From: a virus
Length of the DNA: 64,000 nt
Virus record (IMG/VR): IMGVR_UViG_3300025423_000009
Location: 32,001-96,000 of that record
Reading direction: 5' to 3' (one strand)
Position numbers and translations under genes: made by a program
The notes under the pieces: model-generated
What the model saw: the letters and a program-made list of their open reading frames with translations, nothing else
Database searches by the model: none
What the model was told of the DNA's origin: nothing
In this document: piece by piece, positions 1-64,000 of the stretch
Position numbering within the stretch: the stretch's first letter is position 1
Layout: every line of letters starts with the position of its first letter

Positions 1-26
1 GCCTGAGTAATTTTGTCTTTGATCAT
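1..26 (-). CDS. 5' end of a late gene running off the left edge (MIKDKITQ...)
   Basis: ATG at 26 lies just downstream of TATAAATA (49-56); only 8 codons are visible. Confidence 0.4.
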
Positions 27-48
27 GGAATTGAAAGGTTGTGTTTTC

Positions 49-56
49 TATTTATA
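49..56 (-). promoter_or_regulatory. T4-type late promoter TATAAATA
   Basis: Exact gp55 consensus. Further exact copies at 3692-3699, 11666-11673, 36150-36157, 38676-38683, 53600-53607, 58406-58413, 60196-60203 and 60909-60916; CATAAATA variants at 1415-1422, 51379-51386 and 54099-54106. All lie just upstream of minus-strand starts. Confidence 0.8.
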
Positions 57-62
57 GGTTTT

Positions 63-395
63 TTACTTTGCAATCGGTGCATGTTGCCACACATTTGTGA
101 ACCAGACCAGAAAGCCAGCGGCTAATATGGAAGATACAAAGATCCAAAAGAACTTACGAAGGCCCTGAAGAGTATTTCCATCTTTGGCCTGATCGATGCG
201 AATGTCATTGATCGACTTTTCGTTTCGTGTGGTTCGTTCCTCGATCGAGATGAGCTGTTTCATCAGTACACCGTTTGTCTGCTCGAGGTTCGAGATCTTC
301 TCTTCGACTCGCGCGAGAGCCACGATGGCTTCCGACAACTTATCAATCTTCTCTTCCATGCGCTCTAGGCGCGTGCTTGTTCCTTCTTGAGACAT
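63..395 (-). CDS. Coiled-coil protein with C-terminal transmembrane helix (XhlA/holin-like architecture)
   Basis: Heptad-rich N-terminus followed by hydrophobic FFWIFVSSILAAGFLVWF. Confidence 0.6.
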   Translation of the reverse strand: MSQEGTSTRLERMEEKIDKLSEAIVALARVEEKISNLEQTNGVLMKQLISIEERTTRNEKSINDIRIDQAKDGNTLQGLRKFFWIFVSSILAAGFLVWFTNVWQHAPIAK

Positions 396-396
396 A

Positions 397-723
397 TCAT
401 TTTACTATTTTTGAGACTGGCGTACTGGTCCATGTGCGGCAACTCCAGTAGTTCGCTTTCCATTTAGGCCCCGGATCCTCGCAGTGATGACGAGCTCGGT
501 AGTTACGACGACGTGCCGGATCGTCCCGCTTAATCTCCATGTTCGGATCTCCGAATCCGAGCTTGATGACGTTGCCCTTCTCGTTCTTCACGTACACAGC
601 GAACTTCTTGGGACCGCCGGGAGTACGAAAAGGCTTATTCAGCTCGACCTTGCGGCCATCATATTCGGCTTCCTGAATGTCCAGGAACTCGCAAAACGTC
701 GAAACTGGAAGGAAATCGTTCAT
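397..723 (-). CDS. Conserved T4-like phage protein (DUF6321-like)
   Basis: LNKPFRTPGGPKKFAVYVKN...FGDPNM...RHHC...YWSC pattern recognised from aquatic T4-like phages. Confidence 0.7.
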   Translation of the reverse strand: MNDFLPVSTFCEFLDIQEAEYDGRKVELNKPFRTPGGPKKFAVYVKNEKGNVIKLGFGDPNMEIKRDDPARRRNYRARHHCEDPGPKWKANYWSCRTWTSTPVSKIVK

Positions 724-729
724 GGAAAG

Positions 730-1407
730 TTACATCTTGGCCGGAGGAACCGGCAGCTCCGTAGGCACCGGATTGACAGGAGAAGCTACGGCGATACGAA
801 TCGCATCGGGTTCCGTGCCGGAATCACACGCATAGGCGGCTTCCTGACGTTCCGTGGACTTACGACGATAGTAGTCGTAGATTCCGTGAATCGAGGCGTG
901 AATGCCGGCGATCTTGTGTTGAATCCAGGCCGGACACTCATCGAAGTTTGGAAGCACATTGAAGAGGTCATCGGCCATGTCGGCGATCTCGTCGAGCTCA
1001 TTACGCGTCATCGAGATCTCCTCGGCTTCGTGTCCACCATCCAGATGACTCTCCTGGACTGGCTTCTTGCCCGTGGCCTTCTGCGCGGCTCCAAAGTCCG
1101 ACAGCGCCATCTTGATTCGAGATGACTTATCCATTCCCTTGAATCGAGGATCCGTCGACTTGGTGTAGTCGGTGATCCATTTTTCAACCGGATCCTTCTC
1201 GGCATTTAAGGATTCTGGAATACGAATCGTTTTAATGGATTTTTCGACTTCATATTCATCCGTGGCCAGATCATGTGCCTGTTCATTGGAACCACGATCG
1301 GCCGAAATAGAAGACTGTGCCTTAGTCGGAGCCACGAAGTGAGCTTCCGTGTCTTCATGTGACGCCGCCTCGACAAGAGCCGTACGAATCTGTTTCAGTG
1401 ATTTCAT
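730..1407 (-). CDS. Putative internal head protein
   Basis: Late promoter upstream; N-terminal MKSLKQI...LVE; ...PAWIQHKI... module. Confidence 0.55.
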   Translation of the reverse strand: MKSLKQIRTALVEAASHEDTEAHFVAPTKAQSSISADRGSNEQAHDLATDEYEVEKSIKTIRIPESLNAEKDPVEKWITDYTKSTDPRFKGMDKSSRIKMALSDFGAAQKATGKKPVQESHLDGGHEAEEISMTRNELDEIADMADDLFNVLPNFDECPAWIQHKIAGIHASIHGIYDYYRRKSTERQEAAYACDSGTEPDAIRIAVASPVNPVPTELPVPPAKM

Positions 1408-1413
1408 GTTTTC

Positions 1414-2616
1414 TTATTTATGAGAGTGAAGCTTCTTGAAACGTTTGAAGTCCGCACGAATGGCCGAAAGTTCCGTTTCGCGACCAATGATGGTGTTCTC
1501 GGCCAGAAACTTCTCGATCAGAGTGCGATTCGATTCCTCAGCGATGAGTTGAATCATTCGCACGTGCTTCTCAGAAACCTGTGTGGACTCAGTCTTCATC
1601 AGCTCGTCCGTGTAGTATCCAGTGATCTCCTCGGGTGACCACTCATTGGCCTGAGACTGACGACCCTTGAACCAGGTGATCAGCTTTCCTTCAGGAGTCA
1701 CGGACTTCGGCCAGTCCTGAGACTCATCCGGATCCGTCATCTCGAACGGACGATCATTGACCAAAACGGAACCGTACTTGACCGTAAGCTTATCGGAAGG
1801 CTTCAGCGTGACCATTGTGGCCAGAGTATTGACATCCATGCCTGATTGGCCGATAGCTTCTGGCACACAATTCGGAACCGTCTTGCCATCCTTCTCCTTG
1901 GTGCCGATGGCCTTATAGCCTTTCCAGCAGGCTTTCTCGAGACTCTCTTTCTTGATTAGATCCTTGATCGGAATGAGCTGTTCGTTCGTCTGTCCCGGCG
2001 TGACTTCTTTGTTCTGCTGAGTCAGCGTCTTGGTGCCCCAGTCACGATCATGGGAGAGCTCCTCGTTCTCACCATTTGCATGGCTCTGAGCGATCTGCTT
2101 GGCTTTCGCGATCGCGTTCGAAGATTGAGCATTGACCTTTCCGATCTGCTTAGCGACGCCGCGCTCCTTTCCCTTTGGAGAGAAGTTGACATGCCAGAAC
2201 AATCCATGCTGAAACAGGATGTAGCGGCCTTGATCCGTGCTAGCCTCTTCCTGACCAGGAATAGCATCGACGGGTTTCCATTCTAGAACCGTCTTAGCAC
2301 CCTCTTCGACTTCGCTTTCCGACTCATTGGCCGACGATTGATTCGGATTCTTGCCTTGAGCATCGATGAAGTTCTCGGCGGCCTGCTTGGCCTTCATGAA
2401 AGCCAGAGGCTGACCGGTCGGAGTCTTGAAGATCTGATTGCCCTTGGTGCCACCGGACGGAACAAACGACACGATCAGATTGCCGGCCACGTTCTTCAGT
2501 GTAAACTTAGATCCGTCCTGAAGCTTTGCTTCCTGTGCTCCGGTATCCTCGCTCGAGGTCTCCCACTTGAGAGTACCCTCGATCATTACGTTTTTGATGG
2601 ATTCTGTTAGATTCAT
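1414..2616 (-). CDS. Modular late protein with an internal duplicated domain and a CWKGYK...VPNCVP motif
   Basis: Two related ~70-aa units (L[K/E]W...AKQ[A/I]A) plus a motif common in T4-like head proteins. Confidence 0.6.
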   Translation of the reverse strand: MNLTESIKNVMIEGTLKWETSSEDTGAQEAKLQDGSKFTLKNVAGNLIVSFVPSGGTKGNQIFKTPTGQPLAFMKAKQAAENFIDAQGKNPNQSSANESESEVEEGAKTVLEWKPVDAIPGQEEASTDQGRYILFQHGLFWHVNFSPKGKERGVAKQIGKVNAQSSNAIAKAKQIAQSHANGENEELSHDRDWGTKTLTQQNKEVTPGQTNEQLIPIKDLIKKESLEKACWKGYKAIGTKEKDGKTVPNCVPEAIGQSGMDVNTLATMVTLKPSDKLTVKYGSVLVNDRPFEMTDPDESQDWPKSVTPEGKLITWFKGRQSQANEWSPEEITGYYTDELMKTESTQVSEKHVRMIQLIAEESNRTLIEKFLAENTIIGRETELSAIRADFKRFKKLHSHK

Positions 2617-2629
2617 TGAAGTAAAATCT

Positions 2630-3451
2630 TTATTTATTCATTGGCTCGACGTCCGAGAGCCAGTGTTTCTTGTTTCCTTCCGTGACCAGAAAGTTAGGAC
2701 CACGCTTGACGATCTGAACGACTTCTCCGCCTTTCAGACGAATCGAGTCGCCAACATTGAAGACCTCGCCACGAACATATGATTCGCGAATCGTGGACAG
2801 CGGACTGAACTGAACGTCTTCGCGAAAAGTGGCAGATTCCTTCAGGCCCATGCGCTTACGAAGAAGATTGAAGAGTCCGATCGCATCCTCGAATCCGTGT
2901 GGCAAACCCTTGGAGAATGAGCGAAGGTCGTTGTCACGAACCGCCTGACGCATCTTGGAGGCCGACATGCCTTCCACTTCATCATCGGAATCCGGATCAC
3001 GATGACCGGCCGAGACCACCTCAATGCCGCCTGGAAAGTCGTAGTATCCATCATTCTTGAGTTTCTGGCCCTCGTACTTCTGCAGAAGCTTCGAGAATTC
3101 CGTGACTCGATCCTGACCAACCACCAAAACAAAGCGAGTGAAGCCATCCTGATAAGCCTTGCAAGCCACATCGAAGAATGTCTTGATAGACTTATCTTCA
3201 ATGATATTTCGAGCATGCTTGGGAAACATCTGCCGCATCACCTTGACCTTCTCGGAGTAGTGAAGAGGATTCTTTGTTGGATCTGTAGATTGAGAAGCGT
3301 AGATCTTATAGGTTCCACCAGCCGCTTCAGAAGCCACCGCGTCAATTAGCTTTTCATGACCTACAGTTGGAGGATTGAAACGTCCAAACGTGACCGTGAT
3401 CTCCTTGACCGTGGCCTCGACAAACTGTCGAAATGATTTTAAGTTTCCCAT
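2630..3451 (-). CDS. Cytidylyltransferase / NMN-adenylyltransferase-like (HxGH) nucleotidyltransferase
   Basis: TFGRFNPPTVGH, VVGQDRV and GMSASKMR motifs. Confidence 0.85.
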   Translation of the reverse strand: MGNLKSFRQFVEATVKEITVTFGRFNPPTVGHEKLIDAVASEAAGGTYKIYASQSTDPTKNPLHYSEKVKVMRQMFPKHARNIIEDKSIKTFFDVACKAYQDGFTRFVLVVGQDRVTEFSKLLQKYEGQKLKNDGYYDFPGGIEVVSAGHRDPDSDDEVEGMSASKMRQAVRDNDLRSFSKGLPHGFEDAIGLFNLLRKRMGLKESATFREDVQFSPLSTIRESYVRGEVFNVGDSIRLKGGEVVQIVKRGPNFLVTEGNKKHWLSDVEPMNK

Positions 3452-3464
3452 GATGTAGTAAGAT

Positions 3465-3680
3465 TTACGATAGCTTCAGATAGGGCCGTCGAGCTCGTCT
3501 CTCGGCACGCTCAACGAGGCGTCGCGAGTTGGCCCGTCGATACGGCAGGCCTTGCTCACGAAGTCCACGCCGACGCTTGACGTACTGATAGTTCAAGAGG
3601 CCGTCATCGTTCAGATACTCACCTGTGTAGTCTACCGATGTGAGATCCTTGAAGTTGACTTTGGATGAGTCTTGAGCCAT
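3465..3680 (-). CDS. Small basic hypothetical late protein
   Basis: ORF directly after late promoter 3692-3699. Confidence 0.55.
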   Translation of the reverse strand: MAQDSSKVNFKDLTSVDYTGEYLNDDGLLNYQYVKRRRGLREQGLPYRRANSRRLVERAERRARRPYLKLS

Positions 3681-3704
3681 GTCTATTTCGTTATTTATAC
3701 GAAT

Positions 3705-4918
3705 TCAACGTTGCCAGCCTTTAACCACGTCTGGACTGAAGTTAGCTTTGGAGAACTCCAGTCGATCGACCAGCTTGACGGTTCCGGCCTTGGTTCCGAC
3801 CACGTAGCCTTCCTGTCCGGTTCGTTCGTATCCATCCTTGGTCTTCAGAAACGTCGAGATTCCTCCAAGACGATTTAGCTGAGCAATCAATTCCTTCTTG
3901 GCTCCCACCAGTTGAGCCTGAAGCTTGAATGCCTTGACGATGTTTGACAGATTCTCTCTGGAGAAGAAGTCGAACGTGATCTGACGTCGTGCATTGACGG
4001 CCTGCTTACCCTTCTCGGTCTTCTTCGAAGCCACTTCCCGATCGAAGCGAGCGTTCATCCAGGCCACGAGCTCCGTGGCATGCTTCTGTGGATCATCGAT
4101 CTCTCGGCCCGCACGAACCTTCGAATTAGCAAAGGTCTCGATGGTCTGAGCCAGATCAGGATTGGATTGCAAGGCTTTTAGAATCGAGGACGGAATGGAC
4201 TTGAGAGTGGCCTCGGCTTCCTTGAGAGTCGCATCGACTTTACCGAGGTCTGCGGTGGATGATACCTTCTCCGTGCCGATACCCTTGAGATCCGCCGTGC
4301 GCCACCAGATCGAAGGAATTCGCTTAAACGATTTGGTGTCTACTCCCGGAGAAGCATGGAGTGCACTCAGCTTACCGGTATATGACGTATGAAACACCAC
4401 GCCGATCTTGGCGGCCATGATAGCCTTGGCTTCCGATGAATCGAGTGGAACCGCGTAAACGATCGTGTTTGGATGAAAGGTGACGTAGTCTCGACCTTGA
4501 ATCTTCTGACGCTTCAGAGTGTCGGACGTGAAGAGCAAATCTCCTTGAATGATTCCTCGAATGCCAAGCTTGGAGAACTCGATCAGAGCGACCTTCATCT
4601 TGTTATTGAGATCTCCGGCCTCGATGTGATCGTCGATGTCCTGTGGAGTCTTATACACCTCTGGAACTTTATTGAAGATCGACTTCTTGGCCACGAAGAA
4701 CTTACCATCGGCTGGATCGGTACCACAGAAAATTGCCGGCGCGCCATCCCACTTGACCGTGACGGAAGCCGTGGCTCCTTTTCCGGTCAGAGAGTCACGA
4801 ACCGCACGAAGAGCCTGAATGGCCGACTTGGCGCCCTCGATACCACCATAGAGGACCTGATCCTCCACATGAGTTAGATGTCCAGAACCTTCGAGAATGA
4901 ATTGCTTGAAAGTCATCA
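3705..4918 (-). CDS. ATP-dependent ligase/capping-fold nucleotidyltransferase (DUF6267-like)
   Basis: Motif I KWDG, III QGDLLF, IV EGYVV, V KLVD. Start approximate (MMTFKQFILE). Confidence 0.7.
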
Positions 4919-4923
4919 TATCA

Positions 4924-5826
4924 TCATTCGGCTGAGTCAGAAGCTTCAATCTTTACTAGCGGCTTGATAGTCTTGGAAGTGTATCGCTCGATCGAGACGT
5001 CCGTGGCCTTCACGGATTTAACGGCCACGATCGTTCCCATCTTCGGATAGTTTTCAACGTTGTGAAGGAACACGACCTCGTGATTCTTGAAGTAATGATC
5101 GTAAGCGATCTTTCCAAACTTCTCCTCGATCTTCTGAAACTCTTTGGGAAACTTAGCTTTCAGCTCAGCGATGATTGATCCAGGAATCTCGGAAGTGACT
5201 TCGAATCCACCACGATTGGCCAGATCGATCAATGCGCGCTCGACTTCGATGGTCGAGAAAGTACCTCCGAGCTTAAAGTCATAAGCGTGTCCGGACTTCT
5301 TAACCTTCACGGCCTTGAGTTCATACTCGGCTTCCGGAAGCATGATGTCTTTTCCACCCGAAGATCCGCCACCTAAAGTCGCGTAGTCATACATGAAGTA
5401 GAACAAGACTTCACCGGGACCGATTCCTTTGACTCCATAGTTGTATAGTCTTGCAAATGATTTGCCGCTTTCGAGCTCGGAGTTTTTCAGTTCAGCCAAT
5501 GCGTGATTGAACTCTTCCTTCTTAATCGTCTTGCTCTTTAAAGTCTTAGATATATGGAACTTTGGAAAGTAGTACTTGCAGAAGAGGTATTGAATCTCAC
5601 GCTTGTTCTTCAGAGTCTGAAAGTCCGTGCCGGTTAGATTGAGTTGAGTCACGTGTTCGGCGCGATTGAGGAATTCTTTATCTAGTTTGTCGACGTCAGA
5701 CTTCTCAGAAGTGGCCTCGTTGATGATGACCTCCGCACGATTGATGAATGCTATGTCAAGCCCATACGTTTCAGGATCGATCGATTTGAGGCAATGGCCG
5801 CGAAATTCATTGAGCGTCTTCTTCAT
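4924..5826 (-). CDS. PD-(D/E)xK nuclease-like protein
   Basis: GPGEVLF...GKDI...EYELKAVK matches the E...D...ExK arrangement. Confidence 0.55.
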   Translation of the reverse strand: MKKTLNEFRGHCLKSIDPETYGLDIAFINRAEVIINEATSEKSDVDKLDKEFLNRAEHVTQLNLTGTDFQTLKNKREIQYLFCKYYFPKFHISKTLKSKTIKKEEFNHALAELKNSELESGKSFARLYNYGVKGIGPGEVLFYFMYDYATLGGGSSGGKDIMLPEAEYELKAVKVKKSGHAYDFKLGGTFSTIEVERALIDLANRGGFEVTSEIPGSIIAELKAKFPKEFQKIEEKFGKIAYDHYFKNHEVVFLHNVENYPKMGTIVAVKSVKATDVSIERYTSKTIKPLVKIEASDSAE

Positions 5827-5839
5827 GTCCTTCTATTTA

Positions 5840-6688
5840 TTAGATTCCTTGTTTCTCGATCGAAGCCGGAAGTTCCGTGGCCTTGGAATTCATGGCCGCT
5901 CGAGGCTTCAGAGTCACTCGAACTCCCTTATACTCCTTACCATCCACCTTGAATCGAGCCGAAGGCATCGCTTCCGCCGATAGAACCACACGCCTCTGTT
6001 GATCATTCAGGTACATATTCAGATCTCGATCATTAAGCCTGAATCCCACGGAAGCTCGAAGAGTGTAAGACTCTCCGGTCTTAGACAGTCGAAACACCTT
6101 TCCCTCACTTCGAAACTCAATATTGTCCTTGCTCTTCTTCGTATCCCTCTTGTACAATGGACCAAATACGGCTCGTCCGGCTAGCTTGCGATCCTTTACA
6201 GGTAGAAAGAAGCTCTTCTGACCTTCCGTGATGTCGATTAAACGACTGGCCACTTGGCGCAGAAATGCCGCGACCTCTGAATCCTTGGAGATGTTGCCGA
6301 TCCGTCCTCCATCGGCATGGAATGACAGGCCCGAGTAGAAGTCGATCTGAGAGGGATTTGTCACCCAATCCAGACAGAAGTAGCACGTCTCCTGAAACTT
6401 GCCATTGATCAGAGAAACGAAGGCCAGATCCGCCTTCGATCGAGTCTGGCGATCAAGATCTATGAGAGGATGATTGAAGACTCGATTGACGCCATAGATG
6501 TCCTTGAGCTTAATTGGTGTGTTGGCGATGGTTAGCGTGATCGGCTCACCGATGCGAAAGAGCTCAGAATTAAAGTAAGTCATGAACGCCGTGATGCCGC
6601 GTTCCATGGAAGACGGATCGTTGAGCTTGTATGACTTGTCGAGTGAGGCCTGCTGAAAGAGCAGGCCATGAGTCTTCGCGGATGGCAT
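5840..6688 (-). CDS. Hypothetical protein, possible degenerate restriction-like fold
   Basis: SKADLAFV motif present but no clear ExK/SxK; long ORF with genome-typical codon use. Confidence 0.5.
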   Translation of the reverse strand: MPSAKTHGLLFQQASLDKSYKLNDPSSMERGITAFMTYFNSELFRIGEPITLTIANTPIKLKDIYGVNRVFNHPLIDLDRQTRSKADLAFVSLINGKFQETCYFCLDWVTNPSQIDFYSGLSFHADGGRIGNISKDSEVAAFLRQVASRLIDITEGQKSFFLPVKDRKLAGRAVFGPLYKRDTKKSKDNIEFRSEGKVFRLSKTGESYTLRASVGFRLNDRDLNMYLNDQQRRVVLSAEAMPSARFKVDGKEYKGVRVTLKPRAAMNSKATELPASIEKQGI

Positions 6689-6692
6689 GTCC

Positions 6693-7034
6693 TTATTTAC
6701 AAGGGGCAGATGAAGGATGTGACGGTGATTGATAATTCTCGATGCGACGAATCACGTCCTGACGATCGCAGCAGGTGGATATCGAGATCATATTTGGAAT
6801 AGTCTCATGAGCCTCATCGAGCGTATTTTCTGAATCTATACCCTTGAGCTTCTTAATGATTGGAGCCTTACTCTTGGCCAGACACCGTGCTACGGCGCGA
6901 GAAGCAGATACGGATTCAACGACATATTCCCGCTTGGCATAGTTAAACACGTCTCCGATTCGACGGCGAATCTGTCCCGGAGGAATGTCGGTCTGATCGA
7001 GCTCGATGTCATTATATGATATGTTATTTTTCAT
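6693..7034 (-). CDS. Hypothetical protein
   Basis: 113-aa ORF tightly packed between neighbours. Confidence 0.55.
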   Translation of the reverse strand: MKNNISYNDIELDQTDIPPGQIRRRIGDVFNYAKREYVVESVSASRAVARCLAKSKAPIIKKLKGIDSENTLDEAHETIPNMISISTCCDRQDVIRRIENYQSPSHPSSAPCK

Positions 7035-7037
7035 AGA

Positions 7038-7181
7038 TTAGTCTGATTGATGATTATCCTGTGGTTCATTTCGAGTCGTATATGTGATGATCTTCCAGGC
7101 CATGAAAGCGAGTGGAAACCAAACGATCGCGATGATCGAAATCATGATACAGGCCAGAATGAATCGTACAAGTGCCTTCAT
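7038..7181 (-). CDS. Small membrane protein (47 aa, MKALVRFILACIMISIIAIVWFPLAF...)
   Basis: Read by hand; ATGA overlap with the exonuclease stop; one TM helix. Confidence 0.5.
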   Translation of the reverse strand: MKALVRFILACIMISIIAIVWFPLAFMAWKIITYTTRNEPQDNHQSD

Positions 7182-7777
7182 GCAATCGGAATCAAGTCTC
7201 GAAGGTATCGATACAGTTCGACGGTCTTACGAATGTCGTACGAGGCATCATGTGCCTGAGAGTCGTCCCATCCAAGTTCCGCGCACTTGCATACCGTATT
7301 CAGCTTAAAATTGGGCAGCGCCCCGCGAATCGACTGAACATACCATGCCGCGGCTTGCATGACACAGAGAGCCGGAACCCAGAACCACGAGCCAAAGAAC
7401 TCGTCGTTGTTCTTGCGAAAGAACTCGCGAACGAAGTCCGCATCGAACTGTGCGTTATATCCGACAAAGTGCATCTTATCGGCCTTGTCGAACTTATCAC
7501 AGTGACGACTCAGGAACTCGACGAATAGGCCATAAGCCTGCGTGGCCGACATCGGCCTGGCCATGAGTTCATCGAGAGTAACCTTGCCGAGCTTCAGGGC
7601 TTCTGGATCGGAGGCTAAGACAATGAACGGACAGAACTTCAGATCGATCTTCTCGAGCTCATTGAGATTCGAGTCCGTGATGATGGCGGACAGTTGATGG
7701 ATGTTGTGTGTCTTTCGATCGATGCCATTGGTCTCGACGTCGATGAAGCAGTATTTGTATTGAGGGCGATCTTTCAT
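7178..7777 (-). CDS. DEDDh 3'-5' exonuclease (DnaQ-like)
   Basis: FIDVETNG, GYNAQFD and HDASYDI motifs. Start moved to 7777 because the 7792 start overlaps the tRNA. Confidence 0.9.
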   Translation of the reverse strand: MKDRPQYKYCFIDVETNGIDRKTHNIHQLSAIITDSNLNELEKIDLKFCPFIVLASDPEALKLGKVTLDELMARPMSATQAYGLFVEFLSRHCDKFDKADKMHFVGYNAQFDADFVREFFRKNNDEFFGSWFWVPALCVMQAAAWYVQSIRGALPNFKLNTVCKCAELGWDDSQAHDASYDIRKTVELYRYLRDLIPIA

Positions 7778-7784
7778 TGTAAAT

Positions 7785-7860
7785 TGGAGCATCGGATGGG
7801 ATTCGAACCCACGACCAGCACATTGGAAGTGTGCGACTCTACCAACTGAGTTACCGATGC
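7785..7860 (-). tRNA. tRNA-Gly(TCC)
   Basis: 76-nt cloverleaf: GCATCGG/CCGATGC acceptor, loop CTTCCAA, GTTCGAAT T-loop, U73, encoded CCA. Confidence 0.95.
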
Positions 7861-7861
7861 G

Positions 7862-8209
7862 TTAGCGGCCAACATTGATTAGTTGAGGATTCTGCAAAAA
7901 GAACGAGCTTTCTGGCGTGACGATGGTGCATGACCTTTGAACCAGAGCATGCATCAGATCTTTGGCCAACTTCTCGGCCTCGCTGTCGATGTCCGCTGAA
8001 GTCTTTGGAAATCGCGGATAGTTGATCAGGCCAATGATGGCTCCGGCTTCTCGACCTCCGGTATAGACGTACTCGGTCGGCGTGACCGTGACACATGCAC
8101 CCTCAGCGCAATGATGCTGACAGAAGTGCTTGATCATAGTGATGTCTCCGGCGATGTAGATCTTAACCTCATAGCTCGCGGCCTCGGACGTAATTGAATT
8201 CGAATTCAT
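7862..8209 (-). CDS. Conserved phage hypothetical protein
   Basis: CVTVTPTEYVYTGGRE...GLINYPRFP pattern. Confidence 0.65.
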   Translation of the reverse strand: MNSNSITSEAASYEVKIYIAGDITMIKHFCQHHCAEGACVTVTPTEYVYTGGREAGAIIGLINYPRFPKTSADIDSEAEKLAKDLMHALVQRSCTIVTPESSFFLQNPQLINVGR

Positions 8210-8415
8210 ACCTTGATTTCCTTTCCATCATGAACGTTCATAAGACACATGCGCTCATCGAGCATCGCGTCGATGCGTTCGGTCCATCGCTTCTTCAGTT
8301 CCGGAGTCTTGGCTTCGTCTCGTCCTTCCTTGAACATCGCGAGTATCTTGTCGACCTGCTCGATCATGTCGAGAATCTGCTTCTTGTCTTCAGGAGTGAG
8401 TTTGTATTTCATCAT
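8206..8415 (-). CDS. Small helical hypothetical protein
   Basis: Start reassigned to MMKYKL at 8415 to avoid overlap with the upstream gene. Confidence 0.55.
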   Translation of the reverse strand: MMKYKLTPEDKKQILDMIEQVDKILAMFKEGRDEAKTPELKKRWTERIDAMLDERMCLMNVHDGKEIKV

Positions 8416-8419
8416 ATAA

Positions 8420-8896
8420 TTAAGAATTGAATAGTCCCTGAGCCCAGGACTTCTTGGTATGTCCATTTGCGGCGGCCCAACGAACAAACAGCCCGAGCTC
8501 TCGTCCATAGGCTTCGATCTCGAGCGGATCGTCCCAGTAGTTTTCCGCAGGATCTTGATTTCGCATGTGTTCTCCAATCACAAACTGCTTGATGTGAACC
8601 GTCTCATGAGCAATTGATAATAGACTCAGCCTTGTATCAACGGATGGATCCACTCGAATCGTATACTCACCATGACCGACCAAATTGTCTGGAGTCACAT
8701 CCGCACATAGGCCTTCGCGCTTCATCAGACCTCGTTCGGCGATCACATTGATGATCGTCCTATGAGTCTGATCGGATGCCAGGTGATTCAGTGTATATTG
8801 AATCAAGGATGCGATCAGTTCAGCTTTCTGCTCTGAGAATGGCTGCTCAAAATATATTCGTGCCATAGTATTACTTATCGCTTGGATATGCGGCAA
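8420..8896 (-). CDS. Zincin-like metallopeptidase (HExxH)
   Basis: AHETVHIKQ...PLEIEAY motifs. Confidence 0.75.
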   Translation of the reverse strand: MPHIQAISNTMARIYFEQPFSEQKAELIASLIQYTLNHLASDQTHRTIINVIAERGLMKREGLCADVTPDNLVGHGEYTIRVDPSVDTRLSLLSIAHETVHIKQFVIGEHMRNQDPAENYWDDPLEIEAYGRELGLFVRWAAANGHTKKSWAQGLFNS

Positions 8897-9137
8897 TCAG
8901 CTTGCGAGCCTGAATCAAAACCTGCTCAAGCTCATCGAGGTCAAAGCTCAACTTTCCCTCGGAGTCTTCGAAACACTGAGTCAGAACGATGAACGGTCCG
9001 CCTGCCTCATCCTGAATACGAATCTTTGTCACGGAATGACCAAAGATCGGATTCTCACCGACACGATGTATCGAGACCTCGATCGGAGTGGTGACGAGGT
9101 ATTTCACGGATGGAATGTCTTTATTTTCAGTGCTCAT
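8871..9137 (-). CDS. Hypothetical protein
   Basis: First ORF downstream of promoter 9183-9210. Confidence 0.6.
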   Translation of the reverse strand: MSTENKDIPSVKYLVTTPIEVSIHRVGENPIFGHSVTKIRIQDEAGGPFIVLTQCFEDSEGKLSFDLDELEQVLIQARKLIAAYPSDK

Positions 9138-9182
9138 TGGTGTGAATTTTGAATTTGTTAAGGTTGTTTTTATTCTGAGATA

Positions 9183-9220
9183 ATTCTATCATGAAGACCT
9201 GAATTGTAAACAAAAAAGTG
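9183..9220 (-). promoter_or_regulatory. Sigma70-type early promoter TTTACA-N16-TAGAAT with T-tract UP element
   Basis: Same architecture recurs at 17588-17615, 44905-44932 and 47258-47285. Confidence 0.75.
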
Positions 9221-9375
9221 CAGGAGAATCTCTACTTGTATGAGTTTACGATCTAATTGTGTGAAAATAATCATTTTTGCGTTCTAATTGTGTCAAAGAT
9301 GTCTTTTCAAGGGCTTGGAGAGATCTAATTGAATGAAACGGATCGATCCTGCAAATCATTTGAAATTGAGATTTG

Positions 9376-9422
9376 CATAAATAAAAGATGCTGGCCACGG
9401 TATGCAACTACCTGCCAGCTCT
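9376..9422 (+). promoter_or_regulatory. Late promoter CATAAATA plus GCTGG-N20-CCAGC hairpin leader of the homing endonuclease
   Basis: Same arrangement at 63063-63108. Confidence 0.65.
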
Positions 9423-9453
9423 GCAGTTTAACAATTAACATAGCAACCACAGC

Positions 9454-10116
9454 ATGCATATTTATCGATATCCCTCCCGTGAACTTTTATGTTCACTTCC
9501 CAAACTCCCATTCTTTTATGTCATTCAACATCGCGTATCAGGCAAACTTTATGCCGGTTATAAAGGCAAAAAGCCTGATCTTGGAACGTTTATGACGAAT
9601 GATGGATATATGACCTCATCTGGATCAATCAAATACATTCTTAAAACAGAAGGAATTGACAGTTTTATTATTCGACGAATTCGACTATTTGATACTTATC
9701 AAGATGCATTTAATCATGAAATATCTTTTCTAAGTCGCATTGATGCCATGCATAATCTATCATTCTTTAATAAAACAAATGGCCATCCTGAATATACACA
9801 GACCGGCAGAATCACCTCTCTTCAGGCTCGAAATAAACTTTCAAAGGCCGCTAAAGGCAAAAAACAATCTCCTGAATGGATTGAGAAAAGAACGAAAAAG
9901 ATTCGCGGTATTAAGAGAACGCCTGAGCAAAATGAAAAGAATCGGCAGGCTAAATTGGGAACATTACATTCAGATGAAACCAAGCGTAAGATGTCGGAAT
10001 CACATAGAGGCGTTAAACGAGCTCCCCTCACTGAGGCTCATAGAAAAGCCATCAGTGAAGGGAATCGTAAGCGACAGGCTAATAAAATAAAAACTGCAGG
10101 GCAGCCAAGCCAATAA
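9454..10116 (+). mobile_element. Free-standing GIY-YIG (Seg-like) homing endonuclease with NUMOD3 repeats
   Basis: FFYVIQH...LYAGY, YMTSS, NKTNG and repeated HSDETKRKMSE-type units; AT-rich; opposite strand to its neighbours. Confidence 0.85.
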
Positions 10117-11653
10117 AGAATGTCCAAGCGGCGTAAGTCGAAATAAGACGTACTAGTTCATCATCTTTCAGATTAGCACCGCCTGCAGAATACATATTCA
10201 ATCCACGCTGAAGCTTACGAAGGTTGGCCGTCTGCTTAGACTTACCTTCTTTAAGCACCTTGATCACTCTGAGACGTTCTTCATGAGACAATGAAAGACC
10301 GGACTGAAGCGGAATTTTATTACAGATCTGTTCCATGAACTCGAAAACCTCTTCATCACTGGGATTGATATCCACCAAAAAAGCTCTTGTTCTGATTGCT
10401 CCGTCTGGATCGAGCTTGTCCATGTTCAGGTTCGAGATGAAGATGACCTTGCCCGTGAACTCGAAGTATCGAGGAATCTCACCGGCATCCAGAATCTCTT
10501 CGTCCGAACGGTCGTCGTCCGGATCGACAACATTTGATCCGCGTTTATTCCACACCAGCTTACGAATCTTCTTGGTATCAGTCGCCGCCTTCAGAATGTT
10601 ACGCGCTTCCTGATCCTTCAGCGCGTCATCGGAATCATCGAAGAGAATCACGCCATCCTTGTAGCGAAAGAGCAGAGTGTACAGACCGGCAGGAGAAGCC
10701 GTACCCGTGTTCTTGAAATAACCGTCGCCGTCCTTGAGGCCGAGTTCATGCAGCACTTCCTCGACCGTATGAGTCTTACCAACGCCACCGCGACCGGCAA
10801 TGAAGAGAGCATTCGACGAACCTCCGATCGTCATTTTGATCAAATGGCGCAGATCGGAAAGCTGAGTCTTATATGGTAAGCGCTCGATCAGCTTCTCGGT
10901 CTTGGAATCCGTGGAGTATTGCTCATCGGAAGATCCTCGCGATACGGAGGCACCGGTGCATCCGATTCCGGCCAAGACTTTGGACTTGGCAATGATCAAT
11001 TCACGCACGTCTTCGGCCGTTCCTGCCCATGCAAATGACTGCCCCTTCTTGACGATCAGATTGGGAAATTCCTTGATCAAAGCCGCAAAGATAAGCTCAC
11101 CGGTCTTACGATACTGATCGTAGATCGATCCGGGACCATACTTCTTCAAGTTATTGTCCTTGATCATGGCCACGATGCCGTCATAGGCCGTCTCGGGATG
11201 AACGGACTCGAGGATCAGGCCAGAAGCGACTTTCATGTCCAGCGACTCGTTCAGATCCACCTTGGTCGGAGGAGTGAGAAAGTGACCGGACTTGGTGTCA
11301 CCGGTCAGCACGTCGGCGATGATCGGAAGAGTCTGTGCCAAAGAAAGATTCGAGTCGAACTTGATGTGATACGGCGTCTTGGAATCCAACCAGACGTCCG
11401 CGGACTCGACTCCGGTCAGGCCGATCGAGTTGGCCGCCGACCAATTGATGCGGATCGAGCGATTGCCATCCGGAATGAAGAAACGAATGCCATATCCATG
11501 ACCAGCCACTTCGCTCTTAAACTCTTCTGCTTCAGGAAAATGAAAGAGCTCGGCCTCGAGCTTGCGATGCAGGTACGACTTGATCAGCACGGCCGCCTTG
11601 TGTAGGCCAGCCGGTGAGATGCCTTCAGAGAGGTAGTTTTTGAATGATTTCAT
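10079..11653 (-). CDS. AAA+ ATPase with N-terminal extension, late, probably capsid-targeted
   Basis: Walker A GRGGVGKT, Walker B ILFDDSD, LKAATD, AIRTR; N-terminus MKSFKNYLSE. Confidence 0.85.
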   Translation of the reverse strand: MKSFKNYLSEGISPAGLHKAAVLIKSYLHRKLEAELFHFPEAEEFKSEVAGHGYGIRFFIPDGNRSIRINWSAANSIGLTGVESADVWLDSKTPYHIKFDSNLSLAQTLPIIADVLTGDTKSGHFLTPPTKVDLNESLDMKVASGLILESVHPETAYDGIVAMIKDNNLKKYGPGSIYDQYRKTGELIFAALIKEFPNLIVKKGQSFAWAGTAEDVRELIIAKSKVLAGIGCTGASVSRGSSDEQYSTDSKTEKLIERLPYKTQLSDLRHLIKMTIGGSSNALFIAGRGGVGKTHTVEEVLHELGLKDGDGYFKNTGTASPAGLYTLLFRYKDGVILFDDSDDALKDQEARNILKAATDTKKIRKLVWNKRGSNVVDPDDDRSDEEILDAGEIPRYFEFTGKVIFISNLNMDKLDPDGAIRTRAFLVDINPSDEEVFEFMEQICNKIPLQSGLSLSHEERLRVIKVLKEGKSKQTANLRKLQRGLNMYSAGGANLKDDELVRLISTYAAWTFFIGLAALQFLFY

Positions 11654-11684
11654 GTGTGCTGGCTGTATTTATACGACGTTCGGA

Positions 11685-11801
11685 TTATATCCAGCGCCTG
11701 GCCTGCTCACGATCTTCTTCCGTAGTTTGCATGGCAATAAACAGATCGTCAAGCGTCATGTCCGTAACAATGATCTCGGTCATGTTTAATACGCTACCCA
11801 T
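11685..11801 (-). CDS. Possible 38-aa ORF
   Basis: Read by hand; fills the gap between genes. Confidence 0.3.
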   Translation of the reverse strand: MGSVLNMTEIIVTDMTLDDLFIAMQTTEEDREQARRWI

Positions 11802-12088
11802 ATACGAACGAAACGAGGTTCAAAGTGACCAGAATATTGATCGTCTATGACCCATACTTCCTGTCGTTCAGTTGCCCAATATCCAGTGCAGACTGGAGTT
11901 ACAACTATAGGAGCATATTGATAATATGGTCGAGAACAATATGGTCTCGGATAGCAATCGCTATTATAGCCTCCGCCGACATAGACTGGTGCCGGTGATG
12001 CTACGATGCCGATTGAGAAGTTAAAATGACTATGGGCTGAAGCCGATAGAGCCATTAAAAGAGAAGTTAAAATAAAGTACTTTTTCAT
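11786..12088 (-). CDS. Secreted Pro/Tyr-rich protein (PXPV/YXWGXW-like)
   Basis: Signal peptide MKKYFILTSLLMALSASA, then FSIGIVASPAPVYV and a C-terminal GYW...GHF...W pattern. Confidence 0.6.
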   Translation of the reverse strand: MKKYFILTSLLMALSASAHSHFNFSIGIVASPAPVYVGGGYNSDCYPRPYCSRPYYQYAPIVVTPVCTGYWATERQEVWVIDDQYSGHFEPRFVRIWVAY

Positions 12089-12107
12089 ATTCATATTCAT
12101 ATTTATA

Positions 12108-12299
12108 TCAATCCCAAATTTCCACTCTTTCGAGAGCCGCGGCCGGATAGATTTGAACGGATCCATGTTCGGTCGAGGATTCGACGGCATATCCTTCCGG
12201 AGTCAGCGATGTTGAATAGGTTCCGACGACGATGCCTTTCCAGCATGATCCCTTGATTTTACGAACTGAATCGCCGAGTTTGAATTTTGGTTCTTGCAT
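12108..12299 (-). CDS. dfrB: Type II (R67/DfrB-like) dihydrofolate reductase, 63 aa
   Basis: FKLGDSVRK...[17 protein letters not shown]...[12 protein letters not shown] aligns without gaps to the R67 sequence as recalled; VQIY, K32 and W38 retained. Confidence 0.85.
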
Positions 12300-12303
12300 A
12301 GTT

Positions 12304-13698
12304 TTATACTTTGATGTTCGAGATTGATATGGCCTTGCGTCCCTTGTCCCAGGGCTTTGTTGTTTGAGATGTTGGACCGTCCGGCGTCGAGGATCCGATG
12401 ATGGTCTGACCCGAGTTGTTGACGTCATACAGTCGCATCTTGGATTTATCTACTCCGACAATGAAGCGCTTATTATTGGCCTTGTTATTGTATCGATTCT
12501 TGAGTTGCTTGATCAAGTATTGACCAAGCTTCTCGAGCTGCTCAGTCTCAGTCAACGAGAGCATGAAGTCCGCCGTGCCGGTCAGAGCGAATGAGTCCGC
12601 GATATCCGTCATCTCGGGATCAGATGAGTTCATGCCCATACGATTGACCTGCGTGGCCGTCCACAGAGGAACATTGAACTCGATGGCCAGACCACGAAGC
12701 TCCTCGGACACGGCCTTCACGAATGAATTTGTGTTCACGGCCGTCGACAGTCCCTTCACACGAGCCGACGAGCAGATGCCGATGTAGTCAACGAATATGA
12801 CTTCTGGAATGAAGTTTCTCTTCAATTTAAGCTCATTGAGGAGAGCTCGAAAGTGACCGGAATGTGCGGCCGCCGTAGGATACTCCTTGATGATCAGCTT
12901 GCCATGAGTCTTGGCCGCGATCTTTTTGACCTTGGACTCGAAGACATCGCGTGGTAACTCTTCTACCTGTTCCAGAGGAACGTCGAAAAGATTGGCATCG
13001 ATGCGTTCGGCGATGCGTTCTTCCGACATCTCGAGCGTGATGTAGAGCACATTCTTGCCCTGTGAGAGATATGATGCGGCCAGATGACAGAGTACCAAAC
13101 TTTTGCCCACATTCACACCAGCCATAACGATGTTCAGCGTCTTCTTGGGAACACCACCACGAGTGATCGCATTCAGCATCTCGATGTCGAATGGCATACG
13201 AGATTCCTTTTTGTGATAGTACTCGTATCGCTGAGGAGCATTCTCGACGTAGTCATGACCGACGTTGGTATCGAACGTGACCGACAATGCCTTCTGCAGA
13301 ATGTTGGGAATCATTCCCGGAGCCGTGTCCTTGCGTTTACCATCGATGATCGCGATCGATTCCATGACGGCCAGAAAGACCGCACGTTCCTGACACCACT
13401 TCTCGGTCTGATGAATCAGCCAATCGTGATCAACCTTCTCAGGTGTAATCAACTCTCGAATGACCTCGGCCGCATGATTTCGAGTCTCCAGCGATCCCTT
13501 GGTCGAAGATTCGAGCTCGATGGTCAATGCCGGAGAAGTCGGAATCTTGTTGTACTTGAGAATGAAGTCGAGGATGAGCTCGTAAGCCACTCGTTCTCCA
13601 CCCTCGAAGTACTCGGGCTTCACGTGAGGCATTGCCTTGCGACAGTATGCCTCATCGTTCACAAACGTCTTAAGAATCAGTCTCTGTAAGTTTTCCAT
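12304..13698 (-). CDS. 41: Replicative DNA helicase gp41
   Basis: MAGVNVGKS Walker [27 protein letters not shown]. Confidence 0.95.
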
Positions 13699-14041
13699 TA
13701 TATTCTTTCTTGCCAATCTTCGATCCGGGACTCAGCAGAATCTCTCTAAGAATGTCGCCGGCATGTTGATGAAACTTCAAATCATTCATGAACTTAGTGT
13801 TATGAAGGATCGTGTAGTTGAACGATAGCTTGGCCACTCCAAGCTCGGGATCTTCAGTGACTCGTACCCAGTCGTAACTGTACACGGTTCCCTTGAAGGG
13901 TCCGGTCAGTAATTCTATCACGGCATTGGTGTCTTGTACAGTCTGAAAGAAACCAATGCGATAGTCGACGTCCTCAATCGGATTCGTCTTCAGCCCCAGA
14001 GCTCTTGCGAGTAGCAAGCATCTCTTTGTGGCCCATTGCAT
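13670..14041 (-). CDS. 40: gp40-like head vertex assembly chaperone (start uncertain)
   Basis: Position between uvsX and 41; IELLTGPFKGTVYSY...LSFNY. Confidence 0.55.
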   Translation of the reverse strand: MQWATKRCLLLARALGLKTNPIEDVDYRIGFFQTVQDTNAVIELLTGPFKGTVYSYDWVRVTEDPELGVAKLSFNYTILHNTKFMNDLKFHQHAGDILREILLSPGSKIGKKEYNGKLTETDS

Positions 14042-15044
14042 AACGATTCTTAACATATTCTTTGAAGTCGGTCTTCTCGTAGATGGTGTTCCAAAATGAA
14101 TCATCGAAGGTCTGATCGGCACGAAGCTTCTTGCTCAGGTCCTTCTTGCTCTTTGGATCATGTGCGACATACCATCCAACTTGAGGCTTGAGCACGTATC
14201 CGCCGTCGACGGCAATATCAAGCAAACCGGAATTGCGTTCGATACCGCCTTCCCAAGACACGGAGATCGGAATCTTGGACTTCTCACGGACGAAGCGTGA
14301 CTTCTCGACGTTGATGTTGAAGTGATAGCCCTTCATCTCATCTCCGTCTTTGTCCTGAGAACGCCCGATGATCCATGCCGTATCGGCGGAATATACTATT
14401 CCAGTGCCACCCGATATGACAGGTTTCGAATACATCTCCTGTGTCATGTAGATGTGTGCGATTCCGATAAGAGGAATGTCTTTCAAAGATAGCATCGGAG
14501 TGACCATGCGGAACAAACCCTTGAGCGCCTTGGCTCGAGTCATGTCGGCTACGGACTTCTCATTGATCGCATCCTCGATTTCTTTCTTTGAGGCTAAATT
14601 GCCGATCGAGTCGATCATGATGATGACCTTGTCACCACGATTGATGTTTTGAAGCTGAGATACCAGATCGAACTTAAGCTCTTCGATATTCGTGATGGGA
14701 GTATGAAGAACACGCGAAGTGTCGATACCAAACGAGGTGAAGTAGGCCTGTGGAGATCCGAACTCGGAGTCATAGAACATGCACACGGCATCTGAATGCT
14801 GCTTCAAGTACGAAGCGACCATGAGCAGACCGAAGCTCGTCTTGAAGTGTTTGGATGGACCGGCCAGAACCGTGAGGCCAGAAGTGAGGCCTCCATCGAT
14901 AGAACCCGAAAGGGCCACGTTAATCATGGGCACTTCGGTTCGAGTGAACTCTTTCGTGCCGAATAGTTTCGAGTCGGCCATGACTTCGGCACCGTCGATC
15001 TTGGATGCTTTCTTGAGACGTTCGAGTAATGATGTTGATGACAT
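13974..15044 (-). CDS. uvsX: UvsX RecA-like recombinase
   Basis: AGPSKHFKT, FYDSEFG, IDSIGNLAS, SGGTG. Confidence 0.95.
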   Translation of the reverse strand: MSSTSLLERLKKASKIDGAEVMADSKLFGTKEFTRTEVPMINVALSGSIDGGLTSGLTVLAGPSKHFKTSFGLLMVASYLKQHSDAVCMFYDSEFGSPQAYFTSFGIDTSRVLHTPITNIEELKFDLVSQLQNINRGDKVIIMIDSIGNLASKKEIEDAINEKSVADMTRAKALKGLFRMVTPMLSLKDIPLIGIAHIYMTQEMYSKPVISGGTGIVYSADTAWIIGRSQDKDGDEMKGYHFNINVEKSRFVREKSKIPISVSWEGGIERNSGLLDIAVDGGYVLKPQVGWYVAHDPKSKKDLSKKLRADQTFDDSFWNTIYEKTDFKEYVKNRYAMGHKEMLATRKSSGAEDESD

Positions 15045-15047
15045 AAA

Positions 15048-15224
15048 TTATTTTTTCTTGGATGATGTGATGATTACTTCATGATTTTCTTCAAGCGTGT
15101 CGGACACTAAATTGATGACCAATTCCGGAGTTACGATAGAACACCAGTCATTCTCTTCATCTTCACAGAAGTCTGAAACTTTCTTCATGTAAAGCTCATA
15201 TAGTTTCTTTCGATCGATCTTCAT
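15048..15224 (-). CDS. Small hypothetical protein
   Basis: Follows promoter TGTACA-N17-TATATT at 15234-15262. Confidence 0.55.
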   Translation of the reverse strand: MKIDRKKLYELYMKKVSDFCEDEENDWCSIVTPELVINLVSDTLEENHEVIITSSKKK

Positions 15225-15266
15225 TGTTTGTTTAATATAAACCACTCCAATTTGTTTGTACAGCTA

Positions 15267-16466
15267 TTAAGAAAAGAATGTTTCCAGAGAAGAAGCGTTC
15301 TCGATGCGATCGTGATGATTATCCTGAATCACAAAGTCGGAATTGACGAAGTCAAGTTTACCCTCCAGATACTTTCGAACCATGCGAGCCGGATGACGAG
15401 CCGTAGTAACCGGAACGTTCTGACAGACATGATTAAGATTGCGCAGAGGATTCAGAAGCTGAAAGTCCAGAGGCATCTTCATGATGGAGAGGACTTCGCG
15501 GACATTGAGGAATCGATCCTCGCAATGATGAGTCAGATGCGTGGGCATGTGACCGACAAAGGCACCGATGACTCCACATGGAACCTCGATCTGCTTGCGC
15601 ATGATGTTGCCTCCCATGCCAAGCTTCAGATGCATGGTTTTGCATCTTTCGGCGTGCTTGGAGAAGCCATTACGAGCCATCCATTCGGAGACTTTCATGT
15701 AGTCGTGTCCGGATGATTCGATCGTTCGAAGGACATTGATCGTTCGTGTTAGCGACTCAGTATACTGACGATGTGACATGCCGCCGAGAATTTCCTCGAG
15801 CAGGTAACGGTAATAAGGATCTTGAGAAGGTACTTTTTCATTGGCTAAAATCTGAAACATCGGATCGTTTTTGGCGCAGCGTTTGGCCAGATCAATCGTC
15901 TCCTCGATACGTTCGGATTTAGCATTCTTGTCCGTGTACTCGAGGAGAGGAACACGATCCTTCTCCTTCCAGAAGAAGTAGAACGTGCGTTCGCGAACCT
16001 GAGAGAGTCCATGAAGGCGAGAGGCCGTACGAAAGATGGAGAACGTGTATCCGTTCTTGTGCCCAATCTTGCGAAGGCGATCAACGACCGGCTGACCAAG
16101 CTTGGACGACAATCGCGGCGCATTCTCACCCCACATAACACGAGGACGAACGTTCTCGAGCACGTACTCCGCCGAGCGGTACATCCACTCATTCATCTTG
16201 GAATTTGAAGCCGCGGATTGTGATAGAGAAGAGAGTCCGCTACATGGACAGACCGTGTTGACCACATCAACCGAGTGTGAATGCTTCTGACCCTGATCGA
16301 GTAGAAAGTATGGCACCTCGTTATTGTAGTAGTTGAGTAGATGAGCGTCATTGTCCTTGAATGGAGAGAACGAGAGGATGTAGTCCGGTCGAGTATTGTC
16401 GAACTCGAGTTGCTGAGCGATGGTCTCTCCGCCGATTAGAGGAACTATGGATGCGTGTTTAATCAT
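15267..16466 (-). CDS. C5-cytosine methyltransferase-fold protein with degenerate SAM-binding motif I
   Basis: Motif IV CPCSG, VI GENAP, VIII QVRERTF and X QNVP; motif I reads VPLIGG rather than FxGxG. Confidence 0.75.
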   Translation of the reverse strand: MIKHASIVPLIGGETIAQQLEFDNTRPDYILSFSPFKDNDAHLLNYYNNEVPYFLLDQGQKHSHSVDVVNTVCPCSGLSSLSQSAASNSKMNEWMYRSAEYVLENVRPRVMWGENAPRLSSKLGQPVVDRLRKIGHKNGYTFSIFRTASRLHGLSQVRERTFYFFWKEKDRVPLLEYTDKNAKSERIEETIDLAKRCAKNDPMFQILANEKVPSQDPYYRYLLEEILGGMSHRQYTESLTRTINVLRTIESSGHDYMKVSEWMARNGFSKHAERCKTMHLKLGMGGNIMRKQIEVPCGVIGAFVGHMPTHLTHHCEDRFLNVREVLSIMKMPLDFQLLNPLRNLNHVCQNVPVTTARHPARMVRKYLEGKLDFVNSDFVIQDNHHDRIENASSLETFFS

Positions 16467-17581
16467 GCAAAGAATTCTTCGAGGATAGTCGTGTGATTGT
16501 TCATATCTGATTTATTCATCTTCTTCAGAGACTTTTTCTTGTCCGGCACTGGAAATTCAGACGTACCATTCCAGTGAGGATAGAACTCTCGAGAGAGGTG
16601 AATCGAATGAGGTTTCTCCATGTATTTGAAATCGAGCTCTCCCTTGGAGTTTAGAAGGTAATCGGTCCAACGAATGAAGCGAATCCCTCTACCTTTACAA
16701 AGATTTTCAAGATCTCGATTAAATACTCTGCGAATATCATCTCTTTGTTGCCAAGAACCCCAGAAAGGTTTGCCTTTATAGTAACCAGTCTTAGGAAGCT
16801 TACGTGACTCATTTTCAATTGGAAGGAGTTCATAGACTGATTTGTTTTTAATAGATAATGCATCTACGGCTTGCACATATCTTTTGGCCAATGAAGTAGC
16901 ATTTTCAAAGGCATCACCCTCGATGCGGCACAGATGATGGCGCACGTCGATGTTGCCAAAGTAACACTCTATAGATGATACCCTATCAAGGCTCGTGAAT
17001 TCATCGATGAACGTATTCAGGCCAGTGTTCAGAGCGCCGTTCAGAGTCTTGAACGGCACGGAGTTCACGGTCCATCCCGGTCGATGCATGCAGATGGCAT
17101 GAGAGTCTCCAATGACGATCTTGTCCGTGACGTGTGGAAAGCGAACTCGAGTCGACTCGAGGCGCATGCGCTTGAGATTCGCCAGATCCGTCTCGAGCCA
17201 TTCGGGCTGAATCTCCTTGGAGTTCTTTCGAGCATTCTCGATGCGTTCGGCAATCATCTCATCGATGGCCGGAAAGTCAACGGCCAGAGAGTACACCTTC
17301 CCTCTGAACTTCGAGAAGTTACGAATGTTCCATGCATATGGAAAGGATTGAACTCCGCCAAAGAGGTTCAGTGTACCGGTCCAATCGGAACCCCAATACA
17401 CATACACAACATCATACTCATTATGATCTTCATGGGCATTACCGGCCCAATTGACGTCAACGCGATCATACTTGCCGGTCTGACGAATCTGATCCGCGTA
17501 GATGACGCCTTGTGCGGATCGATGGGATGCCAGACGAGGAACTATCGGAATGAAGGGTGCGGTTACAAGAGCTTTCATCAT
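16463..17581 (-). CDS. Fusion of a T4 beta-glucosyltransferase N-domain-like region and an SGNH hydrolase/acyltransferase domain
   Basis: NEYDVVYV...LNLFGG...KFRGKVYSLAVD resembles recalled BGT NDYDRLIV...INFFGG...KYKSKIYYLFTD; C-half carries GDSH, GNID and SIHLS. Confidence 0.6.
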   Translation of the reverse strand: MMKALVTAPFIPIVPRLASHRSAQGVIYADQIRQTGKYDRVDVNWAGNAHEDHNEYDVVYVYWGSDWTGTLNLFGGVQSFPYAWNIRNFSKFRGKVYSLAVDFPAIDEMIAERIENARKNSKEIQPEWLETDLANLKRMRLESTRVRFPHVTDKIVIGDSHAICMHRPGWTVNSVPFKTLNGALNTGLNTFIDEFTSLDRVSSIECYFGNIDVRHHLCRIEGDAFENATSLAKRYVQAVDALSIKNKSVYELLPIENESRKLPKTGYYKGKPFWGSWQQRDDIRRVFNRDLENLCKGRGIRFIRWTDYLLNSKGELDFKYMEKPHSIHLSREFYPHWNGTSEFPVPDKKKSLKKMNKSDMNNHTTILEEFFA

Positions 17582-17587
17582 GTAAGT

Positions 17588-17615
17588 ATTATATCGCACT
17601 TCAGACTTCTGTAAA
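17588..17615 (-). promoter_or_regulatory. Sigma70-type promoter TTTACA-N16-TATAAT, leaderless geometry
   Basis: ATG at 17581 begins 6 nt after the -10 box. Confidence 0.7.
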
Positions 17616-18662
17616 TTCCAAAGTAGCGCGATCGTAATTTTTATCCCAGAGACGACGCGTCGTGTGCCCATTCAGCACGACCTTGCCTTCCGGATGCTTG
17701 GCCAGATCGAAATCCATCGGAAAGATCCAATCATAAGGAATACGCTTCGTTGGATGTTTTACGCCATGATGGATAAAAATAGACTTTGCAAAAAAACATG
17801 ACTTATCCTCTACGTTCAGCATCTTCTGCGAAGTCATAGGATTGTCTGGATGCTCACAGAGGTAACTCATCTGAGAAAGCCACACGTTGGCCTGATGATT
17901 CTTTGGAACGAACTCGCCGTCCGCATCGATCTCATACTTCACCTTGCCGTTGACGTTCTCGAGGAAGATCTGATGCATGCCGTCGAAGTGTCCGGTGCCG
18001 CCGAAAAGGACAGACTCCGGATCGACGAGATGAGGATAGGCCATTGCGACGTATCGAGCCGTGTTCTTACACGGATAGAGCGGAGAACGAAAGTTTTGTT
18101 CCTTCTTGAAGTGAGCCTCGAGGATCTTGGCAAACTGCATCATCGTGTACCTCTTGCCGTTTGTAAGGTGATGATGCAGAGCATTCGCCGCTTTCAGCGG
18201 TCCAGTCAGGAGCCACTCCTTCACGTCCGTACCCTTGGGATAGTAGATCTGAAAGAGGTCCGAACGGGCATGGCGATTATGCTTGAAGTGTTCGCGAGTC
18301 TTATCGATGCCGTGGGTCATCAGATGAGTTAGAGTACCCCAATGCTCATTGGTAAACGAGAAGACGAGGGCGTACCAAAGACGATCACGAGAGTCTTTTA
18401 CTCCTGTCATGAGCTCCACGAAAGGATGTTCATGCCAATGAAGACGATGGGAGAAGATCTGATAGTCTTCTCGAAGGAGACGATCTTCTCGCTTATCAAA
18501 CTCTCGGCAGAATTCAAAGAACTTCTCGAGCCTCTCGTCTTGAGTCCACTCACGCATCCAAGAATCCGTAGGCTTACCGTCTTTCAATAGTACCTGCGTC
18601 GTATTTGGATACTCGATGTTGCGATAGGGAATGGATCCCTCGATGAAAGGCTCGAGACTCAT
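17601..18662 (-). CDS. aGPT-Pplase / 5-hmU-kinase-helical (HhH-like) DNA base-modification protein, paralogue A
   Basis: C-terminal GGTGHFDGMHQI...NVEDKSCFFAK matches the GPGA.RGL...DIEN.LCE.K pattern as recalled; located in the gp42 cluster. Confidence 0.55.
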   Translation of the reverse strand: MSLEPFIEGSIPYRNIEYPNTTQVLLKDGKPTDSWMREWTQDERLEKFFEFCREFDKREDRLLREDYQIFSHRLHWHEHPFVELMTGVKDSRDRLWYALVFSFTNEHWGTLTHLMTHGIDKTREHFKHNRHARSDLFQIYYPKGTDVKEWLLTGPLKAANALHHHLTNGKRYTMMQFAKILEAHFKKEQNFRSPLYPCKNTARYVAMAYPHLVDPESVLFGGTGHFDGMHQIFLENVNGKVKYEIDADGEFVPKNHQANVWLSQMSYLCEHPDNPMTSQKMLNVEDKSCFFAKSIFIHHGVKHPTKRIPYDWIFPMDFDLAKHPEGKVVLNGHTTRRLWDKNYDRATLEFTEV

Positions 18663-18663
18663 G

Positions 18664-18888
18664 TTATTCGCGTTCTTCGACTGAATCGGCGATCTCGAGG
18701 AGCGAATCAGCGATCAGACGAGCCGCGCGAGGCTCGAACGTAAACGTCGTTACGTCTTCCTCGTTCTCGATGTACTTCAGCGTAACAAACCCCGGGGCCT
18801 GTTGATCCTGCTCGACGAGCCAATGATAGTAGCCGTGACAGTCACTGATTTTTACCGTTTTTTCCCGTGTGTATGTTTTGTTGCTCAT
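18664..18888 (-). CDS. Hypothetical protein
   Basis: Clean 74-aa ORF abutting the downstream gene. Confidence 0.6.
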   Translation of the reverse strand: MSNKTYTREKTVKISDCHGYYHWLVEQDQQAPGFVTLKYIENEEDVTTFTFEPRAARLIADSLLEIADSVEERE

Positions 18889-18940
18889 ATTGTTTATTGT
18901 TTTTTTTATCTCGATCCGAATTATTACTTATCTAGATAAA

Positions 18941-19141
18941 TTATAGGGTCTCATTTTTGAACAGAGATTTCAATCTTTTCCAAAACGACTTAAACCAAAA
19001 ATTTCTAATATGGCTACAAACAGGACAATACTCCAATTGATATTCAGCGGTATTAGTCCAGTGAAAGTGACGTTTTGAATGGTCACACGCGATTGATTGG
19101 GCTTCCATTGTTTTGTTAATATTTGTGTCTTTATCGTTCAT
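18941..19141 (-). CDS. Small hypothetical protein with C...H / CPVC motif
   Basis: AT-rich island; ATGA overlap with the YopX gene. Confidence 0.5.
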   Translation of the reverse strand: MNDKDTNINKTMEAQSIACDHSKRHFHWTNTAEYQLEYCPVCSHIRNFWFKSFWKRLKSLFKNETL

Positions 19142-19554
19142 TTTAGTAAATCCTTATTTTCAAATATGTTGCCAACCACCTCGAAATCGCACAAAACATC
19201 CACCATCGAATACCACCATGTATAATCTGCAGATTTGTATTTTCCAAAAGCAAACGCACAATCTTCAGATGAATACCACACCTCAGCATTTTTTACATTT
19301 TCGGCTTCAGGCCCATGAGTCATTCCATATTCAGTGAAATTTACAATATCACCTTCATATATCTCTTTACCATTTTTATCTTTGAGTCCTGTGTATTGTT
19401 GAATCACATAATCGCCATCATCAATATTGGATATTGTTATTTGATTGCCTGTGTGATGCCATAGTAATTGTCCACCACTACAGGAATAAAATGGAATATC
19501 CGTAAAATGTTTGGTGGTATTGCACCAGACTCTAAACTTAATTTCTCTATTCAT
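19138..19554 (-). CDS. YopX family protein
   Basis: MNREIKFRVW...QYTGLKDKNGKEIYEGDIV...FEVVGNIFENKDLL. Confidence 0.9.
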   Translation of the reverse strand: MNREIKFRVWCNTTKHFTDIPFYSCSGGQLLWHHTGNQITISNIDDGDYVIQQYTGLKDKNGKEIYEGDIVNFTEYGMTHGPEAENVKNAEVWYSSEDCAFAFGKYKSADYTWWYSMVDVLCDFEVVGNIFENKDLLK

Positions 19555-19562
19555 ATTTTATA

Positions 19563-20504
19563 TTATTCATTCCACATGCGACTGCGGTCCAGATCACCGA
19601 AGTCTTTCCACTTGCGCTGAGAGTTGATGCGCTTCACGTCAACCTTCGAGAGGTTGCGATTGATGTGAGCGTCCGAGCCGACATTGATGAATATCGCACC
19701 TGGCTTTCCGTCTTTGACGAATCCCTCCCATGCCTTGGCATCGTATGCGGCCGTGGACGGGAACGGCATAGTCTTGGCACACTTATGAGGAGTCAAAAAT
19801 GGCATCGTGGCCGAAACCACCTTGGCATCGCCGATCTCTCCCTTATGAATGTTTCGAGCCACGGCGACTCCATATGCTTGAGCCGTCGGCCATCCGATCT
19901 GCAATGCACGGACCATCGTGCCAGTAGAAACCGCACACCAGATTTCCGTGGGCTCATCGCCGATGATTTTTGTAATCGTATTGGCCATGTTGGCCAAGCC
20001 AGCCGTGACCATGGGGTTTCCGGTCAGACCAAATGGAAGGTATTGAGCATTGTTGGCCTCGGCCCACTTACGTGCATATGAGTTGAGAACCGGCATCGCG
20101 GCGATCTTGAAGAATCGAAGGTCTACATGTGAATACGCGGCCAGAGATCCTTGATGATTGGAAACTTCCGAGGATGCCGGACAGAAGAAGACGCACTTCT
20201 TACCATACATCTCCGCGAGCATCGCAATAGCATCCGGAGCATGACCCTGGCGAGGGGCGCAGTACACGAGCGTATCCTTATTCGTCTCGGCGATCACTCG
20301 CTCTCCGCCAAAGGCTTTTAGTCCACCTGGTGCCAGATCCGCGCGCAAAATGTACTTATCTCTAAAGCGTTCAACGATCGGCTCGGCGATCTTGGACTTA
20401 AACGTCCCCCAGATCTCCGCATAGTATTGTTTGGCCTCAGATCGAGACATGCCCATCGGAATATCCTTGTTGCTTCCATCCGTAACTATCGTATATGGTT
20501 TCAT
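19563..20504 (-). CDS. PLP-dependent enzyme, fold type II (PALP)
   Basis: RADLAPGGLKAFG (PLP lysine), WCAVSTGTM phosphate loop, IFINVG. Confidence 0.8.
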   Translation of the reverse strand: MKPYTIVTDGSNKDIPMGMSRSEAKQYYAEIWGTFKSKIAEPIVERFRDKYILRADLAPGGLKAFGGERVIAETNKDTLVYCAPRQGHAPDAIAMLAEMYGKKCVFFCPASSEVSNHQGSLAAYSHVDLRFFKIAAMPVLNSYARKWAEANNAQYLPFGLTGNPMVTAGLANMANTITKIIGDEPTEIWCAVSTGTMVRALQIGWPTAQAYGVAVARNIHKGEIGDAKVVSATMPFLTPHKCAKTMPFPSTAAYDAKAWEGFVKDGKPGAIFINVGSDAHINRNLSKVDVKRINSQRKWKDFGDLDRSRMWNE

Positions 20505-20511
20505 GGTAAAA

Positions 20512-21720
20512 TTATTTAGTGGGGAACTTATCAGGCACTCCGATCCAGTCCTTGAAGTCAGAATGGGATTGAACAAGCTTGATGTAGGCCTGTGGAGTCA
20601 GATTGTTCGCCTTCAGCACCTCGTCGTAATAGAAGTTCTGTGTTGAATCGTTGAACGTCTTCACGAGGCCGAGCTTAAGCATAGGAAGCTGACGACCGTA
20701 CGGATGAATGATCTTCGTGGAACTGAATACTCGATCTCGATCGATCGTATTGTAGGCTTCTCCCAGGCGAACATACGATGTCACCCAACGAATGTAGTCA
20801 CAGCAAACATCTTCGCAATCGTAAGGCACACTGCCGGTATCTTTGCATGCCATCTCCATGACCGAGTCTAGAAAGTCTTCGGTCTTCATCTTCTTGAGGG
20901 GACGAGCCAGGTACGAGATACATTCGATCGCATTGGAACCATAGAAGAACATCGAGTCGCGAACGACGTATTGAGGATACCAGTCGGCGATGTCGGCCAC
21001 GATCGCCGCGTACTGAAAGTGATACTGTCTCAGGCCATTTCGCACGTTCCAGTCAAGCATGAAGCTTCCGATCTCTCGAAGAGTCTTCTTCTGACCCTTC
21101 ACGAGCCAATCGGCCAGATCTCGTGCCAGTCGTGGAGCATACTCACAAAGGAAGTAGTCTCCTCCACGTTTGTACTTCGATGAAGGCTTGGGAAACGCCG
21201 GAAACTGATAACCCACGGATGTGTAGAATGAGTTCGACTCATGACGGACCATCTCGCACATATCCTCGATCGTCTTGGCTCGATGAAGCTTGAAGAGGAG
21301 AGTGTTATGGTACCCCGAAGGTTTCTGAGCATAGTTGATGCCAGAACCACACACTCGATGAAGGATGAAGATGTAGAGCCATTCGGCCAGAGAGAAGTCA
21401 TCATGCTTTCCAATCCAGTCATGAGCCACTTGACTCCTCTGCTCGGTGATCATTCCGGCTTGCATCTTCTTCCAGTACGGATGACGATCGGTCCATCCAT
21501 AGAAGACGTCATTGACGATCTGAGAGAATCCGGCATACTTACGCTCGACGACGTCGTACAGTTCGACGTGTTCCATGAGATCATCACCCATCTTCGATTC
21601 TCGATGAGTCATCATTCCATATGGAGGCAGAGAGGAGACATTGCACTTGGTCTGTTGCTCTCGAGCCAGATCGTAATACCGCAGAAAGTCCTGATAGTAT
21701 GGAGTCGCTTCAATTTTCAT
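20512..21720 (-). CDS. aGPT-Pplase / 5-hmU-kinase-helical (HhH-like) DNA base-modification protein, paralogue B
   Basis: LYDVVER, FILHRVCGS, YGSNAIECISYL and DCEDVCCDYIRW. Confidence 0.6.
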   Translation of the reverse strand: MKIEATPYYQDFLRYYDLAREQQTKCNVSSLPPYGMMTHRESKMGDDLMEHVELYDVVERKYAGFSQIVNDVFYGWTDRHPYWKKMQAGMITEQRSQVAHDWIGKHDDFSLAEWLYIFILHRVCGSGINYAQKPSGYHNTLLFKLHRAKTIEDMCEMVRHESNSFYTSVGYQFPAFPKPSSKYKRGGDYFLCEYAPRLARDLADWLVKGQKKTLREIGSFMLDWNVRNGLRQYHFQYAAIVADIADWYPQYVVRDSMFFYGSNAIECISYLARPLKKMKTEDFLDSVMEMACKDTGSVPYDCEDVCCDYIRWVTSYVRLGEAYNTIDRDRVFSSTKIIHPYGRQLPMLKLGLVKTFNDSTQNFYYDEVLKANNLTPQAYIKLVQSHSDFKDWIGVPDKFPTK

Positions 21721-22168
21721 AATATTGAATCCAATCGTATTCAATTCCGGCTTCCGCAAAGAGTTCTTTAGTAAAGTCACATGACTTAATCCATTGCTCG
21801 GCCACGATCTGTCGTGGAACGACCACGCGTTTAATACCAACCTGAATGATTCCCTTGGCACATTCAGAGCAAATTGGTAAGCCAGTGGCATAGAGAGTTG
21901 CTCCTTTCAGAGAAACACCATGTTCGACCGCGTTGTAGATCGCATTCATCTCGCCATGAACAATATACTTGTATTTGACTTCACGAACATTTAGACGATC
22001 TGGATTATCCTCAATTCCACTAGGAAAGCCATTGTAGCCAGTAGACAAAATCTTTCGATCTCGAACAACAACCGCTCCAATACGAGTCGATGGATCTTTG
22101 GACCATGATGCGACTTGTCGAGCCATGTCCAAAAATCTTATGTCCCATTTGTCGACTTCAGTTTGCAT
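21710..22168 (-). CDS. cd: dCMP deaminase
   Basis: SKDPSTRIGA, TGYNG, HGEMNA, PICSECAK. Confidence 0.92.
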   Translation of the reverse strand: MQTEVDKWDIRFLDMARQVASWSKDPSTRIGAVVVRDRKILSTGYNGFPSGIEDNPDRLNVREVKYKYIVHGEMNAIYNAVEHGVSLKGATLYATGLPICSECAKGIIQVGIKRVVVPRQIVAEQWIKSCDFTKELFAEAGIEYDWIQYYEN

Positions 22169-22904
22169 AGGGGCGTACTTTAGGATAGAACTTACGATAT
22201 TCTTCCTTACTTATCGAGTGCTGTCCAGTCAGATCGAAATGATCGATCAGATAGAACTGACTCGAATAGACATGTAAATTTCCAACGTTCCAGACGATGT
22301 GACCCAGATCGACGTTGGATTCCGTCAAACGATTGTAGTCATTCAGAAGCTTCTTCAATACATGAAGCTGCCAGGCGTAGTCGTTACGATATCCAGCCCA
22401 GGCATCGTTGCTTCGCATCGAGACGATGGCATGCATGGAATTCTCACGAATGAAGTACTGAACCGTGTTCGTGCAGATGAAATCCGACATGCCGTCCTTA
22501 CAGAAGTCTTCATGCATGGAAGGACGCGTGTAGATCATGATCGCACGACGTGAATTCTTATTGCAGATGAGTTCTCTCAGGCATCCGTCATATTGACTAC
22601 CATTCTCCTTCGACCAGATGCACCATCCATAGTTCGAGTTGATCAATCCATTGGGCGTCGCGATCTTCTTCCAGATCTCTGGAACCTTGGCGGGAATGTC
22701 ATTCACGTTTAGTGACTTTGACTCATACCATTGAAGCTCACGCTTCACGTAGTCGTCATTCACGGAGCCAAAGATCGTCGGCTCATCGGCCATGAATTGA
22801 ACTCCGATGATCTCGACGGTCAGAGCTCCGGTCTTGTCGATCGTGAAGTTCTCGTTCCTCAAAAGATCCGAGAACTCTTTGCGAATGTCATTGATGTTCC
22901 GCAT
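22158..22904 (-). CDS. 42: dCMP hydroxymethylase (T4 gp42 orthologue)
   Basis: DKTG..T.EIIG, RELQWY, INSNYGW, SRRAIMIYTRPSM, DFICTN, MRSND and RNDYAW; carries the Asp at the T4 D179 position that specifies dCMP. Confidence 0.92.
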   Translation of the reverse strand: MRNINDIRKEFSDLLRNENFTIDKTGALTVEIIGVQFMADEPTIFGSVNDDYVKRELQWYESKSLNVNDIPAKVPEIWKKIATPNGLINSNYGWCIWSKENGSQYDGCLRELICNKNSRRAIMIYTRPSMHEDFCKDGMSDFICTNTVQYFIRENSMHAIVSMRSNDAWAGYRNDYAWQLHVLKKLLNDYNRLTESNVDLGHIVWNVGNLHVYSSQFYLIDHFDLTGQHSISKEEYRKFYPKVRPYAN

Positions 22905-23269
22905 TATCCCTTGACCTCCTTCTTGGGACGATTAAAAATGTCATGATTTGCTTTTTGACCATCCATCTTGCCTCGACAGTATGAGACGATGAACGAGCAA
23001 TAGTTAGCCATGTCCTTGGCCGAGTCCTCGATCGATTCGAAGTTGGGTTGATAGTTTGGATCGTTTAGCATGGCTGAAACCACGGATTCCAAACGAAGCT
23101 TCTTGGCATGGACGATGTCCATCAGAGTCAAGATGCCATTTGGATAGTAATCGGCTTGCTTGATTCGAGACACGGCATTTTGATAGTCCACGCCTTTACG
23201 AGTCTGCAATTCAATGCATTCTTGTAAGACGCGAATCGATTCACGAGATGTTGATAGAATAGGTGACAT
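22904..23269 (-). CDS. Nucleotide-modification-associated domain protein (Nmad1/DUF1599-like)
   Basis: RKGVDYQN...ADYYP.G...K.LRL...FESIEDSAKDMANY. Confidence 0.7.
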   Translation of the reverse strand: MSPILSTSRESIRVLQECIELQTRKGVDYQNAVSRIKQADYYPNGILTLMDIVHAKKLRLESVVSAMLNDPNYQPNFESIEDSAKDMANYCSFIVSYCRGKMDGQKANHDIFNRPKKEVKG

Positions 23270-23282
23270 AAAATGAAGAGAC

Positions 23283-23311
23283 ATCATACGGCATTGAGCC
23301 GCTGAAGTACA
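23283..23311 (-). promoter_or_regulatory. Sigma70-type promoter TGTACT-N17-TATGAT at the head of the modification operon
   Basis: Same family at 15234-15262, 25369-25396, 31935-31963, 35467-35495 and 50763-50790. Confidence 0.65.
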
Positions 23312-23348
23312 GTAAATTGTTTCTCAGAGATAGTCCGGCTTCAGATGT

Positions 23349-23645
23349 TCATTTGTAGTAGTTTGGGTTGGTGCAGCAGCCGCAGCAGCCGTGCGTCGAG
23401 TCTTTTTGGGCGCGTTGGCAGTCGGGGTCGGGGTGGCCGACTCCGCAGCGGCAGATTCGTTCGGTGATGCCTCGGTCGGTGCGGTAGTTCAGCGGCCAGT
23501 AGCGCATCGTGTGGTTGCTCGGGTTGTGGACGGGGCAGTGGTTACCAGCGCAGGCGTCTGGGTCGTGGGTGACGAATGCCGACCAGTATTCCCGTTCGTG
23601 CGGCAATAGTTCGCCTGATCGTCCAAGCTTTTCTTTATTTGTCAT
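23349..23645 (-). CDS. Cys/His-rich metal-binding phage protein
   Basis: C...HCPVHNPSNH.M..W...R.C.CGVGHPDPD...HGCCGCC; GC-rich relative to its flanks. Confidence 0.65.
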   Translation of the reverse strand: MTNKEKLGRSGELLPHEREYWSAFVTHDPDACAGNHCPVHNPSNHTMRYWPLNYRTDRGITERICRCGVGHPDPDCQRAQKDSTHGCCGCCTNPNYYK

Positions 23646-23749
23646 GGGCGTTTTTGATGGTCGATGAAGTCCTTGATCAGGTATACGATCACGACTAAGT
23701 CGATGATGATTCCATTGATCGTGTAGATGTGTTGCATTGTATGTTGCAT
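23642..23749 (-). CDS. Small membrane protein (35 aa)
   Basis: Read by hand: MQHTMQHIYTINGIIIDLVVIVYLIKDF...; starts 6 nt after the tRNA-Glu CCA. Confidence 0.45.
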   Translation of the reverse strand: MQHTMQHIYTINGIIIDLVVIVYLIKDFIDHQKRP

Positions 23750-23755
23750 TGTAAA

Positions 23756-23830
23756 TGGCGACCCTACCGGGAATCGAACCCGGGCTACCTCCGTGAAAGG
23801 GAGGTGTCCTAACCGCTAGACCATAGGGTC
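23756..23830 (-). tRNA. tRNA-Glu(TTC)
   Basis: GACCCTA/TAGGGTC acceptor, CCTCC-CTTTCAC-GGAGG anticodon arm, GTTCGATT T-loop, CCA. Confidence 0.95.
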
Positions 23831-23836
23831 GATGGA

Positions 23837-24484
23837 TTAGTTATAGTTCTGAGTCTCGTCGTCTCGACACTCACGACAACGCAGAGCGATCCAGTGATTG
23901 GACCTCGACTTCACATCATGATTTGATCCACAGGCCTCGCATGTTCGTGCGGACCAGGACTCGGCCATGGAGATCAAGCCATCCACATATTCGTCCGAGA
24001 CATTCTTGTAGATACGCAGAGTTCCGAACTTCTCCTTGACCTGTTCAAAGGTAACTTGAGGATGAACCTTTCGACCAGAGAGCTCTTGGTAAAATATCCA
24101 TCTGGCGTCCCATCTGTCTTGAAAAGCCACCAGTTTCTTCCATTGACCGTCATATCGAGCATATTCAGGAGAACCATCTACCGGAAAGCTTTGTGGAACT
24201 CCGGCCTTCGTGATGAAGTGCCGATAAGCCCAACGTTCGATGAATCGATTGTAGAAGCGATGCCACTCACGAAATACCCAGTAAGTGATCGGACTATACT
24301 TAGGAACATATTCATCACGATCACAGTGATGTTGAATTTGTGCACAGAGTGTGTCGAGGATGTCATACCATCCGTCGTCACATTCGATTCCCCAGCACAT
24401 ACACGTCTCCGTCATTGGCTTCGACGCGGAGGCAAAGATCTTTGGATACTTGTCGTAAAGGGATTTTTGTTTTTTAGGTGTCAT
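23837..24484 (-). CDS. Conserved phage protein with C-terminal zinc ribbon
   Basis: ECDDGWYDIL...QVKEKFGTLRIY...TCEACG...C..C. Confidence 0.75.
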   Translation of the reverse strand: MTPKKQKSLYDKYPKIFASASKPMTETCMCWGIECDDGWYDILDTLCAQIQHHCDRDEYVPKYSPITYWVFREWHRFYNRFIERWAYRHFITKAGVPQSFPVDGSPEYARYDGQWKKLVAFQDRWDARWIFYQELSGRKVHPQVTFEQVKEKFGTLRIYKNVSDEYVDGLISMAESWSARTCEACGSNHDVKSRSNHWIALRCRECRDDETQNYN

Positions 24485-24498
24485 AATAAAAAAATCGA

Positions 24499-24577
24499 GC
24501 CGAATCGGAGTAAGCCGTTGTCGAGTGACTAGTATCTTACCGGACGGGGCATGGAGCCCCTTGTCCTCCGATTCGGC
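24499..24577 (-). ncRNA. Structured RNA closed by a perfect 12-bp stem, inside the tRNA cluster
   Basis: GCCGAATCGGAG/CTCCGATTCGGC with an internal GGGGC-TCCAT-GCCCC hairpin. Confidence 0.55.
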
Positions 24578-24581
24578 AAAT

Positions 24582-24656
24582 TGGGAGCAGGGGACGGAAT
24601 CGAACCGCCGACCTGGTGGTTATGAGCCACCCGATCTACCACTGATCTACCCTGCA
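24582..24656 (-). tRNA. tRNA-Met(CAT), initiator-like
   Basis: T1xT72 mismatch and A11-T24 pair; loop CTCATAA; CCA. Lacks three consecutive G-C pairs in the anticodon stem and has C73. Confidence 0.85.
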
Positions 24657-24663
24657 GTTAAAA

Positions 24664-24690
24664 TTTATTCTGAGATAATTCTATCATGAA
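24664..24690. repeat. 27-bp exact repeat TTTATTCTGAGATAATTCTATCATGAA, second copy at 9169-9195
   Basis: Direct comparison; contains the TAGAAT -10 box, but this copy has no -35 box. Confidence 0.8.
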
Positions 24691-24746
24691 AGGCCGCATC
24701 TCAGTCATTCGGCCACTTACTCACTTCCGCTACCGCTCTAAACATA

Positions 24747-24823
24747 TGGCGCGAGTGACGGGGCTCGAACCCGTAACCTCTGCCGTGACAGGGCAGCGCT
24801 CTAACCAATTGAGCTACACCCGC
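24747..24823 (-). tRNA. tRNA-Asp(GTC)
   Basis: 77-nt cloverleaf, CTGCC-CTGTCAC-GGCAG anticodon arm, G73, CCA. Confidence 0.95.
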
Positions 24824-24832
24824 TAAATTAAA

Positions 24833-24954
24833 TATCCCGCTGCAAGTGTCCACCGGAATTTTCAGCAGTATTTGCCCACTTGCACTTCGTTCGAGCTTTC
24901 CTCAGCGTATCGCCTAGTATATTCCCGAATCTCGTCCGGCAAAGGAACGGGATA
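24833..24954 (-). ncRNA. ~122-nt multibranched RNA between tRNA-Asp and the tRNA-like RNA
   Basis: Ends pair (ATCCCGTT/AGCGGGAT), stacked on GCAAGTG/CACTTGC, with several internal hairpins; no plausible ORF. Confidence 0.5.
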
Positions 24955-24957
24955 AAT

Positions 24958-25028
24958 TGGAGCGTCGCGGGCGGTTTCCCTGATCGATCAGAGAGGACGT
25001 CCTGTCCAATCGACTTGACCCGCAACGC
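24958..25028 (-). ncRNA. 71-nt tRNA-like RNA with Gly-type acceptor and encoded CCA
   Basis: GCGTTGCGGG/CCCGCGACGC 10-bp stem, then T and CCA; three short internal hairpins; no canonical D, anticodon or T loops. Confidence 0.65.
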
Positions 25029-25036
25029 ATTAAGAT

Positions 25037-25207
25037 TTAGGCCGGACGAGGACGATGGCCACAGATGTATGACTGCTCGAGCAAACTCGGACCCGGCTTG
25101 CCATATCGACTTGCCGACGCGGCCACCTTGGGCTTCTTGGACTTTCGCTTGGCACCGATGTCGACTTCGAGGATCGCAGGTTTATTACGTTTGGAGTTGT
25201 TGTTCAT
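25037..25207 (-). CDS. Small basic protein (56 aa)
   Basis: Read by hand: MNNNSKRNKPAILEVDIGAKRKSKKPK... Confidence 0.5.
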   Translation of the reverse strand: MNNNSKRNKPAILEVDIGAKRKSKKPKVAASASRYGKPGPSLLEQSYICGHRPRPA

Positions 25208-25359
25208 GTATGTTGTGATTTATCTATGACGATGGATTCAGACATGCATCGATCACAGTAGCAGTTGCCGTACTCATCTACACGCATCTGAAAGACGTCG
25301 TGTAGGTCGTGACAGCACTGGCACTCGATCAGTCCGTATGTCTGATCATCTTCGTCCAT
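25204..25359 (-). CDS. Small zinc-finger protein (51 aa)
   Basis: Read by hand: ECQCCH...CYCDRC; follows promoter 25369-25396; ATGA overlap. Confidence 0.55.
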   Translation of the reverse strand: MDEDDQTYGLIECQCCHDLHDVFQMRVDEYGNCYCDRCMSESIVIDKSQHT

Positions 25360-25404
25360 TGCCAGATCATATTACCATGAAAGGTTCAGAAGTACACGGC
25401 GAAA

Positions 25405-26397
25405 TTACGACAGAATTCGATCGACTCGAATCATCACTTGCTTGACGGCCATCCACATGTCGAGGTAAGTATAGGTTGCCAATCGTCCCAGGAAGATTGT
25501 CTTCCTCTCCGCATCAGCCAGCTTCTTGTATTCCATATAGACCTTCAGGCCTTCTCCGAATGGGATTGGATAGAACGGAACGTCTTCATTTCCGCAAGTC
25601 TGAGGATACTCCTCGGTGATGACAGTCAATCCTTCATGATTTGCAGTGAAGTAACCGTGATCGTACTTTCGAGTGTAGTCGTTCGTTCTATTGTTCTCGT
25701 TCTGAATGCAAAACGGCATGCGCTCACTCGTTACTTTATGAACGAATCTGAGAGAACGATAAGGAAGGACACCGAATCGAAAGTTGAAGTACTCGTCGAC
25801 CTTTCCAGTGTAGACGATCAGGTCTGTCGAGTGCTTCTTCCATTCGTCTGAGGCGCATCCGAGCTCTACAGGAATGCCTTCGAGCATGGCTTCGAACATT
25901 TTCGTGTATCCGTTTCGGGGAATGCACTGATACTTCTGGCCTTCGAACCAGGTGGGATCGTCACAATCCTTGGTCTTCGGGATGCGATTCGTGATGCTTG
26001 CTGGGATTTGATCGAACGGAACTCCCCATTGCTTTTCGGAGTACTCGCGAAACATATACTCAATGATCTCTTCCTGAGACAGCTCGCGACCAATCTCGGC
26101 GACGGTCTTTCGAGAATATGGAAGCGATACTAGCCCAAGGCGAGTGTTTCCCTTCGGCTGAAGCTTAAATGGAGTCCACTCTGTGAAACGGGATAGGAAT
26201 TCAAACACTCGCTCATCGTCCGTGTGAAAGACGTGAGGGCCATAGTTGTGAACCGTCACTCCACATACATTGGAATCATAGCAGTTACCGCCGATGTGCT
26301 TGCGCGAGTCGAAAATGCGGCACTCATGTCCAGCATCGGTCAGGAGTCGTGCGGCCGTGATACCAGAGAGGCCGCATCCGACGACGTTAACTTTCAT
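25405..26397 (-). CDS. glf: UDP-galactopyranose mutase
   Basis: GCGLSG FAD motif, HIGGNCYD, YGPHVFH, YQCIP..GY, PYRSL, PFYPI, LGRLATYTYLDM. Confidence 0.92.
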   Translation of the reverse strand: MKVNVVGCGLSGITAARLLTDAGHECRIFDSRKHIGGNCYDSNVCGVTVHNYGPHVFHTDDERVFEFLSRFTEWTPFKLQPKGNTRLGLVSLPYSRKTVAEIGRELSQEEIIEYMFREYSEKQWGVPFDQIPASITNRIPKTKDCDDPTWFEGQKYQCIPRNGYTKMFEAMLEGIPVELGCASDEWKKHSTDLIVYTGKVDEYFNFRFGVLPYRSLRFVHKVTSERMPFCIQNENNRTNDYTRKYDHGYFTANHEGLTVITEEYPQTCGNEDVPFYPIPFGEGLKVYMEYKKLADAERKTIFLGRLATYTYLDMWMAVKQVMIRVDRILS

Positions 26398-27047
26398 AGC
26401 TTTTCAAATTCAGGCAGACGTATGGTCTTCGACAGGATGTCGAGGAGATGGTTTCGTTTCTCAAATGTAGCCCGCCAATCTTTGAAGTTCTGCTGAGGAG
26501 AAAATTGCTTTTTCACTTGCACGAACGTCATTCCCCATGATTCCGGATAATGTTTCGACTCGACAAATTCAGTCTTTTGATCCAGACTCGAGATGCCGAA
26601 GAACGCTTTGACCGCTTCTTCTGGCCTTTCCCAGACTATGCCTCCGTACATATCGTGCTTGTCTTTCGGCCATGCGGTGTCATGGAATACGACATAGCCA
26701 CCTTCCCTGATGTGAGGGAACCAGAAGAATAGCTCACAAAGAACCTGCTCTTTGATGTGGCACGTGTCAATGAAGAGCAGGTCGATGGATCCTTTGTTCC
26801 AGTGTTTGCCGATCGTAACTGAGTCTCCGAGTATGAATGCATATCGTTCATGATTCGTCAGATAAGATGGAACCTGAGCAGAGTCAATGTCGACTCCGTG
26901 CACTCTATTATTTCGAGCAGAAGCATCGCGAATCATCATCATCGACGACTCTCCGCTTCTAACGCCTAGATCCACAAACATTCTGTCGGATCCAAGCGAA
27001 TCGACGGTTTGTGCTAGAATCTCTTGATTTGGTCCTAGATCGTTCAT
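26394..27047 (-). CDS. Class I SAM-dependent methyltransferase (Methyltransf_24-like)
   Basis: VDLGVRSGES, GVDID, GDS, LLFIDTCH, GGYVVFHD. Confidence 0.85.
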   Translation of the reverse strand: MNDLGPNQEILAQTVDSLGSDRMFVDLGVRSGESSMMMIRDASARNNRVHGVDIDSAQVPSYLTNHERYAFILGDSVTIGKHWNKGSIDLLFIDTCHIKEQVLCELFFWFPHIREGGYVVFHDTAWPKDKHDMYGGIVWERPEEAVKAFFGISSLDQKTEFVESKHYPESWGMTFVQVKKQFSPQQNFKDWRATFEKRNHLLDILSKTIRLPEFEKL

Positions 27048-27928
27048 AATAAGTATTCCTTGATTTGCATGTCCAAGTCAGAACATTGATGTTTAAGAAT
27101 GTTTTTACTATTAGCAAATTCGTCTATAATCGTCTCATATGAAGTCAGACATCGTCGAATCACTTCACCTATCATTCGGTGATCGCCGAGTTTATACATG
27201 TCTGGAACCGTTACGTCTTCACTAAAAGCCGCTGAACCTTTACGATTTGTGATAACACAGTTACCGAAAAGCAAAGCTTCACGAGGGATTCGATCCTTTC
27301 CAGGATGATTCCCAAAGTCTATATAAATCTTGCTCTTGCACAGGAGATCGATGACCTGTTCTCGATTCAGTCCTGAGATCGGTCTGAAGTCGATGTTCGG
27401 ATTCTCCGTCATGATCTGCATCGTCACTTCGTACCCCTTGGCCGGATTATAGCATACGAAGTCTTGCTTCTCTGATAGAGGAATGTCTTGAATCGTATTG
27501 GCACCAAAGATGTAATCGTTCAGCATGTGAACATTCTTAGCTCCATTGCGAGTGACGTAGTCGTAAGCGTACCGCGACTGACAGAAGTGAGTAATTGAGG
27601 TGTCGTGAAAGTCCTGAAACTTAGAATGATTGTTGTCAACGCTTAGCCACCAGATAGCCCGTGATATCGATTTGAATGAAGGAAGCATCGCGGTCCACAC
27701 TTCAGGAACGATTAGTAGACTTTCAGCTTCGTCTGGAACAGAGAATCCATACTCTGAAAACTTGTAGTGAGCATAGATGTTTAGGACCGGATTCGAGCAA
27801 TGACGATCAAAGATCGGTATAGCTTTACCTCCAAGTCGATTGATGCCGTCGATCAACTGATACAATGATTCGATCCCTCCGGCCTGATACTGAGCCGGAG
27901 TCATCACATAAATTGCTTTGAATCTCAT
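27044..27928 (-). CDS. GT-B fold glycosyltransferase
   Basis: GGIESLYQL, YNPAKG, KIYIDFG.HPGKDRIPREA. Confidence 0.7.
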   Translation of the reverse strand: MRFKAIYVMTPAQYQAGGIESLYQLIDGINRLGGKAIPIFDRHCSNPVLNIYAHYKFSEYGFSVPDEAESLLIVPEVWTAMLPSFKSISRAIWWLSVDNNHSKFQDFHDTSITHFCQSRYAYDYVTRNGAKNVHMLNDYIFGANTIQDIPLSEKQDFVCYNPAKGYEVTMQIMTENPNIDFRPISGLNREQVIDLLCKSKIYIDFGNHPGKDRIPREALLFGNCVITNRKGSAAFSEDVTVPDMYKLGDHRMIGEVIRRCLTSYETIIDEFANSKNILKHQCSDLDMQIKEYLL

Positions 27929-28626
27929 GTGCGCACGTACTTTCTTCTTACATATTCAAGTTCAGATTGCTTCTTCGCATCGCTAACCAAAGACGAGCTT
28001 ATCTGATTCGAATGCTCGCGATTTGCCACCGTGATCTGATTGCAGATCGCTGGAAGCCCATGCTTATCATACAGCTGCTTATAGTAGTCGACATCCATCA
28101 GCCATATCAAATTCTCATCGAATCGCAGGACGTTTTCATTCTTGAACATAATGACACTCGGCGAGCTGATAGTATTTGTGCCATATTGAATCTCATCATG
28201 ATAGAATGGAAAGTTCGGTCGTTCCAGCCTGACACCGTCCGGAGACTGGCATGAAGCCGTTGCCAACCAGTAGTTTTGACTTCCCGCGAAATAGAACATC
28301 ATTGCTTCAAGACTTCGATCGGAAGTTAGGAAGTCATCTTGAAAGAGTGGCTTTATCACCTTTCCACATGCGTGATGAATCGCATTGTTGGTATTGTGAG
28401 AAGAGTTACCTCGATTCATCGCTTTAACATATCGAATGAGTAAACGATCATTCCATCGTTCGCATAGTCGATTGATCCCATCGTCGATGCTCTGATCGGA
28501 CACGATCACTTCGAAAGACTTGAATGTCTGACGAGTTAGTATTGAAAATGAATGTTCAAGGTAAGCGACGCCTTGACCGGCCATTTCATAAGTTGGAATG
28601 CATATCGATACGATCGGATCGTTCAT
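27925..28626 (-). CDS. GT2 family glycosyltransferase
   Basis: SICIPTY, EVIVSDQS, NTNNAI, LFQDD. Confidence 0.88.
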   Translation of the reverse strand: MNDPIVSICIPTYEMAGQGVAYLEHSFSILTRQTFKSFEVIVSDQSIDDGINRLCERWNDRLLIRYVKAMNRGNSSHNTNNAIHHACGKVIKPLFQDDFLTSDRSLEAMMFYFAGSQNYWLATASCQSPDGVRLERPNFPFYHDEIQYGTNTISSPSVIMFKNENVLRFDENLIWLMDVDYYKQLYDKHGLPAICNQITVANREHSNQISSSLVSDAKKQSELEYVRRKYVRT

Positions 28627-29519
28627 AGCTTGGGTAGATTTAGATTCTCAAGTATTTCACTCAGACGATAGAAATAGTCACCCCAGTAGAGAGCCCTCCG
28701 GCAGTTATCTTCGATTGCCTGACTCCTCTTATGATAGTCTTCTTCCGTTAGACCATTGACGATTTGAATGAGTTCGTTCTCGTCATTGAACGTGATGTAC
28801 CCATCTGGATTGAAGAAGTCTGATAGATTTGGACATCCCCAGTATATGGGAACGGTCTTGGTCAGGAAGCTGTCAATCACTTTCTCCGTAAAGTAGTTCT
28901 TATTCCTCGAGTTTTCGACCGCGATATGGAACATGCTTTTCCAGCATACTACTTTGTCTTGAGGTTCGCATTGAAAGATCCAGCTGTTTGGAGTTGTCAC
29001 TGAAGATCGAGAGTTGAAGATGCTGTGTCTAAGCCGATGACCCTCGATGGCATTCTTGACACCGCAAAGAAATGAAGTTTCAAACTTCTTTTCTTTGATG
29101 CTGATATTCTGATATGTCCGCTTGTTGTCCCAGATGAAAGACGTACCAAAGGGAAACATCATGGAGTTTGGACACTTTGACAGTATTGAATCTCCCCAAG
29201 TCAAAATCAAATTAAAAGCTCGATGATTTGTGATCGCCCAGTCGTGTAGACCAAACAATTGATTCGGTTCCTGTATGACGAGTATGTTACATGCGCTAAG
29301 TTTCAGCTGATCTGTATTCGGAATAAAGTCGGTGAATACGGTAACGTTCCTATCGGAGAAGTCGACTTTTTTGCTCGGAAGAATGAAGTCTTCTCCAGTC
29401 AGAAGAGTCTTCTCATAAAGAGAAGGTGGTATGAAGGTCGAGAAGAATTTCATATAATGATCCAGTTTTTCTGATACAGGTCGCTGATATTTGCCTCCGC
29501 CAGGTGCTGACGAAACCAC
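28623..29519 (-). CDS. GT10-like (fucosyltransferase-like) glycosyltransferase
   Basis: FHIAVENS...YFTEKVIDSF..KTVPIYWG. Confidence 0.75.
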   Translation of the reverse strand: MVSSAPGGGKYQRPVSEKLDHYMKFFSTFIPPSLYEKTLLTGEDFILPSKKVDFSDRNVTVFTDFIPNTDQLKLSACNILVIQEPNQLFGLHDWAITNHRAFNLILTWGDSILSKCPNSMMFPFGTSFIWDNKRTYQNISIKEKKFETSFLCGVKNAIEGHRLRHSIFNSRSSVTTPNSWIFQCEPQDKVVCWKSMFHIAVENSRNKNYFTEKVIDSFLTKTVPIYWGCPNLSDFFNPDGYITFNDENELIQIVNGLTEEDYHKRSQAIEDNCRRALYWGDYFYRLSEILENLNLPKL

Positions 29520-30265
29520 ACAGACGGAGCTATAACTTTCTTATTTGGATTAGAGTTTAGCCAACTTCCCCACCATGAGAACGTTGAGTTTGCGATGATA
29601 TTGTGCTGGCACAGGGACATCAGGCATAGCTCGACGAACTGATTGTTAGCCGTGCAAAGACGGACCGAATCGCTCGGACGAATCTTTTGCCCCAGGAATG
29701 CCGGATCGTCCGTGATGTAGATGAAGTCATATGGCTTATCCAAAAAGTTCTCTTCAATGGCCCTACGGTAATATGTTTCATCGCATAAGCCATGCCATGT
29801 ATTTTGCACATAGTCACCTCGCCGAACATGAATCGATACCGTCTCATGATCAGGACGAAGATATTTCTTGGCTTCTTCGATGATCTCGGGTTTGAAAGTG
29901 AATTCACGTCGTACCCGATCTTCAATGTGTTCAAAGTATCGATGAGTTTGAAAGTATCCACGTAGACATACATTATCACCTGTATGAAAGAATTTCTCTT
30001 GAAAATGAAATTCATTTGGACTATTCTCAATGGCAAACTTATACTCGCCAGGAACACAATCCTTACACGACAGATTAAATGCCTTATCAACCGTCATGGC
30101 GTGAAAGGTATTATCAATCGGAAATTCTTTCCACGTAAGAGAATTTCCATATCGTCGATCGATTCCCCAATCGAGATTCTGTTTAGTCGCGATGCCCATC
30201 AGAGCCGCATATTGAAACATTTGATTGCCCAACCTCCCATTAGGTCCTATGAGTGCCGTAATCAT
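29450..30265 (-). CDS. GT11 alpha-1,2-fucosyltransferase-like protein
   Basis: GRLGNQMFQYA, GYFQT..YF, SIHVRRGDY, IIANSTFSWW. Confidence 0.9.
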   Translation of the reverse strand: MITALIGPNGRLGNQMFQYAALMGIATKQNLDWGIDRRYGNSLTWKEFPIDNTFHAMTVDKAFNLSCKDCVPGEYKFAIENSPNEFHFQEKFFHTGDNVCLRGYFQTHRYFEHIEDRVRREFTFKPEIIEEAKKYLRPDHETVSIHVRRGDYVQNTWHGLCDETYYRRAIEENFLDKPYDFIYITDDPAFLGQKIRPSDSVRLCTANNQFVELCLMSLCQHNIIANSTFSWWGSWLNSNPNKKVIAPSVWFRQHLAEANISDLYQKNWIII

Positions 30266-30269
30266 AATA

Positions 30270-30965
30270 TCATTTATAGTATTTTTCCGCACGAGGTAGT
30301 CCATCTGCTCCATTGACGAAGACGATGGCCTCAGGTGGAGGAACTTTGCCGTGACCGGTATAATGAACGGCAAACTTAGTCGTATAGTTTACCGTAGGCT
30401 TGAAAGATCTCGCCACATGTTGCTTAGGCAAATGATGCCAGAAGATACGATCTCCGATAATACCGAGTTTCTTCTCCTTAAATGTCCAGAATCCGATGAG
30501 ATTGAAAGCCGATCGAGCGATCAGATAGCAATTCGTATCACAAAAGTTAACGCCGTCGGATTCGAGGCACGTGGCAATGACTTCACCTTGCAGATCTCGC
30601 AAAGTCCTTCCAGTCGTAACGATCGGAGTCTGATCCGTAACTTTAGATATAGCCTCGGCTACGTGATCGGATTCATACCAACAGTCCGCATCGAGGAAGC
30701 ACACGGCGTCGAATCCTTGATTACAGGCAATGGCCGCACCAATCGCTCGTGGAGTGTCACCATAGTCTCCGCAGTTTGGAATCGAAAAATGACGATTCTT
30801 GCCGAATTTCACGCTCGGTAAATCATCGATCCAGGCTTGAGGATGACCATCCGCAACAATGAAGTGAGACACATATGGGTGAGTCTGACTCGTCACGGAA
30901 CGCATGCATCTGACCAGAGTATCGGGATCTTCCTTATAGTAGGGAGTAATGACGGCGACATTCAT
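30270..30965 (-). CDS. GT2 family glycosyltransferase
   Basis: AVITPYY, IVADG, GDTPR..G, CFLDADCW. Confidence 0.85.
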   Translation of the reverse strand: MNVAVITPYYKEDPDTLVRCMRSVTSQTHPYVSHFIVADGHPQAWIDDLPSVKFGKNRHFSIPNCGDYGDTPRAIGAAIACNQGFDAVCFLDADCWYESDHVAEAISKVTDQTPIVTTGRTLRDLQGEVIATCLESDGVNFCDTNCYLIARSAFNLIGFWTFKEKKLGIIGDRIFWHHLPKQHVARSFKPTVNYTTKFAVHYTGHGKVPPPEAIVFVNGADGLPRAEKYYK

Positions 30966-30969
30966 AAAA

Positions 30970-31920
30970 TTATCTAGACGCTCCACGAAGTGCAAAGGAA
31001 ATGGCTCGCGCGGCCTCGGTCTCCATGCCTCGATTCTTATACCACGATCCGGTATCTCGATCGAGCTCACGACATAGATCGGCGATCTCTCTTGCCGTGA
31101 TTGGATATCCGCGACGAATCGCCGTGGCGGCAATCGAGGACATGACCTGATACATCTTCAAGTACCAGCCGGTCGACGAGATCGATCGATACTGATTGAT
31201 GAGCTCGCGCTTTACGAACGGACAGTTACGGTATGATGTCCACGAATACTTATGACCATTGGTCAATTGACTTCTCTGATGCTTCTCGATGGCCTTCTGC
31301 ACGTGTTCTGGCAGATTGTCGAGGATTCCAGTGGAATGCTTCTCGACATATGGCCATCGGCTCATGAGTTCATATGGATTCAAAGCCGGACCCTTATTCG
31401 AGAAGATGAAGTTGTACGCGTTTGGATACTGAGCCGGAACATAGTACATGCGACTGAGATCCTTGGTCTGCGGATCGGCCAGGGACTTAAACTCCTTGTT
31501 CAGCGCATACCAGAAGTGCCTGATCTTATCGGCCGAAATCGCACAAGTTAACTCGAGGACGACTCGAAACTTCGGATGCTCCTTCTTCGAAGAGGCCGAC
31601 GAGTAGATCACGGAGCGATAGAGCGAAAACGCTTTCACGGCATCGTCATAGCCACCGACTGGATACTCATCGACGTCGATGGCCGCCCATTTGGCCCAGC
31701 AGTCGACGTTGGCGTTAGATCTAGTGGTACCTGGCTTGAAGATCGCCGGAGTGATCAGAGGAGACGCATCCTTGCAGAATCTTTCTTCCTTCTTGGGCTT
31801 GTATCCGGGGACTCTGGACAGCTCATATAAAAGCGACTCAAGCTCGTCAAAGGAATCGAATTCCATTCGACGATGAGTCTTGTTATCGAAGATCGACTTG
31901 AATATAGTCAAAGCTATCAT
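30970..31920 (-). CDS. Archaeo-eukaryotic primase (prim-pol) superfamily protein
   Basis: AAIDVD, YSSASS...PKFRVV, D.SRMYYVP and a helical C-terminal domain. Confidence 0.65.
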   Translation of the reverse strand: MIALTIFKSIFDNKTHRRMEFDSFDELESLLYELSRVPGYKPKKEERFCKDASPLITPAIFKPGTTRSNANVDCWAKWAAIDVDEYPVGGYDDAVKAFSLYRSVIYSSASSKKEHPKFRVVLELTCAISADKIRHFWYALNKEFKSLADPQTKDLSRMYYVPAQYPNAYNFIFSNKGPALNPYELMSRWPYVEKHSTGILDNLPEHVQKAIEKHQRSQLTNGHKYSWTSYRNCPFVKRELINQYRSISSTGWYLKMYQVMSSIAATAIRRGYPITAREIADLCRELDRDTGSWYKNRGMETEAARAISFALRGASR

Positions 31921-31966
31921 GATGAAGTATGAGCATCATACCATGAAGCTCGGCAAACGTAAACGT

Positions 31967-32380
31967 TTATTTTTCGTATGCCTTCGAAATGATTCCATGA
32001 TTGTTGGAATGATCAGGCGCTTTCCATCCCGGCTCTTTTATCAAATCCGGAAGTCCCCAAGGATTCGGACGAGACGCCTTAATGCCAACCTTCTTGTTCA
32101 TGTTGGCGCGCAGAACTTCTTCCCAAGCTTCCTGAGCGTCGACGTCGTATGCATCCAGAGTGCCGATGGCTACGACGCAGAGATCGATCAGCGCATCAAC
32201 GATTTCTTCGGCATCACCGGCCTCAACGGCCTTCATTCCCTCATTGAGTTCCTCTTGCAAAAAGCGAAAGCGAAAGCTGAGGTACTCGCGCAGATGTTCC
32301 TTCGATAGCGTGAGAGTCTTGGTCTTCACGCCGTAATGCTTATGCATATCCTTGATGTCTTGATTCCAGTTTAAGCTCAT
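31967..32380 (-). CDS. MazG-like / PRA-PH dNTP pyrophosphatase
   Basis: LQEELNE...EIVDALIDL...ANM.K...DLIKEPGW..P. Confidence 0.85.
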   Translation of the reverse strand: MSLNWNQDIKDMHKHYGVKTKTLTLSKEHLREYLSFRFRFLQEELNEGMKAVEAGDAEEIVDALIDLCVVAIGTLDAYDVDAQEAWEEVLRANMNKKVGIKASRPNPWGLPDLIKEPGWKAPDHSNNHGIISKAYEK

Positions 32381-32385
32381 AATGA

Positions 32386-32601
32386 TTATTGATTGATGAT
32401 TAAGTTTCGAGAATTTAGAATGTTGTGAAGTTCCGTGCGAATCGCATTGACTTCATCATAGTTGGAAAGTTTCTCATACTTGAGTCGACGCCGTAGGTAT
32501 TCATCAAGCTCCTGAATCGCGAACTTGTACTGTGTACCATTGATGGCATCAGCGTGTTGTTCCTCTTCTTCGGGCAGATTGAATTCTAGTATTGCTTTCA
32601 T
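32386..32601 (-). CDS. Conserved small phage protein
   Basis: MKAILEFNLPEE...H..AING. Confidence 0.65.
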   Translation of the reverse strand: MKAILEFNLPEEEEQHADAINGTQYKFAIQELDEYLRRRLKYEKLSNYDEVNAIRTELHNILNSRNLIINQ

Positions 32602-32825
32602 GCTATGTCCTTGAAGATATGTTCGGCCCATTCGGAAATATGTCGGCACGACCATCCTTGCTCGATGAGTACCTCGGAGATCGCCGCGCTCAGATTTGAA
32701 AACACTCCAATCGATCGATTGTTGAATGCCACGACGAATGTCTCATTTGCGGTCGTCGATGACCTGTGAATGGTGTATTGACCGATGTACCAGTATTGAC
32801 CGTTGTTATCTGTTGCTTTCGTCAT
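32598..32825 (-). CDS. Hypothetical protein
   Basis: Starts 4 nt after the gp43B stop; ATGA overlap downstream. Confidence 0.5.
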   Translation of the reverse strand: MTKATDNNGQYWYIGQYTIHRSSTTANETFVVAFNNRSIGVFSNLSAAISEVLIEQGWSCRHISEWAEHIFKDIA

Positions 32826-32829
32826 AATC

Positions 32830-33903
32830 TTAAAAGAAGCTTTCAAGGCTACCGACATCTTCGGACGTCCAGTCGATCGACTTTAGAATCAGATCGAGAG
32901 GTTCCAAGAACGTCTTCTCGAATTGAGTGTCATAGTCGACAGAATTATGTAGGCCGAGTTCCTTCGGCAGATCTCCTGCGGCCGGAAAGGCGATCACGTT
33001 CTCCTGAATCTCATTTGGAATCTTCAGATACACGAAGCGAATCTTGTCGCCAGACTGAATGCCTCGATAGGTGGATGTCAGGCCCTTGGCCTCGATCCAG
33101 TGATTGTACAGAAGTGCTCCACGAACGTGAATCGGTGTTCCCTTCTGATAGATGGTTCCATTACTCTGCCAACCATCAACATCTGAAGTTCCTCGAGGAA
33201 AGGCGACTTCTCGAGGACTCATGGAAGAAAACTGCTTGCGAAATTCCGCGATGGCTTCCTGAGTAGCCGCCTTATTGCCAGTCATAATGATCTTGAACAT
33301 GCGCTTCATGGCCGAACGACAGACGGCCGGAGTCGACGACTTGATCGCTTCAATCCCCATGATCTTTAGCTTAGGTTCCGTGTACCGCACTCCCTCATTG
33401 TCCAGAACGTTTAGAATGTAACGCTTCTTGGCCGTCCATACGGCACGATCCGCGATGGCCTCACGCTTCATGATCATGCGATTCACATAAGCATTGGTAG
33501 CCTTGGCGAACTTATTGAATGCGACCTCGAGTTCCAGACCAATACCCTTCTCATAGAACTCATCGAGAAACTTGATAGGATCTTTTGGCTTGAACTTGTC
33601 GATCACGTCCTTCAGAGTCACATACACGGAGTCGGTATCGACGGCCAACACTCGATCCTTCTCGATGCCAATCATCTTAGACACGTAACGATTCACGGTA
33701 GCTTCGGCCAAACGAATGGCCGTCTGACCGGACAGAGTCACGGCCTCGGCCACCTTAATGTTGAAGTAGCGGAAAAAACGATTTCCGAGTGCTCCGTACA
33801 AACTATTGAGAAGCACCTTCAGTGACTGTTGTTCGATTTCCAAGTTAGAAATCTGGGTATCGAGTTCTTTCAATTCCTTTTGCAATAATAAAAATTCACT
33901 CAT
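32830..33903 (-). CDS. 43B: DNA polymerase gp43, C-terminal half (43B)
   Basis: KVLLNSLYGALG, AVDTDS, KKRY, KIMGIEA.KSSTP. Confidence 0.95.
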   Translation of the reverse strand: MSEFLLLQKELKELDTQISNLEIEQQSLKVLLNSLYGALGNRFFRYFNIKVAEAVTLSGQTAIRLAEATVNRYVSKMIGIEKDRVLAVDTDSVYVTLKDVIDKFKPKDPIKFLDEFYEKGIGLELEVAFNKFAKATNAYVNRMIMKREAIADRAVWTAKKRYILNVLDNEGVRYTEPKLKIMGIEAIKSSTPAVCRSAMKRMFKIIMTGNKAATQEAIAEFRKQFSSMSPREVAFPRGTSDVDGWQSNGTIYQKGTPIHVRGALLYNHWIEAKGLTSTYRGIQSGDKIRFVYLKIPNEIQENVIAFPAAGDLPKELGLHNSVDYDTQFEKTFLEPLDLILKSIDWTSEDVGSLESFF

Positions 33904-33924
33904 AAATTCACATCATTTATACTC

Positions 33925-35457
33925 TCAAAGCACTCCATTTTGCTTCAATTGTTCAATCTTTTTTACAATAATTTCACGTTTTCTTTTTAATGAAAGGGTT
34001 TCATTTTTTGCGAGTTTTCTTTTAGTATACAGCTCCTCAACCAGAGTCGGAATGATGCCCTTCACGTCCTTTCGAAAGCACGCTCCGTTGGCCGCAACAC
34101 AGACTCCAGGATCCTCGTCGAAGAGCGGCTTACCGGTCAACACGGCATCGATGATCTGATTCGGATCGACCTTCATCGTCACGTGCGAGATGTAGGTTTC
34201 CGGAGACATGTTGTACTGCACGATGAGATTGGGATACTCCGAGTTGATGTCACATGAGAGCACCCACTCATGCATTCCTTGCTGAACGTCCTTGACGTAT
34301 CCACCAGCAAACTGAGGCACATGAGATGGAGGCTCGGATTGAAAGGGAACGACGACATTCCTATTGGCCAGCTTTCGAAAGATGATGGAATCCCAGATCG
34401 CCGTGGTTCCCAAAGTGTCCGCGTAATTCACACCACCCATGTATGACATCATCATCACAAGTTGAATCAGACCGAGCTTCTCTTCGAGGCGATCTACGAG
34501 CTCCACGTCTTTTATGTTGTACTCCAAAAATTTTTGATGATCCGCATGATAGAGGTCATCGAGAGTGCCTTCATATTCCAACTTGCTTTCGTCAAGAACA
34601 ACCTTGGCGATGTGATCGAGCGTGTATTGTTCCTGAGCACCATACGTGTAGCCAAACTTCTGAAAGAGATCCATGTAGTCAAGCTGTTGAATGCCGACGA
34701 GCTCATACATCAGCTGCATGCGACCTTTGAGCTTTACTTCCTTGGATTCAATGATGTTCCAGGGACTTAGCATCTTCGAAGCCTCTTCTCCACCAAGCTT
34801 GGAGATTCGAGTGGCCAGATACGGCACGTCGAATGCACGGGTGTTCCATCCGGTGATGATGTCTGGCGAGTTATCCGGATGAATCCACCAGCGAAGAAAG
34901 TCCTCGAGCATCTGACCCTCGGTTTGAAACTGACGATAGTCGATCATATATCGAGACGTCTTGCAGAGTGAAGGATCAAAGGCCTTGAGTCCCCAAGTGT
35001 GGCACGTATTATCCGTCGAACACTTGACCGTGATCGCGACGATGGGATTCTTGGCTTCCGATGCCTCCGAGTAACCCCAAGCTTCCTTACCAACCTCGAT
35101 GTCCAACGTGCACGTACGAATCAGCGACTGCTGATAATGAATGCTCAGAGGAAACTGAGCTTGAATAAATGCCGGAACGTGACGATCATTGCCATAGATC
35201 TTGAAGGATGGCACGTGCTTATACGTCTCCACGAACTTACGGCATTCCGACATAGAGTCAAATTGCATAGGTTCGACTGGAGTTCCGTCGAGTCCTTTGA
35301 ATTTCGTCTTTGATGGATCCTTGGCTTCAAGGTACATGGTCGGACGAAAACGAACCTTCTCCTGAACTCTCTGACCGTTACGATCATACCCACGAATCAG
35401 GAGCGAGTTTATAGAACGGGCGATCGATGTGTAGAATGCGAGGTCTAGTTTGGCCAT
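33925..35457 (-). CDS. 43A: DNA polymerase gp43, N-terminal half (43A)
   Basis: LDIEV (Exo I), GWNTRAFD, YNIKD, CDINSEYP (motif A). Confidence 0.95.
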   Translation of the reverse strand: MAKLDLAFYTSIARSINSLLIRGYDRNGQRVQEKVRFRPTMYLEAKDPSKTKFKGLDGTPVEPMQFDSMSECRKFVETYKHVPSFKIYGNDRHVPAFIQAQFPLSIHYQQSLIRTCTLDIEVGKEAWGYSEASEAKNPIVAITVKCSTDNTCHTWGLKAFDPSLCKTSRYMIDYRQFQTEGQMLEDFLRWWIHPDNSPDIITGWNTRAFDVPYLATRISKLGGEEASKMLSPWNIIESKEVKLKGRMQLMYELVGIQQLDYMDLFQKFGYTYGAQEQYTLDHIAKVVLDESKLEYEGTLDDLYHADHQKFLEYNIKDVELVDRLEEKLGLIQLVMMMSYMGGVNYADTLGTTAIWDSIIFRKLANRNVVVPFQSEPPSHVPQFAGGYVKDVQQGMHEWVLSCDINSEYPNLIVQYNMSPETYISHVTMKVDPNQIIDAVLTGKPLFDEDPGVCVAANGACFRKDVKGIIPTLVEELYTKRKLAKNETLSLKRKREIIVKKIEQLKQNGVL

Positions 35458-35612
35458 TGAACGGATATCTTAACGCAAGACGGGGACGAAGTACACATAA
35501 AAGTTTCCTTCGTCCCCGTTTGATTTACGATTCAAGAAGCTTTCGTTTTAGGAAAACCGTTCGTTTTAATGGCTCACTAAAACATAGGCTTTTCCTAAAA
35601 TCAAGGTTTCCT

Positions 35613-36041
35613 TCAACCCTTCAGACACTGTTTATCAGCATTGATGGAGATCTTCTTGGGCTTGAGTTCATCCGGAATATTATGAATCAGCGTGATCGAC
35701 AAGACACCGTCAATGAAGTCCGCGGACTTGACCTCCACGTGTTCGGCCAGCGTGAACTTCTTCGTAAAGTCTCGACGAGAGATTCCCTGATGAAGAGTCG
35801 CGGACTTGAGAGAGCTTTCGTTGAGGCCCTTGGTGCCGGAGATCGATAGTTCTCCATTATGAACTTCAATTGAGATCTCTTTCTGCTTCCATCCGGCCAA
35901 AGCCAGATCAACACGATACTCATGATCCGAGATCTTCAGCACGTCGTGTGGAGGATAGGTTTGAATGTTGGACCAGTTTTCCGTCTCGAGGAGATCGAAG
36001 AGACGATTGAACCCGATGAAGTAATGACGAGGATACTGCAT
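35613..36041 (-). CDS. Small heat-shock protein Hsp20
   Basis: YPPHDV, LALAGW, HQGISRRDF...F.L, A...DGVL.I.L; downstream of late promoter 36150. Confidence 0.9.
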   Translation of the reverse strand: MQYPRHYFIGFNRLFDLLETENWSNIQTYPPHDVLKISDHEYRVDLALAGWKQKEISIEVHNGELSISGTKGLNESSLKSATLHQGISRRDFTKKFTLAEHVEVKSADFIDGVLSITLIHNIPDELKPKKISINADKQCLKG

Positions 36042-36163
36042 AATGACTTTCCTTTCCCGCTTCCAATTAAGCGAAGCGATTGTTGTTGTGTTTCTCGACC
36101 ATCCGATAGGCATGATCGAAGATCGTCCAACCTTGGACCGATCAGAGTTTATTTATATACGAA

Positions 36164-38668
36164 CTAGGCGGCCCGTGAAACTTTTGTCTGAGCGTACTGC
36201 TGCGCATAGGTCGAGAAGGCATCCGCATTGTCTTGCATGCGCTTCTTCACACCTGAAAGTCCGCTTCGAAAGTCCTTTGAATTCAGGTACTCATTGGCCA
36301 CATGAGACCAGTTTCCAGAGGTGATCAGTGCCCAGGTCTTTGGCGTCGCCCTCGGTCCCAGATCTCCACGATACCAAGCCGAGAGGATCGCGTTCTTCAC
36401 GTACTGAGGAAGCGTGTCATAACTCGGTAGATTCATGCGAATCGAGGCTTCACGAATCGCGATATCCTTCTTCAGAAGATTCAGCGCCTCAGAGTCCGTG
36501 AGTCCTGCTGAGAAGTCTTCATCGGGTTGAATCTTGTGACCGTAAGCGATCGTGTCGGATCCGCCTTCCAGACTTCGCGCGGGAAACCACTTTCCGGAAG
36601 CTTTGTCATATCCGCCGTTAGGATTGTCTTTGGAGTTCTCGTAGCCCATCAGGAGCTGTTCTGGAGTGGTGGCCGTCAGAGGTGTCATCTTATTGGAAAT
36701 CGTATGAGTGATGTGTGCCTTGTTATGAGGCACGGAATGATGCTTGGCCGATGCGCCATGAGCTCCGGTCAGAGAAGCCGCACCGATCAATCCAGCCGCG
36801 GCCAGCGATCTCCAGTCCTCTTCCAGCGCATCGGGATCATCGGACCATGATAGCAAGTGGTCCTTGAGCTCCGCGATCGTCTGAGTGGCATTCCGATGAA
36901 GGATGCCGATGCCTCCTCGAGATCTCCAGGCGCGAATGTTTTCTTCCAGATCATCGATGAGAATGTGATTCGGCGCGGCCCAATACTTCTTATCCTTTCC
37001 ATGATCGGCCACAATGACTTCAAAGGAATTACCTAATTCTCGTGCGCACCAGATCTTCTTTCCTCTCTCAGCACGATCTCCAGTCATAGAAGTCGCACCG
37101 GCCGTAAGAATGATGGGATTCTTATCCTTGATGAAGTTCCAGAGCTGATGGCCGTCCTGTGCCCAGGAAAGGTCGCTCCACCACTCCACACCGCCAGCAT
37201 TGATTCGACGCCAGAGTTCCTCGAGACCATATTCCTTGACCGCGTCATTCCACAGAAGGCCTCCGGTAAGCTTCTTTAGAGGCGTGTCGAAGTCGATCAG
37301 AACACCATCCATGTCGCAGTAGATCTGAAGCTTCTTGAAGTTCTTCTGATCGGTGCCTTCATCCATTCCGGGTTGCCACAGCACGCGATATTTCGAGTTG
37401 ACATCGTCGATCAGTATAAGTTGATTCTCGATAGCCAAGTTCTTGAGCTCACGAATCTGAGACGGACTGGCCTTCCATGAAAACACCAGGCTTTCACCGT
37501 CACAGATCACTCGCACCCATCCAGCCTCGGCCAACTGAGCGCTCCAACGATCCATCCATGAATCGTCCGAATCGTACTTACCACCAAGGATCTCGGCCGC
37601 AGCGGGTTCATGATCCTGCACGGAGATGAGTCGAAGATCCGGAGTCATGAAGAACTTGCCTTCCTGAAACGGATCCTTCAGAGTGCCTTTATCAACTTTT
37701 CTAAAAAGCTTGCCAGAAGCGGAGACGGAAGAGGCATTCAGACTCTCATACATCTTGAGAAGGGATCGATCCGAGATGATCTCGAAGAAAGTCTTGGCCT
37801 TCTCGCCGCCATTAAGCTTATGATAGTCGAATTCGATCGAGGAATGAATCGGACGATAGTGAAGAGTACGATCTCCCGAGACGATCAGGATCTGTCCCGT
37901 AGTAACCATCTCACCCTTGGCCGGATCGCCTTTGCGAATCGGATTCATGAACTGATCGTCCTTGTTCGGACACCGAGCCAGAGCCGTCATGAGATCTCGT
38001 GGATTCACGGCATCTGGAACGCTTTCCGCGGCGATGGCCAAGCGTGACTCGGAAGACTTACGAGCGCGAATGAACTTCTCGTCCGTGGCCGTGGACGAGT
38101 AGCCTAGTGTAGGAACGTTGATGCCGTGATTGGTACGAGCCGACCATCCAACCTCCTTGGAGATCTCCGTGACCGTGGAAGTGTATTTACGAGGATTGTC
38201 TTTGGTCTCCTCTTCTTTGGAAACGTTCCATCCGCCCTCGAGAAGGTAGCAGTGTTCCGTGTCGAAGGCATAGGTAGCACCGGCCAGTTCCTCTTCTTGA
38301 AGGAGCATGATGGCGTCCTTGGCCGTCGTCTGTAGAAGAGCCTTGCGAATCTTCTTGCCGTCTGGTGAGTAGTAGTCCGTAGACTTCTTGTACTTGTCGC
38401 CGGGTTTGGGCATCCCCTTACTTTTGCCTTTACTTGCCAGTTCTCCCTCTTTCTCATCTCGCTTGACGGAGAATGAGGCCGAGATGATTCCAACGCCGAA
38501 CTCATTGACTCCCTCGGTCCATCGTGAAAGAGTGTCGTCGATGTAGATGCGTTGAATGCCGTCTTTATTGGACTGAACGATCTCGATCTTGGTTGGATAC
38601 CCACGATCGCGATTTTTTGCTCCTACCCACCCGTATTTTTCGAAGTATTTGACAGCGCAAGTACACAT
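36164..38668 (-). CDS. Four-module late protein: Ntn-hydrolase, unknown domain, HAD 5'(3')-deoxyribonucleotidase and lysozyme-like domain
   Basis: N-terminal MCT...KNRD...EGVNE.G; CDMDGVLIDF...LIDD; TIAYGHKI...W..VANEYLNS...RM. Confidence 0.75.
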   Translation of the reverse strand: MCTCAVKYFEKYGWVGAKNRDRGYPTKIEIVQSNKDGIQRIYIDDTLSRWTEGVNEFGVGIISASFSVKRDEKEGELASKGKSKGMPKPGDKYKKSTDYYSPDGKKIRKALLQTTAKDAIMLLQEEELAGATYAFDTEHCYLLEGGWNVSKEEETKDNPRKYTSTVTEISKEVGWSARTNHGINVPTLGYSSTATDEKFIRARKSSESRLAIAAESVPDAVNPRDLMTALARCPNKDDQFMNPIRKGDPAKGEMVTTGQILIVSGDRTLHYRPIHSSIEFDYHKLNGGEKAKTFFEIISDRSLLKMYESLNASSVSASGKLFRKVDKGTLKDPFQEGKFFMTPDLRLISVQDHEPAAAEILGGKYDSDDSWMDRWSAQLAEAGWVRVICDGESLVFSWKASPSQIRELKNLAIENQLILIDDVNSKYRVLWQPGMDEGTDQKNFKKLQIYCDMDGVLIDFDTPLKKLTGGLLWNDAVKEYGLEELWRRINAGGVEWWSDLSWAQDGHQLWNFIKDKNPIILTAGATSMTGDRAERGKKIWCARELGNSFEVIVADHGKDKKYWAAPNHILIDDLEENIRAWRSRGGIGILHRNATQTIAELKDHLLSWSDDPDALEEDWRSLAAAGLIGAASLTGAHGASAKHHSVPHNKAHITHTISNKMTPLTATTPEQLLMGYENSKDNPNGGYDKASGKWFPARSLEGGSDTIAYGHKIQPDEDFSAGLTDSEALNLLKKDIAIREASIRMNLPSYDTLPQYVKNAILSAWYRGDLGPRATPKTWALITSGNWSHVANEYLNSKDFRSGLSGVKKRMQDNADAFSTYAQQYAQTKVSRAA

Positions 38669-38690
38669 TTGTTCCTATTTATATCGAAAT

Positions 38691-39134
38691 CTACTTCGTT
38701 TTCTTAACGTTGCCGATCTGATACTTGGCTACCAGATTCCAAGTTGGCTTGTCTTTGAACGGAATGATCTTGATCTGCTTGAGATCCAACTTCTGTGGCT
38801 GTGCTTTTTCGGAGTGTCGAATCTTCACCAGACCCCAGTCGTCCAGAAGCTGAGCGATCGTGTTTCGACGAGATAGATCATCGATTGAGAAGTCCGATGG
38901 CTTTCCGTCTAGCATGAAGAGCTCCTTGAAGTGAACTATGAAGTAGTATCCGCGCTTATGGAGCAGATGACAAGACTGATAGAGCGTGTTGACTTCCTTC
39001 TTGGAAGCGATGCCGATTCGAGTCAGCGTTTCACGTACCTTGAGAAAGTCGTCGGGCTCGTTGAGAGTTACCTCGAGCATCTCCTGAGGAGACCAAGGAG
39101 CAAGTGTGTCTTGAGATTCTTGTTGTGGAGTCAT
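38691..39134 (-). CDS. regA: RegA translational repressor
   Basis: PDDFLKVRETLTRIGIAS...LYQSCHLLHKRG.Y.IVHFKELF.LDG. Confidence 0.95.
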   Translation of the reverse strand: MTPQQESQDTLAPWSPQEMLEVTLNEPDDFLKVRETLTRIGIASKKEVNTLYQSCHLLHKRGYYFIVHFKELFMLDGKPSDFSIDDLSRRNTIAQLLDDWGLVKIRHSEKAQPQKLDLKQIKIIPFKDKPTWNLVAKYQIGNVKKTK

Positions 39135-39172
39135 AGCAAAATTCGATCACTATGACTCTATTTATTCGAAAG

Positions 39173-39586
39173 CTACTTTCCACCTGTATCGAGTGAACGA
39201 GCGATAGCTTTGAGCTGATCATCGGAGAGAAGATCAGCGACCTGACGAGCCTTCTCAGAAGAGTATCCATAAGCTTTCTTGATTAGATCTATGGAATCGG
39301 ACGGCTCGTTCTTGAGCCACTTGGAGAAGCGTTTACGAGGACGAATCGAGTTGCGTAGGAATTCATACTGAGCTCGAGTCGGAATCGTTGGTCGTTGATT
39401 CATCTCATTGGCAAGCAGAATCGTATCAGAGAACCATGAGAGGCTGCGATTACACATGAAGGGAACATATGCCTTCTCCTCCGTCGTCGGATCGGCAAAG
39501 AGATCCTTTCCGCGGCTTCCTTCATTGATCGAGTTGAGGAAGTCGAAGAATGATAGTTTTTTGGATTTGGATTCAGTCACATTCAT
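39173..39586 (-). CDS. 62: Clamp loader small subunit gp62
   Basis: FDFLNSIN, Y.PFMCNRSLS, ANEMN, RKRFSKW. Confidence 0.92.
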   Translation of the reverse strand: MNVTESKSKKLSFFDFLNSINEGSRGKDLFADPTTEEKAYVPFMCNRSLSWFSDTILLANEMNQRPTIPTRAQYEFLRNSIRPRKRFSKWLKNEPSDSIDLIKKAYGYSSEKARQVADLLSDDQLKAIARSLDTGGK

Positions 39587-39735
39587 CCGATCAACATTTG
39601 ATCATTATTCCAGTATTTCATCATGTTTCGAATCAGAAGGTAAAGGGTATCACCCGTATACATGTAGCAACCATGAAAGCATATCCAAATTGCCTTCTCG
39701 GATATTACTCCGGCTTTTTCTCGATATATTTTCAT
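39583..39735 (-). CDS. Small hypothetical protein between 44 and 62
   Basis: ATGA-coupled to the gp44 stop. Confidence 0.5.
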   Translation of the reverse strand: MKIYREKAGVISEKAIWICFHGCYMYTGDTLYLLIRNMMKYWNNDQMLIG

Positions 39736-40685
39736 TTCCATTGAACGTTGGCCATGAGTTCGGTCAGGCACGCGACCGTGTTTAGCTCTTTATCGGCCAC
39801 AAAGACGTTTTTATATTGATAGTCTGCCAAGATGATGACGGCCTGTGGAACCGCCGTGGGTTCCGCCGTGTCCGTGATGGAGTCGTAGATCGAACGATAC
39901 ACCTGTGCTGAATCGACGTCGTTGTTGGCGACGACCCAGGCTCGCATGGTACGAAAGTCTTTTTCCTTCAGAGACTTGATGAGTTCCTGAATGCTCGAGT
40001 TCGAGAGTCCAACGATCGCATTAGCCGCAATCTCACCAGAGGCCGCATGGCGCTGGCACTCATTGAGAACTCGACGCCAGTCCGGAGCGTGCTTGATGAT
40101 GAGCTCGGCCAGCACGGCATCCGTAGCCTTGATTTTCTCGAGCTCGAGGATCTTCTTCAATCGCGTCATGAACTGACCGGCCAGACCGGCCAACTCCTTC
40201 TTGGTCGTGTTGAATTCAATGACGGCCAATCGTGAATGGAGAGGCTCAATGATACGATTCTTGAAGTTACAGGTCAGAATGAATCGACAGTTGGCCGAGA
40301 ATTCCTCGATGAAGGCACGAAGTGCTGGCTGTGTCGACTGAGCATTCAGATAGTCCGCTTCGTCGAGAATGACGACCTTGGGCCGATTCGAGCCGCCCAG
40401 AGAAAAGGTGGAAGCAAAATGCTTGATCTTGTTACGAAGCACATCGATGCCTGACTCTTCGGATCCGTTGATGAGAATGTAGTCACAGCCAAGTGCGTTA
40501 CAGAGAGCTCGAGCCACCGTGGTCTTACCTAGGCCGGCCGTGCCGGTCAGCAGCATATTCTGAAGTTGACCGCTCTTGACGATCTCATTGAACGTCTTTT
40601 TCAGTGAGGTCGGCAGGATGCATTCGTCGATCGTGCGTGGTCGATACTTTTCGACGAAGAGGAATTCATTTGAATTAGATGTCAT
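39732..40685 (-). CDS. 44: Clamp loader large subunit gp44
   Basis: VEKYRP, GTAGLGKT, ILDEAD, SRL, PDWRR. Confidence 0.95.
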   Translation of the reverse strand: MTSNSNEFLFVEKYRPRTIDECILPTSLKKTFNEIVKSGQLQNMLLTGTAGLGKTTVARALCNALGCDYILINGSEESGIDVLRNKIKHFASTFSLGGSNRPKVVILDEADYLNAQSTQPALRAFIEEFSANCRFILTCNFKNRIIEPLHSRLAVIEFNTTKKELAGLAGQFMTRLKKILELEKIKATDAVLAELIIKHAPDWRRVLNECQRHAASGEIAANAIVGLSNSSIQELIKSLKEKDFRTMRAWVVANNDVDSAQVYRSIYDSITDTAEPTAVPQAVIILADYQYKNVFVADKELNTVACLTELMANVQWK

Positions 40686-40692
40686 ATAAAAT

Positions 40693-40811
40693 TGGTCGAG
40701 ATGGCCGGCTTCACACCGGCGTTGAATCGAATTCGTCAAACTCGACGTTCCTAAGAATTCTCATCATCAGGCGTTCCTTCCCGCAGTCGCTTTCTACGAC
40801 GATGCATCTCG
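40693..40811 (-). ncRNA. 119-nt tRNA-like RNA with Pro-type acceptor and encoded CCA
   Basis: CGAGATG/CATCTCG + A + CCA; GCCGG-TGTGAAG-CCGGC T-like arm directly stacked; GTCG-TAGAAAG-CGAC D-like arm; enlarged centre. Confidence 0.7.
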
Positions 40812-40918
40812 ATAGAAAGCAAGGGTTTATTGATTCTACTTTAGGAGTTCTGCGCGCCTTGCAATCACGCTTTCCATAGGTACGCTCTTGATACGGTGGC
40901 AACCTACACCGTCGATTG

Positions 40919-41161
40919 TTATGCCGTATACACGGCCAAGATGGACTCGATTGGAACACGATAGGTGTCTTTGGAGACCTCAATCTGCTTGCCTCCGGCC
41001 ACCTGCACACGATCACCAACCTTGATCGGCTCTTCGACTTTTGAACCTACTGACTGAACGATCCACTTCCATTCAGGCTCGATCGTCACGAGTAAGTTAC
41101 TCTGCTGTGAAGCATAAGACGCCTCACGCTTGACGATGACATTCTTTCCGATAGCTTTCAT
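40919..41161 (-). CDS. groES: GroES-like co-chaperonin
   Basis: MKAIGKNVIVK...VQSVGSKV...IKVGDRV...ESILAV. Confidence 0.75.
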   Translation of the reverse strand: MKAIGKNVIVKREASYASQQSNLLVTIEPEWKWIVQSVGSKVEEPIKVGDRVQVAGGKQIEVSKDTYRVPIESILAVYTA

Positions 41162-41172
41162 GATATTATGTA

Positions 41173-41844
41173 TCAGATCGTTGAGGTCTTCTCGAGTGCC
41201 ACGAAGTATTCGAGCTTGAAGTCCTGATGAGTCCACTTGGAGATCAATTTGGACGAGACTTCAACGGAGTAGTCGCCACTCATCACCTTGAGATTGTCGA
41301 TCAGGAACTCCAGAGAGAACTCCTTGCCCAGCTGATGTTTCTCGATCAGCTCGATCGAGAACGTGTTGGCCGATGTGTCCTTGGGATCCAGAACGACCAG
41401 GCTCAACGAGCCGGATACTGTACCCTTCAGAGCGACGATGGAATGCCCAAGGACCGATGCGGCGCGGCGAATCTTGGAGAGCAGAGCATTCGTGACTTTC
41501 ACTTGAATGTCGGCCACTGGCATCTTGATCTCCTTCTGAGGAGTCGTGAGGACCGATGGATTGGCAAATCGATACTTCAAAGTCGTCACGTCTTTGGAAA
41601 GGATCGCGGAGTCTTCTTGCAGATCGATTGTCGGATCATCGATCAGATTTAATGCGGAGATGAACTCATTTAGATCGTAGACTCCAAAGGAACGATCGAA
41701 CGTTTCCGGAACCGTGACCGTGGCCATGATGTTCTTGGCCTCCGCGATCGTCGAGAAGGTATTGCCCTCCTTGATTACGAGATTGGGATTGATGGATGCG
41801 AAGTTCTTTAGAACGTCGAGTGTGAACTTGGATAGTTTAAGCAT
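41173..41844 (-). CDS. 45: Sliding clamp gp45
   Basis: MLKLSK.TL.VLKNFASIN, FGVYDLNEF, YFVALE. Confidence 0.95.
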   Translation of the reverse strand: MLKLSKFTLDVLKNFASINPNLVIKEGNTFSTIAEAKNIMATVTVPETFDRSFGVYDLNEFISALNLIDDPTIDLQEDSAILSKDVTTLKYRFANPSVLTTPQKEIKMPVADIQVKVTNALLSKIRRAASVLGHSIVALKGTVSGSLSLVVLDPKDTSANTFSIELIEKHQLGKEFSLEFLIDNLKVMSGDYSVEVSSKLISKWTHQDFKLEYFVALEKTSTI

Positions 41845-42172
41845 GTGATTTATTATTATTTGATTGCGGTTGTTGATCTTTTTCGGCAAATTGAAGATAA
41901 GCTCGTGCGTCGACGTAGTTGTCGGCATGAAACACACGTGCGGCACGTTGAACCTTGAAGGACACCATCATGAGCTCGACGAGCCATGATGGCATCGCAT
42001 GATCCAGGCGAATCTGATAGTGCTGCTGAATCAGAGCGGTCCATGCCAGACCGATGTTCTCGTGGGACAGAGTCGCGTCGCCATATACCTTGCCGCGTTC
42101 GGCAATGGTCGCTTGAACGACGTCATTCGTGGATTGGGTGTCTTTCATCGCTGAGTATGGGATCTTGGACAT
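41837..42172 (-). CDS. DUF6378-like protein (nucleotide-modification-associated helical fold)
   Basis: ERGKVYG...IGLAW...MMVSFKVQR...DNYVD...Y. Confidence 0.7.
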   Translation of the reverse strand: MSKIPYSAMKDTQSTNDVVQATIAERGKVYGDATLSHENIGLAWTALIQQHYQIRLDHAMPSWLVELMMVSFKVQRAARVFHADNYVDARAYLQFAEKDQQPQSNNNKSHA

Positions 42173-42253
42173 AAAATTCATTGATCGATCTGAAGATAAG
42201 CGGCCGACCTGGGATCGAACATCCAGATCGGCCGCCATTGATCATTCGAGCGA

Positions 42254-42553
42254 TTAGTTGCTCAAACGATAACGATTCTCGATGCCGGCCGGAGTGCGAC
42301 CATAGTTGCACGCGTGTGGACGACGCCCGGTGGCGGACTTGCCAGTCTTCGCGTTGTGGGGATTCGAGTAGATGATGAAGCCATCATCGCGAAGCTTGGT
42401 CACGACGGAAGTCGGATTGGTGATGCCGGCCGCACGAGCTTCAGCGTTCGTGAACGGCATACCTTGAGAGAGGGTTTCGAGGATCGCACCCTTCTGTGTG
42501 CCGGTGGCTTTGTAGTTCTTGATGAGCTGTTTGATTGCAGTCTTATTGTTCAT
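42254..42553 (-). CDS. Winged helix-turn-helix DNA-binding protein
   Basis: ILETLSQG...T...A...GI.NP...V..LR..G..IY. Confidence 0.65.
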   Translation of the reverse strand: MNNKTAIKQLIKNYKATGTQKGAILETLSQGMPFTNAEARAAGITNPTSVVTKLRDDGFIIYSNPHNAKTGKSATGRRPHACNYGRTPAGIENRYRLSN

Positions 42554-42670
42554 GTTATGTTGTTTTCAATTGCCGATTTATTGTTTTCTCAGTGGTACTC
42601 GGCTAACATACCGTTGAGAGATCATAATAAACTGAGTGAGTCGACTTGTACAGCCAATTGTTTCCCAGCG

Positions 42671-43636
42671 TCACGCCTCAATGAGCTTATACTTCTTGCC
42701 ATCAATCTCGATAAGCTTGCCAACACATGAGGATTCAGGCTTCGATTCTTTCTTTGGAGCGGGAACGATGACAAGCTTACCGTAACCCACATCACCAATA
42801 AATGTAGCGCATTGAATCTCATACTTGTCGATCGCGCATTTTTCATATACGTTAATTCCAGCGAAAACCGTCAGGCCAGCATTGATGCCCTCGCCAGCCT
42901 TGATGCCCTCGCCAGCATTGATGCCACAGCCAGCCTCGATGCCCGTGCCAGCCTTGATGCCCCAGCCAGCCTTGATGCCACAGCCAGCCTCGATGCCACA
43001 GCCAACATCGATGCCCCAGCCAGCCTCGATGCCACAGCCAACATCGATGCCCCAGCCAGCATTGATGCCCGTGCCAGCCTTGATGCCCCAGCCAGCATTG
43101 ATGCCACAGCCAGCCTTGATGCCATAGCCAGCCTTGATGCCCCCGCCAGCATTGATGCCCCAGCCAGCATTGATGCCCTCGCCAGCCTCGATGCCCCAGC
43201 CAGCCGTGATGCCCTCGCCGGCATTGATGCCATGGCCAGCATTGATGCCCTCGCCAGCCTTGATGCCCCCGCCAGCATTGATGCCCTCGCCAGCCTTGAT
43301 GCCCTCGCCAGCATTGATGCCATGGCCAGCATTGATGCCCTCGCCAGCCTTGATGCCCCCGCCAGCATTGATGCCCCAGCCAGCATTGATGCCCTCGCCA
43401 GCCTCGATGCCACAGCCAGCCTTGATGCCACAGCCAGCATTGATGCCCCAGCCAGCATTGATGCCACAGCCAGCGCCAAAAACTATGCTTCCGGTACAGC
43501 TTATGCCTTTATGGAAACGAATGACTCCTAGATCATCATCAGACGTAATATGCCCATCGAAGTTTTCAAGATTCTGAGCACCGACATAGAAGTTGTTCTC
43601 GTCAAGGTGACTTTTAGCAATAGCGAATGTTTTCAT
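42671..43636 (-). CDS. Hexapeptide-repeat (GxGIxA)33 beta-solenoid protein
   Basis: 33 tandem repeats; C-terminal GKLIEIDGKKYKL. Confidence 0.8.
   Translation of the reverse strand: MKTFAIAKSHLDENNFYVGAQNLENFDGHITSDDDLGVIRFHKGISCTGSIVFGAGCGINAGWGINAGCGIKAGCGIEAGEGINAGWGINAGGGIKAGEGINAGHGINAGEGIKAGEGINAGGGIKAGEGINAGHGINAGEGITAGWGIEAGEGINAGWGINAGGGIKAGYGIKAGCGINAGWGIKAGTGINAGWGIDVGCGIEAGWGIDVGCGIEAGCGIKAGWGIKAGTGIEAGCGINAGEGIKAGEGINAGLTVFAGINVYEKCAIDKYEIQCATFIGDVGYGKLVIVPAPKKESKPESSCVGKLIEIDGKKYKLIEA
42878..43471 (-). repeat. Tandem array of 33 x 18-bp units (594 bp)
   Basis: Consensus GGC-NNN-GGC-ATC-NAN-GCT; keeps several reading frames open. Confidence 0.92.
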
Positions 43637-43686
43637 AATTAGTTGGTGATTGAATTGGTTGTGATTAGAATGACACGTTTGCTAAA

Positions 43687-44898
43687 TCACCGCTCAGCGT
43701 TCGATTCAGTGACTGGTGGTGGAACGGGCGTGGACGAAGGAATGATCGACGGATCGATCTTCGTGTAGAGATCCATGAAAGCCGCCTTGGTGTCAGAGTC
43801 GAATCGTGAGATGCACAGCTGAATCGATTCCATGCGCTCACCAAAGATCGCAAACGACTTGACGATGTGACAAAGACGGCGAGTCGAAATGACTTCTTCG
43901 ATGGCGTCCTGCTCGAAAGTCTTGCGAATGACTTCCGACCAGTCACAGAGCTTGGTGGCGAAATCCTCGTCGATGCGACCGAACTTCTCCATGTGCTTGA
44001 GAACGATCTTCTTCTCCGTATACTTCGGAGCGTATGGCTGCTCGATTGTGGCCACGAAGCGTTCGAGGAAAGCCTCATCGATGATCGTTGCGGCCGCGAA
44101 TCGGCCGTCGTCGGAGCCGCGACCCTTGGTGTTGGCCGTCGCGATGACGTTGAAACCTTTGGCCGGATGAATCACCTGACCGGTCTTCTTGATGAGCACC
44201 GGATTGCCTTCGAGGACGCCTTGCAGGCACATAATTTTGTTCGAACCACGATCGATCTCGTCGATGAGCAGAAGGCATCCACGTTCCATGGCCTTGATGA
44301 CCGGACCTTTGCAGAAGACGGTCTCACCGTTGAGAAGACGAAAACCGCCGATCAGATCGTCCTCGTCCGTCTCAGGCGAGATCTGCACGCGAATATATTC
44401 GCGCTTGAGCTTGGCACAGCATTGCTCGACCATCTTGGTCTTGCCATTGCCGGACAGGCCGGAGATGAAGAGCGGAAAGAAGAGCTCCGAAGCGACCGCA
44501 CGAAGCACCGTGTCGTAAGCGCCCCAGCGCACGTAGGTTGGATCGATCTCGGGCACATATGCGTCCGCGGACATAATTGATTGAACTCCGGCCGACATTT
44601 GAAAGGCGAGTGACGGCACCGTGGGAGCCATCGGAGCGGGCGACGAAGTGGCCGCTGCCGGAGCCGGTGAGTGAGTTGGAGGGATCACGGTGCCGTCAAG
44701 ACGAGCGAAGAGCTGAGCAAGATCATACTTGCCACGGCCGATGTTGAACTCGGACCGCATGAGCACTTCGTAAATTTGATTCCAAGTGAAGCCGTTGGCT
44801 CGCGCCACCTGCTTGATGTGTTCGGAGGTGTGAATTGTGCCGGCGCTCGAGCCCTTGAGCTGAGCCAGCGTTTGATTGATTTTAGCTTGTTCGATCAT
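43687..44898 (-). CDS. MoxR/CobS-like AAA+ ATPase
   Basis: GLSGNGKT, LLIDEID, ATANTKG, DEAFLERF. Confidence 0.9.
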   Translation of the reverse strand: MIEQAKINQTLAQLKGSSAGTIHTSEHIKQVARANGFTWNQIYEVLMRSEFNIGRGKYDLAQLFARLDGTVIPPTHSPAPAAATSSPAPMAPTVPSLAFQMSAGVQSIMSADAYVPEIDPTYVRWGAYDTVLRAVASELFFPLFISGLSGNGKTKMVEQCCAKLKREYIRVQISPETDEDDLIGGFRLLNGETVFCKGPVIKAMERGCLLLIDEIDRGSNKIMCLQGVLEGNPVLIKKTGQVIHPAKGFNVIATANTKGRGSDDGRFAAATIIDEAFLERFVATIEQPYAPKYTEKKIVLKHMEKFGRIDEDFATKLCDWSEVIRKTFEQDAIEEVISTRRLCHIVKSFAIFGERMESIQLCISRFDSDTKAAFMDLYTKIDPSIIPSSTPVPPPVTESNAER

Positions 44899-44904
44899 GA
44901 TATA

Positions 44905-44977
44905 ATTCTATCAAGTATTGTCGGTTTGTAAATAAAAAAGTGATGGAGTATTTGATTGCAAATCAGCTACTTGCACA
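44905..44977 (-). promoter_or_regulatory. Leaderless sigma70-type promoter with upstream TGCAA-N9-TTGCA palindromic site
   Basis: -10 at 44905-44910, -35 at 44927-44932, 22-bp site at 44956-44977. Confidence 0.75.
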
Positions 44978-44980
44978 AGC

Positions 44981-47251
44981 TTAGGCAATTTGAGCCGCGA
45001 ACTTGTTGAGGAGAATGCGAGAATTGCGCTTGTCGGAATTGAATTTCGTGAAGGCTCGTGACATTTTGGACGTCGTCATCTTGGCATCAGAATCGGATTC
45101 CGGATCGAATGATTCATCGTCCGTGATGACGAGGTCGCTCGGAGTGCCGAGGACGTAGTAGGCATCGAAGCCAAAGCCACCACGAATCTCGACGAAATGT
45201 TGCTTGCGATAGGCTTTCTTGAGATTCTCCAGAAGTTCCTGTGTCTCGGAGCTCGAGTTGCGTTTGAGACCACGCAAAGCACCATTCACTTTCGTCATGG
45301 CCAGTTTCTCACTTCCAGGAACGAAGAAGCAAGTGACCGTGCAGTTGCAGGTCTCACGAAGAGATTCGATGAGCTTATCGTAGTTGCCGGAAAAGCCATA
45401 AGTCAGATCGATTCGACGGCCATTGATGATTCCGGTATATTTGCTATTGATGGACGGCTTCTGACCAAGCTTTTCGGCAACATCGGAGTTGTAAACGTAA
45501 TTGAGGCCACTGCCGTCACCGTCCGTAAGAAAGAGCACACTGACCTTCTGAACCGGATTGACCTGACGAAACTGACGAACCAGAACGTGAGCCGCAACGA
45601 TCGCCTCGAGGAGAGGAGTGCCACTAAGCTCTTCAAGCTTACTCGTAACCGGACAATTGTAGTTGCTCAATGGATTGTATACAATCGCGTCGACGCGGTA
45701 GCCTTTACGCCAGGCCACATGTGTCAGAGTCTCGGAGACGGCCAATTCGAACTCGGCCTTGCTCATCTTGCTCGAGAAGATCTCGATCATTTGAAGGTCT
45801 TCGATTCGAATCTCATCGTGAGCCTGAGCGGCGAGAATGGCCGGCTTGGAGACACTTGGATTCGTGAAGCCAAGGACTCGAAAGGGAATGTTTAGAGAGC
45901 GGCAGAACATCACCAGATTGACCGTGTGTTCGAGGACCGTGCCGAGCACAGTATTCATTGAAGATGAGTAGTCGACAAAGAACACCATGCCATGATTCTT
46001 GGCATCGGCCAAGCGTGTCGCGGACTTGAATATATCGTCCGCATACTTGTAGCTGTGCAAACGATTGACATTGATGATGCCGGTCGAGGACACCGTAGCA
46101 CGAGAATATTGATAAGCCGCCTTGCGCATGTTGAACTCGGTGGCCAGAGTGGCCACGTACTTCTTGGCCTTGGCACGGAGTTTAGTCACCTCGGTCTGCA
46201 CACCAGCATCGGCCATGTAGCACGCATAGCCCGGGCACTTGGCACGTTCGGCCATCACTTCGGAGAATGGAATGATCAGGCTCTCGATCGTCTTTGTCGA
46301 AGGCATCGAGAAGTGACGATTGCCGTCGTTAACCGCCATGTCTTTGACGGCCTGCTGAAGCGCTTGCTCGGTCTGAGAAGTGAGCTCGGAGATGAGATCA
46401 CTATAGTCCTGCTGATCGTCACTTTGACTGGACGTTGAATTGTTGCCGTCGACTTCTTCGGATTGATCGCTTTCGGTCTGAGCGGATGAGGTGGTGCGTT
46501 TTGCCTCGGCTTCGTCACCAGAATCGGCTTCGTCGGCCTTGTCGTCGGATGAATCGGCTTCGTCACCAGAATCGGCTTCGTCACCAGAATCGGCTTCGGA
46601 AGGCTGATCGGCCGTAGGATGCTGAGGAGCATCGGCATCCGGCTTACTGGAAGGTGTCGGCTGCTTGGATTGTTGAGATTGCTTGCCGACGAGTTCGGCC
46701 AGTTCCTTGCAGACGGACAGGACGTCGTCAAAAGTCTGAGCGGCCATTGCCTTGTCGTAAATCACCAACTCCGAAGCCGTCAGAGGAACCTGAACGGCGC
46801 CGCGAGTCTTGGCATGGATGTTGAGGCGATCGGCCACGTTGAGGGACGCCAGATCTTTGCCTTTGATGCCAAAGAAGTCATCGGCCACGAACTGAGCGTA
46901 TGCGGCACGAAAGGTGGAAGACAAGCCAGGATATGTGTCTTGAATCATTCGCTCGATGCGAATGTCCTCGACGATGTTGCAGATCGAGAACGGAACGCCG
47001 GGAAGGGCATCATGAAAGCGAGTGTGACCATTGGCCGGCGTATAGAGAGCATGGCCGACTTCGTGGCCACAAAGCAAATCATATACGTTCTTGCCTTTAT
47101 TCTGCCAGAGGGGAAGGCCAAGCACACGATGCTTGACATCGAAATATGCCGTCGTGTAGTTGCCGTGCTGAATCCGGACGTTTTCCTTGGCCAGCAGCTT
47201 GGCGAGCATGCCTTGCTGTTCCAGATTTACGGCTTGATGTTGTTCGATCAT
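44981..47251 (-). CDS. CobT-like protein: HExxH N-domain, acidic linker and VWA domain
   Basis: CGHEVGH, FVDYSSSM (MIDAS), TPL, LTDGDG; SGDEAD repeats in the linker. Confidence 0.85.
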   Translation of the reverse strand: MIEQHQAVNLEQQGMLAKLLAKENVRIQHGNYTTAYFDVKHRVLGLPLWQNKGKNVYDLLCGHEVGHALYTPANGHTRFHDALPGVPFSICNIVEDIRIERMIQDTYPGLSSTFRAAYAQFVADDFFGIKGKDLASLNVADRLNIHAKTRGAVQVPLTASELVIYDKAMAAQTFDDVLSVCKELAELVGKQSQQSKQPTPSSKPDADAPQHPTADQPSEADSGDEADSGDEADSSDDKADEADSGDEAEAKRTTSSAQTESDQSEEVDGNNSTSSQSDDQQDYSDLISELTSQTEQALQQAVKDMAVNDGNRHFSMPSTKTIESLIIPFSEVMAERAKCPGYACYMADAGVQTEVTKLRAKAKKYVATLATEFNMRKAAYQYSRATVSSTGIINVNRLHSYKYADDIFKSATRLADAKNHGMVFFVDYSSSMNTVLGTVLEHTVNLVMFCRSLNIPFRVLGFTNPSVSKPAILAAQAHDEIRIEDLQMIEIFSSKMSKAEFELAVSETLTHVAWRKGYRVDAIVYNPLSNYNCPVTSKLEELSGTPLLEAIVAAHVLVRQFRQVNPVQKVSVLFLTDGDGSGLNYVYNSDVAEKLGQKPSINSKYTGIINGRRIDLTYGFSGNYDKLIESLRETCNCTVTCFFVPGSEKLAMTKVNGALRGLKRNSSSETQELLENLKKAYRKQHFVEIRGGFGFDAYYVLGTPSDLVITDDESFDPESDSDAKMTTSKMSRAFTKFNSDKRNSRILLNKFAAQIA

Positions 47252-47257
47252 GTATAC

Positions 47258-47330
47258 ATTCTACAGCAGAATGCCGGAATGTAAACAAAAAAGTGCTAAA
47301 ATATCTCGTTGCAAATCAGCTACTTGCACA
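47258..47330 (-). promoter_or_regulatory. Leaderless sigma70-type promoter with the same 22-bp palindromic site
   Basis: -10 at 47258-47263, -35 at 47280-47285, site at 47309-47330 with identical spacing. Confidence 0.75.
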
Positions 47331-47337
47331 CGGACCG

Positions 47338-49050
47338 TCACTTGAGCTGAGAAAACAGCCCATTCTTCTCAAATTCGAGCTTTCCAACCATTCGATCGGC
47401 CATCGCATCCGGTTTATGAGTGATGACGAAAACGTTGGTGGCCGTCATCGTATTCAGGATCTTCAGAAGGCAATCCACACCATCGGAGTCCAGAGATGAA
47501 TCGAAAGTCTCATCAAGGATCAGCAGATTGGTCGAATTGTGATTCTTGAGCTTGGCGATCTGACGCCACGTGAAAAGAATCGCCAAATTGATTCGGGACT
47601 TTTCTCCTTCCGAGAATGAAGCATACGAAAAGTCGTCTCGATGCCGAGAGCGAATCGTTTCCTCAAACGATTCATTGAGAGTGAACGAAACAAAGAAGTC
47701 GAGGATCTGCAGGTACTGATTGATGCACTTGTTCATCAGAGGCACGTATTGCTTAATGACTTTGGTCTTGATTCCGGTGTCACGGAGCATCTCCTGCGCA
47801 ACGTCTTGATACGTCCTCTCTTCATTCAGATCTCCCTTTCGAACGATCAGAGCTTCCCGTTCCGAGCGAGAAGCCTCAAGCTCCTGAACGATCGGCGTCG
47901 TATCGGCCTTAATTGCCGATGATTTGATTTTGTTTCGAAGATCCTCGAGACGGCGTTCGAGTCCGCGAAGTGAAGCCAGTGTCGTCATCGAGGCGATGTG
48001 AACCTTTTTGAGACGCGACCATTCTTCCTGAGTGGTCATCAGAATCAGATGATGATTCTCACGATGCTCGTCAAGGTGCTTCAGGCCATCGATCAGTTCC
48101 TGCAGTTTCTTCTTTCCAGCCTGAAGCTTCTCTTGACGAAACTCCTCGGCGATGTACTGATCACAGGTCTGGCAGTGACGATTCTTCTCGTAGTAGTCGA
48201 CTTCCTTTTGCTGACGATCTTGATTGTTGGAGATCTGAGAGCGAAAGCCGTCAAAGCGGCTCATCTTGATTCGAGCATTCTCGACTTCTTCGTCGACTCG
48301 CTTCTGATTAGCCTCATATTCATCATCGAGTTTTTTTAGTTCGGCCTTCTTCTCATTGATCTGAGATTCCAGTGTCTGGCATTCGGATGCAAGCTCGAGC
48401 TTACTCTGAGCGTTCAGATCGTGGAGTTCATGAAGGTGCTTCTCCTGAAGCTTGATTCGCTCATTGATCATCGTGATCTTCTCGGTCACGTCACGAATCT
48501 CTTCCTTCAATTTGGCCATTCGTTCCTTCAGGCCGTCGTTCATCTGCGAGAAGATCGCAATGTCCAAAAGATCCTCGATCATATCTCGACGATCCCAGAT
48601 CGGCATCTGCATGAACGGAACAAAGTTGCCAGCACCAAGGACAACGATCTGATCAAATGAACGTTTGTTCATCTTCAGAATGTTGTTCTCGAGAAGTTTC
48701 TGATAGTCGCGAGAGTGTGACTCCTGATTCAACATCTGACCATTCTTCCAGATCTCGAAGATCGAGGGCTTGTATCCACGAATGACACGATAGGTATCGG
48801 ATCCGATCGAAAACTCAATCTGAACCTCGCAGTTCTTTCCATTCACGGAGTTGATCAGCTGTGGATTCTTGATGTCGCGATGTGGCTTGCCAAACAGAGC
48901 GAAAGACAAAGCATCGATCATCGTCGACTTTCCAGCACCGTTGGTTCCCACGACCAGAGTCGTTGAATGTCGATTCAGCTGAATTCGAACCGGATTGTCT
49001 CCAGACGAAAGGAAGTTCTTGTACTGTAGTGATTGAAACGTGATGGCCAT
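47338..49050 (-). CDS. 46: Recombination endonuclease subunit gp46 (SbcC/Rad50-like)
   Basis: GTNGAGKS, CQTC hook, FSEGE signature, LILDE. Confidence 0.95.
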   Translation of the reverse strand: MAITFQSLQYKNFLSSGDNPVRIQLNRHSTTLVVGTNGAGKSTMIDALSFALFGKPHRDIKNPQLINSVNGKNCEVQIEFSIGSDTYRVIRGYKPSIFEIWKNGQMLNQESHSRDYQKLLENNILKMNKRSFDQIVVLGAGNFVPFMQMPIWDRRDMIEDLLDIAIFSQMNDGLKERMAKLKEEIRDVTEKITMINERIKLQEKHLHELHDLNAQSKLELASECQTLESQINEKKAELKKLDDEYEANQKRVDEEVENARIKMSRFDGFRSQISNNQDRQQKEVDYYEKNRHCQTCDQYIAEEFRQEKLQAGKKKLQELIDGLKHLDEHRENHHLILMTTQEEWSRLKKVHIASMTTLASLRGLERRLEDLRNKIKSSAIKADTTPIVQELEASRSEREALIVRKGDLNEERTYQDVAQEMLRDTGIKTKVIKQYVPLMNKCINQYLQILDFFVSFTLNESFEETIRSRHRDDFSYASFSEGEKSRINLAILFTWRQIAKLKNHNSTNLLILDETFDSSLDSDGVDCLLKILNTMTATNVFVITHKPDAMADRMVGKLEFEKNGLFSQLK

Positions 49051-49053
49051 GAT

Positions 49054-50124
49054 CTATTGAGTTTCTCCGGACTGTGCCTCAACGTAGAGCTCGCGAATCA
49101 TGGACTTCATGCGTTCCTTGTCCAGATCGGTCTCCACGGAATCTATGTAGGTGTTCAGGAGCTTGGATGTATCCTCCAAGTCAATCGCATCATCTTCGAC
49201 CTGAGTTCCAGCAAACTCATCGAAGGATTCAACGATCTTGGGTTGCTCCAGTGGTCCCATGTCCTGAATTCGCTGAATGAACTTCTCGAACTGTTTGATG
49301 TTGGATCGCTTGACGACCACGACCTTGACGAACTTGTCACGAACCATTTCCGTGTCCAGTGTTTCATTTGGATCAGACTTCGAGTCATCATAGATCAATC
49401 GACTGTACAAAGTCAGAGGATTTCTGATCTGTGAAAGCTCGCGAGTGGCCGTGTCGAGGACATGAAAATACTTAGGATCATTGCAGTCGGCCCAGGTTTG
49501 TTCCACCTGTGTACCCAAGTAGTAGATGTTGCCACGAGTCGACTTGGTGTGATAGTGACCAGAGAGGACCATCTCAAATCGCTTAAAAAGATCCGGATTC
49601 ATGCCATGTGAGGCACCAGATTGACCTTTGGCCATCTCGAATCCAGCAAGCTCCAGATGTGACATTAGAATCGGAGCCGTGCACTTGGAAAGGAATTCGA
49701 GAAACTCATCACAATTGGATTCGGAGATCCATGGAAGGAAAGCAATGGGAAGGCCGTCAAATTCTTGAATTGTCGGCTTCTCGATGATCTTCACGTTCTC
49801 GATGTAATAGCCAAACATCTCACGAAGGGAGGATACGGCATTCGAGTTCTTGTAGTAAACATCATGATTGCCTGGAATGATCGTCATCGTCATTCCTCGC
49901 TCGGTCAATGGTTCAAGAAAACTCTTACGTGCATTATGCAAAGCCCGTATATTGATGCCACGGCGATTGTCGAAGTAGTCACCCAGATGAATCACGTGCT
50001 TGATTCCATGCCGATCACAGAATGGAAAGAATACTTTCGAAAAGAATTGATTCAGATGATCCATGTACGGCTCAGAGCCGTTACGCAGATCGACGTGAGT
50101 GTCATTGATGATGGCGATTCGCAT
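49054..50124 (-). CDS. 47: Recombination endonuclease subunit gp47 (SbcD/Mre11-like)
   Basis: INDTH, LGDYFD, PGNHD, SGHYH. Confidence 0.95.
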   Translation of the reverse strand: MRIAIINDTHVDLRNGSEPYMDHLNQFFSKVFFPFCDRHGIKHVIHLGDYFDNRRGINIRALHNARKSFLEPLTERGMTMTIIPGNHDVYYKNSNAVSSLREMFGYYIENVKIIEKPTIQEFDGLPIAFLPWISESNCDEFLEFLSKCTAPILMSHLELAGFEMAKGQSGASHGMNPDLFKRFEMVLSGHYHTKSTRGNIYYLGTQVEQTWADCNDPKYFHVLDTATRELSQIRNPLTLYSRLIYDDSKSDPNETLDTEMVRDKFVKVVVVKRSNIKQFEKFIQRIQDMGPLEQPKIVESFDEFAGTQVEDDAIDLEDTSKLLNTYIDSVETDLDKERMKSMIRELYVEAQSGETQ

Positions 50125-50134
50125 GATCTCAAAC

Positions 50135-50755
50135 TTAATGTTTTGCAAGAAACATTTCGAGGGAGGACTTATCTTTCACGGCTTTCTTCTTGGCATTCTT
50201 CACCTTCTTGCTAAAGTCCTTGATTACCTTGTCACGAACATGTATCTGTTCGGCTCTATTGCGAATCCTTTCCACGATGCCTTCGCCGACCGCAGGACTT
50301 CCAGAGTCTCCATCACCCCAGTCGGCAAAGTTCTCGATTCCTGCATGTTCCATGTAGAGAGCCTTGATGTCCTGAACTCGCTTCTCCTTCTGAATGCGAC
50401 GAATGAAAGCAAAGTAGCAGATCTGTGTGAAGTAGGCAAAAGCGTTGGGTAAGCCGGTACGAGTTCCGATGCTGACGTCGAAGTTGTTGATCGCACGAAT
50501 ACAGTTCTCGACCGCATCCATGACCATGTCTTCACGGTACGTGTATCGAATGAAATTGGGTTTATGTGAGAGCCCCTCGGAGATCTTCAGTAAGCACGAT
50601 CCGATGTATTCCGTGATCGTAGGTTCCGGCTTACCGGCCTTCTTGGCTTTTGTGACCGACACGACGTAATCGACCACGGCCTTGGAAAACTCCGCGTTGT
50701 TGACGTAATGTGGTTTCTCTGAAGGCTTAAGCTTTCGAGGTGCGATATCGTTCAT
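50135..50755 (-). CDS. 55: Late sigma factor gp55
   Basis: HYVNNAEF, PNFIRYTYREDMVMDAVENC, AFAYFTQI. Confidence 0.95.
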   Translation of the reverse strand: MNDIAPRKLKPSEKPHYVNNAEFSKAVVDYVVSVTKAKKAGKPEPTITEYIGSCLLKISEGLSHKPNFIRYTYREDMVMDAVENCIRAINNFDVSIGTRTGLPNAFAYFTQICYFAFIRRIQKEKRVQDIKALYMEHAGIENFADWGDGDSGSPAVGEGIVERIRNRAEQIHVRDKVIKDFSKKVKNAKKKAVKDKSSLEMFLAKH

Positions 50756-50935
50756 GTGAGATAATGTATCATACCACTTTCATAAGTACACAAAACTTTT
50801 ACAATCAGCCATTGTAACTTAGAGTGACTCCGTCGTAACTATGTTGTGTACACACCAGTGTGGTACATGTACAATTGATCCAGACCTCAGCAGCAGTCAG
50901 GGAATAATCAAGGCAAGCTGGAACAGACTAAGGCT

Positions 50936-51373
50936 TCAGTTGAGATCAAATCTCTTCTGCTTGTTTAACTGATGCTTGAGCGAGGGACTGAGCGAAGGCA
51001 TCTGTTGATTATTCGTGGAAGAGGAATCCTTGATGGCCTCCTGAAGCTCAGAGGGACTCAGATACTTCTGCAGATGAGTAAGAAGAAAGTACCGTGAGTA
51101 AGCGAACTTCTGATCAAATGTAGAATCAGACTCCGCAATGATGGAATCCAGATTGACCTTAATCTGAGTTTGACTTCCAGGAATCCAGGGAACATACACG
51201 GTCTTCAGGCTCGATTCTACGACCATCTGACAGATCTGCAATGGTCTATGGAGTATCACGTACGACTCAACCGAGTCTCGATGATTCTCCTCGGCCAGAA
51301 TGACGGATCCATCGATCATGCGATAGACCTGAACGTTCAGGGAATCGATGTACTGCTTAAGGTCCGCGGTCAT
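50936..51373 (-). CDS. Conserved Sm-like-fold phage protein
   Basis: YRMIDGSVILAE...RPLQI...PWIP; late promoter variant at 51379. Confidence 0.55.
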   Translation of the reverse strand: MTADLKQYIDSLNVQVYRMIDGSVILAEENHRDSVESYVILHRPLQICQMVVESSLKTVYVPWIPGSQTQIKVNLDSIIAESDSTFDQKFAYSRYFLLTHLQKYLSPSELQEAIKDSSSTNNQQMPSLSPSLKHQLNKQKRFDLN

Positions 51374-51381
51374 GAAAGTAT

Positions 51382-52302
51382 TTATGAGATCGGCACTTCA
51401 TGCACCTCAAAGTCAAATTTCTCTTTCGTATAGATCTTGGCGCGCTCGATGCCGTGAGTCAGCGTGTAGTTCTTCTGGCCCTTTCTCGAGAGATCGTCGG
51501 CGATGTCGTATACGGTCGTTGAACGTTCATCCTTGGTCTTTCTGAGACCACGGCCGATCGACTGAAGGACTCGCACCTGTGACTTGGTCGGAGAAGCAAA
51601 GACGATGTTGTGCAAATTCTTGATGTTGATTCCGGTCGAGAATGTACCAAACGAGGCGATGATGACGGAGCCTTCCTCCTTCTCCACCAGGCCGCGGATC
51701 CGTTCACGCTCGTCGGCATCTACCTCTCCGGAGACGAAGTAGACTTTTCGCTTGGTGTCCTTCAGCTTCTTCTTGACGGCCTCGAAGAGAGGCTCTCCAT
51801 GCTTCTCGACAAACTGATACAGAATCAGACTATTGCCCTTGAGATCCGCGACCAGGTTCGTGATGAAGCGATTGCGTGGCTCATATGACGTCAGAAAGTC
51901 GAGCTCGTCCTGATAATCGAGGGAATCGTGCTCCTTGCGAATTGCCTCGGGATACTTCAGCACGAGCATGTGAATCTTCAACTGAGCCAGAACATCCGCG
52001 TCGATGAGCTCATGTGTTGTCGTCACCTGATAGGTCGGACCGAAGCATCCTTCGAGCACCAGCTTATTGACCTTGGCATCCTCACCTCCCGGAAGCGTAC
52101 CGGTCGTTCCGATGCGGAACCAAGCGTTCTTGAGCCAGCTCATGATCTTGGTCAGTGAAACGGCCTTGAACAGATGTGCCTCATCGCCAAAGACACCACC
52201 GAACTGCTCGAACCACTTGGGCCCCATGGTAACGGCCGACTGCCAGGTCGTGATGATCACCGGTGGATCTACTTCTACTTTTTCAATCTTTCGAATTTTC
52301 AT
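51382..52302 (-). CDS. uvsW: UvsW helicase, C-terminal half
   Basis: ITTWQS, DEAH, GTTGT, GTFSTGINI, QSIGRGLR. Confidence 0.9.
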   Translation of the reverse strand: MKIRKIEKVEVDPPVIITTWQSAVTMGPKWFEQFGGVFGDEAHLFKAVSLTKIMSWLKNAWFRIGTTGTLPGGEDAKVNKLVLEGCFGPTYQVTTTHELIDADVLAQLKIHMLVLKYPEAIRKEHDSLDYQDELDFLTSYEPRNRFITNLVADLKGNSLILYQFVEKHGEPLFEAVKKKLKDTKRKVYFVSGEVDADERERIRGLVEKEEGSVIIASFGTFSTGINIKNLHNIVFASPTKSQVRVLQSIGRGLRKTKDERSTTVYDIADDLSRKGQKNYTLTHGIERAKIYTKEKFDFEVHEVPIS

Positions 52303-52365
52303 AGAATACTCTACCTAATTTCCAGATCGAAACATCAATTGTTTCAGGTTTCATAAGTTTTGAAA

Positions 52366-53124
52366 TTATATCAAATCATCTTTTAACGTAAGGTCTTTCG
52401 CTTTCTTCTCACCAAAACGTGTTGATACTATATCATTCGGTGATAGTATTCTAATTGAACCATCTTCCAAAAAAACCTTTACTTTTTCTTTTTTAGGATC
52501 TTTATCTTCTCCACCCATCAAAATGCTTATTGAAGAGTCAGCGTCGAAAGATGCATCTTCAGATGAATAATTTGAAAAATCATTTTGCATTTGAAGAACT
52601 AAACTTCGGGTAGGAACGATGACGATTGCCTTCTTCGAAGAACCTTTGAGATGATTCAGATACCATCGTAGAAGCTGATAGATGATCAGAGACTTACCAG
52701 AACCGGTCGGGGAAACCAGAAGGATCTTCTGAAGCTTGATCGCACGATCTATGGCATCTTTCTGGTAATCCCTTAGCTCGAGCGGCTTATCGTCCGCCCC
52801 GGTGGCCGCATAAAGGCCTTCAGACGCTTCGGATTCAGCTTCTGAGAGGTCGGGAAGCCACAGCCCTGGTGCCAGTTCAAGTTCGTGTTTCCGTGAGTCC
52901 GCGTACTTCTGAAGGTGATGGAGCAGACCGGCCGGAAGAGTCTGATTACGAAGATTGAACAAATGTATACGCCCATCCCATTGCCGACGCTTGAAGGCCG
53001 GAGAGAACTGATATCCGGCCGCAAAGAACGAGAAGAACTCAGATAGCTCCTGAAGGACTCCGGAATCCTCACAGGTCACGCGAAGGTGTGCCTGATCGAT
53101 CGAATTGACGTGTATGATGGCCAT
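52366..53124 (-). CDS. uvsW: UvsW helicase, N-terminal half ending in a Hint-like fragment
   Basis: YQFSPAFK...WDG.I.LF, LRDYQ, SPTGSGKS, IVPT. Confidence 0.9.
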   Translation of the reverse strand: MAIIHVNSIDQAHLRVTCEDSGVLQELSEFFSFFAAGYQFSPAFKRRQWDGRIHLFNLRNQTLPAGLLHHLQKYADSRKHELELAPGLWLPDLSEAESEASEGLYAATGADDKPLELRDYQKDAIDRAIKLQKILLVSPTGSGKSLIIYQLLRWYLNHLKGSSKKAIVIVPTRSLVLQMQNDFSNYSSEDASFDADSSISILMGGEDKDPKKEKVKVFLEDGSIRILSPNDIVSTRFGEKKAKDLTLKDDLI

Positions 53125-53134
53125 GTAGTATTTA

Positions 53135-53584
53135 TTAGCACCCGGCCGTAAACTTTCGAAAGTCCAGAACGTTCTTGATGTGCTGATGCCTCCAGCGAAG
53201 TGTATCGAGAATCTCCGTCAGAACGTCCACGCCGGTCTGAAAGTATGTTTTCTTGTCGAGCGCCACACGTAAATCCGAATCCGCGTCGACGTAGGTTTCC
53301 AGATCCGAGCGAAGAGGCTTCGAGGCACCTTTGAATGGATCGTACGGCCACTTGCGCTCGTCCATCTCCTCCTGTGTCATCTTGCCGGTGTAGTATAGCC
53401 ACTTGGCATGACGAAGCTCGGACAGCTTGGATTCTGTGGTACGAAGCTTGAGCTTAAACTCCGTGAGGTATGCCAGGTACTTGGCATGAATCTTGGCGAA
53501 CTTGAGGGTCGAGTCGTCCAATGCCAGAGAGTCAAGTTGACAATCGGATTCCCATTCCTTGATGATGTCTTCAACGGTAATCAT
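53135..53584 (-). CDS. uvsY: UvsY recombination mediator
   Basis: IHAKYL, KWLYYTGK, IKNVLDFRKF.AG. Confidence 0.9.
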   Translation of the reverse strand: MITVEDIIKEWESDCQLDSLALDDSTLKFAKIHAKYLAYLTEFKLKLRTTESKLSELRHAKWLYYTGKMTQEEMDERKWPYDPFKGASKPLRSDLETYVDADSDLRVALDKKTYFQTGVDVLTEILDTLRWRHQHIKNVLDFRKFTAGC

Positions 53585-53620
53585 AATGTAATCTGAAATT
53601 ATTTATACCTGTACAGGGTG

Positions 53621-54091
53621 CTACACGAGCACATTGAAGTAGTTGAATCGCAGAGTCAGATCACAGGGCAGATATTGAATCGTCTGTGCCTGTGTGTCAA
53701 ACTGAAGCTCACCGATCGTGGTCGGAAAGGCGTCATGAAACTGAAACTGGCGATTTATCGTATTCTTCGAAGAAAGAACCGACAGAATCACATCCGTACG
53801 AAGAGGCTGACCAGATGTGGTCGCATTTGTTTGAAGCCAATTGAGCGCTTCCACATAATTGCTCATGTTCTCATCGACCATGAACTTTACACGAAGAGTC
53901 TCATATGTGATTGTTTCTCCAGGAAAATAAGCCGATTGATTGTGATAGTTTTCCTTGACTTCTCCCATGCTCAATGAAGGAATATTCACGGATGTGCAAA
54001 AATACTCAATGTTTGTAAATTTGGGATTCTGAATTGTCAGCTTAAAGTTAACCTGCTGCAGGAAATTCAGATTGGTCGTCAGCGAATTCAT
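53621..54091 (-). CDS. 3: Tail completion protein gp3
   Basis: NFL...F.L...YFC..VNIP...PG..ITYE.L.V.FMVDE.M.NY. Confidence 0.85.
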   Translation of the reverse strand: MNSLTTNLNFLQQVNFKLTIQNPKFTNIEYFCTSVNIPSLSMGEVKENYHNQSAYFPGETITYETLRVKFMVDENMSNYVEALNWLQTNATTSGQPLRTDVILSVLSSKNTINRQFQFHDAFPTTIGELQFDTQAQTIQYLPCDLTLRFNYFNVLV

Positions 54092-54167
54092 TGATGTTTA
54101 TTTATGGACAAGAAAAAACCGCAGTCCCCTTTCGAGGACTGCGGTCATGATAGCGAAGCTAATCAGC

Positions 54168-55763
54168 TTAGCTTGTAGCAGCCTGAACGCCGCGGAGACT
54201 GATATTACGCACATTAAATGTTCTGTAATAAAAGTTGCCACGATCGTTGCCGTTCTGAGCACCAGCCGCCGCCGGATTGATCTGCTGAACGAACGGATTC
54301 GCGACCACGCCGTAACGCGTTTTGAAGGCGATACGAGGTTGGAAGGAAGCCGGATCGATCGCGCGGACCATGGTGAGCGGAACGTAAGGCGCATAGAAGA
54401 TACCAGCGTCGTACGGATTCGTGCCACGATAGCCGACCGTGATGTAGTCCGTGAAGGTATACGGATCGATGTACACCTTGATGCGACCATTCAACACACC
54501 AGCAAAGGTGTTACCCGTGTCGTCGACTTCGAGCTTCGAGCTCAGAGCCGGCGCGTAGTCCAGAGAGCCAGCCGCGGCCAGAGCCGAGGCTACGTTGGAC
54601 GAGCAGAGGATGAAGTTACCCTTGCCACGGCGAGTTTCCTTGGCGATCTGATTCGCTTCGAGCTCAATCGCCATGTGAAGGCTCTTGTACCGTTCCGCGG
54701 CCCAGCGACCATCCGCGTCCGTGCGGACGTCGTAAACACCAGGCGTGGTGTAGTTGAAGCGAGCGCCGAGGACGGCTTTCGCATTGATCGTTTCAATGAT
54801 TTCACGATTGATTTCGAACAGGATCTCCGAGGAGAGGATGTTCGCCAGCTCGGATTCCGCATCGAGACCATGAACGGCCTTGAGATCCTGAGCGAGTTCC
54901 ATCGTGTAGCTCGCCTTGAGCGCGCGAGTATTCGCGGTCACGACGGTCTTTTCGATGTCAAAGCCCATCGTAGCGAAGTCTTGATTACCGCTGGTACCAA
55001 GCAATTCGCCGGTCGCCGTAGGCAAAGCCTGACCGACCTGATACGGAGCCGTACCAGCATAGGCTTGATTACCCGAGAACGCCGAGGTGATCGGAGCCAG
55101 GTTCGCAAACAACACGGTTGAAGCCGAACTCAAGGTCGAGACCAATGCCGTGTCAATCGTAACCACACCAGAGTTAGTGGTAACGGATGCAACACGAGTG
55201 CCAGGAACGACGCCCTGAGCGATCACCAAATCGCCGACCGCAAGGCCCGCGAGAGGAGTCGCCGTCAACGTGATGGTCGTAGAACCGGCCGTTGAGGTCG
55301 CATTGCTGATCGTACCATTGTAGTACGAGGACTGAGAGGCCGTCGAAGAGCCAGCCACGGAAGGCTGATTCGAAGTCGTGCCTTGAACGCCGCCATAGAG
55401 CGAGTCGTCACCGGCCGCAACGGTCTGACCGGAGGTCGTGCTCAACGCGGAGGTGTATTTCGGCTTGAGCGCGAAGATCAGACCGGTAGGTCCGCTCATC
55501 GGCTGAACGCCGGCGATATCGTAGGCGATCAAGTTCGGCATCGCGCGGCGCACGAGGGAGATCAAGATCGGATCGAAGTTTTGAATCGCACCGGTGCCCA
55601 TGTCGGCTTCGGCGAGCATCGAGCGCTCTTCTTTGAGAGCCTTCTGCTGGTTTTCGAGCAATGCGGCCGTGACGGACCGGCGATAGTTATCCTTAAATGC
55701 AGGAGCTTCCGCGTGATCCAACACCGCTGCCCATTTTTGTTCGGACTGTTCGGTATTAAACAT
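54168..55763 (-). CDS. 23: Major capsid protein gp23 with an inserted beta-rich module
   Basis: LVRRAMPNLIAYDI.GVQPMSGPTGLIFA, RALKA.YTMELAQDLKAVHGLDAE, FKTRYG. Confidence 0.97.
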   Translation of the reverse strand: MFNTEQSEQKWAAVLDHAEAPAFKDNYRRSVTAALLENQQKALKEERSMLAEADMGTGAIQNFDPILISLVRRAMPNLIAYDIAGVQPMSGPTGLIFALKPKYTSALSTTSGQTVAAGDDSLYGGVQGTTSNQPSVAGSSTASQSSYYNGTISNATSTAGSTTITLTATPLAGLAVGDLVIAQGVVPGTRVASVTTNSGVVTIDTALVSTLSSASTVLFANLAPITSAFSGNQAYAGTAPYQVGQALPTATGELLGTSGNQDFATMGFDIEKTVVTANTRALKASYTMELAQDLKAVHGLDAESELANILSSEILFEINREIIETINAKAVLGARFNYTTPGVYDVRTDADGRWAAERYKSLHMAIELEANQIAKETRRGKGNFILCSSNVASALAAAGSLDYAPALSSKLEVDDTGNTFAGVLNGRIKVYIDPYTFTDYITVGYRGTNPYDAGIFYAPYVPLTMVRAIDPASFQPRIAFKTRYGVVANPFVQQINPAAAGAQNGNDRGNFYYRTFNVRNISLRGVQAATS

Positions 55764-55796
55764 ACTTTCTTTTTGTTATGGTTGGGGGTTATTCTC

Positions 55797-56912
55797 TCAC
55801 CGACGATTCGGATTATTGCGTTCAGCACGAGAGATAGCACTGACGTAACGTTTCATGTCATCTGGCAATGTAGCCATGGAATCTTCTTGACCCTCGATGA
55901 TTATCGTACCCGAATTAACTACTTTCTGTGGTTTCACGTTCGCCTTCACGATGGAAGACGGCGCTGACTGAGGAGCCTTGCCAGAGAAGTACGACTCCTT
56001 GATCGTGGTCACCTTCTTCGAGAAGGCTTCCGCGGATTCAAAGATGACGTCCTTGGTGAGCTCCGTTAAACGAGAGGCCTGAGTGGTCGCCAATCCCTTC
56101 GACGCTTCCGCGAGAATGGACTTGCGCATCAACTTCTCGTTCTGAACTTTCACGGATTCAACGAGCTGATCATTCTGCTTCACTTGCTCCTGAAGCTCGA
56201 CAATGCGAGAGTTCAATGATTCCACCAAGTCCTTGTCGGCCTTGGGAACCTCGATGTAGCTCTCGGCAAACACGTTCTTCAGAGAGGTGATGAAGCCTTC
56301 GGCGATCTCCGTGCGAAGGGTCGAGTCGACGGCGACTTGATTCTCCTTCATCCAGGATTCGACGACGTACATGAGGTACGAGTCGACCTGTTCGGTGACC
56401 GTGTTCATGATCTGCTCGGCTTTCTCGGACAACTTGATCTGATATCCTTCATGGAGCTGCTTACGAGCCAAGCGAACTTTGCTCTTAACGGCCGCTTCGA
56501 AGATCGTCTTGGCCTTGGACTTGAAACCTTCCGTGAGGTTGGCTTCACCGTTCATCAGTGCCGTGACGTCCTCTTCCATGTCGACTTGATCCACGTCGAC
56601 TTCAGCTTCTTCAGCTTCGTCTCCCTCTTCATGCTCTTCCGTGCTTCCACAGGTGCATTCGCCGTCACAGGTACAGGTACATTCTTTGTCCTCTTCTCCG
56701 TGAGTTTCCGAGTTGGAATCACCGTTCTCGTCATCGAGCTTCTCAGCTTCGTCTTTCGAGACGGGTTCCTCTTCCGTGATTGGACCAGGAGCGTGTGCGA
56801 TCGGAGCTTTAGCATGCGGCGCGGCCGCAATTGCCTTCTCCATATCTTTAACGCTCTGATCCATGCTCTCGATCGATTCCTCGATCTTCTTTTGGTTTTT
56901 CTTCGTGGCCAT
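55797..56912 (-). CDS. 22: Prohead core scaffold gp22
   Basis: FKSKAKTIFEAAV, YLMYVVESW, LKNVFAESYIEVP, MKRYVSAI. Confidence 0.92.
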   Translation of the reverse strand: MATKKNQKKIEESIESMDQSVKDMEKAIAAAPHAKAPIAHAPGPITEEEPVSKDEAEKLDDENGDSNSETHGEEDKECTCTCDGECTCGSTEEHEEGDEAEEAEVDVDQVDMEEDVTALMNGEANLTEGFKSKAKTIFEAAVKSKVRLARKQLHEGYQIKLSEKAEQIMNTVTEQVDSYLMYVVESWMKENQVAVDSTLRTEIAEGFITSLKNVFAESYIEVPKADKDLVESLNSRIVELQEQVKQNDQLVESVKVQNEKLMRKSILAEASKGLATTQASRLTELTKDVIFESAEAFSKKVTTIKESYFSGKAPQSAPSSIVKANVKPQKVVNSGTIIIEGQEDSMATLPDDMKRYVSAISRAERNNPNRR

Positions 56913-57043
56913 CTTCTTCAATGTTTGTTGGAGAGGAAGCCCCGAAGGGACCTCAGTCTCATACTATTCAATCTCGATCGAGCAAACAGGCTCGCTTCGA
57001 GTACCCATACCAATAACTCCCTGACGTATCAGGAGAGATTCTG

Positions 57044-57706
57044 TTAGCTGATATCCCGAAGGAATTGCTCAAATGATTTGATCTGAGCTTCAGCGTAAAA
57101 TTCTTTGCTTCGTGTCTGACGGATTTTCTTCAACGACTCGTTCATTCGATCGACTTTGTTGGCAACGTACTGTTTTCCATCAAACACCCAGTCAACCGAT
57201 TCCATGATTCCCTCGACGAAGGCCGAGGGAGCCGAGGGATCCTGAACAATGTCGACCGTGGCCAGACTATAATCTGGCTTCACGTAGGTCTTACCTGCGC
57301 GGGATTCAACTGAACCCATGCCGCGAGAGGACACTCCAAGTTTCACTCCACCATCCAATAGGCCCTTGACGATCTGTCCCATCGGAGTGTTGAGAATCAG
57401 TGCCTTGCCATACACATCATCTCCGTTCCAGTTCAATTCCGTGATGCGATGTGACACTTTATCCAGATTGATCGTGGGACCGTCCGGGTGATTTAGTTCA
57501 CCTACCGCACGGCCAGTCGACACCTGCTCGGCGACGAAACGACTGACGGCCTCACGGAGTACGGAACGAGGATAGATTCGATTATTTCGATTCTGCTTCT
57601 CGGCCTGCATGAAAACGCCTTCCAAGAAGTACTTCTTCTCGGTGCCGGCACTTTCAATGAGAGGCTTGATGCCGTTCTCGTTATACTCCGTGATGAGTAA
57701 AGCCAT
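57044..57706 (-). CDS. 21: Prohead protease gp21
   Basis: NRNNRIYP, GELNHP, GVSSRGMGS, DIVQDPSAP. Confidence 0.95.
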   Translation of the reverse strand: MALLITEYNENGIKPLIESAGTEKKYFLEGVFMQAEKQNRNNRIYPRSVLREAVSRFVAEQVSTGRAVGELNHPDGPTINLDKVSHRITELNWNGDDVYGKALILNTPMGQIVKGLLDGGVKLGVSSRGMGSVESRAGKTYVKPDYSLATVDIVQDPSAPSAFVEGIMESVDWVFDGKQYVANKVDRMNESLKKIRQTRSKEFYAEAQIKSFEQFLRDIS

Positions 57707-57712
57707 AATTTC

Positions 57713-58222
57713 TTATTCCAATTTCCGCTGTTTTCTCTTTTCCCAGGCCAATCGCATTTTTGCTCTAGACTCTTCTGATCTTTTAGATCCAATATGTGCG
57801 ACTCTCGTTTTCTCTATAGACTCAGGAGAAAGTTTATAACGTTGTCGAGCCATGCTCATTTTAGCTCTAGTTTCTCGTGAATGCTTTCTTCCAATTGCTT
57901 TAGCCCTAATTTTTTCTTTAGTTTTAGCAGAATGAGTATAATTCCATCCTCGGGCTCCTGCATTATTATTATGCTGATTATAAAAATCCATACTGCCAGC
58001 AGCATCAACTGCTAATAAAATTTTAGTCTCAAGAGCAGCCATTTTTTCTTTACTGCCTGTGGCAATTATGTATCTTTCGAAATTATCAGGATTATTATAA
58101 TAATCTTTCAAAAAAACTTTGCTTGAACAAATATATCCATCATTTAATGCCCCAGTATGATACCCCACGTATAGTCTATTATCTATTTTATTCCTCCAAG
58201 AATAGACGAAAGATTGGTTCAT
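57713..58222 (-). mobile_element. Free-standing GIY-YIG (Seg-like) homing endonuclease with NUMOD3 repeats
   Basis: FVYSW.N...LYVG.H, Y.CSS, FYN and HSRETRAKMS repeats; AT-rich. Confidence 0.85.
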
Positions 58223-58224
58223 TG

Positions 58225-58395
58225 TTACTTAGATTCGACCGTAGGGTTATTGAAAACCTGATCGACCAGAGCCAGCTTGCGAACTTCCAACGCCGCGATT
58301 GCCTTCTCGGCCAATCCACGTTGAAAAGCTTGCTCGGCCTGTTCGGTATTGCCGGCAATGACCGCATGAACAAAAGTTTCGGCGTGTTTATTCAT
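58225..58395 (-). CDS. 67: Prohead core protein gp67
   Basis: Read by hand (56 aa): FVHAVIAGN...F...LAEKAIAALEVRK; position between 20 and 21. Confidence 0.75.
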   Translation of the reverse strand: MNKHAETFVHAVIAGNTEQAEQAFQRGLAEKAIAALEVRKLALVDQVFNNPTVESK

Positions 58396-58426
58396 CTTAA
58401 AGGTTTATTTATACGATTTGTGATTT

Positions 58427-60187
58427 TCAAGCCACCGGAGTCTCTTCGGGTGCAGGTATCTCTTCAGTAGGAACTTCTTCAGCAGGAGCTTCAGCTTCGA
58501 TTGGGGCTTCCGGAGCGCCTAATCCTTCAGCACCGGCTGGCATACCACCCATGGCTTCTTCTCCGCCTGGAATTCCTTCTGCTGGAGTTCCACCCTGTGG
58601 AACGTTCTCTCCGGCGTCCGGAGCGATATCTCCCTTGGCTTTTTCCTCGGCAATCTCGAGATCCATCTTCTCGATGTCATCATCGGACTGACGAAGAACA
58701 TTACGCCGCACCCACTTCTCGGAGTAGTATCGACCAATGAATTCGCCAACCTTACCAAGCATATCCATGCGAGCCGAAAGGACTTCGAAGTCCTTGAGTT
58801 CCGCGAAGTAGTTGTCTCGCTTGAAATCGATCGAGATCTTCTCCTTGATCAGTCTCCAGTCATCCTCGACGATGATACCTTTGAGAAGGAGCTGAGTCTT
58901 CAGAAGATTGAGGAACAGAGAAGAGAAGCGTCTCCGCAGACGATCCACGAAGCGTTGAAAGGCTACTTCCTCGCGATTGATCTCCGTGGACTTTCCGGCC
59001 GTCCAGAGTGATTCCTTGGCCTCGAAGCGAGACAAAGGAACATTCATGCAACGGTACAGATTCTTCTTGAAGAAGACGATGTCGTCGATCTGTCCCAGAT
59101 TCTGTCCACCAGCCAAAGTCGAGATCTCGGTTCCGCGACCACCTTCACGACGAGGAAGCCAGTAGTCCTCGAGCATCGACATGTGTCGACGATCATCTCG
59201 CATGGCACCTGTATTGGCGTCATACACCATCTTATTGCGATACTTCGACATCAACTCCTGCATGTACTGTTCGGCCTTGGCCTTGGGCAGATTGCCAACG
59301 TCGACATAGAAGATGCGTCGTTCCGGAGCACGAGAGATGCGATAGATGACCAGAGAGTCCTCCATCATACGCAGCTGATTCACCGGCTTCAGAGCCTTAT
59401 GAATGTGAGAGACGATGCGCTTATGAGTTGAGTCAAGAAGACCAGAGGGAATGTAGCAGATTGCCGAGGGATCGATTCGAAGGCCCGTAACGGAGTCACC
59501 GGTATTGACCGTCTGAACCAGCTGACCAGCGATCTGATTCTCGTTGTATACGAAATACTCAGCCTTGGTCGTGATGAGCTTGACACCGGTCTCCGCATCG
59601 ATTCGTGTGTCGACCTCACGGATCTTACGAATCTTGATGGAGTCGATGAATCGAAGTTCCTGAATGCCCTTCGATGGATCGTGATCATCGACGATGATGT
59701 GATAGTATAGGCGGCCGTCGACGTACCAACGACGAAAGATGTCCGAGCATTGGCGAGAGAAGTCGAGCAGGCGAAGCACCTCATCAAATTCTTTTTGAAT
59801 CGCGTCCTTCACGTCGTCACCATATTCAAGGTCATTCATGACCAGCGAGACCGGTGCACCGTCTTCGCCAGAGACAATGGCCTCGTCCATGATGTAGTTC
59901 ACGGCCATGTCACACTCGGGCTGCTCGGCCGCGTTGCGATACTTGAGAATCAGATCCTGATCTGAAGCTACGGTCGTACCGTCGATGTCGATATATTGAC
60001 CAAAGTATCCACCAGCCGAGATGACGGTCGAACCATCCTCGCCTTCTTTGGGAACAAAAGATTTTTTCTCCGCAGGTTGTTCGGACGCAATAGGCAAAAG
60101 GCCGCGATCGAATTCAGGAGCCGTTGGTTGCAGAAGCTCCTGATTCTTTTTAATCTCACGAGTGATATTCAGACCGAACAATTTCAT
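58427..60187 (-). CDS. 20: Portal protein gp20
   Basis: WYVDGR, NQLRMMEDSLVIYRISRAPERRIFYVDVGNLP, EDYWLPRREGGRGTEI. Confidence 0.97.
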   Translation of the reverse strand: MKLFGLNITREIKKNQELLQPTAPEFDRGLLPIASEQPAEKKSFVPKEGEDGSTVISAGGYFGQYIDIDGTTVASDQDLILKYRNAAEQPECDMAVNYIMDEAIVSGEDGAPVSLVMNDLEYGDDVKDAIQKEFDEVLRLLDFSRQCSDIFRRWYVDGRLYYHIIVDDHDPSKGIQELRFIDSIKIRKIREVDTRIDAETGVKLITTKAEYFVYNENQIAGQLVQTVNTGDSVTGLRIDPSAICYIPSGLLDSTHKRIVSHIHKALKPVNQLRMMEDSLVIYRISRAPERRIFYVDVGNLPKAKAEQYMQELMSKYRNKMVYDANTGAMRDDRRHMSMLEDYWLPRREGGRGTEISTLAGGQNLGQIDDIVFFKKNLYRCMNVPLSRFEAKESLWTAGKSTEINREEVAFQRFVDRLRRRFSSLFLNLLKTQLLLKGIIVEDDWRLIKEKISIDFKRDNYFAELKDFEVLSARMDMLGKVGEFIGRYYSEKWVRRNVLRQSDDDIEKMDLEIAEEKAKGDIAPDAGENVPQGGTPAEGIPGGEEAMGGMPAGAEGLGAPEAPIEAEAPAEEVPTEEIPAPEETPVA

Positions 60188-60268
60188 GGTGAATCTATTT
60201 ATACCGTTTCAAAAGCTAAAAAGGGCGGCTCGATGTTACTCGAACCGCCCATGAGTTGCTTCTGAAGA

Positions 60269-60892
60269 TTAGGTTCCGATACCACCGCTAATGGTTACAC
60301 CGCCCACGTTGACGGAAGCGGAGACACCGGCCGAGATACCAAAGCTTCCGCCAGATCCACCCGAGCTCGGAGTCGAGCTGGCTTCCCAGTATTGATACTG
60401 AACCGTCACGTCGAATTCCTCGATAGTATCATTGGAGTCATAGGCCAGATCGATAGCACCGACCGTCGAAGGAAATACACCGCGAAAGATGTAAGTCTTC
60501 ACAACGGCTCCAGACTTATCGAGCTGAGCAACGGACCAGTCGGTCATGTAGTCCTTGGGATTCGTGCGACCGATATTGGATTGATGCTGATTGATTCCGT
60601 TCATCCAACGCTCGAACGCGTCACGAAGCTTCATCGGCACGTCATTGATGACCTTAATGGTCCATTCGGGGAACGTGCGATCACCGGCGATCTTGAGCTT
60701 ACGACCACGGAATGGAACCTCGATGAGGCCCTGAGTTGAGGTTGGAAGACTCGCGCCCTTGATCATGAAGGAAGCGAGTTCCGAACTACCACCGGCAAAG
60801 CCGGGGAAGTTACACGTGACCTGAAACAGATTAGCGCGAGCACCTCCGCCGGTCAGCTTGGACTTGAATTGATCTACACCTAGAGTTGGCAT
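60269..60892 (-). CDS. 19: Tail tube protein gp19
   Basis: GGARANLF, PFRGR.LKIAGDRTF..W, FDVT..YQYW. Confidence 0.95.
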   Translation of the reverse strand: MPTLGVDQFKSKLTGGGARANLFQVTCNFPGFAGGSSELASFMIKGASLPTSTQGLIEVPFRGRKLKIAGDRTFPEWTIKVINDVPMKLRDAFERWMNGINQHQSNIGRTNPKDYMTDWSVAQLDKSGAVVKTYIFRGVFPSTVGAIDLAYDSNDTIEEFDVTVQYQYWEASSTPSSGGSGGSFGISAGVSASVNVGGVTISGGIGT

Positions 60893-60931
60893 AAGTTTTT
60901 CTTTCTTTTATTTATATGTCGGTTTCCAGGT

Positions 60932-62959
60932 TTACGCGTTCGAGGCGCCAGCGATCTCCGAGAAGGAGACACCTGTACGAGTGGCAATGAAGTTCAGAGT
61001 GATGAAGTTAATCGATCGCGCAGGCTTGATGTAGATGTCCGCCACGAACTGATTGGCATCTACCACTCCCGGAGTGTTATTGGTCGAGTCGCACACCACA
61101 AGGAAGTCCGTGATGCCACGACGACCTTGAATGTCCCGCAAGAACGGTTCCGTCATGTTACGGAACATTGCCTGTGTGAACTGATCGTTGAGCTCGAAAA
61201 GCTGATACTTAGCGGCCGTCGAGATCGCTTTCTCGAGGATGATGAAGAGGCGACGAACGTTGATGCGATCGAAGGCACTCGGCTTGGACTGAGCGGTCTT
61301 GTCACCAAAGAGCAGAATGCCCTGACCGGGGAACGAGACGATCGGATTGATCGAGGCCTGATAGAGAGCGTCACGACCGGCCTGATCGGCGTTGTAGGCC
61401 AGCTTGGTCACACCCTTCAGATTGCCGCGATTGTAACCGGCCGGAGAGAACCAGGCATCAGCAACCGTATCGGTATTGGCACAGAGACCAGCCATGTGAC
61501 CACACGCCGGAATCCAGACGTAGTTGTCTTGATACTTATTATAGACGTACAGCGGAGTCGAGTCGAACACGGAGTATGAATCGTGCGTGGCCGTCTGATC
61601 ATTGAACTTGGCCAGAATGGCCGCTTGCTTGGCCGAATTGGAGGTCTGCTGCCAAATGTTCAATGGAGCCGAGATGAAACCAACGACATCCTTACGAGTG
61701 TTTGCGATCAATTGAACGGTTTGCTCCGCAAAACTGAGACCGGTCAAACCAGTAGTGTCGCCACTGAAGAGCAGATTGATGTCGATCGTTGCCGCGTCGA
61801 GGAACACGGTATTCAATGCATTACCGATGTCACCAGAAGCACCGATCACGGAACCGTCCGAACCATTACCACCAAGAGTACCAGTGATTCCCAATGTGTT
61901 GAGGTTGCCAAGCACGTGCGCCAGTGCCGTCGTGGTGATCGGCAGATTGATGAATGCCGTGTTGTTCAAAGATATGTCCGCATTGGGAATCTCGGCGACG
62001 AGAGTGTTGCCATAGATCCACGAGGAATTACGATTGATGTAATCACGATAGTAATTGTTCGTGCCATCCGGACGCTTACCATCCGTGTAGAGTGACAAAT
62101 TCTGCCACTTCTCGATCAAAGTGCCAGGAGTACCGGAGATACCACCATCAATATCAACCACGGCCACGTGAACTTCATCGGGTTCGAAGAACGTCAACTT
62201 GGCCGACGTCGTTGAGGTGATGAAGGAACTCGACAGCGTGATGAGATAGTTTGAACCGGTCGTGGAGATCGATTGCACACGAGCCGCGGAACCAGTGGAG
62301 ATTCCGGTGCCGATGACGTACATTGAGGTAGAGATGCCGGTGTTCACAAAGGAAGCACTGGAAACCAGAACCGTGCTCTGAGAAGCCGTGATAGTATTGC
62401 TAGACACAGTGACGACCGTCGTATTGTTCGAGTTGTAGGTCGGCACGTAGTCGAACAGCTTGCCATATGAGTCCGTCGGGCTCGTAGCCGCCGTGACGAC
62501 GTAGACGCCCAGAGAGTTGCCCGTAGTGCCAGGATATCGAGCGATGAAAGTGTACGATGAGGATCCAACCGGAGAAGCCGCGGAGCTCGAGAGGTTGTTG
62601 AACTGATCGATGTTACCGATCAAAACGCTCGTCGAAGCAGAAACATACGATCCGGAACCGGAGTTCGTGATGTAGGTCGCGATCGCATTTGCCGCGGAAG
62701 AATTGATCGAGCGGGAAACCTTGAGTGTGTTGCCGTACTTAAGAAAGCTTGCGGCGGTCAAGAACGGAACCGCATGAGCCGCATCGGGCTTACCGAAGTT
62801 GGTGACGAGGTCTACTTCCGAGGAGACCGTGACGGGAATGCCGATTGGACCCCACTTAAACGGACCGGCATAAGCGCCGATCGAAGTGGCGACGGCTGGT
62901 ACGACGTTTGACAGGTCTTTTTCTTGAACCTGAACGCCTGGAGAGACGAGGAATGCCAT
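60932..62959 (-). CDS. 18: Tail sheath protein gp18
   Basis: FLVSPGV.V.E.D, WFSPAG.NRG, INVRRLF, IKP.RSINFI.LNF.ATRTG. Confidence 0.97.
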   Translation of the reverse strand: MAFLVSPGVQVQEKDLSNVVPAVATSIGAYAGPFKWGPIGIPVTVSSEVDLVTNFGKPDAAHAVPFLTAASFLKYGNTLKVSRSINSSAANAIATYITNSGSGSYVSASTSVLIGNIDQFNNLSSSAASPVGSSSYTFIARYPGTTGNSLGVYVVTAATSPTDSYGKLFDYVPTYNSNNTTVVTVSSNTITASQSTVLVSSASFVNTGISTSMYVIGTGISTGSAARVQSISTTGSNYLITLSSSFITSTTSAKLTFFEPDEVHVAVVDIDGGISGTPGTLIEKWQNLSLYTDGKRPDGTNNYYRDYINRNSSWIYGNTLVAEIPNADISLNNTAFINLPITTTALAHVLGNLNTLGITGTLGGNGSDGSVIGASGDIGNALNTVFLDAATIDINLLFSGDTTGLTGLSFAEQTVQLIANTRKDVVGFISAPLNIWQQTSNSAKQAAILAKFNDQTATHDSYSVFDSTPLYVYNKYQDNYVWIPACGHMAGLCANTDTVADAWFSPAGYNRGNLKGVTKLAYNADQAGRDALYQASINPIVSFPGQGILLFGDKTAQSKPSAFDRINVRRLFIILEKAISTAAKYQLFELNDQFTQAMFRNMTEPFLRDIQGRRGITDFLVVCDSTNNTPGVVDANQFVADIYIKPARSINFITLNFIATRTGVSFSEIAGASNA

Positions 62960-63062
62960 ATTAGTTGTTACCTTTCAGTTATTGGTTTGATAAGTTGAAT
63001 GACAAGAGGATTAACTCACTTAACCGTATTTATTATATTTCACTTTTCAACTATTCATGATG

Positions 63063-63260
63063 CATAAATAGAAATGCTGGTCGCGATACGCCAATATCCA
63101 CCAGCTCTACAACAACCCGATTAAAGGAATTATGCAGCACAATCATATCTATCGCCCCTACAGGGATGGCCATCAGGTCGATCCTTCACGCTCTATTGCT
63201 ATACGTAAAGCAAAAGCGGAATTCAAAAATGAGAATCTTTTACAATATATTCAACTGTAG
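63063..63260 (+). pseudogene. Remnant of a Seg-like homing endonuclease cassette (late promoter, hairpin, 42-codon ORF at 63132-63260)
   Basis: Same CATAAATA / GCTGG-N20-CCAGC-TCT leader as 9376-9422; ORF begins MQHNHIYR versus MHIYR of the intact gene. Confidence 0.55.
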
Positions 63261-63268
63261 TTCGAGTT

Positions 63269-64000
63269 TCACAGAGAATCCCATGCGCGCTGCTGCTCGA
63301 GCATCTCGCTGTACACTTCCATTGATCGAGTCGCCTCTCCTTGAGTTGCTCCTCCCAGGAAACCAGCTGGCACCAGCTCGTCCTCCATCGCCTTCACGGA
63401 TTCCGCAAAGAGCATCTCCTTGAGCTCTCCGTCCTTTAGCTCCGCAAATGGAGTGGTCAGAAACCAAGCCAACATCACGAGGTTCATCACGAGGTCATCA
63501 TGATTGTTTCCCTCGGCCTGATAGCTGTCTCCATGAGCAGCAAACGTAGATAGTTCGAGTATCGCGTCGGAGTCATGAATCGTCAGCTTCTTTCCCTCGA
63601 TCAGATCTTTCAGGAACGAGCATCCAACCTTCTTGACTCTCTTGGTCATCGTAACGCCGATGCCTCCCTTGACTCCAGATCGTTCCACGAAGGTGTTCTC
63701 GTATTCCATGTCATAATATACTCCGTTGCAGACCACCTGTCCGACGTCATTGTTCTCAATGACGATCAGAGCCTCGTTGAATCGCTTGGCCACGCCAACA
63801 ATGAGATCCGGAAAGATTAGCGGAGAGATCAGATTGTCTCGAAAGGTAGCCACCTGCTCGAACGGACGAACCGAGAGATCCGTGACCGTCAGAGTGGAAT
63901 AGTCCTGTCCTCGTCCCTTACATACGTCGACCGTGACGACATATCGATGCCCTTCAATCGGCTTCTGATAGATCTTCACGTTGCGAATCGTCTCGATTGG
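63269..64000 (-). CDS. 17: Terminase large subunit gp17, C-terminal nuclease part (partial)
   Basis: VDVCKGRGQDYS, IENND.G, HDDLVM.L; frame stays open to the window edge. Confidence 0.95.
   Translation of the reverse strand, partial: PIETIRNVKIYQKPIEGHRYVVTVDVCKGRGQDYSTLTVTDLSVRPFEQVATFRDNLISPLIFPDLIVGVAKRFNEALIVIENNDVGQVVCNGVYYDMEYENTFVERSGVKGGIGVTMTKRVKKVGCSFLKDLIEGKKLTIHDSDAILELSTFAAHGDSYQAEGNNHDDLVMNLVMLAWFLTTPFAELKDGELKEMLFAESVKAMEDELVPAGFLGGATQGEATRSMEVYSEMLEQQRAWDSL

Follow-up and report, generated by a model that had tools for sequence, protein, structure and literature searches.

A tRNA-shaped, predicted non-decoding RNA element with a conserved fold directly upstream of gp44 in a freshwater T4-like phage

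The tRNA genes of phages have come to be regarded as a countermeasure to host defences in which tRNAs are cut or depleted. T4-type phages additionally carry small non-decoding RNAs among or in place of their tRNA genes, of which RnaC and RnaD of T4 have, to our knowledge, had no known function for fifty years. The literature still gives no function for RnaC (species 1 RNA, 139 nt) or RnaD (species 2 RNA, 119 nt) (PMC3014915, PMC9697503), in agreement with a preliminary description of the present locus, which had named them as stable T4 RNAs without a known function. Acceptor/T-like structures also occur as t-elements in plant mitochondria, where they lie at mRNA ends within polycistronic transcripts and have been proposed as targets of the tRNA-processing enzymes (PMC1920247). 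Furthermore, the tRNA-like domain of tmRNA and bacterial YrlA (Y RNA-like) are non-decoding and contain an acceptor/T minihelix.

The element described here shares features with each of these systems, RnaC and RnaD being its nearest analogues, but differs from all of them. It is 119 nt long and belongs to an uncultured freshwater T4-like phage (IMG/VR record of 117,947 bp with terminal repeats, 48.6% G+C), of which a stretch of 64 kb, hereafter the window, was analysed. It is located on the minus strand, with base 1 at window position 40811 and the last base at 40693 (the preliminary description gave no strand), and its sequence, its fold and the consensus fold with its homologue in metagenome locus L083 all describe a tRNA-shaped five-way junction ending in ACCA (40693..40811). 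Like T4 RnaC, the element has a tRNA-type T arm and a terminal stem, but RnaC keeps the canonical GUUCGAAUC T-loop whereas the element does not, and the element stands alone, directly before gp44, whereas RnaC and RnaD are part of a tRNA cluster. A model built from the window and L083 copies (R1) did not match anything in the tRNA region of T4 (69500-74000) at E <= 10, and the folds of RnaC and RnaD differ from that of the element. The t-elements are the nearest mechanistic precedent for a processing signal, for which the element shows the structural prerequisite (i.e. minihelix, U(-1) and RCCA), but they are usually minimal acceptor/T mimics in organelles, whereas the element, which belongs to a phage, is a whole five-way junction in which a block of 37 nt is invariant and the CCA is encoded. 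The G3-U70 pair of tmRNA is absent (A3-U70 in the window, G3-C70 in L083), as is a conserved tag-like ORF, and neither the tmRNA nor the YrlA model of Rfam matches at the element. By the features that define each class, it does not pass as a tRNA, a tmRNA or a YrlA RNA.

The acceptor-like stem is formed by CGAGAUG (40805..40811) and CAUCUCG (40697..40703), both on the minus strand (as are all parts of the element), through seven perfect pairs that include C1-G72 and G2-C71. It is preceded by a U at position -1 and followed by discriminator A73 and the encoded CCA (40693..40696), which are invariant in both copies. The T-like arm GCCGG/UGUGAAG/CCGGC (40704..40720), with 5 bp and a 7-nt loop, is supported by the fold as well as by covariation and stacks on the acceptor without any spacer to its 3' strand. 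On the other side, a 4-nt connector follows the 5' strand of the acceptor and leads to hairpin 1 (40786..40800), a D-like hairpin of 5 bp (GUCGU/AGAAA/GCGAC) which is predicted by the fold, is identical in both copies and has a loop (AGAAA) that lacks GG. Up to this point the preliminary description proved accurate: the acceptor with its two terminal pairs, A73 and CCA, the directly stacked T-like arm (loop TGTGAAG, with T54 and A58 kept) and the D-like hairpin are all present on the minus strand. The gp44 ATG follows the CCA after 7 nt. Its 'oversized centre' without an anticodon stem, on the other hand, has to be abandoned, as the centre consists of two conserved hairpins in the consensus fold. 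Hairpin 2 (40768..40783) resembles an anticodon arm, with 4 bp, an 8-nt loop (AAGGAACG), GGA at raw positions 35-37 and no U33, while hairpin 3 (40723..40766), which is also supported by covariation, is a 44-nt interrupted helix at the position of the tRNA variable arm. Without hairpin 3 the element measures 75 nt, i.e. it is tRNA-sized, and in the folded model it is therefore a 75-nt cloverleaf skeleton carrying a giant, 44-nt variable-arm-like hairpin.

Folded as a single sequence, the element reaches -40.3 kcal/mol (z -2.2), with the terminal stem and the T-like hairpin retained. A strict geometric pattern (7-bp stem, stacked 5-bp/7-nt hairpin and NCCA) matches only twice in the 64-kb window, at the element and at a true tRNA-Glu, compared to 0.01 chance matches per window in a first-order Markov simulation (1.5 when CCA is omitted), a figure that is suggestive only, as the pattern was defined post hoc, after the element had been seen. 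An alternative pairing of the 5' flank that would disrupt the acceptor (GCUUUCUA/UAGAAAGC) had also been proposed; the window does allow it, but L083 lacks the 5' partner, and the pairing is therefore probably fortuitous.

The decisive evidence that the fold is real comes from the compensatory changes in L083, a short contig that contains the sole homologue found (1374-1493, 83% identical). In this copy, too, 7 nt separate the CCA from the gp44 ATG. The similarity starts exactly at acceptor base 1, upstream of which the two loci are unrelated, while the trailer and the first gp44 codons are identical. RNAalifold yields one consensus fold of 34 pairs, all of which can be formed in both copies, and the L083 copy adopts the same fold on its own (-44.1 kcal/mol). 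Eight pairs show compensatory double changes (three in the acceptor, four in hairpin 3 and one in the T arm) and two further pairs shift to or from G-U. In the acceptor, three of the seven pairs are doubly changed and one goes from C-G to U-G; in hairpin 3 the four compensatory pairs are spread over two of its helices, with one 1-nt indel in the apical loop; and the closing pair of the T arm is G-C in the window and U-A in L083. Hairpin 2 has no double change (three pairs are invariant and one goes from G-U to G-C), and hairpin 1, being identical, gives no covariation information. In total, 18 of the 24 substitutions between the copies fall on paired bases without breaking a single pair, whereas not one of 200,000 random mutants carrying as many substitutions retained every pair, and control structures shifted by 1-3 columns gave only 0-1 compensatory pairs and 19-47% pairing. 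The five G-U pairs of the element are compatible with the gene-sense strand only. Covariation in a homologue, which had been set beforehand as the refutation test, is thus present (8 compensatory pairs, 34/34 pairs kept), and, as far as two independent sequences (window and L083) can tell, the fold is real and under selection.

The substitutions are not evenly distributed: hairpins 1 and 2 together lie in an invariant 37-nt block (40806-40770), while the rest of the element differs at ~29% of positions. This block could reflect recent recombination instead of constraint. The phage of the window is also represented by 13 strain variants, in which gp44 is 98-100% identical.

As in a canonical tRNA, the element has an acceptor of 7 bp stacked coaxially on a T stem of 5 bp (with a loop of 7 nt), a discriminator and CCA. 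The T-loop, however, reads UGUGAAG (UGCAAAG in L083) and retains U54, R57 and A58 but not U55/C56, the D-like loop AGAAA lacks G18-G19, and in the anticodon-like arm the stem is 4 bp long and the loop, of 8 nt, has an A in place of U33. Because U33, a 5-bp/7-nt anticodon arm, U55/C56 and G18G19 are all lacking, the element cannot decode as a normal tRNA does. ARAGORN identified four true tRNAs elsewhere in the window, none at the element, and no tmRNA, while Rfam gave nothing at the element at the gathering threshold, with its tRNA model (RF00005) failing to match even at E <= 10. The preliminary description had expected precisely this silence of the standard detectors, and its view of a tRNA-shaped RNA that does not decode is upheld by both the detectors and the missing decoding features. 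The absence of U55/C56 from the T-loop and of GG from the D-like loop also makes the tRNA elbow doubtful, and the target of the specificity domain of RNase P may consequently fail to form.

The true tRNAs of this genome provide a reference for the 3' end. There are five (Gly, Glu, Met, Asp and Thr; window 7785-7860, 23756-23830, 24582-24656 and 24747-24823 on the minus strand, and C1:15515-15590 of the genome), all with an encoded CCA, and none of them is a tRNA-Pro. Of the four that were checked, three (Gly, Glu, Met) have (A)UUU after the CCA, like the element, and the fourth, tRNA-Asp, has UAUG.

On the minus strand the genes are ordered gp45 (sliding clamp, 41173-41850), an 80-aa ORF (40919..41161), a 233-nt gap, gp44 (clamp-loader large subunit, 39732..40685), gp62 (39173-39586) and RegA (translational repressor, 38691-39134; PF01818, 152 bits), the latter following gp62 as it does in T4. 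The gap is made up of a 107-nt spacer (40812..40918) that is not conserved in L083, followed by the element as its last 119 nt, up to the 7 nt that separate CCA from the gp44 ATG at 40685. The 80-aa ORF is weakly Cpn10/GroES-like (Pfam E = 0.0068, under the curated cut-off), is conserved in loci L001, L002, L082 and L083, and may be a gp31-like co-chaperonin. A search of the minus strand around the element gave no convincing promoter or terminator (the spacer contains TAGAAT, without a usable -35 hexamer), and no promoter is evident between CCA and the gp44 AUG. The A+U-rich trailer AUUUUAU together with the AUG (40683..40692) is identical in L083. In T4, RegA operators are A+U-rich, unstructured and span the AUG, that of gene 44 being AAAUUAUGAUU (PMC3014915), and by analogy the AUUUUAU-AUG leader of gp44 resembles such an operator.

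Public gene calls have gp44 start at the TTG at 40739, 54 nt into the element, which gives a protein of 335 aa (39732-40739, minus strand). The true start is the ATG at 40685 (317 aa), with relatives starting at or near the corresponding position, and the annotation is hereby corrected, as gene callers stretch gp44 by 18 codons into the element. In five of seven 335-residue gp44 strain variants the false extension reads TTS for TNS, which corresponds to an A-to-C SNP (minus strand) at 40732 in hairpin 3. This is base 80 of the element, paired in the fold with U55 (window 40757), for which a matching G is predicted in these variants.

Comparison of related loci shows that the region between gp45 and gp44 has variable contents. 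The element is absent from L001, L002, L082 and L164; the gap at its position measures 1 nt in L002 and L082 (gp44 identity 82-83%) and 34 nt in L164, while L001 (gp44 82% identity) has a 77-aa Lar restriction-alleviation protein in the slot (L001:2241-2474, plus strand; PF14354, E = 7.8e-8), between the GroES-like ORF and gp44. The presence of a Lar gene indicates that the slot collects accessory or anti-defence cargo. In DNA identity L083 is very close to L002 (96% on the gp45 side, 93% in gp44) compared to 73-79% with the window for the same genes, and yet the element is common to L083 and the window and absent from L002, which points to gain or loss by recombination in a hot spot. True tRNA genes are found upstream of gp44 on the same strand in 14 of 160 related loci (some of which are redundant between the two collections), most of them no farther away than ~600 nt, and eight no farther than 200 nt; tRNA-Pro(UGG), tRNA-Asn and tRNA-Leu lie 57, 40 and 43 nt from the gp44 ATG, respectively. 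Judged from the gene content of these loci, the slot is a recombination hot spot that holds tRNAs, small ORFs and Lar, the element is accessory, and it appears to be dispensable for gp44.

Two further observations concern this slot. L083 carries a hydrophobic, membrane-like ORF of 50 aa without a Pfam match between the GroES-like ORF and the element (L083:1216-1368, plus strand), which is absent from both the window and L002. In addition, a GC-rich hairpin (GGTGAGGTG...CACCTCAC) directly precedes tRNA-Pro in two relatives (L073:2328-2352 and L136:1328-1352), with the stem kept and a different loop.

With moderate confidence, we propose that the element is an accessory, non-decoding RNA derived from a tRNA (probably tRNA-Pro) which is excised by the enzymes of tRNA maturation, and that the cut at the same time defines where the gp44 mRNA begins. 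Its transcription, processing, stability and function in trans are what we infer. The parts that these enzymes read would have been retained (the 12-bp acceptor/T minihelix, U(-1), A73 with CCA and the A+U-rich trailer), while the decoding parts would have been lost and the 44-nt variable-arm-like hairpin gained. Transcription would proceed by read-through from upstream, after which host RNase P would cleave before C1 and RNase E and 3' exonucleases would trim back to CCA, releasing a stable non-decoding RNA of ~119 nt that would resemble T4 RnaC. The same cut would also sever the upstream cistron, and the leader left on the gp44 mRNA would be very short, A+U-rich and RegA-operator-like. The invariance of the 37-nt block (D-like plus anticodon-like hairpin) suggests a specific binding partner for the released RNA, which would act in trans. 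The element represents a second case of a tRNA-shaped RNA in T4-type phages, unrelated to those of T4: it is non-decoding, selected for its fold and located in a tRNA slot, which suggests that phages repeatedly convert tRNA genes to other uses. Being short, with sharp predicted ends, it could serve as a tractable model for tRNA mimics.

Because just 7 nt separate the CCA from the start codon of gp44, without an evident promoter among them, excision would leave gp44 almost leaderless, which could favour a purely cis-acting role, i.e. that of a 5' leader of the gp44 mRNA that acts as stabiliser, translational operator or processing signal, with a tRNA-binding protein or RNase P acting on the uncut mRNA. 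In that case the element would not give rise to a stable RNA with its own function. There is precedent for tRNA mimicry in such a leader, as ThrRS acts on the leader of thrS. Both the t-elements (PMC1920247) and the tRNA-like yjdF leader (PMC9142559) are precedents as well. The distance of exactly 7 nt in both copies, the identical trailer and first codons, the lack of a visible promoter between the element and gp44 and the likeness of the trailer to RegA operators, with RegA encoded nearby, all fit a leader. Very close relatives, however, express gp44 without the element (1-nt gap in L002 and L082, 34-nt gap in L164), the encoded ACCA and the invariant two-hairpin block of 37 nt exceed the needs of a processing signal, and the slot is otherwise occupied by free-standing tRNA genes. 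A role in cis only is the main alternative, but on the whole unlikely.

The bacterial proline identity set comprises G72, A73, G35, G36, position 37, G15:C48, U17a and G49 (PMC9976931), which confirms the earlier statement that G72 and A73 are bacterial proline determinants, and both are invariant in the window and L083. The element would keep determinants at both ends of tRNA-Pro if, besides G72 and A73, the invariant GGA at raw positions 35-37 can be equated with G35-G36-A37; this GGA lies within a non-canonical 8-nt loop, compared to CUUGGAA in the tRNA-Pro of relatives. At position 1, the C of the window is replaced by U in L083. The remainder of the set (G15:C48, U17a and G49) is not found, as the element has no equivalent D-loop or variable-loop context and the G that the window has at position 49 is U in L083. 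The likeness to the tRNA-Pro(UGG) genes of four relatives (L073, L136, L142 and L160) extends to slot, strand, C1-G72 (window copy), A73, CCA, A+U-rich trailer, 7-bp acceptor, 5-bp/7-nt T arm and GGAA at the raw positions of G35 G36 A37 A38. Unlike these genes, the element has a 44-nt hairpin instead of a 5-nt variable loop, an anticodon-like arm of 4 bp and 8 nt without U33, a D-like loop without GG and a T-loop without U55/C56, and it is missed by ARAGORN and Rfam.

R1 gives 149 bits at the element, and its full-length matches beyond the two element copies comprise all four tRNA-Pro(UGG) genes (17.9-22.6 bits) and one tRNA-Met, with no match to any other tRNA in the gp44 loci, the window or T4. 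A further weak full-length match within coding sequence (window 1643-1770, minus strand; 23.2 bits, E = 0.002) is probably due to chance. Based on the synteny of the slot, the geometry and these weak R1 scores (17-23 bits), the element probably descends from a tRNA, likely tRNA-Pro, albeit without clear sequence homology. That it is in addition a proline-chargeable, non-decoding tRNA mimic, carried as accessory cargo in the hot spot where L001 has Lar, and that it acts in trans, either supplying the phage with prolyl groups of its own or serving as a decoy or sponge for a host factor that binds or cuts tRNA (ProRS, EF-Tu or a tRNA-targeting defence nuclease), is unlikely.

The genome of 118 kb contains a single copy, by which a repeat or multicopy mobile element is ruled out, and L083 is the only other copy that R1 finds over 240 gp44 loci; the records behind L001 and L002 contain none. 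Neither blastn against 50,697 phage records nor exact and degenerate pattern scans of IMG/VR nor a pattern scan of GTDB genomes yielded a further copy. The failure of tRNA models to detect the element would also be expected if it were another kind of structured RNA, such as an aptamer for a ligand or protein that is closed by a P1 stem, in which case the resemblance to tRNA would be convergent or coincidental. A multi-way junction closed by a terminal stem and placed directly before a start codon is a layout typical of translational riboswitches, and the invariant loops would fit a binding pocket. However, Rfam returns a single match at E <= 10, to a snoRNA (13.8 bits), which is due to chance, and the 7+5-bp stacking, the 7-nt loop, A73-CCA, the tRNA-type trailer and the tRNA slot would all have to be coincidence, which makes a structured RNA of another kind improbable.

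The loss of canonical D-loop, T-loop and anticodon-loop features, together with the patchy presence among close relatives, could also be read as the decay of a functionless tRNA pseudogene, but neutral decay breaks helices, whereas here 34/34 pairs survive 24 substitutions and eight pairs are compensatory, some of them in a hairpin found in no tRNA, and decay is accordingly very improbable. Frameshift-suppressor mutants of tRNA-Pro read four-base codons, and an aberrant tRNA-Pro that decodes CCU or four bases through an anticodon-like AGG in its 8-nt loop would match the bacterial proline determinants (G72, A73 and GGA at raw 35-37), the 8-nt loop and a genome without another tRNA-Pro, but lacking U33, U55/C56 and G18G19, with a stem of 4 bp, and rejected by ARAGORN and Rfam, it is the least credible reading of all.

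Three other candidates at the element were rejected. A small sense ORF after an AAGGA motif is 18 codons long in the window and 10 codons long in L083, with different peptides and a broken frame, and an antisense ORF of 66 aa (40679-40879, plus strand) loses its frame in L083; because both lose their frame between the copies, the element is judged to have no coding potential. A hammerhead-like CUGAUGA is CCGAUGA in L083, and no Rfam ribozyme matches. Genome-wide, SD-like motifs precede 18 of 150 long ORFs (~12%), which suggests a host with weak Shine-Dalgarno use, and T4-type late-promoter motifs (TATAAATA) are found just 5' of several long ORFs.

Follow-up and report, generated by a model that had tools for sequence, protein, structure and literature searches.

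How the pieces of split phage enzymes assemble is an acknowledged open question (PMC2988022). In Aeromonas phage Aeh1, insertion of the HNH endonuclease mobE has broken nrdA in two (Friedrich et al. 2007; Crona et al. 2010, PMC3045599), and the tails created by mobE are essential for the activity of the split enzyme, being needed for a later dimerisation step and not for the association of the fragments (PMC3045599). The authors of that work speculated that the tails may be remnants of a degenerate intein and may be present elsewhere (PMC3045599). A second arrangement is that of the fractured genes, such as gp41-1, NrdJ-1 and IMPDH-1, where split inteins are found with an intervening free-standing homing endonuclease gene (HEG) (Dassa et al. 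2009, PMC2677866).

We analyzed a 64,000-nt stretch of the virus record IMGVR_UViG_3300025423_000009 (hereafter the window), in which uvsW lies on the minus strand as two ORFs of the same frame, 252 and 306 aa long and 63 nt apart. The N-half (52366..53124, minus strand, as for all gene features given below) comprises a native part (52609..53124, residues 1-172) with the UvsW_N domain and helicase motifs I and Ia, and runs on to GGEDKD, after which come a 43-aa tail (PKKEK...KDDLI; 52369..52497) and a TAA stop codon (52366..52368). The gap of 63 nt (52303..52365) contains two more in-frame stops, TGA and TAG. The C-half (51382..52302) begins with a 12-aa head, MKIRKIEKVEVD (52267..52302), followed by PPVIITTWQS; the C-half proper (51382..52266, stop included) carries the TTWQS strand, motifs II-VI and the RecA2 domain. 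Pfam recognized UvsW_N, ResIII and DEAD in the N-half and Helicase_C in the C-half. The UvsW_N domain and the SF2 motifs I-VI, spread over both pieces, place the protein among the UvsW SF2 helicases, and a read-through model of both halves matched T4 UvsW (2oca) with an E value of 2e-36. The original prediction that UvsW is broken between GGEDKD and PVIITTWQS was borne out, three in-frame stops separating two ORFs of one frame. Its description of the junction as AT-rich with a 63-nt gap also held, GC being 0.29-0.36 over about 52270-52650 in the composition profile and about 0.52 on either side. An ATG of its own opens the C-half, behind a purine-rich AGGT/GGTAGAG stretch. No terminator was found in the 63-nt gap, and a sigma-70 promoter search of the gap gave promoter-like matches on the wrong strand and at chance level. 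A blastn search against GenBank phages returned only cyanophage helicase segments of ~66% identity. Stop-codon recoding or read-through was ruled out as all three stops (TAA, TGA, TAG) are in frame between the halves. A self-splicing intron was likewise ruled out: Rfam gave no match at E<=10 on either strand of 51800-53000, and the insert encodes conserved peptides and an HEG stub.

The tail and the head are Hint-derived and lack every catalytic residue. The tail corresponds to the block-B end of a split-intein N-fragment and the head to the beta strand with which a split-intein C-fragment opens. This homology became clear only because a profile search of 1.8 billion proteins, hhalign and a fold search were used. 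With the isolated tail, Pfam gave no match at E<=10, and phmmer against PDB sequences returned only chance-level matches to small heat-shock proteins; the tail profile was not significant against PDB sequences either, with clostridial repeat hairpins on top and the gp41-1 intein only at E 0.47. A profile of 17 such tails, in contrast, matched bona fide intein N-fragments at whole-library E values of 1e-8 to 1e-5, the matches falling within the Pfam Intein_splicing/Hint regions of real inteins, and hhalign aligned the tail with the N-fragments of real UvsW split inteins at a probability of 97% (E 9.7e-11). Sequence and fold similarity are both significant, which puts the tail and head in the Hint superfamily by homology, not by activity.

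The loss of the catalytic elements can be read along the two ORFs. The tail opens with P-K-K-E-K-V-K straight after GGEDKD; block A and the position-1 nucleophile of inteins (Cys/Ser; Ala in classes 2/3) are absent, as are the ~60 residues that precede the tail-equivalent segment in real IntN. Residues S228-P-N-D231 of the tail are aligned by hhalign on the intein T-G-N-H, and the block B T-x-x-H is lacking here; none of the tails puts a His on the intein His column, where they carry D, E or Q. Blocks F/G, the terminal (His-)Asn and the +1 Cys/Ser/Thr are all absent, the head being only 12 aa long and followed by P-P-V-I-I-T-T-W, without a +1 nucleophile. Its M-K-I-x-K-I motif is invariant in five of five aligned C-halves. 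Together, the tail and head make up 55 aa vs 127-186 residues in the matched mini-inteins, so a complete Hint fold is not present. These results agree with the earlier reading of the tail as block B strands without the TxxH His, and of the two genes as lacking the block A Cys/Ser and the terminal His-Asn.

In AF2 models, computed on a single chain with a read-through linker of a kind that favours pairing, the tail formed five beta strands (pLDDT about 89-94) and the head a single long strand (pLDDT 72-91); in the read-through model, the tail and head reached pLDDT 82-91. When the isolated module was submitted to Foldseek, nearly all of the matches listed were inteins or Hint domains (TMq 0.48-0.71). 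VIA-align gave a similar picture over 48,161 PDB chains, the best 28 all being inteins or Hint domains (Z 9.1-4.1) and the next chains unrelated (Z<=3.6). The alignment to gp41-1 (Z 8.7, 30% identity) covered chain residues 40-104 of 127, and that to the PolII mini-intein residues 70..142 of 170, the central part only. The tail and head are therefore predicted to fold as roughly the central half of a Hint domain, around the split site. The head maps beyond the split site in the structure alignments (gp41-1 chain range 40..104), and its single long predicted strand fits the original prediction that the C-gene starts like the first strand of a split-intein C-fragment. By the contacts that these alignments suggest, the tail and head would pair as beta strands across the position of the intein split site.

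To place the insertion, the locus was compared at the protein level with P0033, an intact 505-aa UvsW, which served as the reference for the borders of recombination. Residues 1-172 of the N-half are 100% identical to P0033, and over the 293 residues that follow the head the C-half shows a single mismatch. Between these flanks, a patch of the N-extein (52498..52608, residues 173-209) differs from P0033 at 23 of 37 positions, and its GC falls to about 0.3-0.4, coinciding exactly with the diverged residues. The wording of this patch, '...S/I-I-L/I-M-G/S-G...K-x-P', is common to other split forms and is not that of intact UvsW, pointing to a co-converted tract. The insert itself is a coherent 231 nt with its own composition and, with the co-conversion tract, takes the place of intact residues 173-212. 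Neither tail nor head is found in the intact P0033 and P0034; the tails, absent from intact homologues, were brought by the insertion. The AT-rich island (52270..52650, no strand assigned) marks the imported DNA, made up of patch, tail, HEG stub and head. Donor-like cassettes lie mostly in genomes of GC 0.27-0.37 (0.44 for the L117 genome). The best relatives in a single metagenome scan at the DNA level reached 77-85%, and the recombination borders given here are therefore those of the protein. The cassette of the window phage was, to judge from these borders and compositions, gained recently by gene conversion from an AT-rich donor.

The 63-nt gap is not a spacer but what remains of the 3' end of an HNH homing endonuclease gene that has been deleted. 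Its DNA can be matched base by base to the final ~75 nt of the HNH HEGs in L128, L117 and L112, and the stub ORF (52283..52354), 23 codons reading MKPETIDVSIWKLGRVFYENSKD up to its stop, overlaps the start of the C-half by 20 nt, like intact HEGs. By BLASTP, the stub matched the C-terminal end of the L128 HEG (WKLGR..YEN.K, 9/13 identical, E 6e-5). The L128 and L117 HEGs themselves match the homing endonuclease family phrog_655 at E 1e-26 to 1e-28, and in the syntenic relative L128 an N-half, a 279-aa HNH HEG and a C-half follow one another. A precise deletion of the HEG is seen in L119 relative to L097 and L101.

Our analysis uncovered a large family of such loci. Of the 44 MKIxKI pattern matches in IMG/VR, 28 were UvsW genes broken at this site and bearing this head, and most of the at least 28 viral contigs split at this site have an HEG between the halves. 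The tail profile matched 273 cluster representatives at E<=1e-3, NrdJ-type IntN sequences among them. The layout described for fractured genes (Dassa 2009) is seen in L128, L117, L112, L081 and others, with an HNH HEG of 237-282 aa between the halves, and the module is still present in HEG-less loci, namely the window, L119, L120 and L090. In P0190, a contiguous UvsW, the tail and head are fused in frame via a 2-residue turn. The module was also found at a second UvsW site, where the downstream piece is without the MKIxKI head, and on pieces of DNA polymerase III alpha. HEG ORFs overlap the head by 11-23 nt, except in L105, where there is no overlap; in cassettes of the class-B type the HEG ORF also overlaps the end of the tail, by 26-59 nt, whereas class-A tails do not overlap the HEG. 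The tail classes are only 14-30% identical, yet the hydrophobic/charged pattern persists from one to another, as does a confidently predicted fold. The inter-half ORFs of L001, L097 and L105 had no Pfam or PHROG assignment and in our reading look GIY-YIG-like; at least two kinds of homing endonuclease accompany the module. A tblastn search with two segments of the tail gave no match among 50,697 GenBank phage records at E<=0.01. Across these loci, the truncated 55-aa module is an ancient and widespread mobile cassette occupying several sites and host genes. The original prediction had splicing being lost at this locus, and this part was not supported as it stood: no full intein, split or contiguous, was found at this UvsW site, and the module is an old cassette that was recently imported.

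Selection was read from the diverged split loci. Dozens of these have both halves open with all helicase motifs present, and the dN/dS of the body is about 0.1-0.2 where dS is measurable. For the tail, dN/dS is mostly 0.1-0.4, values that rest on only 43-52 codons. The dS of the tail is well under that of the body and, because it is low, the similarity of the tails partly reflects recent spread and not constraint; L119 and L101, for example, share 98% identity in the tail but 73% in the body. The cassette of the window, with flanks 99.7-100% identical to the intact P0033, is too recent for selection on this copy to be readable.

These observations suggest a decayed fractured-gene cassette whose tail and head pair as a dead half-Hint clasp of the helicase halves, a reading that we consider probable. 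A free-standing HNH HEG, flanked by two short intein-derived coding segments, would have inserted into the part of uvsW that encodes the surface loop joining strands three and four of the first RecA domain. It would have come by gene conversion from an AT-rich donor phage, bringing along 37 codons of the donor N-extein, and most of the HEG would have been deleted afterwards, leaving the 23-codon stub. The gene is now two cistrons, with no peptide bond made between the halves because every catalytic element is missing. The tail and head would pair as a small beta module adjoining the break and hold the two parts of the helicase in register, allowing the broken RecA1 sheet to be completed. A non-covalent clasp, in line with the zipper of the original prediction, is the best functional reading of the two extensions, and we infer it because of the purifying selection, the predicted fold and the in-frame fused variant P0190; the module would then bind in trans, and this binding would be needed for helicase function. 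The strands flanking the split site of real split inteins are reported to touch first as the two fragments come together; in gp41-1 they carry a network of charges that has been proposed to initiate this association (bioRxiv 10.1101/546465). Counting against a clasp, the window tail has a net charge of about +2 and the head of about +1, so they lack the opposite charges of classic split inteins, and the Aeh1 NrdA tails, being dispensable for association, indicate that tails can matter in other ways. More generally, the half-Hint may be an autonomous heterodimerisation module free of chemistry, a 'luggage' of HEGs that spares the essential phage genes they invade (UvsW at two sites, DNA polymerase III alpha, ribonucleotide reductase and others); we put this forward tentatively, as a possibility that falls somewhat short of even chances.

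The tail and head could also be functionless passengers of the cassette, with the halves meeting via the extensive native interface within the divided RecA1 domain. The association of Aeh1 NrdA fragments without their tails (PMC3045599) would fit, as would the missing head on piece 3 at the second UvsW site and a tail dS far below that of the body, since cassettes are young and mobile and their likeness could be inheritance. We nevertheless regard this as rather unlikely, given the low dN/dS of the tails, the pattern and confident fold kept across divergent tail classes, and the retention of the module in the four HEG-less loci and in the fused P0190. The same retention after HEG loss argues against a module that serves the endonuclease, whether through expression signals for the HEG, translational coupling, or destruction of the target site giving immunity. 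This explanation is improbable, even if HEG ORFs overlap the head and the class-B-type tail end, insertion necessarily breaks up an intact target and one-sided co-conversion agrees with homing driven by an endonuclease. What is conserved is the amino-acid sequence, together with a Hint-like fold, class-A tails have no overlap with the HEG, and for immunity any insertion would suffice, without a conserved peptide.

UvsW is non-essential in T4, and the split may simply have inactivated the gene in this phage, the two ORFs being a very young pseudogene. The near identity of the flanks to an intact relative allows this, as open frames then prove nothing on selection; it is however quite improbable in view of the dozens of diverged split loci with open halves, helicase motifs and a constrained body, and of the C-half having its own ATG behind a purine-rich stretch. 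An unconventional minimal split intein still ligating the halves would be in keeping with the Hint homology of the tail and head and with the existence of atypical split inteins with very short fragments, but it is most improbable: about 55 residues are left vs ~125-140 in matched mini-inteins, there is no position-1 Cys/Ser/Ala, no block F/G and no terminal Asn, S-P-N-D stands for T-x-x-H, and P-P-V follows the head. An assembly or sequencing artefact can practically be dismissed, as dozens of independent contigs show this architecture again; the three different stops in frame, a coherent insert of its own composition with an HEG stub, and a record of the identical N-half protein from a 14,117-nt contig also speak against it.

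The locus provides sequence and fold evidence for the 2010 speculation that tails rescuing HEG-fragmented genes can be intein remnants, and such putative rescue modules are a large mobile family in uncultured aquatic phages and not a single curiosity. The window captures cleanly how an HEG comes and goes, invading with one-sided co-conversion and then decaying, for which an almost isogenic intact allele exists for comparison with the split uvsW. Should the clasp bind in trans, the peptides of ~43 and ~12 residues would be natural non-reactive relatives of the association domains of split inteins; they might serve as small heterodimerisation tags, and intein fragment association could be studied without the chemistry. 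Annotation pipelines will label split genes of this kind as pseudogenes or as 'hypothetical' halves.

Among known systems, Aeh1 NrdA resembles the UvsW described here in that an enzyme gene is split within a functional domain by a free-standing HNH HEG, the first piece bears a C-terminal tail and the second an N-terminal one, and neither RNA nor protein splicing is involved. In UvsW, in contrast, Hint homology of the tails can be demonstrated and half a Hint fold is predicted for them; they belong to a large mobile family with several sites, host genes and endonuclease kinds, and only a stub of the HEG is left in the window. T4 gene 39/60 (mobA) and Aeromonas phage 25 gene 43A/43B are replication genes of T4-like phages split into two polypeptides in association with an HEG (PMC2988022), and by their description no intein relationship is reported for the extensions. 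The fractured genes of Dassa et al. share the order of parts on one strand (N-piece with the intein N-part, HEG, intein C-part with the C-piece), are aquatic phage DNA replication and repair genes, and have inteins of the lineage to which the window tail and head are homologous (30% identity to gp41-1; NrdJ-type IntN). They carry complete, competent split inteins of about 125-140 aa that ligate their exteins, whereas only about 55 aa around the split site are found here, with all catalytic blocks absent, and no functional split intein in that sense is expected; UvsW is also not among the enzyme types listed for them (PMC2677866). A further comparison is with the genuine split inteins of UvsW-like helicases, in the same host protein family, which lie at motif II (DE|C; P0020, P0188, P0200, P0252, P0298) and after TGTLDGSQ (P0011), about 35 and 85 residues downstream of the window site. 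Their IntN ends (...T-G-N-H-K-V-x-T-x-N-R-G-W...D-E-L-T-E-x-D-[DE]-I) are those with which the window tail aligns in hhalign, but they retain a full block A (C-L/F-x-x-D-T) and the block B His, unlike the split uvsW of the window.

The uvsW gene of the window is carried by two minus-strand ORFs, an N-half (52366..53124, 252 aa; Pfam UvsW_N, ResIII and DEAD) and a C-half (51382..52302, 306 aa; Pfam Helicase_C), that are in one frame when read straight through. Stop-codon recoding was ruled out, as TAA, TGA and TAG are all present in the 63-nt gap between them and no single recoding would open the frame; no Rfam match to an intron or RNA family was found at the split. The N-half runs to GGEDKD and ends in a 43-aa tail, PKKEKVKVFLEDGSIRILSPNDIVSTRFGEKKAKDLTLKDDLI, and the C-half opens with a 12-aa head, MKIRKIEKVEVD, followed by PPVIITTWQS. 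GC content drops from ~0.52 to 0.29-0.36 over roughly 52270-52650. The original description of two ORFs, tail, head, AT-rich junction and 63-nt gap was thus borne out in full.

A single tail had no match in Pfam, and a profile of 17 tails gave nothing significant against PDB sequences. The profile matched bona fide inteins at whole-library E-values of 1e-8 to 1e-5 (P0188, P0214, P0223, P0296, P0300 and others), each time within the stretch that Pfam assigns to Intein_splicing/Hint and at the C-terminal end of its N-terminal splicing part. When the tails were compared by hhalign with seven UvsW-like N-fragments bearing genuine split inteins at motif II (DE/C-L-x-x-D-T...T-G-N-H...), the probability was 97% (E 9.7e-11, 41 columns), with T-G-N-H opposite S228-P-N-D231 of the window. 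AlphaFold2, run on the read-through single chain with a 96-row alignment and hence biased toward tail-head pairing, gave a pLDDT of 88 overall, ~89 in the tail and 82-91 in the head strand, only the linker being low; the 80-residue module of tail, linker and head folded alone reached 79, and 91-94 in the tail. Foldseek listed almost only inteins and Hint domains for the module (TMq 0.48-0.71). In an exhaustive VIA-align search over 48,161 chains, the top 28 were Hint domains (Z 9.1 to 4.1), unrelated chains appearing only after them (Z<=3.6). Profile search, profile-profile comparison and predicted fold agree on the intein relationship of the tail, and the resemblance to intein block B without its His, as originally noted, is upheld.

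In PI-PfuI, PI-TkoII and TliVMA, inteins with an endonuclease domain, the aligned range spans that domain, which places the linker of the modelled module where homing endonuclease genes (HEGs) classically insert and inteins are split. The best phage match was gp41-1 (Z 8.7, 30% identity, chain residues 40-104). Residues 60-110 of gp41-1 form its second C2-related unit, and its end-of-IntN and start-of-IntC strands carry a charge network proposed to initiate fragment association (bioRxiv 10.1101/546465). The 55 residues retained in the window overlap this part of the fold, and the sole catalytic position kept in them, block B, is mutated.

Judged from its sequence, the module cannot splice, because the catalytic blocks are missing and only 55 residues are left, compared with 127-186 in matched mini-inteins. 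The tail is without a position-1 nucleophile, block A and the block-B His, shortfalls common to 17/17 aligned tails; the head and junction are without blocks F/G, a terminal Asn and a +1 Cys/Ser/Thr. The further claim that splicing has been lost at this locus is unproven, since a full intein at this split site was found in no relative and genuine UvsW split inteins are located elsewhere, at motif II and after TGTLDGSQ. Genuine IntN at these positions (motif II, DE/C…, and after TGTLDGSQ) were seen in the UvsW-like helicases P0020, P0188, P0200, P0239, P0250, P0252, P0298; P0011. An origin in which an endonuclease gene left a fractured gene, carrying only the adjoining intein segments, is an equally good account.

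The metagenomic relative L128 is syntenic and shares the neighbouring genes (uvsY-like upstream, gp23 end nearby); its gene order is N-half with tail, 279-aa ORF and C-half starting MRIKKIETVEV. Inter-half ORFs of this type match PHROG 655 'homing endonuclease' (E 1e-26 to 1e-28) and have an HNH signature. The 63-nt gap of the window can be aligned base for base with the final ~75 nt of three HEGs, those of L128, L117 and L112, and a 23-codon ORF remains there, ending in WKLGRVFYENSKD and a stop, against WKLGRKRYENKKN and a stop in L128. This stub overlaps the start of the C-half by 20 nt, and intact HEGs overlap likewise. The alignment and the stub show that an endonuclease was once present in the window's uvsW and that nearly all of it has since been deleted. 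L119 went through the same process: compared with L097 and L101, its HEG has been removed precisely, and the 21-nt gap marks the deletion junction.

Searching with the N-half brought up further N-halves of ~250 aa that share its end point, have related tails and are 42-63% identical overall. The DNA pattern 'MKIxKI...TWQ', run on IMG/VR, gave 44 loci, 28 of them UvsW-like helicase C-halves with the MKIxKI head; in 23 loci with the upstream half on the contig, the tail of the N-half falls into either of two related classes. Most split loci have an inter-half ORF of 237-282 aa, HNH in most, and four are HEG-less (the window, L119, L120 and L090). The inter-half ORFs L001:1502-2248 (249 aa), L097:3006-3764 (253 aa) and L105:4110-5297 (396 aa) had no Pfam or PHROG assignment and may be unclassified homing endonucleases; they make up two ORF types, one of 249-253 aa (L001, L097/L101) and one of 396 aa (L105). 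A GIY-YIG-looking start was seen in L001 and L097 (YTYLIGW…YYGVR; TYLYIKQ…KYFGKT). Class-B tails (e.g. L081:4588-4740, L093:2288-2440) have an extra conserved D-D-R-W-L-x-x-x-K-K after the Hint-like part, and in L081-like loci the HNH gene start overlaps the coding sequence of this extension by 38-41 nt.

Over its full length the C-half has 97% identity to the intact UvsW P0033 (505 aa). Compared residue by residue at the protein level, N-half residues 1-172 do not differ from P0033, 23 of the 37 residues at 173-209 do, and, after the tail, gap and head that follow, the C-half from PVIITTWQS on has one mismatch in 293 residues. Because the diverged span and the AT-rich island match in position and the flanks are near-identical to P0033, residues 173-212 of a P0033-type gene have recently been replaced by a foreign segment, whose only co-conversion tract lies on the N side. 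Gene conversion that an endonuclease initiates, here with a lower-GC donor, usually leaves this footprint.

In L097 (2199-5749), L119 (718-2743) and L101 the helicase is divided among three pieces, with a second cassette after '...EIRRIMEFCKED'. The second-site tail is also Hint-like (…LDPNE.IDLVNK.QKKA[KR]DITENDDID…); a second HNH gene lies downstream of it in L097 (4551-5429), where the third piece is 100 aa long and begins ME-LLLLLRSVHFSTGINI, without the MKIxKI head. Both endonuclease genes are gone from L119. Run on 1.84 billion cluster representatives, the tail profile found 273 proteins at E<=1e-3, with host types assigned by reading C-termini: many are UvsW N-halves, and helicase middle pieces (P0242, P0282) also occur. 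P0193, P0220 and P0233 are DNA polymerase III alpha pieces ending in a truncated tail, with no Hint domain detectable ahead of it; P0233, a small middle piece, opens with the terminal part of a genuine intein C-fragment. In P0190, a contiguous 516-aa UvsW, tail and head are joined in frame by a two-residue turn (…AKDLCEGDEIEG-LG-ISNVEKIYTK-IVCSTWQS…) and the C-terminus is a second-site tail; this fusion is possibly the end state of a cassette after endonuclease loss. The class II ribonucleotide reductase P0225 (1164 aa) has, in one ORF, a tail-like match (863-903) that passes directly into a SegE-type GIY-YIG domain (899-984); it may represent a fused cassette, or else an intein that carries a GIY-YIG endonuclease. 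Two tail segments had no tblastn match in 50,697 GenBank phage records, and the family is so far limited to uncultured viral contigs.

Does the module hold the helicase halves together without ligation? We lean towards this clasp reading. Tail dN/dS is mostly 0.1-0.4 (pairwise NG86, estimated from 43-52 codons), tail classes only 14-30% identical to one another still share the pattern and the predicted fold, and loci that have lost the HEG keep the module, as does the fused P0190. Set against these points are several cautions, and tail and head could instead be passive passengers. By the same method, dS is much lower in the tail than in the body, and L119 and L101 are 98% identical in the tail but 73% in the body; the cassette therefore moves between diverged helicase genes, tail similarity being in part simply young age. 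The charges of tail and head are not opposite, and piece 3 at the second UvsW site is headless. In Aeh1 NrdA split by mobE, the only precedent that has been studied, insertion-derived tails are essential for activity but dispensable for fragment binding (PMC3045599). On this balance a clasp between the halves is the better bet and passengers are rather unlikely, other rivals sharing the remaining probability.

The virus record is 117,947 bp long with direct terminal repeats, and the window tail is the only match of the tail profile in it. Outside the window, a second PHROG-655-type HNH gene (198 aa, minus strand, G000:C1:25023-25649, equal to L205:1531-2127), with one TAA inside the six-frame match, lies between nrdB and nrdA, the position of mobE in T-even phages.

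Our full-text literature search found no paper on UvsW together with split inteins, nor any account of an assembly role for Hint ends that are truncated and non-catalytic. T4 SegE is among the endonucleases reviewed by Edgell, with uvsW as target, and the reassembly of HEG-split enzymes is an open question there (PMC2988022). The gene order at the window locus is that of the 'fractured genes' of Dassa 2009, which listed eight enzyme types, UvsW not among them, all with complete split inteins (PMC2677866). Crona 2010 raised the question of whether the Aeh1 NrdA tails are degenerate intein remnants and present elsewhere, and the functional logic of the window's tail and head is that of these tails (PMC3045599).
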